DNA of 29,691 bases. Source: Minisyncoccota bacterium (GTDB lineage: Bacteria > Patescibacteriota > Minisyncoccia > Phycocordibacterales > UBA9973). Shown one piece after another: positions 1 through 29,691 of the stretch (its first letter is position 1; each line of letters opens with the position of its first letter). A program made the translations under genes and the position numbers. The stretch spans positions 1 to 29,691 of the forward strand of contig DATDUL010000066.1 of assembly GCA_036517715.1 (NCBI GenBank). The letters are read 5' to 3'. The notes below the pieces were generated by a model. The model was not told where the DNA came from and did no database searches. It saw only the letters and a list, made by a program, of their open reading frames with translations.

Positions 1-93
1 ACGCAGTTTCATCCAGAGTTCTTGTCTCGACCGCTGGCACCGCATCCACTGTTCACTGCTTTCATTAAAGCTTCTATAAAAAACAAGAAATAA
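1..93 (+). CDS. pyrG: CTP synthase, C-terminal fragment (5' truncated by window)
   Basis: Frame 1 reads [30 protein letters not shown], matching the conserved QFHPEFxSRP..PHPLF end of CTP synthase; not in the ORF track. Confidence 0.92.
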
Positions 94-126
94 AAAATAC
101 CCCTCGTCAGACGAGGGGTATTTTTC
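92..126. terminator. Bidirectional intrinsic terminator between pyrG and the convergent gene
   Basis: Perfect 16-bp inverted repeat aaaaaatacccctcgt-cag-acgaggggtatttttt with A/T tracts on both sides. Confidence 0.9.
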
Positions 127-135
127 TGTAAACCA

Positions 136-1257
136 CTAGTTTACTTTTGCTTTGAATACCTTGAGAGTGGCACCGAATACTGCCAAGAAGAAAGCAGAGC
201 TCACAATCGAACCGGCTACTGGAACGAGCCCTAGCATCAAGCTACCCAACAGACCCCATAGGATTGTTTTCATGGTGATTTTTTCAGAATCTCTTTTCAA
301 TAGTTTCTCGGTGTATTTACCGATAACTAATATAGCCAATGTCGCCGAAGTTATCATCAAAACAAAGTAAGCTATTAGTAGGATGACACCGAGTGCGAAT
401 CCGAGAACGGTGAACATAAGTAGGAGCGATATTACTGGAATGAAAACTATACCGATGAGGCCCCACAACAAATTCCTCCAGAAGTTGTCTGTAGTTTTTT
501 GAACTAAACGTGTTGTCTGGGAAGTAAATAATTTCCACAGTACTAGTAAAGTGATAAATAGAATTATAGTTTTGAGAAGCGTTGACATAGGGGAGAAGTC
601 ATCTTTGACCACAGAGTCCGCAAGGGTTTTCCTCTCAATTGTTCCGATTTGGGCACCTGTTTCTATCACCGGATCGGAGTCCCCACAATAAGTCACCTGG
701 TTGGTTAAAACAGCCATTGGTCCAAAGGTAACTTTGTCGGTGGTTGTGAATTCTGCTTTACCCAGTACTTGTCCATTTACGAAAATTTGTTCCCCGGCTA
801 CTTTCAGATTTCCATTCACTGAACTGGTCAGGTTTATGTTTCCGCCAGCTACCCACAAATCACCTCCTATGGTAGCACCTTCGCCCAGAGACACCGTACC
901 ACCAGCAATCAACAAATCCCCAGCGATTGGAGCATTGATGACTACATTGCCACCCAAAATCCTAGCATCGCCGGAAACCTCCGCGCTGACGGTGATGTTG
1001 CCACCAGCTACGAACAGATCTTCTTCGACTGGTGCAGAAACATTCACACTGCCTCCACCTACAAACAAATCACCCAACACAGCTGAATTGACGGTCACAT
1101 TACTGCCACCAACGTATAAATTGCGGTAGATTGTGTCACCGGAAACAACCACATTGTCTCCAGAACCGTGGTCTTTGGGTAAATAGTCCGCAGCCAAAGT
1201 GGCAAGCGGGGCTAGTAATAGGAGCAAAAAACCTAGCAATAACTTTTTGTTCTTCAT
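136..1257 (-). CDS. Polymer-forming cytoskeletal (bactofilin-like beta-helix repeat) membrane protein, 373 aa
   Basis: Signal peptide, about ten 15-17-aa repeats of type GDLxVAGGxVxVxAxV, then 4-5 hydrophobic helices. Confidence 0.75.
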   Translation of the reverse strand: MKNKKLLLGFLLLLLAPLATLAADYLPKDHGSGDNVVVSGDTIYRNLYVGGSNVTVNSAVLGDLFVGGGSVNVSAPVEEDLFVAGGNITVSAEVSGDARILGGNVVINAPIAGDLLIAGGTVSLGEGATIGGDLWVAGGNINLTSSVNGNLKVAGEQIFVNGQVLGKAEFTTTDKVTFGPMAVLTNQVTYCGDSDPVIETGAQIGTIERKTLADSVVKDDFSPMSTLLKTIILFITLLVLWKLFTSQTTRLVQKTTDNFWRNLLWGLIGIVFIPVISLLLMFTVLGFALGVILLIAYFVLMITSATLAILVIGKYTEKLLKRDSEKITMKTILWGLLGSLMLGLVPVAGSIVSSAFFLAVFGATLKVFKAKVN

Positions 1258-1278
1258 ATATTTATTATTAATAATAAT

Positions 1279-1569
1279 CTATTTTCTTTTTTGAATACTC
1301 ACCGAATAGTCAGCTGCAACGAGGATGATCACAAAGACAAGGGCGATTACCGGAATGACGAAGCAAACAATCATGAGTAAAATCAGATTTATTTTAAAAA
1401 GCTTCTTACCATTTTCGTCCGAGAAAACAGCCAGGCGGGAATTGCCAGCCCGGAAAACCTTTTTGAAAAAGTTTATAACATCTGCGCCAGAGATTTTGAG
1501 CTCTTCGTCTATGTATTCGTGAGTTCCTCCTTCTGTTTCTTTGTTTGTTTTGTCGTCTGTTTGTTCCAT
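1279..1569 (-). CDS. DUF4342-like small membrane protein, 96 aa
   Basis: EELKISGADVINFFKKVFRAGNSR...ENGKKLFKI followed by a hydrophobic hairpin and SVSIQK fits the DUF4342 pattern. Confidence 0.7.
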   Translation of the reverse strand: MEQTDDKTNKETEGGTHEYIDEELKISGADVINFFKKVFRAGNSRLAVFSDENGKKLFKINLILLMIVCFVIPVIALVFVIILVAADYSVSIQKRK

Positions 1570-1575
1570 TCGTTG

Positions 1576-1584
1576 ATTATATCA
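1576..1584 (-). promoter_or_regulatory. Extended -10 promoter TGATATAAT, 6 nt before ATG 1569
   Basis: Reverse complement of attatatca. Confidence 0.75.
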
Positions 1585-1670
1585 TAATTTTTACAATCCA
1601 ACTTTGACTTGGTGCTGGTCGTGCCTGTATAATGAAGTTAATATTTTATTATTTAATAACTTTCAAAAAT

Positions 1671-1970
1671 ATGGAAAAAGAAAAAGTTTGTAGTGGAGGG
1701 CATTGTGGTGGGTCAGGATGTTGTGGTGGAACAAATGGTTGCTCTTATGGTAGCCATGGCATGCACAGTGTTCTACGTTTGTTTGCTGTGCTTTTGGTGA
1801 TGATCCTTATCTTTCACTTAGGTATGCAAGTAGGTGAACTCAGGACTCAATATTCTAATCGTGGTGGTTATGAAATGCGATTTGATAAAGGTTACAGAAA
1901 CGGTCCAATGATGCAGTATCAACAAGCACCAGCTCCGTCTCCAACACAAATCGAAGAGTCAGCTCAATAA
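1671..1970 (+). CDS. Hypothetical single-pass membrane protein with Cys/Gly/His-rich N-terminus, 99 aa
   Basis: ORF 1632..1970; start moved to ATG 1671 because TATAAT at 1628-1633 overlaps the upstream ATG; one TM helix; terminator follows. Confidence 0.7.
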   Translation: MEKEKVCSGGHCGGSGCCGGTNGCSYGSHGMHSVLRLFAVLLVMILIFHLGMQVGELRTQYSNRGGYEMRFDKGYRNGPMMQYQQAPAPSPTQIEESAQ

Positions 1971-1986
1971 GCTAATTTAATTTGAT

Positions 1987-2020
1987 AATAAAAAACCCAC
2001 TTCCGAGTGGGTTTTTTATT
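1987..2020. terminator. Bidirectional intrinsic terminator
   Basis: Perfect 15-bp arms aataaaaaacccact-tccg-agtgggttttttatt between convergent genes. Confidence 0.9.
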
Positions 2021-2043
2021 AGGTTCTTATACTGATACAGTAT

Positions 2044-2673
2044 TTATAATATATTTTTTAACTTGGATTGGTATTTTAAATATATGAAAAATACAATACT
2101 CGAATCCGCTGCAAAGAAGCACCACACTGAAGCAAAGGTTGCTATGTGCAGGTATGCAGCCATACTCGCCAGGACAATGTTTGTTAATCCAAACCAACGC
2201 AGGAATTTGTTGCTAGAGGTGAGTAGGGGAATAAATACCGCCAACAAATACGCTACTATCACATATGCTTTTATTGGTGCGTGCAAGTTGTAAGCAATAC
2301 TTCGCCATTCTTGGGTGATGGTCAGAGTGTTGGTGAAAAACAGAGTGATGAAAAATCCTGACACCAGAGCTCCTATTATCAGGGGGTAGATTAGAATCTT
2401 TCTCTTAGCTTTATCAAAAATATAGATAGCCAATGGTACGTAAAGTGGCCAGAAAGCGTAGGCGAAAAAAAGGAAGCCATACCCGGAAACCTGGCAGACA
2501 TTGCCTTGCTTCAGATACAGCCACTGAATACCTTCGAGGAGTTGCTGAATACCAAAAATCAGAGGGAAAATGGCTAGGATTTTCTCTTCCTTTTTTGCCA
2601 CCTTCAAAGATGCCCCACCTATAACGGCCAGGGAACCACCAGCTACAAAACTTGCTCCTGCTGAAAAACACAT
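2044..2673 (-). CDS. DUF6629-family multi-pass membrane protein, 209 aa
   Basis: Characteristic MCFSAxASF start, P.lFgiQQl.EG.qW, and F.SVWCFFAA motifs. Confidence 0.75.
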   Translation of the reverse strand: MCFSAGASFVAGGSLAVIGGASLKVAKKEEKILAIFPLIFGIQQLLEGIQWLYLKQGNVCQVSGYGFLFFAYAFWPLYVPLAIYIFDKAKRKILIYPLIIGALVSGFFITLFFTNTLTITQEWRSIAYNLHAPIKAYVIVAYLLAVFIPLLTSSNKFLRWFGLTNIVLASMAAYLHIATFASVWCFFAADSSIVFFIYLKYQSKLKNIL

Positions 2674-2679
2674 GGCCTA

Positions 2680-2688
2680 AGCATACCA
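2680..2688 (-). promoter_or_regulatory. Extended -10 promoter TGGTATGCT, 6 nt before ATG 2673
   Basis: Reverse complement of agcatacca. Confidence 0.6.
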
Positions 2689-2713
2689 CAAAGCGTTTAA
2701 ACAGCTAGTTTTA

Positions 2714-3253
2714 TTACTTGATTTCAGTAAAGGTTACTCCGTCAGGTAGTTCGAAAGTTCCTTCATCTACTAACCAAGGTTCGCAATTGTAATCTCCGAT
2801 TTGTTCTGCATTCCAGCTGTAGGTGCCCGATGCTTCTGCGCTAGCGTTGCCACCATCCATATCTACTTTTACTTTGACTCCCATAGGTGCTAGGTTTGAC
2901 CAGTTATAAGTGTAACCGCCCATCATGATAAAAGAAGAATTCATATTCCGGCCTTCGGCTATGATGTTGAAATCCCCGCGCATATTTCCACCATTCATGT
3001 AGATCGTACCTTTGCTCTCTATGTCACTCATAGCCTGAGACACTTCGCATTTATACGAACCCTTGTCTTGTTTTATGAATTGACTGAAAGCCATTTTCTT
3101 GCCTGCTGGTTTCGCGGTTGTGTCTTCGTTTGTTACTTCATTTATTTCGTTTTCTGTTACCTCAGAATTTTCTTCCTTTTGTGAATTGTAAGCAAAATAT
3201 CCACCCACCAAAACTACACCTACTACTAGAAAACTAATTAATGTTTTTGACAT
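2714..3253 (-). CDS. Hypothetical membrane-anchored extracellular protein, 179 aa
   Basis: N-terminal TM (VLVGGYFAY), acidic linker, beta-rich domain with two Cys. Confidence 0.75.
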   Translation of the reverse strand: MSKTLISFLVVGVVLVGGYFAYNSQKEENSEVTENEINEVTNEDTTAKPAGKKMAFSQFIKQDKGSYKCEVSQAMSDIESKGTIYMNGGNMRGDFNIIAEGRNMNSSFIMMGGYTYNWSNLAPMGVKVKVDMDGGNASAEASGTYSWNAEQIGDYNCEPWLVDEGTFELPDGVTFTEIK

Positions 3254-3279
3254 ATTTTTTATGTTATTTATATGAAGTC

Positions 3280-3288
3280 ATTATAGCA
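3280..3288 (-). promoter_or_regulatory. Extended -10 promoter TGCTATAAT, 26 nt before ATG 3253
   Basis: Reverse complement of attatagca, followed by an A-rich leader. Confidence 0.7.
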
Positions 3289-3290
3289 CG

Positions 3291-3554
3291 CTAGCGATGA
3301 GGACAGCCGATCCAACAACAAGGCCGACGCATTCCACTTTTTAGTTTCGAGATTGCTTTATCTATGCGGATGCTCCGAGTTTCGGATTTTTTACCAGAAG
3401 TAACCCAACAAATCCATTCGTTGCGCGCCAGCGGGGTAATGTCTTGCCAGAGTGCTCCGACTTTGGGATTGGAGCTGATTGCCTCGTTTAGATCCCTTGG
3501 TAATTTATGTACCGTGCCGTCAGACAATCTTTGTTGTTTTGTTTGTGTTAGCAC
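3291..3554 (-). CDS. YdeI/OmpD-associated family protein (about 87 aa)
   Basis: LPRDL..A......W..ITPLARNEWICWVTSGKK.ETR..RI motif; GTG 3554 chosen over TTG 3593 to avoid overlap with the upstream gene. Confidence 0.8.
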   Translation of the reverse strand: MLTQTKQQRLSDGTVHKLPRDLNEAISSNPKVGALWQDITPLARNEWICWVTSGKKSETRSIRIDKAISKLKSGMRRPCCWIGCPHR

Positions 3555-3561
3555 CTTGTTT

Positions 3562-4335
3562 TTATTTTGGTAATTCAGTCGGCGCGTTCGCAAGCTTTTC
3601 TAAACGAATACAGTAATAACCCATGTTGCCGGTAAAATCACCGTTTAGGCCGTCGTTTAGATAGGAATCGAAATCAATAACTTGTTTGTGTTTTGTTTTG
3701 ATATCCTCAATCCAGTTATGTATTGTATTTTGTCCGGTGTCTTCTTTGTCGATTGGTGGAGCCATAACAAACATCACTCCTCCGGGAGCTAGTAATTTGT
3801 ACAAACGATTGAGTTGTCCGTATAAATATTCCGGATCCGTTGGAAAAGAATTCATATTGGCAACCATTCTTTCGATGATAAAGTCTGCTTTTTCTTCACC
3901 TAGCCAAGCCTCTATCTTGCGGTATCCTTTGCTCGAGAATGCGTCACTGACTTCGACAACTTGGTGGTTTATTGTATCGTCTTCGGCTTTGCGTTGTGTA
4001 ATGCGAGCATCGGATAGAACGAAACCAGCACTACGTCCAAACAAATGATTTTTCGATAAATCATGAAACAATGTAGAACCAGGACCAGCTATCTCTATGC
4101 CGACAGCTTTGCCGTTTTTGTGTTTTAGTTTTTCGATTAGATATCCTCGTAATCCATTGAATCCCTCTGGTATGAGGGCGTTGAAATCGCTGGCAAAGGA
4201 GTATGTGTCGAGTACGTCATCCAAAGAGGAGTCATAAACGACCCAGTTTTTATTCTGGTCTATCTTCCTGTTTAGGTTTGTTTTTTGATTTTGATTTTCT
4301 ATACTTACTCGCAGCGCTTTAAAATTTCCTGGCAT
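3562..4335 (-). CDS. Hypothetical protein, probable class I SAM-methyltransferase-like fold, 257 aa
   Basis: GIEIAGPG (motif I-like), ADFIIERM, LYKLLAPGGVMFV (motif typical of the class I MTase C-terminal strands). Confidence 0.55.
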   Translation of the reverse strand: MPGNFKALRVSIENQNQKTNLNRKIDQNKNWVVYDSSLDDVLDTYSFASDFNALIPEGFNGLRGYLIEKLKHKNGKAVGIEIAGPGSTLFHDLSKNHLFGRSAGFVLSDARITQRKAEDDTINHQVVEVSDAFSSKGYRKIEAWLGEEKADFIIERMVANMNSFPTDPEYLYGQLNRLYKLLAPGGVMFVMAPPIDKEDTGQNTIHNWIEDIKTKHKQVIDFDSYLNDGLNGDFTGNMGYYCIRLEKLANAPTELPK

Positions 4336-4341
4336 GTTGTG

Positions 4342-4350
4342 ATTATAGCA
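4342..4350 (-). promoter_or_regulatory. Extended -10 promoter TGCTATAAT, 6 nt before ATG 4335
   Basis: Reverse complement of attatagca. Confidence 0.75.
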
Positions 4351-4398
4351 AATTATTTGAAAAGTATGTTTTTTATATAAAGCTTACAAGTTTACGCG

Positions 4399-4436
4399 AA
4401 AAGGCCGGCTTCTTCCAAAAATGGAATTCGCCGGCC
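4399..4436 (-). terminator. Intrinsic terminator of the VWA gene
   Basis: Minus strand ggccggc-gaa-ttcca-tttt-tggaa-gaa-gccggcc followed by TTTT; 7+5 bp stem with a 3x3 GAA/GAA internal loop. Confidence 0.7.
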
Positions 4437-4440
4437 AATC

Positions 4441-5100
4441 TTATCCACAAGGCACAATTGCCTTTAACTTCTCCCAGAATCTTTTAAAAAGAGGGAAGCT
4501 ACTTCGGATGTTTAAACATCCGAGGTCTTCTATCTGTTTCAGATTCTCTTCGTTTATCATTCGCTTTTCTCCTTGCCCGTGTCCATCGTACTTGGCCGGC
4601 AGGGATAAAAGGACGATGACTCCGTCGCTTATGATTCCTTCGATGACCTTCATGCTTTCGCACTGGTCATACCAATCATAATCGGAGTGGATGTGCAGCA
4701 CCTGTACTTCGGTGCTATCTACATCTTTGCGCTCTTGGAAGACGCCTCTTAGATACTCGAGTCCGTAATGCGGACGAGTATCGTTCTCGGTTGCCCGAGT
4801 TGTTAGAGTATCAACAGCATCCAGGAAAGTCTTCCTATCCGCCGTTGGTTCACAGAGTACTTCGTACCTGACCCCGAATGAAACGAGGCCAATCTCTGCA
4901 TACCCACCGTTACGGGGTATGAGCACCATACTGCGTGCCCAACGGTGGACGTCGCTAATGGCGGTGTCCATGCTTCCACTGTTGTCGCTGAAATCAATTG
5001 CGCACAACCGCATGCAGGGATCCAGGTAGATGTCTTGGGCTTGTGTTTTTGGAACAAAAACACACAAAAAGATGGCGAAAAATAAAAGAGCATTTTTCAT
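4441..5100 (-). CDS. Secreted von Willebrand factor A (VWA) domain protein, 219 aa
   Basis: Signal peptide (..KTQA/QD), MIDAS DNSGS, IGLVSFG strand, conserved T (NDT) and D (HSD). Confidence 0.75.
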   Translation of the reverse strand: MKNALLFFAIFLCVFVPKTQAQDIYLDPCMRLCAIDFSDNSGSMDTAISDVHRWARSMVLIPRNGGYAEIGLVSFGVRYEVLCEPTADRKTFLDAVDTLTTRATENDTRPHYGLEYLRGVFQERKDVDSTEVQVLHIHSDYDWYDQCESMKVIEGIISDGVIVLLSLPAKYDGHGQGEKRMINEENLKQIEDLGCLNIRSSFPLFKRFWEKLKAIVPCG

Positions 5101-5190
5101 GAGCGCGTAGTTTAGTTTGTGAAGAATTTTGTTCTACTTTCAGACTACAACAAACCCCCTAAATTGCAAGAGTTTTAAAAAGATACAGTT

Positions 5191-5210
5191 TGCTGGGAGA
5201 CTTGGACTCG
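5191..5210 (-). repeat. 20-bp direct copy of the tRNA-Gln 3' end (att-like)
   Basis: tgctgggagacttggactcg identical at 5191-5210 and 5332-5351. Confidence 0.9.
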
Positions 5211-5331
5211 CCTCTCGCACTGCTGTGCTCGAAACCTTCGTCCTCTCTTCGAGGACTGCGGCCCGTGGTTCTCGTCCAAATACTTCCAAAGTATATAAAA
5301 AATAGTGGCACAAAGCCACCATTTTTATATA
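5211..5331 (-). mobile_element. 121-bp structured insert between tRNA-Gln and its duplicated 3' end (putative minimal or remnant tRNA-targeted element)
   Basis: Flanked by 20-bp direct repeats starting in the T-loop; several hairpins; no ORF or integrase. Confidence 0.5.
5292..5331 (-). terminator. Hairpin immediately downstream of tRNA-Gln
   Basis: Minus strand tatataaaaatggtggc-tttgt-gccactattttttatata. Confidence 0.7.
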
Positions 5332-5333
5332 TG

Positions 5334-5404
5334 CTGGGAGACTTGGACTCGAACCAAGATATCCGCCTTCAGAGGGCGAAGTCCTACCATTAGACGATCT
5401 CCCA
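5334..5404 (-). tRNA. tRNA-Gln(CTG), 71 nt, CCA not encoded
   Basis: TGGGAGA/TCTCCCA acceptor (U1-A72), D-arm GTCT-AATGGTA-GGAC, anticodon arm TCGCC-CTCTGAA-GGCGG, T-arm CTTGG-TTCGAGT-CCAAG, discriminator G followed by CAT. Confidence 0.96.
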
Positions 5405-5529
5405 AAATGGTATTTAACCCATATACCTTAACTTAAAAAAACCTATAAATCAAACAAATAATTCACTTCTGTTTTTTATACAGGCTACCAAAGAGGGGAG
5501 CATTAGCACAATAAGGGTGGCTTTATATA

Positions 5530-5559
5530 TTGACAAGTATACATATAGTGTGTTAAAGT
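5530..5559 (+). promoter_or_regulatory. Sigma70-type promoter TTGACA-N18-TAAAGT with TG extension
   Basis: TTGACA 5530-5535; TGTTAAAGT 5551-5559; a second TATAAT at 5567-5572. Confidence 0.55.
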
Positions 5560-5640
5560 ATTGAAGTATAATTTGTGGTTGAAAGTTTAGGTCTTAGATC
5601 TTTAAGCTTTAAACTTTCGATCACAAAACAATTCTTTAAC

Positions 5641-6063
5641 ATGAACAACATTCAAATTTCAGCTAGAAAAGCAATCGTTGCTTCCATTTTTTTTGTATCA
5701 GCTTGCTTGCTTCTGTTTATTTTTCCTCAGCACTACAGGTACTCTCTGATACTTCTCCTTACCATTCCTCTGCTGGTTTTATCTCCAGCCAATTTGTTTG
5801 CGACCGACTCACAGGGCATGATGCAAGCGATTGGCCTAATGATAACCTATGGTTTCTCTTTCGTGGTTTTTAAACTCGATTCGAATAACCTTTTGGGAAA
5901 TTTTACGGGTACTTCAGTAGAAGAGTTGAATTCAGACACTTGGCGTTCTGTAGTAGGAGCTTTTTGTAATAGCTTCGTTGCGCTATTTTATGTTATCGGT
6001 GTAACAGTTCTGAGCAACTCAAAGCTGAAATGGAAAGAAGAAGTAGAAGAGGTAACTGGTTAA
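5641..6063 (+). CDS. Hypothetical multi-pass membrane protein, about 140 aa
   Basis: ORF 5575..6063 (GTG); first ATG 5641; four hydrophobic segments; no family recognised. Confidence 0.6.
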   Translation: MNNIQISARKAIVASIFFVSACLLLFIFPQHYRYSLILLLTIPLLVLSPANLFATDSQGMMQAIGLMITYGFSFVVFKLDSNNLLGNFTGTSVEELNSDTWRSVVGAFCNSFVALFYVIGVTVLSNSKLKWKEEVEEVTG

Positions 6064-6071
6064 GATTTATT

Positions 6072-6115
6072 GTCCACACAAGTGGAACGAAAGTTCACAC
6101 TTGTGTGGACTTTTT
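6072..6115 (+). terminator. Long-stem intrinsic terminator
   Basis: gtccacacaagtggaac-gaaa-gttc(a)cacttgtgtggac: 17 bp with one bulged A, GAAA tetraloop, then TTTTT. Confidence 0.85.
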
Positions 6116-6207
6116 CGTTTAAGCAATAAGATATAAAAGGTATCGGGTAGCATTATCTAAATATTTAACCCCAACACTAATTTTGCGCTATGCTTTTAAA
6201 AACGATG

Positions 6208-6213
6208 TATAAT
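6208..6213 (+). promoter_or_regulatory. -10 box TATAAT, 6 nt before ATG 6220
   Basis: tataat-aacaat-atg. Confidence 0.65.
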
Positions 6214-6219
6214 AACAAT

Positions 6220-6678
6220 ATGAAAAACAACAAAGGCTTCGTTGGAATATTTATTGTTATAGGTATTTTGATTGCTGGGGGAGCGACTTATGCATTGGTA
6301 CCACGCAGTGTATTGAAAAGTTTCTTCCAAACAGGTGACAAACCTAATCAAGAAAAAAAGTCTGATGTCGATGCTGATGTTGTTGTTGGATCAGAAGTTT
6401 CTGGTGACAAGCCGACAGAAACAGAGTTTAAGGATGTGATTGATTCGAGTTTGAACCTTACAGATGACAGAGGTCTTACTGGACTCAAAGAATATAATCC
6501 TACTAAAAATTATCAAACCGGAGATACAGCAGTTAAGTCTACTCCTGTATACCAGAGCGAAGTTACTTCTCCAGACCAAAAAGACACCAATCCCAATACT
6601 GACCAACCTAGCGATGCCGGAGCAAGTACTAGCACCAACATAAAAATAGAAACAGAAACAGGAGCAAGCACCCGCTAG
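6220..6678 (+). CDS. Hypothetical protein with a pilin-like (class III-type) N-terminus, about 152 aa
   Basis: MKNNKG/FVGIFIVIGILIAGG: basic leader, G/F site and hydrophobic helix, but no Glu at +5; low-complexity S/T/D tail. Confidence 0.65.
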   Translation: MKNNKGFVGIFIVIGILIAGGATYALVPRSVLKSFFQTGDKPNQEKKSDVDADVVVGSEVSGDKPTETEFKDVIDSSLNLTDDRGLTGLKEYNPTKNYQTGDTAVKSTPVYQSEVTSPDQKDTNPNTDQPSDAGASTSTNIKIETETGASTR

Positions 6679-6744
6679 ACCGAGGGTAGTTCTCGATATT
6701 CAAAAAGTGTTAACTTATTCTTAATATCTGTATTTGCCAGATTT

Positions 6745-6753
6745 TGTTATAAT
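6745..6753 (+). promoter_or_regulatory. Extended -10 promoter TGTTATAAT, 6 nt before ATG 6760
   Basis: tgttataat-aaactc-atg. Confidence 0.75.
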
Positions 6754-6759
6754 AAACTC

Positions 6760-7272
6760 ATGCCATTTGGGGATTTAAAATTTGGTCTTGGAAACAAAAA
6801 AGAATCTAGTCGTATTACCCTCGAAAGGGGTGACGAGAAAATAGAAGTACCTAATGTACTTGGTTATTATGACGGCAAGCGAATAAACCTAGCAAGAGCC
6901 AAGGAAATACTTGGAGAATACTTAAAGAAAGTTCCCGATGCTACCTGGACAGAAGTAAAGGACCATTTTTCTAAAGTATTAGCAGATTCTGGAGAGAAAG
7001 ACGCAACAGCGTTGAAGGTACATTTCAATACTTTAAAAGCAGACAGACAAAAGCAGATGCGGGTAGTACAGGAGTCCGACCCGGTTTTCAACCAAGTCGC
7101 TTTGTTCATCAATAAAGAACTCAAAGAAAGTGGCGGTACGACTGCGTACGAAGACATCATTGTAAAATTTTTCACCGAGAAAGCAGAGGACCCTATCCTT
7201 GATAAAATAGACGATGTTATGCTGGCACGATGCGAAGCCGTATACGATAAAATGAAAGCTAAATTTATTTAG
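6760..7272 (+). CDS. Hypothetical soluble helical protein, 170 aa
   Basis: Long ORF with its own promoter; no family recognised. Confidence 0.7.
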   Translation: MPFGDLKFGLGNKKESSRITLERGDEKIEVPNVLGYYDGKRINLARAKEILGEYLKKVPDATWTEVKDHFSKVLADSGEKDATALKVHFNTLKADRQKQMRVVQESDPVFNQVALFINKELKESGGTTAYEDIIVKFFTEKAEDPILDKIDDVMLARCEAVYDKMKAKFI

Positions 7273-7327
7273 TGTTTTTTTAGAATAAAAGGTAAAACCA
7301 CGAATCGACAGTAACTAACATTCAAAT

Positions 7328-7726
7328 ATGATAAAAATAAACAAAGACATTAAAATATATAATAAAGCTTTGTTGAAAGTAGATAGAGAAATCTGTGATG
7401 TATTAGCAGAAGAGATAACTAAAAGTTTACCAAAAGCAGAGAACAAAATTTGGCATAGGAATCCTGTTTGGTTTTTAGAAGGGAATCCTGTCGTAGGCTA
7501 CAGCAAATTGAAAGGTGGGGTAAGTTTGCTTTTTTGGAGTGGGCAGTCTTTCGACGAAGAAGATTTGAAAAAAGAAGGTAGTTTCAAAGCCGCGGAGATG
7601 AGGTATACAGATGTTTCTCAGATCAAAAAGACGCACCTCAAACGTTGGCTCAAAAAAGCGCAGGAGATACAATGGGACTATAAAAACATTGTGAAAAATA
7701 AAGGAGTTTTAAAAAAGATTAAATAA
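7328..7726 (+). CDS. DUF1801 (YdhG-like) protein, 132 aa
   Basis: AENKIWH..PVWFLEGNPVVGY...K.GV.LLFWSGQSF.E and L..WL.KA..IQWDYKN motifs. Confidence 0.85.
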   Translation: MIKINKDIKIYNKALLKVDREICDVLAEEITKSLPKAENKIWHRNPVWFLEGNPVVGYSKLKGGVSLLFWSGQSFDEEDLKKEGSFKAAEMRYTDVSQIKKTHLKRWLKKAQEIQWDYKNIVKNKGVLKKIK

Positions 7727-7739
7727 ATTTGTTTCTATT

Positions 7740-7748
7740 TGGTATAAT
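7740..7748 (+). promoter_or_regulatory. Extended -10 promoter TGGTATAAT, 6 nt before ATG 7755
   Basis: tggtataat-taaccg-atg. Confidence 0.75.
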
Positions 7749-7754
7749 TAACCG

Positions 7755-8672
7755 ATGATTAAATTCATTCGCATATTTCTATTGGTTTTAATAATTATCG
7801 GGCTTGGGCTTTTGGCAACGTATAAAATGTGGGTGCCGAAGTTGGTGGACAGGATTGTGGCAGGTGAAAGCAAACAAAGCGAACAGGTTCCATCGGTGCC
7901 GGTGGTTGTTCCAGAGAAGTACAGCTTCACCGAAGGCAGGAAGTGTTATGCATACAGCCACGCTGCCACCGCAGACGCTCCGTACGCGGTCAACGAATGG
8001 CTCGACATTACTATTTCTGGAGACAAGGTTACCGGTACGAAGTCCGGCACCCAGAAAGGCCCAGACATGACCAACGGCTACCAGGGCACCATCTCGGGTA
8101 CTGTAGTAGGAGGCATCATGAACGCAGTCTTTGCTTACACTGTGGAAGGTTCAGCTAACAAAGAGCAAGAAATTTACCACGCATCTGCTGACGGCTTAGA
8201 AAAGTATCGCTACCCATTACTCGAGCAGGGTGGCATGTTGGTGCCAGACCAGACCAAGGATTATACGAAGTTAAATTATGTGCATACTGACTGCAAACAG
8301 TCCACCGACTTCGAAGGTGAGGCAGACCCAACTCGGATGAAGCTCGACATGCAGACTTGGAAATGGATCAGAACCGACTACAATGACGGCACAGTGGTGG
8401 CTCCTCGCACGCAAGGTAAATTCAACCTGACTATCAAAAATGATAAAACTTTTTCTGCTTCCACAGACTGCAACGGTGTGGGTGGGGAATACACAGTGAA
8501 GGGCAAGCAAATTACTTTCGAGCGGATGATGTCTACCATGATGTATTGCGAGGGTTCCCAAGAAGCAGAGTTTGCAAAAATGCTAGCTGATACCCAAAGC
8601 TACCTCTTCACCTCCAGGGGTGAATTGGTACTAAATCTGAAGTATGACAGCGGTTCAATGATTTTTAGATAG
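7755..8672 (+). CDS. Membrane-anchored protein with C-terminal META (HslJ-like) domain, 305 aa
   Basis: N-terminal TM; C-terminal W.W....F.L...K.FS..TDCN...G.Y....QITF..M.ST.MYC..S.E..F...L pattern of META domains. Confidence 0.8.
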   Translation: MIKFIRIFLLVLIIIGLGLLATYKMWVPKLVDRIVAGESKQSEQVPSVPVVVPEKYSFTEGRKCYAYSHAATADAPYAVNEWLDITISGDKVTGTKSGTQKGPDMTNGYQGTISGTVVGGIMNAVFAYTVEGSANKEQEIYHASADGLEKYRYPLLEQGGMLVPDQTKDYTKLNYVHTDCKQSTDFEGEADPTRMKLDMQTWKWIRTDYNDGTVVAPRTQGKFNLTIKNDKTFSASTDCNGVGGEYTVKGKQITFERMMSTMMYCEGSQEAEFAKMLADTQSYLFTSRGELVLNLKYDSGSMIFR

Positions 8673-8721
8673 TGTTATGCTAGAATTGAATTATTAATAA
8701 GTTTCTTAAATTAATTAAAAT

Positions 8722-8937
8722 ATGAAAACAATAACATGTAGGGCTATGGGTGGTATGTGCGATGAGCCAATATCAGGAAGCACCCCAGACGAATTGATGG
8801 GCGCAGGTATGGTGCACCTAGAAGCAGCACATCCAGAAATGGCAGAGTCTGTAAAAGCTATGCCAAAGGATGATCCAGCAATGGTAAAGTGGAGCGAAGA
8901 CTTCATGAAAACCTGGGAAGCTACTCCAGAGATGTAA
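8722..8937 (+). CDS. DUF1059-like small protein, 71 aa
   Basis: MKTITC..MGG.CD..I.G.T.DELM..G..H...AH motif; promoter TGCTAGAAT at 8678-8686. Confidence 0.8.
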   Translation: MKTITCRAMGGMCDEPISGSTPDELMGAGMVHLEAAHPEMAESVKAMPKDDPAMVKWSEDFMKTWEATPEM

Positions 8938-8952
8938 CAAATTATCTTCTAG

Positions 8953-8981
8953 AAAAACACCCTCCTTCGAGGGTGTTTTTT
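8953..8981 (+). terminator. Intrinsic terminator
   Basis: aaaaacaccctc-cttc-gagggtgtttttt. Confidence 0.85.
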
Positions 8982-9024
8982 AGTTAGAAGGAATATATAT
9001 CGAAAAGAGAGTATAATAACAAGT

Positions 9025-9795
9025 ATGAATCTTCGTAAGTTTTTTATAGGTAGGGGTATTGGTTTTCTGATAATTCTCATCCTGGCACTCTTGGTGGGTG
9101 GATTCTATGCTTTAAATTCTTATATCTATAACCAGAAACAAGCACCGAACGGGCAAGATATATTACCAAACCAAGAAACCGAATACGTGTCCTATAAAAG
9201 TTCAGAGTACAGTCCCGAATTTGTGTATCCCAAATCTTGGGGAGAAGTCGTAATAAAAGAAGGAAATAAAACCTGCCCCGAAGAAGACGCGTACCGTACT
9301 GTCGACACACTCAGCGTTTTTGATTGGGAATATTTTTTTTCCGAAATGAAGCTTCCAAACTCGGACAGCATGATTCGTACTGGTGTGCGTCTACGAGAGC
9401 TTGATCCCAAGAATTTAAATACCTGCGGAGATGAGTTTTTATACAAAGTCGCGACAAAGGAGATAGATCCGCGAGTTATTTCTTCGGTTATGTTGCAACC
9501 CATAACAAACAAAGCTGGTCTGTCGGGGATATATACTATTGAAGCAAGTCGGCTCAATACCGAGTCCAGGAGGCAATATACATTTTTTATGAACAAAGAT
9601 TCTAGGATTTATATCCTACAACCGTACATGAGTTTCATCCCATATTTCGATTCTCCAGAGTTAAAAGAAATGGAAGGGAAGTTTGGTGGAGATATGAGAA
9701 ACTACCTAGAGAAAGGGATTACAGCAGAAAATATACGGAATAAATTTGAGGAGTTTCGCGTAATTTCTGAGAGTTTGAAATTTACTGGAGAATAA
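9025..9795 (+). CDS. Hypothetical membrane-anchored extracellular protein, 256 aa
   Basis: N-terminal TM (LLVGGFYALNSYIYN); TATAAT at 9012-9017, 7 nt before ATG. Confidence 0.7.
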   Translation: MNLRKFFIGRGIGFLIILILALLVGGFYALNSYIYNQKQAPNGQDILPNQETEYVSYKSSEYSPEFVYPKSWGEVVIKEGNKTCPEEDAYRTVDTLSVFDWEYFFSEMKLPNSDSMIRTGVRLRELDPKNLNTCGDEFLYKVATKEIDPRVISSVMLQPITNKAGLSGIYTIEASRLNTESRRQYTFFMNKDSRIYILQPYMSFIPYFDSPELKEMEGKFGGDMRNYLEKGITAENIRNKFEEFRVISESLKFTGE

Positions 9796-9813
9796 ATTGT
9801 AATAGAAATTAAA

Positions 9814-9848
9814 GAACGGGATTGCTTGTTAAACAAGCAATCCCGTTC
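9814..9848. repeat. 35-bp perfect palindrome between convergent genes, probable bidirectional terminator
   Basis: gaacgggattgcttgtt-a-aacaagcaatcccgttc: 17-bp arms around a single base. Confidence 0.75.
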
Positions 9849-9861
9849 GTGTTTTAGGCAC

Positions 9862-10062
9862 TCAATGGTACCTTCTTTTTGTGCCCTGAGGGCGTTTTGT
9901 GCGGTATTTGTCCATACCGCATCGGCCGTGTTTTGCGGGGGAGTTTGATTTTTGATGGTAACCAGCACCGCGGGGACCGCCGTTATTGCCGACAGAGGCG
10001 CAGTTTTGGGTGGATAGGGAAAGGATGGACAAAAGACCGAAGAGAAGCAGGAACTGTTTCAT
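9862..10062 (-). CDS. Putative small exported basic peptide, 66 aa
   Basis: MKQFLLLFGLLSILSLSTQNC signal-like start, Arg/Lys-rich tail; strong upstream promoter and downstream hairpin; coding status unproven (ORF track starts at 10119). Confidence 0.45.
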   Translation of the reverse strand: MKQFLLLFGLLSILSLSTQNCASVGNNGGPRGAGYHQKSNSPAKHGRCGMDKYRTKRPQGTKRRYH

Positions 10063-10163
10063 GTGCAATGAAAATTGTTTTAAGTGAAAAGTTTCCAGAA
10101 AGCCCATAAAGATAGGCACTTTGGGAACTGTTCACTATTTTTAAAGAGCGAAATAACTAATAT

Positions 10164-10192
10164 ATTGTACCATAGATATACTATAAAGTCAA
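10164..10192 (-). promoter_or_regulatory. Near-consensus sigma70 promoter TTGACT-N17-TACAAT with TG extension
   Basis: Minus strand ttgact-ttatagtatatctatgg-tacaat. Confidence 0.8.
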
Positions 10193-10213
10193 GAATAGTA
10201 AAAACCACGAAAG

Positions 10214-10222
10214 TGTTAGAAT
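10214..10222 (+). promoter_or_regulatory. Extended -10 promoter TGTTAGAAT, 6 nt before ATG 10229
   Basis: tgttagaat-tcaaga-atg. Confidence 0.7.
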
Positions 10223-10228
10223 TCAAGA

Positions 10229-10477
10229 ATGTTCTTCGTATACATACTGGAATGCGCTGATGGCACGCTCTATACCGGCTCGACGAATGACTTAGAGAAA
10301 AGGCTCCACGCCCACAACCACCTCAAATCCGGCGCCCACTATACCAAAATCCGTAGGCCCGTGGTGCTGAAATACAAGGAGGAGTTTAAGAGTTTTGCGG
10401 AGATGAGAACTCGAGAAAATGAAATTAAGAAGTTAAGCAAAATAGAAAAGTTGAAGTTAATTAAGAATAAAAAATAA
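10229..10477 (+). CDS. GIY-YIG nuclease family protein (UPF0213/YhbQ-like), 82 aa
   Basis: FVYILECADGTLYTGSTNDLEKRL..HN...GA.YTK.RRPV.L.Y.E....A...RE..IKKL. Confidence 0.9.
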   Translation: MFFVYILECADGTLYTGSTNDLEKRLHAHNHLKSGAHYTKIRRPVVLKYKEEFKSFAEMRTRENEIKKLSKIEKLKLIKNKK

Positions 10478-10488
10478 ATAAATTTTCT

Positions 10489-10968
10489 ATGTCCATTCAT
10501 CCAGAAGTCACAATAGGACACGTGCATTTGACGGTCGGAGACTTGGACAGGTCGCTGGCTTTTTATCGTGATCTTCTTGGGTTCGAGGTGACTGCTCGGT
10601 ACGGCACGTCTGCCGTGTTCCTGTCTGCGGGAGGGTATCATCATCACATAGCGCTGAATACTTGGGCAGGCAAAGGAGCAACCCCTCCACCAGCGGGGCA
10701 CACAGGGCTTTACCACTTTGCTATTTTATATCCTACTCGCATAGAACTCGCGACAATACTGCAGAAGCTCATCGACGCAGGGTATCCACTCACTGGAACT
10801 GCAGACCACGGAGTATCCGAGGCATTATATCTGAATGATCCCGACGGCAACGGCGTGGAGCTATACGCAGACCGACCGCGCAGTGAATGGACGGTGAATA
10901 ATGACGGGGAAGTAGAGATGGTTACCATGCCACTAGATATAGAGAATTTACTAGCGGAGATTAATTAG
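10489..10968 (+). CDS. VOC/glyoxalase family protein (CatE-like single domain), 159 aa
   Basis: IGHVHLTV.DL.RS..FY...LG, GGYHHHIALNTW, GLYHFAIL, DHGVSEALYL.DPDGNGVELY.DRP. Confidence 0.9.
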   Translation: MSIHPEVTIGHVHLTVGDLDRSLAFYRDLLGFEVTARYGTSAVFLSAGGYHHHIALNTWAGKGATPPPAGHTGLYHFAILYPTRIELATILQKLIDAGYPLTGTADHGVSEALYLNDPDGNGVELYADRPRSEWTVNNDGEVEMVTMPLDIENLLAEIN

Positions 10969-10976
10969 TCTATATT

Positions 10977-10985
10977 TGTTATAAT
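10977..10985 (+). promoter_or_regulatory. Extended -10 promoter TGTTATAAT, 6 nt before ATG 10992
   Basis: tgttataat-ttactt-atg. Confidence 0.75.
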
Positions 10986-10991
10986 TTACTT

Positions 10992-11300
10992 ATGAAAAAA
11001 CCATTCTTATTTGCTCTATGCGCAGCTGTATATATAGTCTTTATTGTTTCTGCTATCAACTTTGTCAGCTCACTCCCGGTTTTCCAGGGCGTAGAAGGAG
11101 AAGATAACCTACTTATGCCGATGACGATGTTGGCGCTTTTGGTCCTGTCTGTTGCGTTGATGGGGTTTCTTTTCCTATCTCAGCCAATACTGCTTTATAT
11201 AGAAGGGGACAAAAAAGGTTCAGTGAATTTCTTCCTCAAAACCCTGGGATTCTTTGCTTGTTTTGTACTGGTATTTATTGTCATAATGTTTTTACTTTAA
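10992..11300 (+). CDS. Hypothetical three-TM membrane protein, 102 aa
   Basis: Three hydrophobic segments; own promoter. Confidence 0.75.
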   Translation: MKKPFLFALCAAVYIVFIVSAINFVSSLPVFQGVEGEDNLLMPMTMLALLVLSVALMGFLFLSQPILLYIEGDKKGSVNFFLKTLGFFACFVLVFIVIMFLL

Positions 11301-11315
11301 GCTCAAACATCGTTT

Positions 11316-11903
11316 ATGAAATTTTTACTTACATCGGTATATTCCAAAATAGGGGATAAGCTACTAAGCATTATTAACGATAAGCCCGAAAATATTACAA
11401 TTGCTTTTGTAGCAACTGCTGCAGATGTGTACGAAGATAAATGGTTTGTGGATTCAGATAGAGACAAATTGAGAGAGCAAGGTTTTAAAACCAAAGAAAT
11501 AATTTTATATTCAAAAAACGCTGAGCAGTTAGAAAAAGAAATATCAAATTGCTCGGTTATATTTGTTGCTGGAGGGAATGTTTTTTATTTATTGCAAGAG
11601 GTTAGGAAAAGTGGTTTTGATATAGTGATGGATCGGTTTCTAGATAAGGACATAATATATGTAGGTTCTAGCGCCGGTTCTATGCTTGTTGGTCCAAACA
11701 TAGAACTAGCAAACGAGCTCGACGACCCAGACAAAGCACCTGAATTGAAAGACTACACAGGATTAAACCTAATTGATTTTATTGTTCTGCCTCATTACGG
11801 CACACCGAAACGCGAGAAAAAGTATCAGAAAATTATGGATAAAGCTGCTTCGTTGAGTTTTAAAACCAAAACTTTAAAAGATGATGAATATGTACTAGTT
11901 TAG
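11316..11903 (+). CDS. Peptidase S51 (PepE-like, class I glutamine amidotransferase-like), 195 aa
   Basis: IFVAGGNVFYLL, YVGSSAGS nucleophile elbow, VLPHY. Confidence 0.85.
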   Translation: MKFLLTSVYSKIGDKLLSIINDKPENITIAFVATAADVYEDKWFVDSDRDKLREQGFKTKEIILYSKNAEQLEKEISNCSVIFVAGGNVFYLLQEVRKSGFDIVMDRFLDKDIIYVGSSAGSMLVGPNIELANELDDPDKAPELKDYTGLNLIDFIVLPHYGTPKREKKYQKIMDKAASLSFKTKTLKDDEYVLV

Positions 11904-11909
11904 TAGTAA

Positions 11910-12197
11910 CTATTTATCCAGCTTTTTGTAGATTTTGCCGGTGATGATGAGAATTAGGATTCCGGTAACAAGTAGATAGATAGGGTTGATATCGAGGAGG
12001 CCGGTCATGCGTAGGGCACCTTTCAATCCTTCATGGAGGGCTGTCACCCCAACTAGAATCAAAAGTCCGAAAGTAATGGGGTATCTATGAAAGACTCTCT
12101 TGGCGCGGGACGCCATGGCGTCATTTAACTGGCTTGATAATTTCTCCAAATGTCGGAGAATATCTAAATGAATTTGGCTCTGATCTTTTTGGTCCAT
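11910..12197 (-). CDS. Hypothetical two-TM membrane protein, 95 aa
   Basis: Coiled N-terminus, RYP.TFGLL..GV..L..G, second TM; TAATGT 6 nt before ATG. Confidence 0.7.
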   Translation of the reverse strand: MDQKDQSQIHLDILRHLEKLSSQLNDAMASRAKRVFHRYPITFGLLILVGVTALHEGLKGALRMTGLLDINPIYLLVTGILILIITGKIYKKLDK

Positions 12198-12230
12198 GCT
12201 GTTACATTAGTATAAAAGTTACTTTTTATC

Positions 12231-12262
12231 AATAAAAATATTGAGGGTAGTCCTCAATATTT
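12231..12262 (-). terminator. Intrinsic terminator of the nitroreductase gene
   Basis: Minus strand aaatattgagg-actac-cctcaatattt followed by ttatt. Confidence 0.7.
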
Positions 12263-12902
12263 ACAAAACCTCGACTACTTCATCGAATTCTCTGCGGACC
12301 TTGGGGCGCAGGCTGGCAGGGTCTGTGCCACGGTAGCCGAGGGCGAGCATTGTTAGCGATTTTAGATTTTTATCTTTGAGTCCGAGTAGTTCATCTACTG
12401 CTACAGGGTCAAACCCTTCCATGGGTCCGTTGTCGATGCCGAGGAGTGATGCAGTTTCAATCATCATGCCGAGAGGTATGTATGATTGCGAACGCACCCA
12501 GGATTCTAAGCTCCCTTCAGAATCTTTCTTTGCGATTGTGCTCTCAATTGATTTTTTGAGTCCATCTAATTCTTCTATTTTTTGATTTTGAATTTTTGCT
12601 GTACGTTCGAGTCTTTCTCGGGTGATATTTTCTTTTACATCTGTGCGGTAGGTTATCAATATCAAGTGAGAAGCTTCAGTCATCTTCGGCTGTTTACCAA
12701 CCCGGGCTCGCAATTCTGGGTTTTTAATTACAAAAAACTTCCATGGTTCAATGCCAAATGGGCTAGGGGACAGTCTAGCTGACTCGAGTATGGTGTGAAT
12801 ATCTTCTTCGCTTACTTTTTTACTCGGGTCGAATACTTGGGTAGCGTAGCGCCAGTTTAATGTAGTTAGGATTTCTTCTCTTTTTTCTTTGTTGTTTTTC
12901 AT
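12261..12902 (-). CDS. Nitroreductase family NAD(P)H-dependent oxidoreductase (NfsB-like), 213 aa
   Basis: LNWRYATQVFD, LSPSPFGIEPWKF, LGID.GPMEGFD, LALGYR...R.KVRR FMN-binding motifs. Confidence 0.9.
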   Translation of the reverse strand: MKNNKEKREEILTTLNWRYATQVFDPSKKVSEEDIHTILESARLSPSPFGIEPWKFFVIKNPELRARVGKQPKMTEASHLILITYRTDVKENITRERLERTAKIQNQKIEELDGLKKSIESTIAKKDSEGSLESWVRSQSYIPLGMMIETASLLGIDNGPMEGFDPVAVDELLGLKDKNLKSLTMLALGYRGTDPASLRPKVRREFDEVVEVL

Positions 12903-12906
12903 AGAC

Positions 12907-12940
12907 TTGACTTAGTTTTATTATGGGTATATATTCATAA
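12907..12940. promoter_or_regulatory. Divergent promoter region with a 20-bp imperfect palindrome (operator candidate)
   Basis: TTGACT(12907-12912)-N17-TATATT(12930-12935) on +; TTATG-gg-TATATA-tt-CATAA at 12921-12940 overlaps the -10. Confidence 0.6.
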
Positions 12941-12987
12941 TATACCAGGTCGAGATTAAAAGCAAGTTTCAAGTTTTAGAAATCAAA

Positions 12988-13266
12988 ATGGTTAGACCAA
13001 AGTGTGACAAAAAAGTGGGTCCATGCCCTAAATATGAAGAGTTTAAACCAGAAGGTTGCCCCAAAAGCATGGAGGTTGTGGAAATAGCTCGCGAGGAAGC
13101 AGAAGCCCTGCGTTTGAAAAATATAGTGGGATTAGATCAAAAAGAATCTGCCAAGAAAATGGGAATTTCGCAAAGCACTTTTCAGAGAATTTTGACGGTG
13201 GCGTATAAAAAAGTTTCCCAGGCATTGATCGAGGGTAAAATTATTAAATTAAATAAAGATAAGTAA
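12988..13266 (+). CDS. DUF134 (UPF0251) predicted DNA-binding protein, 92 aa
   Basis: MxRPK..K.V...P....FKP.G, EEAEALRL....GLDQ.E.A..MGISQSTFQRIL..A.KKV..ALIEGK.I. Confidence 0.9.
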   Translation: MVRPKCDKKVGPCPKYEEFKPEGCPKSMEVVEIAREEAEALRLKNIVGLDQKESAKKMGISQSTFQRILTVAYKKVSQALIEGKIIKLNKDK

Positions 13267-13271
13267 ATTAT

Positions 13272-13628
13272 ATGGAAAATACAAAAATGTGGATTGAGGG
13301 TTTAACAAAAATGGTCCAAGAGGGAAAGATTTTAGAAGCTTTCGAGCAATACTATGCAGATGATGTAACAATGCAAGAAAATGAAGACGCTCCGCGCGTG
13401 GGTAAAGATGCTAACAGGGCTTATGAAGAGGCTTTTGTAAACGGTGTCGTGGAAGTCCATGCCATGAAAGTGCTCGGTATTGCAGTAGGGGAAAACTATT
13501 CAACGACGGAGACCTTTATGGATGTGACTCACAAAGACTGGGGACGTATCGCTCGCACTCAGGTATCTGTTGCTCACTGGAAGGATGGTAAAGTAATCAG
13601 CGAAAAGTTTTACTACAATACAAAATAA
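13272..13628 (+). CDS. SnoaL-like / NTF2 family protein, 118 aa
   Basis: EAFE.YYADDV.MQENE..PR.GK.AN...E, Q.SV..WKDGK.I.EKFYY. Confidence 0.85.
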   Translation: MENTKMWIEGLTKMVQEGKILEAFEQYYADDVTMQENEDAPRVGKDANRAYEEAFVNGVVEVHAMKVLGIAVGENYSTTETFMDVTHKDWGRIARTQVSVAHWKDGKVISEKFYYNTK

Positions 13629-13651
13629 TTTTTCGGGTTGGTATGAATTTT

Positions 13652-13685
13652 AAAAGAGTAGAACCGTTTTTGGTTCTACTCTTTT
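13652..13685. terminator. Bidirectional terminator overlapping the 3' end of the convergent gene
   Basis: Perfect 14-bp arms aaaagagtagaacc-gttttt-ggttctactctttt. Confidence 0.85.
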
Positions 13686-14257
13686 CGTTGTTCACAGATT
13701 TTGATCAATTCCTCAAGTTGAGCCCTTTTTAAATAAAAGCGTTCAGCCTGTTTGCGTTTCCAGCTCGGTAAATGTTTCCTGCTTATGTTTACACTAGCAA
13801 GAAGCTCACAACCATAGCCGTGCTCTATGGTTATTTTGTCTGCACGGTATTCCATCCGAGCTCTACCTTTGGGAAAGAATACATACTGTACTCCCATCCA
13901 AAAGGAACCCAACCTTCCTCGACGTTCGTAGTCGACCACGTGCCCGAGTTCATGGGCGTACCATCCCAGGATGGCATCGGTCGACAGGGTGTCGACGAAT
14001 TGACTGTACATAGTGTCCGTAGATACGAACACTTTGTATTTCATTTTGCCCCAAAAGAAGCTACCGATGGTGGGGCGGACCCACATCATGTGTCTTTTTT
14101 TTGGTGTTAACACCAGTTCTATAGACACGGGTTCAAGTTCAGGATAGCCTTTACGTCCATCCTGAAAAATAGAATGCAGAGTGTCGGTTTTGGATACCTG
14201 TGCTGACAACAGGCTGGCGCTCAATATTAGTGCCAAAGTGGAAAGTATTTGTCGCAT
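13676..14257 (-). CDS. Secreted HExxH zincin-like putative metallopeptidase, 193 aa
   Basis: Signal peptide (..LLSA/QV), ILGWYAHELGHVVDY, and downstream E..AD third-ligand motif (MEYRAD). Confidence 0.7.
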   Translation of the reverse strand: MRQILSTLALILSASLLSAQVSKTDTLHSIFQDGRKGYPELEPVSIELVLTPKKRHMMWVRPTIGSFFWGKMKYKVFVSTDTMYSQFVDTLSTDAILGWYAHELGHVVDYERRGRLGSFWMGVQYVFFPKGRARMEYRADKITIEHGYGCELLASVNISRKHLPSWKRKQAERFYLKRAQLEELIKICEQRKE

Positions 14258-14374
14258 AGTAAAGAGCTTTGGTTCTACTAAAGTATTTGGTGTTCTTGTG
14301 TATAAATATAGGTGTCGTCAAATAACCCATAATAAACAAAGATTTTCTAGTTTTTTGGTGAATTATAATGGAGA

Positions 14375-14383
14375 TGGTATAAT
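14375..14383 (+). promoter_or_regulatory. Extended -10 promoter TGGTATAAT, 68 nt before the YceI-family ATG
   Basis: Exact motif; leadered transcript. Confidence 0.65.
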
Positions 14384-14451
14384 ACCTTTTATCGTAGTTT
14401 TGTTTTTATTAGTAATCAAGAGCAAGGCGGAAAGCTTTGCTTATTTAAATC

Positions 14452-15135
14452 ATGCAAAAAAATATAGGAATCGTTGTTTTTGTAATAGCAGTATTAGTAG
14501 GAGGTTGGTATATGATGTCGGCTAACAAAAATATGGAGGAGCCAATAACAGAGGAAAGTAATCAGGTTACTGAAAACGAAGTAGTCACAGAAACTCAGAC
14601 ACAGCAGAAAGTTTTAAACATCGTATCAGCGGAGTCAAAAGCTACTTATGACATTAACGAAGTTTTGAAAGGTAAGAAGACTCACGTAACAGGAAATTCT
14701 CAAGCTCTAACAGGTACTGTTACCGTTGACCCTACTTCCAACAAAATAGTAGCTGGTGAAGTAAAGCTCGACGCTACAAGTTTCAAGACCGACATAGCAG
14801 CGCGTGATGGTAATGTGAAGACTCTCATCTTGAAGGCTGATCAACCAGGTAATGAATTTATTGTATTTACTGCAACCAGCATCGAAGGTGGATCTGATGC
14901 AGTTCTCCCAGACACAGATTTCTCGGTCAAAGTTACTGGAAACATGACCATAGCAGGTGTTACCAAGCCTGTTACTTTTGACGGTATGGCAAAGTTGGGG
15001 ACTGACCAAACTGTCACCATCAAGGCTGGTACTACACTCACATACGCAGACTTCGGACTCGCAATCCCAGACTTCCCATTCTTGGCAAACGTAGACAAGA
15101 CTGTAAAGCTTTCTGTCGAACTCGTAGCTCGGTAA
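14452..15135 (+). CDS. YceI family (lipid/polyisoprenoid-binding) membrane-anchored protein, 227 aa
   Basis: S.A.Y.I.E.L......V.G....L.G.V, F.TD...RD, G.MTI.GVTKPVTF, DFGL..P motifs. Confidence 0.85.
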   Translation: MQKNIGIVVFVIAVLVGGWYMMSANKNMEEPITEESNQVTENEVVTETQTQQKVLNIVSAESKATYDINEVLKGKKTHVTGNSQALTGTVTVDPTSNKIVAGEVKLDATSFKTDIAARDGNVKTLILKADQPGNEFIVFTATSIEGGSDAVLPDTDFSVKVTGNMTIAGVTKPVTFDGMAKLGTDQTVTIKAGTTLTYADFGLAIPDFPFLANVDKTVKLSVELVAR

Positions 15136-15189
15136 TATCCCTCTTTACCATAGCGTAATGGTAGTAACACTGGTTCGTCATAGTTGTGT

Positions 15190-16185
15190 ATGAAAAATAA
15201 TGCAAAAGCAATAATCGGAATATTTATCGTGGCTTTTCTCGGTGTCTATGTGTATTACATAAACATGGAAAAACCCAAAGATGCGTCGCTACCTGAAGTG
15301 GTGACCACTGATTCTGTTTTAGGTTGTTATGTCGCTAGACTCTCCAAAGACGTCTATGTTTTGAAAATTAATTCTGAAAATTCTGATTCAGTCTCCGGCG
15401 TGCTCGCATTCAACAATTACGAGAAAGACAGCTCCTCGGGAACATTCACTGGTACTTACAAAGATGGAATTCTCCTAGGGGATTACTTTTTTAATTCCGA
15501 GGGCATGGATTCAGAGATGCAGGTAGTCTTCAAAAAAGAAGGTGATACTTTGGTGCGTGGTTTCGGATCGACAAAGCTCGAAGGAAACAAAATCACCTTC
15601 GAAAACTTAGCCGACATTACCTATGACACAAACTCTACATTCAGAAAAGACGCAGATTGCATAGAAACTTTCACTGAAGTTAACAATAAATTCACATTCA
15701 ATCACGACCCTTACTTTAAGGCTTTTGAAAGGAATCAAGCTGAGAATTTACCAGATACTGATTGGCGAGTGAGCGCTAAACAGAAAGGTATGCTTTTAGC
15801 TAGTTTGTTCATTCCGAAAACTTACTTGCCCGGTACGAATTTCTCATATGGCCACATGACCATAGGTGTATCAACTGATCCAAAAGAAATAACGTCCTGT
15901 GCTAGCGCAACAAAAGGTGAAGTCAAAGAAGGAATGACAGATATCAGCGGGTATCCTTTCACCAGATTTACTTCTAGCGATGCTGGAGCGGGTAATTTCG
16001 CTGAGACAGTAAGCTACCGCGGTCTTCTAGACGGGGACTGCTACGCAATAGAATACACAATACGTTCTACCAACATCGATAACTATTCACCAGATCAGAA
16101 CATCAGAGCTTTTGATAAAGCAAAAGTTCAAAACGAATTTGAAAAGATAATCACCAGTTTCAAGTTTCTAGTAAATAGCGACTAA
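15190..16185 (+). CDS. Hypothetical two-domain membrane-anchored extracellular protein, about 331 aa
   Basis: N-terminal TM; beta-domain with CY...V.G.L...EKDSS.G.F.G......Y.F.SEG; C-terminal domain with DAGAGNF.E..SYR...CYAIEY; ATG 15190 preferred over TTG 15184. Confidence 0.75.
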   Translation: MKNNAKAIIGIFIVAFLGVYVYYINMEKPKDASLPEVVTTDSVLGCYVARLSKDVYVLKINSENSDSVSGVLAFNNYEKDSSSGTFTGTYKDGILLGDYFFNSEGMDSEMQVVFKKEGDTLVRGFGSTKLEGNKITFENLADITYDTNSTFRKDADCIETFTEVNNKFTFNHDPYFKAFERNQAENLPDTDWRVSAKQKGMLLASLFIPKTYLPGTNFSYGHMTIGVSTDPKEITSCASATKGEVKEGMTDISGYPFTRFTSSDAGAGNFAETVSYRGLLDGDCYAIEYTIRSTNIDNYSPDQNIRAFDKAKVQNEFEKIITSFKFLVNSD

Positions 16186-16252
16186 AAGTTAGCTAAAGAA
16201 AGGTTTCAAAAATAGTTTGTAACAAAACCTTATACAGGATATACTCTACTTG

Positions 16253-17413
16253 ATGGAAAAGCTTAAGGACACAATGAAAGGAGCCCATAAATCAATACAC
16301 TTTTGGGTTATTTTATTCTTTGCTCTTTTTTTACTTTTTGTTTTTCTGATTGCCCCAGCAACTCTGAGCAACGTATCTTATGAACACGGGGAGGCCTTGG
16401 TCAACAAAGCAGAAGAGAAAATAGAAGAAATAATGAATACCCCAAGTGTCCCGGCATTAGACAAAGAGGACTATGACAGGAGGATGGAAATACTAGCCAA
16501 CAATCCACCACCACCGCAACCGATAGTAAAAAAAGTAAAACAACCTGATGGTACCTTCGTCGAAGAAACAACGACACCTGTAACTCCACCAACAGGTTGG
16601 CCGGTGAAAGCTCCGTATCCAAAAGACGGCGCTATTTTACCTTTCAACCGAGTAGTAGCCTACTATGGTAATTTGTATTCCAAGAAAATGGGTGTACTGG
16701 GGGAGTATCCCGAAGCTGAAATGCTTTCAAAATTAAATGCAGAAGTATTGAAATGGAAAACAGTCGACCCGGAGACTCCGGTTGTTCCAGCGCTTCACTA
16801 CATAGCGGTCGTAGCTCAAGCTTCTGCTGGAGCTGACGGCAAATACCGAGCCCGGATGCCGTACAAAGAAATAGACAAGGTATTGGCTATGGCAGAGAAA
16901 ATTAATGGAATAGTTTTTATCGACATCCAAGTCTCTCTTTCGGATTTACAAAGTGAGCTTCCGTATTTTGAAAAATATTTGAAAATGCCAAATGTGCATC
17001 TGGGCATAGATCCAGAATTTTCCATGAAAACAGGCAAGCGTCCAGGCACGGTTATCGGCACCTTCGATGCAACAGACATCAATTTTGCATCAGAGTATCT
17101 AGCCAACTTAGTAACTGCGAATAACCTACCACCAAAAATACTAGTCATACATCGCTTTACTGAAAAGATGGTAACAAATTATAAAAGCATCAAGCTTCGT
17201 CCAGAAGTTCAAGTGGTGATGGACATGGATGGTTGGGGACACCAAGCGCGCAAGATAAACACCTATAAACAGTTTGTGCAAAAACAACCGGTGCAGTTTG
17301 CTGGATTTAAACTTTTCTATAAAAATGATTTAAAAGAAGAAAACTCACGGATGCTCACACCCGCCGAGTTGCTGGATTTACGCCCATATCCAATTTATAT
17401 TCAATACCAATAG
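16253..17413 (+). CDS. Conserved hypothetical membrane-anchored protein, possible TIM-barrel/glycoside-hydrolase-like fold, about 386 aa
   Basis: N-terminal TM, Pro-rich linker, VVAYYGN..SK.MG.LGE, VFIDIQ, VHLGIDPEF, MDMDGWG, GFKLFYKND motifs; TATACT 7 nt before ATG; function is a guess. Confidence 0.6.
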   Translation: MEKLKDTMKGAHKSIHFWVILFFALFLLFVFLIAPATLSNVSYEHGEALVNKAEEKIEEIMNTPSVPALDKEDYDRRMEILANNPPPPQPIVKKVKQPDGTFVEETTTPVTPPTGWPVKAPYPKDGAILPFNRVVAYYGNLYSKKMGVLGEYPEAEMLSKLNAEVLKWKTVDPETPVVPALHYIAVVAQASAGADGKYRARMPYKEIDKVLAMAEKINGIVFIDIQVSLSDLQSELPYFEKYLKMPNVHLGIDPEFSMKTGKRPGTVIGTFDATDINFASEYLANLVTANNLPPKILVIHRFTEKMVTNYKSIKLRPEVQVVMDMDGWGHQARKINTYKQFVQKQPVQFAGFKLFYKNDLKEENSRMLTPAELLDLRPYPIYIQYQ

Positions 17414-17480
17414 TCTTTGCTATCTCTTTTGTTTTCGACTACAATTAACCTAACAACCTATTATTCATTTGTAAAATTAT

Positions 17481-19697
17481 ATGAAAAAAAATCTTTTTGT
17501 TTTCTTTTTAATGTTCGGGTTTCTAGTATTTAATGTGGCTTTTGGGTATTCAAATGGCACCTTGGACACTTCTTTTGTTTCGGGTTTGGACTCGGGCAGT
17601 GGCGCCAACGGGGTTTATCTGCAGTCGGATGGCAAAGCCATAGTAATAGGTGACTTTGAAAAATATACTAACGTATCGCGTAACCGCATCGCTCGAGTAA
17701 ACTCCGATGGAACCCTCGATACTACTTTCAATCCGGGGACAGGGGCTAACTTTACAGTCATTACAGCTGCTATCCAGTCCGACGGTAAAATAATGATTGG
17801 CGGAAATTTTACTACTTATAATGGCATCTCCCGTAACCGCATCGCGCGAGTAAATTCCGATGGAACACTCGATACTACTTTCAATCCAGGACAGGGTCTA
17901 AATGGCGAGGTTAGAACTGTTTCAGTCCAAGCCGATGGAAAAGTAATCGTAGGTGGAAACTTCAGTACATATGATGGAGACATCGCACAGAAGAATATTC
18001 TCCGTTTAAATAGTGATGGCACTCTAGATTCTTCTTTTCAGACTGGTAGCGGAGCAACGGGCACAATAGATTCTGATACTGCTATAGTGTATGCGAGTTT
18101 GATAGAGCCAAGTGGCAAGATCATTATCGCCGGGGATTTTTATAAATATGACAACACTGTTACCAACCGTATAGCACGACTCAATACTGATGGTACGATA
18201 GACACCACCTTCGTTCCTGGTACTGGTACTAATGGAGGTATTTTGGGTGTAGCTCGTCAATCCGACGGCAAGGTTCTGATAGGTGGTGTGTTCACCACTT
18301 ATAATGGTACTGCTAGAAATAACATCGCCAGACTGAATTCTGACGGTTCACTTGATACTACTTTCAATCCGGGTACAGGAGTTTTGGGAGAAGTGCATCA
18401 TATTTCCCTACAAGCAGACCAAAAGATCATGGTCGCTGGCTATTTTACTAAGTACAACGATGTCGCTAGGAATAATATAGTTCGAGTAAACGCAGACGGT
18501 ACGCTCGATACCAGTTTTAATTCTAGTACCGGAACAAACAGTGCAGTGTTTTCGACAGCGCACCAAACAGATACCAAAATCCTTATTGCTGGTAGATTCA
18601 CTACTTACAATGGTACTAATAGTTTTCATTTAGCTAGGCTGGGGGATACTGTAACTCCACCTCCACCGCCTCCACCCAATACAACACCTGCGCCAACTAC
18701 TGCACCTGACATGACGGCTGCGACCGACACCGGCAGTAGTAATACAGACAACATCACAACGGATGCCACGCCGGATTTTGCAACCACTTGTATTTCAGGA
18801 AGCTTGGTAACTTTGTATATTGATGGAGTTGCAATACCGCAAACAGGATCTTGTGTAAATGGGGTAGCTACAATCACACTCGTTACACCACTCACTACCA
18901 GTAGTCACAATGTTACTTATACTCAAAAGGTTAATAATATCGAGAGTGGATACGCACCAGCCCTGCCTATAGTGATCAGCAATGATGATGCGGGTCCGTT
19001 CATAAATGGAATTAGCATCATCGGTCAAAATGCGAGTTCAACCCCGGCTTATACTTTTACTTCTAGCGAAGCGGGGACAATAATATATGGCGGTGCTTGT
19101 TCTTCCACCACCACGAATGCGAGCTACGGATTTAACAATATAATATTCAAGCCTTTAAACGCTGGGTTGTATACAAACTGTACTATCAAAGTTGTAGATG
19201 CTACGGGCAATATGTCTAATGTTATTACAATCGCCTCGTTTACCGTGACTCAGTCTAATCAACCAAATAATCAAAATCTATCAACAGAAGGTTGTACTGC
19301 TTTTACTGCATACTCTCCTCTGACAGGGAATAAATGTCCGATAGTTAATAATAGTCAAAATACCTTTGTCGATACCAATCCAGTTTTCTGCCCACATTTT
19401 ACTCAATATTTAAAACTTAACTCAAGAGTAAATGACACAAACGAAGCAAAGCGATGGCAAAAGTTTTTGAACGATGATTTAAATGCTGGTTTGGTTATTG
19501 ATGGTAAATTTGGACCTTTGAGTTTTCAAGCTGTAAAGAATTTCCAAGCAAAGTATATTACTGACATACTCCTACCTTGGGGTATTACCACTCCGACTGG
19601 TTACATATATAAATCCACTAGAGCCAAGGCTAACAGTTTGTTCGGTTGCTCCGAGGGTGTTGTAGAGCTTGATAACGGTGTTATTATCAGACGATAG
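17481..19697 (+). CDS. Surface protein: delta-60 (DUF5122-type) beta-propeller + Pro linker + Ig-like domains + peptidoglycan-binding domain, 738 aa
   Basis: Signal peptide; seven (D/N)G(T/S)(L/I)D(T/S)(T/S)F repeats with Q.DGK...GG.F..Y; PPPPPPP linker; DTG.S.TD.IT..ATP Ig motif; C-terminal DG.FGP...AVK.FQ PG-binding motif. Confidence 0.85.
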   Translation: MKKNLFVFFLMFGFLVFNVAFGYSNGTLDTSFVSGLDSGSGANGVYLQSDGKAIVIGDFEKYTNVSRNRIARVNSDGTLDTTFNPGTGANFTVITAAIQSDGKIMIGGNFTTYNGISRNRIARVNSDGTLDTTFNPGQGLNGEVRTVSVQADGKVIVGGNFSTYDGDIAQKNILRLNSDGTLDSSFQTGSGATGTIDSDTAIVYASLIEPSGKIIIAGDFYKYDNTVTNRIARLNTDGTIDTTFVPGTGTNGGILGVARQSDGKVLIGGVFTTYNGTARNNIARLNSDGSLDTTFNPGTGVLGEVHHISLQADQKIMVAGYFTKYNDVARNNIVRVNADGTLDTSFNSSTGTNSAVFSTAHQTDTKILIAGRFTTYNGTNSFHLARLGDTVTPPPPPPPNTTPAPTTAPDMTAATDTGSSNTDNITTDATPDFATTCISGSLVTLYIDGVAIPQTGSCVNGVATITLVTPLTTSSHNVTYTQKVNNIESGYAPALPIVISNDDAGPFINGISIIGQNASSTPAYTFTSSEAGTIIYGGACSSTTTNASYGFNNIIFKPLNAGLYTNCTIKVVDATGNMSNVITIASFTVTQSNQPNNQNLSTEGCTAFTAYSPLTGNKCPIVNNSQNTFVDTNPVFCPHFTQYLKLNSRVNDTNEAKRWQKFLNDDLNAGLVIDGKFGPLSFQAVKNFQAKYITDILLPWGITTPTGYIYKSTRAKANSLFGCSEGVVELDNGVIIRR

Positions 19698-19709
19698 TAT
19701 TTAAATTAA

Positions 19710-20108
19710 ATGGAAAAAAACACCCCTACAAAAGACAAAGAAAACTTTTCCTTGATAGCACGACTTCGTAGCACTAACCATGCCTGGCGGGGGTTGGGTA
19801 TAATGTTTAAAACAACCCACAATGCTTGGGTACATCTATTTTTCGCCGTCGCGGTGATTGTTTTGGGGTATATTTTGTGCATCTCGGCAACAGAATGGCT
19901 TTTTGTTGTTTTGGCTATTGGATTTGTTTTTGTAACTGAAGCTATCAATACCGCGATTGAAATCGATATCGACCTAACTTCTCCCGAATATCATCCATAT
20001 GCTCGAGATACAAAAGACGTCGCCGCCGGAGCTGTTTTGCTGGCAACTTTATTTGCCGCCATAGTTGGGCTTGTTATTTTCCTACCTAAATTGGCCGTAT
20101 TGATTTAG
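19710..20108 (+). CDS. dgkA: Diacylglycerol/undecaprenol kinase (DgkA family), 132 aa
   Basis: HAW.G, E..NTAIE...D......H.....KDVAAGAVL. Confidence 0.9.
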   Translation: MEKNTPTKDKENFSLIARLRSTNHAWRGLGIMFKTTHNAWVHLFFAVAVIVLGYILCISATEWLFVVLAIGFVFVTEAINTAIEIDIDLTSPEYHPYARDTKDVAAGAVLLATLFAAIVGLVIFLPKLAVLI

Positions 20109-20136
20109 TTCGTGAATATCGGTAGAATCATAATAT

Positions 20137-20556
20137 ATGAAAAACATGAACATGAATGTAAAAATCTTTATTGGAGTAATACTAGTTTTGATTGTTGGTA
20201 CTATAGTTTCCGTGGTTTCTGGGGTCGGAATGGGTTCCAAGACAAATGGTCCTGGTAAATATGACGAATTTGCTATGTGTATAAAGGACAAGGGTGCAGT
20301 GTTCTATGGCGCTTTCTGGTGTCCTCACTGTCAGGCTCAAAAGAAACTTTTTGGATCTTCTGCCAAATTACTGCCGTATGTTGAATGTTCAACTCCAGAC
20401 GGTAACTCTCAGGTTCAAATTTGTATGGATAAAAACATAGAAGGTTATCCAACCTGGGAATTCGCAGACGGTTCTCGCATAAACGGGGAAGCAACCTTTG
20501 AAGCTTTAGCTGAAAAAACAGGTTGTGTAATACCCGCAGAAACACCTGCGGAATAA
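20137..20556 (+). CDS. Membrane-anchored thioredoxin-like protein with CPHC (DsbA-role candidate), 139 aa
   Basis: N-terminal TM; FYGAFWCPHCQAQKKLFG, LPYVECS...C....I.GYPTW. Confidence 0.85.
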   Translation: MKNMNMNVKIFIGVILVLIVGTIVSVVSGVGMGSKTNGPGKYDEFAMCIKDKGAVFYGAFWCPHCQAQKKLFGSSAKLLPYVECSTPDGNSQVQICMDKNIEGYPTWEFADGSRINGEATFEALAEKTGCVIPAETPAE

Positions 20557-20557
20557 T

Positions 20558-21103
20558 ATGAGCTACGAAACAATACATTATTTTAACTTAGTACTTGGAG
20601 TAGGAGCTATAATCCTGGTAATTATTTCTTTTGTAACATTTTTTGTATTGTTCTTTGGTCCCAAAAAGAATAAATTTCTGGGATTCATCGACAAGCATTT
20701 CTTGGAAATTGGTTTTCTGATTTCTCTGTCAGGAACGATTTTTTCTTTGATATATTCTGAGGTGATCAACTTTGCTCCGTGTTATCTGTGCTGGTGGGCA
20801 CGTATTTTCTTGTATCCGCAAGTCGTACTTTTTGGTATGGCTCTTTGGTCACGAGATAGAAAGGTAATACACTACGTTATCCCACTTCTTTTTCTAGGTT
20901 TTCTTTTGTCGGTCTACCACAACCTAATGTATTATTTCGCTGATACTGGTAACCTGCCTTGTGATGCTTCTGGAGTATCATGCTACCAACAACTAGTATA
21001 CGAATTCGGAGGATTAATCTCGATCCCGACCCTTTCTCTGGCAGCGCTTATGGGACTACTTATGGTAGTCGTCGTGGCACACTTCTATGGAAAGCGTGAC
21101 TAG
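20558..21103 (+). CDS. dsbB: Disulfide bond formation protein B (DsbB/BdbC family), 181 aa
   Basis: APCYLCWWARIFLYP CxxC, second Cys pair PCDASGVSC, four to five TM helices. Confidence 0.85.
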   Translation: MSYETIHYFNLVLGVGAIILVIISFVTFFVLFFGPKKNKFLGFIDKHFLEIGFLISLSGTIFSLIYSEVINFAPCYLCWWARIFLYPQVVLFGMALWSRDRKVIHYVIPLLFLGFLLSVYHNLMYYFADTGNLPCDASGVSCYQQLVYEFGGLISIPTLSLAALMGLLMVVVVAHFYGKRD

Positions 21104-21109
21104 AATAAA

Positions 21110-21760
21110 ATGCCAAGTTTTTCCAAAAAACAGAAAGAAATTTTCAAGAAATTAAATACCCCTGCCAAAGTTCAAGATTATTTGAATAAATTTCCTTTTA
21201 ATTTTGAAGAAGATGGTAACGATACTATCAAGTCTCCGTACTCTTCGATTGAAACAGGGAGTATCCACTGTTTCGAAGGGGCCCTCTTGGGTGCTTATAT
21301 TCTGTCTTTGCATGGACACATACCCATGGTAATGCATCTCAAGGCTACCAAGAATGATTTTGACCACGTGGTGACACCTTTTCAGGTTGATGGCTACTGG
21401 GGGGCTGTTTCTAAAACCAACCATTATTGTTTACGTTTCCGTGATCCGGTGTATAAAAACATTCGCGAGCTTGCGATGTCGTACTTTCATGAGTATTTTT
21501 TAAATAAAAATGGCGCAAAAACCATGCGTAGTTATTCAAATCCTTTTAACCTAAACAAATTGAAAGTTGATTGGGTGTATACGAAAGAAGACTTGTGGGA
21601 GATAGATGAAGCGCTGGATAAAATAAAGCACCACCAGGTGGTAAACAAAAAACAACTCAAGAATTTACGTCCGACGGATATGATCGAGAGGCAGGCTGGA
21701 AACTTTGTCGACTGGAAACCCAAAAGTAAAAACTTCAAAGACCCCAACTTGAGCAACTAA
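21110..21760 (+). CDS. Hypothetical transglutaminase/papain-like fold protein, 216 aa
   Basis: HCFEGALL (Cys), DHVV..F (His), YWGA.SK.N pattern consistent with a Cys-His-Asp/Asn triad. Confidence 0.55.
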   Translation: MPSFSKKQKEIFKKLNTPAKVQDYLNKFPFNFEEDGNDTIKSPYSSIETGSIHCFEGALLGAYILSLHGHIPMVMHLKATKNDFDHVVTPFQVDGYWGAVSKTNHYCLRFRDPVYKNIRELAMSYFHEYFLNKNGAKTMRSYSNPFNLNKLKVDWVYTKEDLWEIDEALDKIKHHQVVNKKQLKNLRPTDMIERQAGNFVDWKPKSKNFKDPNLSN

Positions 21761-21767
21761 ATCGTTG

Positions 21768-21776
21768 TGGTAAAAT
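21768..21776 (+). promoter_or_regulatory. Extended -10 promoter TGGTAAAAT, 6 nt before ATG 21783
   Basis: tggtaaaat-aactag-atg. Confidence 0.7.
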
Positions 21777-21782
21777 AACTAG

Positions 21783-22391
21783 ATGTTAAGCCATCCTGGT
21801 AGGTCAATCGTACTAACTCAGATAGTATTTATATTCATCTTACCGATATTGTTACTTTATTTTGGGGTAATAAGCCAAGAGGCTAAATTCTTCTTGCTAG
21901 CAGCGTCTTCGCTTATTATTTACAGCATCGTTCGAGTAGAAAAATGGACTCACCACGACCTGGGACTTAGGACCGATAACATCAAAAGTGGTTGGCCGTA
22001 CTATGCGGCTTCCTCGCTTCTGCTTATTGTTGCTCTGCTTATGTTTGATCATTATTTTGTTACCAGTAACACCCTGACACTTAGAACCATTATTCAGAGA
22101 CTGGTGTTTTTTATCCCGATGTCAGTTTTTCAAGAGTTTGCTTTCTCGGTATTTTTGCTTCAAAGGTTAGCTATACTTCTCAACAAAAAGTCGCTAGTCA
22201 TCCTGGCTAGTGCACTGGTGTTTTCCTTTATGCATATTATTTATGATGTACCACCCCTGGTCATAGTCTTCTCCTTTTTTGGTTCGATGCTGTCTTCAAT
22301 GGTATATTTATATAAGCCCAATTTTCTTTTGGTTTGTATTGCTCATTCCGCGGTAAATATAACCGCGGTGATGTTGGGTTTCTTTATTTAA
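21783..22391 (+). CDS. CPBP (Abi/Rce1-like) intramembrane metalloprotease family, degenerate motif 1, 202 aa
   Basis: Multi-TM; QEFAFS in place of EExxxR, F...H (FSFMH), HxxxN (HSAVN). Confidence 0.75.
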   Translation: MLSHPGRSIVLTQIVFIFILPILLLYFGVISQEAKFFLLAASSLIIYSIVRVEKWTHHDLGLRTDNIKSGWPYYAASSLLLIVALLMFDHYFVTSNTLTLRTIIQRLVFFIPMSVFQEFAFSVFLLQRLAILLNKKSLVILASALVFSFMHIIYDVPPLVIVFSFFGSMLSSMVYLYKPNFLLVCIAHSAVNITAVMLGFFI

Positions 22392-22480
22392 GTGGAAAAA
22401 TATAGCTTGCAGTTGTATTTTTTTGTATATAATATATATGTTTTTCGGTCGTTAATTAATCATTTAAGTACATAAAACAA

Positions 22481-23839
22481 ATGCAGAAAGACATAATCAA
22501 ACAAAAAATTAAAGGGTTTTTTAACCAAGAAATTAAGATTAAATTAAATACGAGTGCGCGTTATCTGATGGTCGGAGTTACTTCGTCTTTGGTAACCGTG
22601 TTTTTGGTCGGGTTGGGTGTCTGGAATTTCCGGGCCCAGATTTTTGGCTATTTTGCTACTGAATATTTGAAAAGTACTAGTATGGTGGCATCGAAACCCC
22701 TAGAGGACATAAAGATACCAGAGGAGGTGACTACCAACTTGATTGCAGGGATTGTAGAGAGCAAACCCGAGAACCTAGATCAAAAGCAAGAAAACACAGT
22801 TATCGATACTGTAAAACAAACCAACCCAGCAGTGGTTTCGATAATCATTACCAAAGAAGTTCCAAAGTACGAAGTGTACAATGATCCAAATCAAAACCAG
22901 AATCCATTTGGGGATTTGTTACCTGGTTTTAACATTAACATTCCACGATACAGACAAAACGGTACCGAGAAAAAAGAAGTCGGGGGTGGATCAGGGTTTT
23001 TCGTTTCTTCTGACGGATTGATTGTTACCAACAGGCATGTGGTTAGTGCAGATAATGTTGAATACGCGGTTTACACTAACAGTGGAAAAAAATATGATGC
23101 CAAAGTTATCGCTCGAGATCAGGTCCTAGACATTGCCCTTATTAAAGTCACCGGTTCTGGTTTTCCTTATCTCAAACTTGGTGATTCAGATGGTTTAGAA
23201 GTTGGTCAAACTGTCATAGCCATAGGTAATGCTTTGGCTGAGTTCAAGAACAGCGTCTCGGTAGGAGTGATTTCAGGCCTTTCCAGGTCTATCACCGCTG
23301 GCGATGGTGCAGGCGCTACCGAACTTCTGGATAAGGTTATTCAAACTGATGCAGCCATCAATCCCGGTAATTCTGGTGGCCCGCTTCTTAATTTAGCTGG
23401 GCAAGTAATAGGTGTGAATGTAGCCGTAGCTCAGGGTTCTGAAAATATAGGGTTTGCTTTGCCTATCAATAGCGTAAAAAGCGCCATCGACTCAGTGAAA
23501 AAAACTGGTAAGATAGTCCGCCCGTACTTGGGTATCCGCTACGTAGCTATCAATCCAGAGATTAAAGCCAAGAACAATTTGCCTGTTGATTACGGTGTCT
23601 TGGTCAAGCCAGGCAGTAATGGGAGTGAGCTGGCAGTTCTGCCAGGTAGTCCAGCTGATAAAGCAGGAATTGTAGAAAACGATATTATTTTGGAAGTGGA
23701 TGGAGTAAAAATCGAAGAAGATAAAAGTCTGGCTACCGTAGTACGTGGTAGAAAAGTAGGGGACATTATACGCCTCAAGATATTACACAAGGGTGTTGAG
23801 AAAACAGTTTACGTGACCCTGGAAGTAGCGAAAGACTAG
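22481..23839 (+). CDS. htrA: HtrA/DegP trypsin-like serine protease with one PDZ domain, 452 aa
   Basis: TM anchor, GSGF, TNRHVV (His), DIA (Asp), IQTDAAINPGNSGGPL (Ser), C-terminal PDZ (SPADKAGI..NDII). Confidence 0.95.
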   Translation: MQKDIIKQKIKGFFNQEIKIKLNTSARYLMVGVTSSLVTVFLVGLGVWNFRAQIFGYFATEYLKSTSMVASKPLEDIKIPEEVTTNLIAGIVESKPENLDQKQENTVIDTVKQTNPAVVSIIITKEVPKYEVYNDPNQNQNPFGDLLPGFNINIPRYRQNGTEKKEVGGGSGFFVSSDGLIVTNRHVVSADNVEYAVYTNSGKKYDAKVIARDQVLDIALIKVTGSGFPYLKLGDSDGLEVGQTVIAIGNALAEFKNSVSVGVISGLSRSITAGDGAGATELLDKVIQTDAAINPGNSGGPLLNLAGQVIGVNVAVAQGSENIGFALPINSVKSAIDSVKKTGKIVRPYLGIRYVAINPEIKAKNNLPVDYGVLVKPGSNGSELAVLPGSPADKAGIVENDIILEVDGVKIEEDKSLATVVRGRKVGDIIRLKILHKGVEKTVYVTLEVAKD

Positions 23840-23849
23840 TATACCGAAA

Positions 23850-25007
23850 CTATTTTACATCCTTGAGGCGGAGGGTTATGAAAAGTCCTAAAAGCAGGAT
23901 AGCTGACAGAGCAAAAAAGATAAACTCAAAAGATGGAGTATAAAGTAATACTGGTATCGCGACTAAAGGAGCGATGATGAACGACACGGGTCCAGTGTTG
24001 CGAAAGAAGCTGATTTCGTCCACATCTTCTTCTTTAACTATTTTAAAGAAATGACTTTCACTCATTATTTCTATCGTGGCGGCTCCCACACGGGTAGCAA
24101 ACAACACGAGGGCCCAGATGAGTATGCTGTGTTCTTGAATAAAAGGAATGGTAAAAACGGTACCAGTAGCGATCAAAAATCCCAGCGCGAGTATTTTCTT
24201 TTCTCCGATTTTATCGGAAAGTTTTCCCAGTGGGAACGTTACCAATACAAACGGTAATAGCATTATGGAAAATATAATTCCGATTTCATCCCATCCAAAA
24301 CCAAGATTTCCATGCAAATATATGGGTGTATAAATAACCATCCAAGCGTAGAAGAATTTAAGAATTAAGTTTATTAAATACGCTTTACCCAAGTTTTTGT
24401 TTTTCAAGAAGGTTTTACAAGTTCTGACCAGAACCATTTTCTTGTATACCGGGTCCTTGAATTTTTGTAGAAAGAAATACAAAACACAAGCCATAAGCAA
24501 AGAGAGTATTCCAGAAATGAAGTAAATCCCGCCATAAGAAGTACGACTAATAATGCTTCCAGAAATAACTTGAGAAAGTACCCAGGCTAAACTGGTGATC
24601 GTCAGGTATGTTCCGCGTAGTTTGCCGACAGATTTATTACCAGAAAAATCCTCGATGAATATGTCTAAGGTGGTAACGATTAATATCGAGCAAACAAAAT
24701 ACATTATAAAAGCAGGCAGAACCCATGCACCATTTCCATCAAGCCCAAGTACAAGCAAAGACAGGGAAAAGATTAGCGAAAGGATAATGCTAACCCTCAG
24801 GTTGCCTAGCTTGGAAAGCAACCTCGGCATGAACATCAGGGAAGTAATAGTTAGGACTGCTGCGCAGGTGTACAGGACACCGACGTACTTTGAGCTTATG
24901 TAGTTTTCCAAAAAACTGGAGTTGATATAGGAAGTTAGAGCCAAAGGTAACGAGAACAAAAAACCAGCCAGGTAGACGATTCTTCTGTTAATTGCCGTTC
25001 TTTTCAT
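23850..25007 (-). CDS. MFS transporter, 385 aa
   Basis: About 12 TM helices; motif A-like GKLSDKIGEKK. Confidence 0.85.
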   Translation of the reverse strand: MKRTAINRRIVYLAGFLFSLPLALTSYINSSFLENYISSKYVGVLYTCAAVLTITSLMFMPRLLSKLGNLRVSIILSLIFSLSLLVLGLDGNGAWVLPAFIMYFVCSILIVTTLDIFIEDFSGNKSVGKLRGTYLTITSLAWVLSQVISGSIISRTSYGGIYFISGILSLLMACVLYFFLQKFKDPVYKKMVLVRTCKTFLKNKNLGKAYLINLILKFFYAWMVIYTPIYLHGNLGFGWDEIGIIFSIMLLPFVLVTFPLGKLSDKIGEKKILALGFLIATGTVFTIPFIQEHSILIWALVLFATRVGAATIEIMSESHFFKIVKEEDVDEISFFRNTGPVSFIIAPLVAIPVLLYTPSFEFIFFALSAILLLGLFITLRLKDVK

Positions 25008-25013
25008 CTATCC

Positions 25014-25019
25014 ATTATA
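25014..25019 (-). promoter_or_regulatory. -10 box TATAAT, 6 nt before MFS ATG, overlapping the rnj stop codon
   Basis: Minus strand tataat-ggatag-atg. Confidence 0.55.
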
Positions 25020-26949
25020 TATTAAGTACAACTGGAATGACGAGTGGGCGCTTGGATGTCTTTTGGTACAAGAACTTGGAAATGTTTTCTCCTACACTTG
25101 CTTTGATATAGTCTAAATCAGCTCCAGGGTTCCTGGTAGTTATGTCCTCTATGTTTTTCTTGATGATTATGCGGACTTGTCGGAGCAGTTCCTGGTTTTC
25201 TTTAAGATATACAAAACCTCGGGATATCAAGTCAGGGGATTTCTTTAATTTTCCAGTTTTCTGATCTACCACCGCGATGATGACAAACATACCGTCTTGG
25301 GCGAGCATTTGACGGTCTTTGATAACCACGTCTGTGCTGTCGCCAACGGACACACCGTCTACCATCATGAGTCCAGATGGTGCTTTTTCTTTGCGTAGGT
25401 ATATCTTCTCTCCATCGGGGGAGATTTCGATGATGGAACCGTTGTCAGGAACGATGACGTTTTGCTCCGGCATTCCCAAATCCATAGCTAGCTCTTTGTG
25501 TAGTACTAAACGATAGTGGTTTCCGTGAATAGGGATAAAGAATCTTGGATGGGTTTTCCGGTGTAGCCATTTCACGTCTTCTTGGTTTCCGTGACCGGTT
25601 GCGTGAACGTAGTCTTCACCCGGGGTTCGGTAGCCGATGATTTTAACCCCTTGTCTGGCGAGGCCGTCTTTCATCCTCTCGATAGCTCTTTCATTTCCAG
25701 GAATGATAGAAGAAGAGAGAATGATAGTATCACCCTTGTGAAGTTGGAATTTTGTATGAGACTTGTTGGCTGCACGATTGAGCGAAGCGAATTCTTCACC
25801 CTGAGCACCTGTCATCAAAATAACTACTTTGTGTGGAGGATAGTTGTCTGCTTCTTCGATGGGTATGATGGTTCCTTTTTTCGGTTCGAAATATCCGGCT
25901 TCTATGGCTACATCGATGTTTGTCTTCATAGATCGTCCGTCGAGGACTACTTTTCTGCCCAATGCTTCAGCTGCTTTCACCACGTAGGCTAGTCGGGTGA
26001 TGTGGGAAGCAAAAGCGGCTATGATGATGCGTCCGTTTATTTTACGGATTAGATTTTCCAATCCTTGGTGAACTTTGATTTCAGGAAGGGAAAATCCTTC
26101 GTTTTCGATGTTTGTAGAGTCGGTGAGTAGAAGCAGAACTTTAGCGTTGTCAAAAATTGAATATTCTTTTTCTTCTTCTTTGGATACGATTCCGTCAACC
26201 TGGTCTAGTTTGTAGTCTCCTGGGGTCACTATCCATCCGTGGTCGGTCTCGATTATTATTCCCAATGAATCCGGTATGGTGTGAGTAACTCCAAAGAATC
26301 TGACTTTGATTTTACCGCACATAATGGTGTCTGTTTTCTCGACGATGTTTTCTTTCATTGCTGGTAGTTGCGGAAATTCTGCTTGGCGCTTTCGCATCAT
26401 CAATATAGAAAGGTTTCTAGAATAAACCGGAGGGTTGCCTATGCGAGATAGCACAAGGGGAATACCTCCTATGTGGTCTAAGTGTCCATGAGTTACGAAC
26501 AAGGCGCGGATGCGGTCTTTTCTTTCTTCTAGGTAGGTTGTGTTCGGGATAACATAGTCGACTCCCGGTGTTTCTTCGGTAGAGAAATGCATACCTGCGT
26601 CGACAACGATGATGTCGTCTCCGATTTCGATAGCGGTCATGTTTTTACCGATTTCCTCAACACCACCAAGTGGGATAATGCGTATTACTCCGGGAGCTGG
26701 TGGTGGCACGTTTAGACTGTCTGTTGCTTTGCGTACCGGAGCGTTGCCGAATTTGCGTGGTCCACGACCCTTTTTACCAAACTTGGAATATTGAAAAGTT
26801 GAACTCTTCGTTTTCTTGTTTTGGTTTGCGTCGCCGACTGTTCCACTCCCTGTGCGGTGGTGGGGTGTTCTAAAATCTCTGTGTTTGTGATCTTCCGACT
26901 TGCTTGTATCAATACTAACCGCACTGAAAGATAATCTGTTCTTTTTCAT
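25015..26949 (-). CDS. rnj: Ribonuclease J, 644 aa
   Basis: IPLGGVEEIGKNM, THGHLDHIG (HxHxDH), VTHTIPD, DSTN, HATGHG, PIHG, KRPLVIP. Confidence 0.96.
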   Translation of the reverse strand: MKKNRLSFSAVSIDTSKSEDHKHRDFRTPHHRTGSGTVGDANQNKKTKSSTFQYSKFGKKGRGPRKFGNAPVRKATDSLNVPPPAPGVIRIIPLGGVEEIGKNMTAIEIGDDIIVVDAGMHFSTEETPGVDYVIPNTTYLEERKDRIRALFVTHGHLDHIGGIPLVLSRIGNPPVYSRNLSILMMRKRQAEFPQLPAMKENIVEKTDTIMCGKIKVRFFGVTHTIPDSLGIIIETDHGWIVTPGDYKLDQVDGIVSKEEEKEYSIFDNAKVLLLLTDSTNIENEGFSLPEIKVHQGLENLIRKINGRIIIAAFASHITRLAYVVKAAEALGRKVVLDGRSMKTNIDVAIEAGYFEPKKGTIIPIEEADNYPPHKVVILMTGAQGEEFASLNRAANKSHTKFQLHKGDTIILSSSIIPGNERAIERMKDGLARQGVKIIGYRTPGEDYVHATGHGNQEDVKWLHRKTHPRFFIPIHGNHYRLVLHKELAMDLGMPEQNVIVPDNGSIIEISPDGEKIYLRKEKAPSGLMMVDGVSVGDSTDVVIKDRQMLAQDGMFVIIAVVDQKTGKLKKSPDLISRGFVYLKENQELLRQVRIIIKKNIEDITTRNPGADLDYIKASVGENISKFLYQKTSKRPLVIPVVLNI

Positions 26950-26999
26950 CCTTTTTCTTCTTACTTTTATTTAACTATTAATTAAGAGTTCGTTTGTTT

Positions 27000-28769
27000 C
27001 TAGTACCTAGGCTCTGTTTCTTTAGGAGCAAAGATTTTCCAAACGTGGTCGACTCTAGTATACCACAAATATGAACTTCCAAACCTGTCACTAGGTGAGG
27101 TTATATGGTCCAAAGTAAATCCATGAAGTTCTGGCGAAACGGCATAAATAAAGCTTGGGCTATATACGAAAACTGCTGGCATGTCTTTTCTAATCTCTTC
27201 TTCAAACTGAGCGTACTTTTTTATTCGATCTTCTTTCTTGGTGGCTACGAAGGCATCCTCTAATATCTTGTCTACTTTTGCGTTGGCGTACATGGCTACA
27301 TTGAGTCCTGGGTCTTTGCGTTGAGAAGAGTGCCAGAAAGCAAACAGGTCTGATTCATGATTGATAATTTGTCCAAAGAAAAGTGCATCGTATTTGCGTG
27401 GGCGAATGACTATTTGGTTTAGGTTGCCTGTTTCAAAAGTTTTTACTTCTACCGTCATACCCAGGGCCCCCAAGTCGCTGGCGATGATTTCGGCAGCACG
27501 GGCTAGTTCAGGGGCGTTACTGGTTGAAATTGAAAAAGATATTTGTTCGGTACTTTTCTTTTTGTTCTTGTCGGTTGTCGTTTTGGTCAATAATCCCGAT
27601 TCGTTCTTGGCCCATCCTCCTTGTTTTAATATTTCGTTTGCTTTTTGAATACGTTCTTCGCGAGTTAGTTTGTGTTCTCCGCTTAGTTTGTAGTATTCAG
27701 ATGTGGTTGGGGGTAGAGGGTCGTCTATCGGTGCACCATAACCTGAGAGTACTTCGCTGACCACTGATTCTTTGTCGATTGCCATATTGATAGCTTTTAT
27801 AACACTCTTGTCAGTGAATATTTGGTTTTGATTTTGGTTGAAAAATAATCCGAAAACTCGTGGTAGAAGCAGAGATTCGATTGGTTGACCTTCGTCTCGT
27901 AACTTCTCGGCTTCTTTGGATGAGATAGAAGATGCTTGGGCTACTTCACCACCGGTGAGTCCGGTTATCAGATCTTCTTCATTCTGATAAAAATGCAAAG
28001 TCATACTGTTGAGGTAAGGCTTGCCCAGAATAAATTTGTCAAAACTTTCTAATTTAAATTCGTCGATAATTCCAGAAGATAACTTGTTTACATTTTTTAC
28101 TTGAAATGGTCCGGTGCCGACAGCTTCGGTGTTGGCTTCGTTGAGCTCTATGGGTGAACCCTCCCAAATGTGAGCCGGCATGATACCAATGGTAGTGTTT
28201 TCTAAGAATGAAGTGTATGGCTGACGTAGGGTGAATTTTACAGTTTTTTCATCTACTTTCTCTATGCTGACTCCGTCCCAGGCTGCTTTGCGAGGGCTTT
28301 TGATCACTGGGTCTTTGATACTGTTTATAGTGAATATCACATCGTCGGCTGTGACTGGTTCACCATCGTGGAAAAATATTTTGTCTTTCAAGGTGAAGGT
28401 GTAGGTCAGCCCATTATCCGATGGTTCATATTTCTCTGCTAGGTCAGGAATCAGGCTACCATCAGAATTCTTTCGGAGCAGTCCTCCGTAAACCAAAGCT
28501 ACCAAATCGCGATCAGCATCAGAGGAAGCTAGTACTGGGTTCACAAATCTAGGAGTGCCCAGGATGCCTTCGCTCAGGTTTCCACCACGCATCGGAACTT
28601 CGGTCATAAAAGCATTGTTGACCTGATGAAGCAGTCCCAGGGTGGCTACAATTAGTAGTATCCCGAACGCAAAGAATATGCGCCACTCCATTTTTGAAAA
28701 ACGGAAAAGGGCTCCTTTGATACGGGCGGGCAAACGCCAATTACGTATGAGAGTATATAAATTTTGCAT
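27000..28769 (-). CDS. ABC transporter substrate-binding protein, family 5 (OppA/DppA-like), N-terminal TM, 589 aa
   Basis: NP.L, LVYGGL, PDLAE.Y..S..GLTYTF.L....FHDG.PVTADDV.FT, GTGPF. Confidence 0.9.
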   Translation of the reverse strand: MQNLYTLIRNWRLPARIKGALFRFSKMEWRIFFAFGILLIVATLGLLHQVNNAFMTEVPMRGGNLSEGILGTPRFVNPVLASSDADRDLVALVYGGLLRKNSDGSLIPDLAEKYEPSDNGLTYTFTLKDKIFFHDGEPVTADDVIFTINSIKDPVIKSPRKAAWDGVSIEKVDEKTVKFTLRQPYTSFLENTTIGIMPAHIWEGSPIELNEANTEAVGTGPFQVKNVNKLSSGIIDEFKLESFDKFILGKPYLNSMTLHFYQNEEDLITGLTGGEVAQASSISSKEAEKLRDEGQPIESLLLPRVFGLFFNQNQNQIFTDKSVIKAINMAIDKESVVSEVLSGYGAPIDDPLPPTTSEYYKLSGEHKLTREERIQKANEILKQGGWAKNESGLLTKTTTDKNKKKSTEQISFSISTSNAPELARAAEIIASDLGALGMTVEVKTFETGNLNQIVIRPRKYDALFFGQIINHESDLFAFWHSSQRKDPGLNVAMYANAKVDKILEDAFVATKKEDRIKKYAQFEEEIRKDMPAVFVYSPSFIYAVSPELHGFTLDHITSPSDRFGSSYLWYTRVDHVWKIFAPKETEPRY

Positions 28770-28790
28770 GATTTAAGAGTTGTGCGCGGT

Positions 28791-29030
28791 TTAAACCTTC
28801 GCTTCAAGTAGAATCGAAAGAAAAGCAGTTAAAGCAAAGAGTATTCCGCAAACGATAGACAAAATGAAAAGGAATTTTTCAAATCCCCGGCGAGTACTGT
28901 GAAAGGACCCAGTATCACCGCCCAATGCGCCACCCGCACTCGCCCCCGATTGCTGGAGGAGAATAGAGAGGACCAATATGACTGAAAGTATTATCTGCGC
29001 GTAAGGCAGAATTTGTATTACCAAATCCAT
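28791..29030 (-). CDS. secG: Preprotein translocase subunit SecG, 79 aa
   Basis: ILLQQS..GA.GG..GG, TRRG.EKFL; true start ATG 29030 within ORF 28791..29264; TGGGATACT 6 nt before ATG. Confidence 0.92.
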   Translation of the reverse strand: MDLVIQILPYAQIILSVILVLSILLQQSGASAGGALGGDTGSFHSTRRGFEKFLFILSIVCGILFALTAFLSILLEAKV

Positions 29031-29105
29031 GCGGAGAGTATCCCATATTTTGGGCAAAAATGCAAATAAAACGGATTTAACATATACTACTGCAGTAGAG
29101 CACCT

Positions 29106-29691
29106 ATGGACCAAAAGATAATAGAACAAATTAAAAGGTATCGAAATGAAAAGGAAGGCGCGGTGCTGTCTAGGTTTTTCAAGACGGGCAAGGGGCAGTA
29201 TGGTGAGGGCGACATATTTTGGGGACTCGATGTGCCTACATCCCGCAAAATTGCAGAAAAACACGCCCTGATACCCAGAAAAGATATTTTGAAACTACTC
29301 GAGAACAAGGTCCACGAAGTCAGATTGGTGGGGCTTTTAATCCTGGTTGTCCAGTACAAAAAAGCAAAAGAAGATCAAAATCAAAAGCTAAAGGCAGAGT
29401 TGGTGAAATTTTATTTAGAGAATACCAAACATGTGAACAACTGGGACCTGGTGGATTCGACGGCGCATCAGATACTCGGGGACTTTCTGACAGAGAAAGA
29501 AGACAAGAAAATCCTCCTGACCCTGTCACACTCCAAAGATTTGTGGGAGCAACGCATTGCTATAGTGGCGACTTTTGCATTCATTCGCAAAGGGGAGCTT
29601 GATTGGACATTTAAAATAGTAGACACCTTGGACAAACATACTCACGACCTGATTCACAAAGCCTGTGGTTGGATGCTCCGTGAGGCTGGTA
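29106..29691 (+). CDS. DNA alkylation repair protein (AlkD-like HEAT repeat), 3' truncated by window
   Basis: My translation: MDQKII...FFKTGKGQYGEGDIFWG..VP..RKIA...HEVR...NNWDLVD...LWEQRIAIV...HDLIHKACGWMLREAG; open to window end, absent from ORF track. Confidence 0.92.
   Translation, partial: MDQKIIEQIKRYRNEKEGAVLSRFFKTGKGQYGEGDIFWGLDVPTSRKIAEKHALIPRKDILKLLENKVHEVRLVGLLILVVQYKKAKEDQNQKLKAELVKFYLENTKHVNNWDLVDSTAHQILGDFLTEKEDKKILLTLSHSKDLWEQRIAIVATFAFIRKGELDWTFKIVDTLDKHTHDLIHKACGWMLREAG

Follow-up and report, generated by a model that had tools for sequence, protein, structure and literature searches.

What is the short structured stretch that lies directly behind the tRNA-Gln gene of this Minisyncoccota bacterium, and does it move? 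The locus falls at positions 5191-5404 of the window, the whole 29,691-nt stretch of contig DATDUL010000066.1 that was analysed. A first-pass annotation had described it, on the minus strand, as a complete tRNA-Gln gene followed by a terminator-like hairpin, GC-rich DNA and a 20-nt segment identical to the tRNA 3' end, and had read the arrangement as either an island scar or a non-autonomous mini-element. Each of the described parts is present, and the features of the locus are as follows.

5333-5404, minus strand: tRNA-Gln gene (anticodon CTG), intact, CCA not encoded; ARAGORN (5404..5333) and Rfam RF00005 (tRNA), 60.1 bits
5332-5351, minus strand: direct repeat copy 1; repeat search, 100% identity, and alignment of close copies
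5191-5331, minus strand: whole inserted unit, 141 nt, comprising one repeat and the interior
5298-5326, minus strand: trailer/anti-trailer hairpin, 12 pairs and then a T-run, resembling an intrinsic terminator for tRNA-Gln
5283-5291, minus strand: acceptor part of the 5' arm (A5), an imperfect complement of the acceptor 3' strand in copy 2 (MFE fold)
5274-5281, minus strand: T part of the 5' arm (T5), an 8-bp helix with 5200-5207 (T-stem 3' strand of copy 2)
5267-5273, minus strand: joining segment J (GAGAACC), conserved in the subfamily alignments
5240-5256, minus strand: hairpin P3a, 6 bp with a GAAGA loop
5210-5235, minus strand: domain P4 + P5, in which P4 is a 5-bp stem of 5231-5235 with 5210-5214
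5217-5228, minus strand: hairpin P5 with an AGCA loop, enclosed by P4
5191-5210, minus strand: direct repeat copy 2, an exact 20-nt match to 5332-5351 at an offset of 141 nt

Anatomy of the unit behind tRNA-Gln

Repeat copy 1 is part of the working tRNA-Gln gene and runs from C56 of the T-loop through the T-stem 3' strand and the acceptor 3' strand to the discriminator and two further nucleotides, such that identity with the tRNA continues beyond the mature 3' end into the trailer. An exact 20-mer repeat within about 800 nt has a chance expectation of about 1e-9. The interval between the two copies (121 nt; window ORFs checked) contains no credible ORF and no recombinase, as had been claimed, and the GC content is 0.53-0.60 over 5180-5279 compared to about 0.3 on either side. 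A longer imperfect palindrome (5283-5301 with 5322-5340), in which the tRNA tail and trailer pair with the 5' arm of the element, has the terminator-like hairpin at its tip; because the hairpin is kept with the element both in G462, a genome of the same genus, and on the metagenome contig L108, it belongs to the insertion.

The tRNA-sense strand alone folds well. The minus strand of 5188-5295 has a folding energy of -37.4 kcal/mol (z = -4.1 versus shuffles), and in this fold the stretch 5291-5274 pairs with the downstream repeat, the helix of T5 with 5200-5207 closing a branched, multi-helix core. The conserved GAGAGGCGA motif adjoins direct repeat copy 2. Both hairpins named in the first-pass annotation (5256-5240 and 5228-5217) exist and show compensatory changes in homologs. 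Its "anti-T-arm", a sequence said to complement the tRNA T-arm around a tandem G.A mismatch, stands in part: the complement is present at 5281-5268, the first 8 nt being base-paired to the downstream repeat. The tandem G.A mismatch, in contrast, is not a special pairing; this stretch, the anti-T-loop portion of the earlier description, is a conserved joining segment (GAGAA or CGAAA across the family), for which a match to the T-loop is unnecessary. In a search of the window unit against Rfam 15, only tRNA passes, all other matches having E > 0.06 and lying far under the gathering threshold; the canonical units of two other loci (L007 and L012) likewise match nothing in Rfam beyond tRNA.

Homologs behind other tRNA genes and the selected fold

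The first-pass annotation had named as its decisive test whether homologs sit behind other tRNA genes with an anti-T-arm that covaries with each host tRNA, and the outcome is positive. The approximately 60-nt core has 15 homologs, in other genomes and in metagenomes, behind genes for tRNA-Gln, Lys, Leu, Tyr, Arg and Asn, the tRNA-Gln hosts including both Gln(CTG) and Gln(TTG). Without exception the copies lie behind a tRNA gene and a terminator-like hairpin, and their arms fit the local tRNA around a conserved core: the 5' arm complements the host's T-arm and acceptor 3' strand, and the latter strand recurs at the 3' end of the unit. With a 1.6-kb query, two copies (88-91% identical) were found in G462, behind tRNA-Gln(CTG) and tRNA-Gln(TTG). 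An exact 23-nt stretch of the core led to six metagenome contigs, and cores on metagenome contigs lie behind tRNA-Lys, tRNA-Leu, another tRNA-Gln and one unidentified tRNA. A covariance model, which had also been suggested earlier, was built (R2) and finds further members in five genomes of the order that belong to other families (G081, G102, G108, G157 and G164), where the host genes are those for tRNA-Tyr, Arg, Asn and Gln. R2 scores window positions 5191-5302 at 126.6 bits, with the window among its 8 seed sequences; independent members score 27-103 bits. Two other searches were uninformative: BLASTN of the 110-nt element against 60 relatives returned only tRNA tails, the query being too short and divergent, and a narrow pattern scanned over 400 genomes of the order matched the window alone, the pattern being too strict.

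The contig L108 is syntenic with the window, with flanks 83% identical and the element at the same site; the unit itself is 96% identical and the adjacent ORF 79%. Because a syntenic relative with this degree of flank identity carries the unit at the same site, the copy is old, inherited vertically since the flanks diverged to 83% identity and itself still 96% identical. As a separate observation, the stretch 5101-5190 of the window, upstream of the 219-aa ORF at 4441-5100 (the ORF that is 79% identical), is 94% identical to L108, which is unusually strong conservation for non-coding DNA.

The fold was evaluated in two alignments. In an alignment of 8 sequences made with MAFFT, 93.3% of cells are paired, compared to 29-52% with the partners slid, and 9 pairs changed on both sides. 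In the alignment of 15 sequences, 93.3% of cells are paired, versus 34-51% slid, and 16 pairs (69 cells) changed on both sides; this second alignment was fitted to the model and so is biased towards the structure, whereas the MAFFT alignment is not. None of 500 shuffles scored as high in either case. At the level of individual helices, 6 of the 8 pairs in helix 1 (T5 with the repeat) change on both sides across homologs. P3a (helix 3) has compensatory changes in all 6 pairs with its loop kept and is 100% paired in the 15 sequences, P4 (helix 4) is 100% paired, and P5 (helix 5) shows compensation in 4/4 pairs. Of two U.G pairs in P4, one occurs in all 14 sequences with letters and the other in 11/14; on the opposite strand these pairs would be mismatches. 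The same asymmetry extends to a set of 31 units with 25 distinct tRNA tails, whose helices contain 32 G.U and 2 A.C among 620 pairs, and in which the tRNA-sense strand folds better than its complement in 26/31 units. The excess of G.U over A.C and the bias towards the sense strand indicate that one specific strand is selected to fold. In these 31 units, matching an arm to the tRNA copy of its own unit gives a score of 19.8 of 22, and to the copies of other units 0.75.

In terms of the larger family, the same layout was recognized behind the tRNA-Gln genes of two relatives (G032 and G041), whose loci were read by eye. In these units the acceptor and T parts of the 5' arm are separated by a hairpin, hp1, whose stem (5 bp, GCAAA/UUUGC) and loop (CUGC) hardly vary. 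A 20-base hp1 pattern, run over 185,579 species genomes, hit 33 loci, of which 6 are chance matches in coding sequence and 27 are units, distributed over Patescibacteria, Burkholderiales, Elusimicrobia and Bdellovibrionales. Host genes inside the fetched stretch encode tRNA-Leu, Ser, Arg, Sec, Thr, Gln, Asp or Asn; a few hp1 units have no tRNA gene nearby. R1, a model of the 5' module, matches in 77/151 genomes of the genus of the window, with up to six matches per genome (this count includes the unpublished genomes G460 and G528, on which nothing else rests).

Neither R1 nor a motif scan finds hp1 in the genome of the window (G000), and compared to canonical units its position is occupied by a 2-nt spacer (5281-5282), which together place the window unit in a hairpin-less subfamily. 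The core features of this subfamily (J, P3a, P4 enclosing P5, and the GAGAGGCGA motif) are all present. A hairpin-less unit at another locus (L115) has a different core type, so hp1 is a dispensable module. The 141-nt unit is therefore a hairpin-less subfamily member of a larger tRNA-tail family.

Boundaries, arrays and cargo

The limits of the unit are sharp. In three close copies, homology starts in the last tRNA bases, takes in the trailer hairpin and ends with the final base of the repeat, beyond which the sequences are unrelated. The repeat begins at the same T-loop position in the close copies, and this shared start fits a crossover in the T-loop, as the first-pass annotation had proposed. 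It had also advised looking for an empty allele at tRNA-Gln in relatives, and one is found: in G003 (L011) a distinctive trailer motif stands directly after tRNA-Gln, whereas in G462 (L088) the same motif stands after the second repeat. The copy behind tRNA-Gln(TTG) on contig C12 of G462 has the local TTG-type tail as its right repeat (19/19) and a decayed CTG-type tail on its left, the pattern to be expected of a right repeat derived from the target and a left one brought by the element. Read as sequence comparisons, the empty and filled sites and the tails on C12 point to insertion.

A motif of T-arm-like sequence recurs after tRNA-Gln or after the last repeat in L004, L005, L011, L065, L085 and L088, and in three loci a conserved UGAGA-loop hairpin and a terminator come next; the motif may be another small structured element or RNA.

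Units also occur in tandem arrays (three units of 199 nt in L035; also L038 and L053). The last units of the arrays are truncated, within the hp1 loop in L038 and L070 and just after hp1 in L053, where a frame fragment resembling an integrase comes next. Breaks or nicks may occur at hp1. Other arrays carry genes. Behind tRNA-Trp of G450 (L096, G450:C1:68000-79500), a module occurs three times in identical form, with 2.3-2.9 kb of co-oriented genes between successive copies and a serine-recombinase fragment about 4.5 kb beyond the array, and a similar cargo array lies behind tRNA-Glu of G524 (L097, G524:C36). The cargo ORFs of these two loci are mostly without a Pfam match, one belonging to the UDG family. 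In G462 (L095), an ORF of 193 aa (1258-1838) lies between tRNA-Gln(TTG) and the element copy; read by eye, its sequence resembles a SAM-dependent methyltransferase, and it would be an example of cargo in the hairpin-less subfamily. Co-oriented cassettes with folded end modules are accordingly seen in L095, L096 and L097, and the window holds a single gene-less unit. In the cargo arrays, the tRNA-like copy to the left of internal units is decayed and the right copy, the partner of the arm, is intact, which argues that the arm-repeat helix is a constrained structure.

The enzyme that would move such units was sought in their surroundings. No recombinase lies in or beside any of the about 70 units examined, and no integrase adjoins the window unit. 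Clustering of the neighbouring proteins at 27 loci gave just ABC ATPases and DnaX, and the cargo ORFs include no recombinase. Among five genomes of the genus, a member of the Phage_integrase family is present in 4/5 (one gene each), a large serine recombinase in 4/5, a reverse transcriptase in 2/5 and a Y1 transposase in 2/5, and none of these four families is linked to units in the five genomes. The sole Phage_integrase-family match of G000 is on another contig (C5), and the recombinase families other than Phage_integrase are patchy across the five genomes.

Several known mechanisms were considered and rejected. A retroviral-type primer-binding site does not account for an arm that is interrupted and complements the trailer rather than CCA. 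A TnpB-type scaffold with a 3' guide was dismissed, as no such protein is found and the "guide" is paired inside the unit, and an IS110 bridge RNA was dismissed since the two tRNA-matching segments cover the same target positions and not adjacent ones. Large serine recombinases do not generate long repeats and were set aside on that ground. Casposons and rolling-circle elements of the IS91/HUH type were rejected, there being no Cas1 or Rep in or beside the units examined and the Y1 transposase being patchy; the cuts in the hp1 loop at the array ends of L038 and L070 keep the idea of nicking alive as a lead only.

Competing readings and relation to known systems

The reading that we favour, on balance and from sequence comparison, is that 5191-5331 is probably a non-autonomous, site-specific integrative mini-cassette mobilised in trans. 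Its mobile form would be a small circle or single strand bearing the 3' end of tRNA-Gln, starting in the T-loop, in a single copy, together with the terminator-hairpin trailer, the inverted tRNA tail (the 5' arm) and the conserved folded core. Judging by the anatomy, integration would proceed by recombination inside the identity block, near its T-loop end. The tRNA gene would be rebuilt with a 3' end supplied by the element (repeat copy 1) and with its terminator, and the original tRNA 3' end would be displaced 141 bp downstream as repeat copy 2. The folded single strand would most likely be the recognition module for a recombinase supplied in trans. Template switching at near-palindromes is known to allow one arm to be corrected against the other, and such switching at the near-palindrome of arm and tRNA tail could keep the arm matched to each tRNA.

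The extension of the repeat into the trailer, the sharp boundaries, the empty and filled sites and the patchy distribution lend mobility somewhat more weight than not, and the tandem and truncated units, the single core with arms for many tRNAs and the cargo arrays incline us, with similar reserve, the same way. Several observations speak against it. For the copy in the window, neither an excision product nor a circle nor a polymorphic empty site came to light. None of the five genomes tested holds more than one gene of the Phage_integrase family, and a single protein would need to accept 14 or more tRNA species as targets. Among 2.9 million viral contigs there is no true member (0 matches in one scan, 3 chance matches), and a plasmid collection gave no match. 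Finally, 96% identity at 83% flank identity fits a host function as well as it fits mobility; the element does not stand out in this respect, since the stretch 5101-5190 reaches 94% too.

A host function is the basis of the most serious alternative, namely that the unit is a functional structured RNA, transcribed by read-through from the tRNA promoter, in which an acceptor/T-stem-like stem closes the core to form a tRNA mimic. It could act as a processing signal, as a decoy or as a binder of a tRNA-recognising protein, and the copies would be paralogous genes kept matched to the neighbouring tRNA by gene conversion. The complex conserved architecture, with invariant junction nucleotides, strong covariation and strand-specific G.U pairs, is what such an RNA predicts. 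The 5' arm corresponds to the acceptor and T-stem 5' strands of a tRNA, the closing helix mimicking the acceptor/T stack; the unit has outlasted the adjacent ORF in identity to L108 (96% versus 79%); and the cargo arrays keep the arm-pairing repeat perfect as the other tRNA-like copy decays. We nevertheless regard this reading as rather unlikely. The unit stands directly behind a terminator-like hairpin with a U-run, from which no promoter-like site separates it; arrays and cargo cassettes show the same layout, and no Rfam family matches. Identity with the tRNA past its mature 3' end, tandem arrays with truncated last units, presence in 77/151 genomes and an empty/filled site are, moreover, insertion-like.

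The island scar of the first-pass annotation leads to a different alternative, a passive relic that neither moves nor functions: the unit would be the attP arm region of an integrase island, left between attL and attR as flank after internal deletion. A tRNA 3'-end direct repeat that starts in the T-loop is the signature that Williams, in 2002, reportedly gave as classic for tyrosine-integrase islands, and the repeat in the window starts there. The existence of cargo-carrying versions and the integrase-like fragment in L053 are also consistent with this notion. However, none of the about 70 units has an integrase inside or beside it, the size is the same (about 110-200 nt) across phyla, which independent deletions would not give, and one core is combined with arms for many tRNAs. 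Compensatory substitutions and the preference for G.U over A.C reflect selection on a single-strand fold, and it is this covariation that makes a passive scar unlikely; we consider the relic improbable. The mini-element half of the earlier alternative is thus favoured, and the plain scar is argued against by homologs with tRNA-matched arms. A chance local duplication or an assembly artefact, the latter being a concern raised at the outset, has the small size of the unit in its favour and nothing else; with the same arrangement in the independent assemblies G462 and L108 and covariation across 15 homologs, its probability is negligible.

Among known systems, the nearest parallels to the putative mini-cassettes are integron cassettes and their attC sites (including CALINs). 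As in integrons, relatives of the single gene-less unit in the window include co-oriented cassettes stacked behind a fixed site; in both systems cassettes end in a structured imperfect inverted repeat whose single-strand fold is conserved rather than its sequence, some are gene-less, and one repeat arm resembles the platform site. Here, however, the 3' ends of genes for many different tRNAs act as platforms; the arms copy the tRNA tail and, as read from the sequence, lack the conserved attC core-site boxes; and the module holds a conserved multi-helix core, mostly with an invariant 5' hairpin. A search for an IntI-type integrase or attI found neither. Tentatively, and with more doubt than conviction, we suggest a previously unrecognised integron-like cassette system, in which tRNA gene tails would serve as platforms and the units as recombination modules, the target being chosen through complementarity in the folded single strand and the units moved by a host or unlinked enzyme, in several phyla including the tiny genomes of Saccharibacteria.

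Islands in tRNA genes (phage/ICE type, tycheposons, CIMEs) similarly insert in the 3' part of the tRNA and rebuild the gene, are flanked by partial tRNA repeats and push older insertions downstream. Unlike them, the present units have no integrase, span 110-200 nt rather than kilobases, and carry an inverted target copy and a folded core under single-strand selection; tycheposons carry an integrase and are without such a folded module (bioRxiv 10.1101/2020.12.28.424599). Elements that exploit Xer (IMEX, e.g. CTX phage) share the absence of their own recombinase, tandem integration and a one-strand hairpin that rebuilds a duplex copy of the chromosomal target, but the target here is a tRNA gene tail and not dif, and no dif-like site was recognised in the units. 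Use of the host's single tyrosine recombinase by these units is pure conjecture. MITEs and other non-autonomous transposons are also small and gene-less, with inverted ends, many copies and mobilisation in trans. Their repeat is a short target-site duplication, whereas here the element itself brings the repeat along as 12-25 nt of tRNA sequence (20 nt in the window, conserved with the element, so that the window unit does not qualify as a MITE/DDE element); site and orientation specificity are strict, and no transposase-carrying parent was found.

Literature searches by word or by sequence found no description of the family, and gene-less folded insertions behind many tRNA genes are widespread and seemingly undescribed. 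New here are the hairpin-less subfamily, the comparisons of empty with filled sites and of element with target repeats, the strand test and the cargo arrays. If mobile, the units would be among the smallest site-specific integrative elements known, would show gene-cassette stacking behind tRNA genes in ultra-small genomes with almost no mobile-element machinery, and would bear on gene exchange among Patescibacteria. Target-tracking arms around a constant core suggest a principle of target recognition that might be reprogrammable. If the units are instead RNAs, they form a large new class of tRNA-mimicking structured RNAs. Either reading explains many "orphan" partial tRNA repeats and GC-rich hairpin clusters that are left blank in annotation.

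Two further arrangements were noticed around tRNA-Gln. One is a mini-insertion of a different kind, located 5' of the gene body (L108:590-667; also L005, L006, L008, L011, L088 and L095), which measures about 68 nt and consists of a duplication of the first ~11 nt of the tRNA, a GC-rich hairpin of ~38 nt and a D-loop copy; it is present in the syntenic L108 and absent at window position 5405, an empty site. In L013 (G015), a divergent partial tRNA-Gln copy, extending from the anticodon stem to the 3' end, lies about 95 nt behind tRNA-Gln(TTG) and is preceded by two GC hairpins; it may represent a different insertion class, with a crossover in the anticodon loop.
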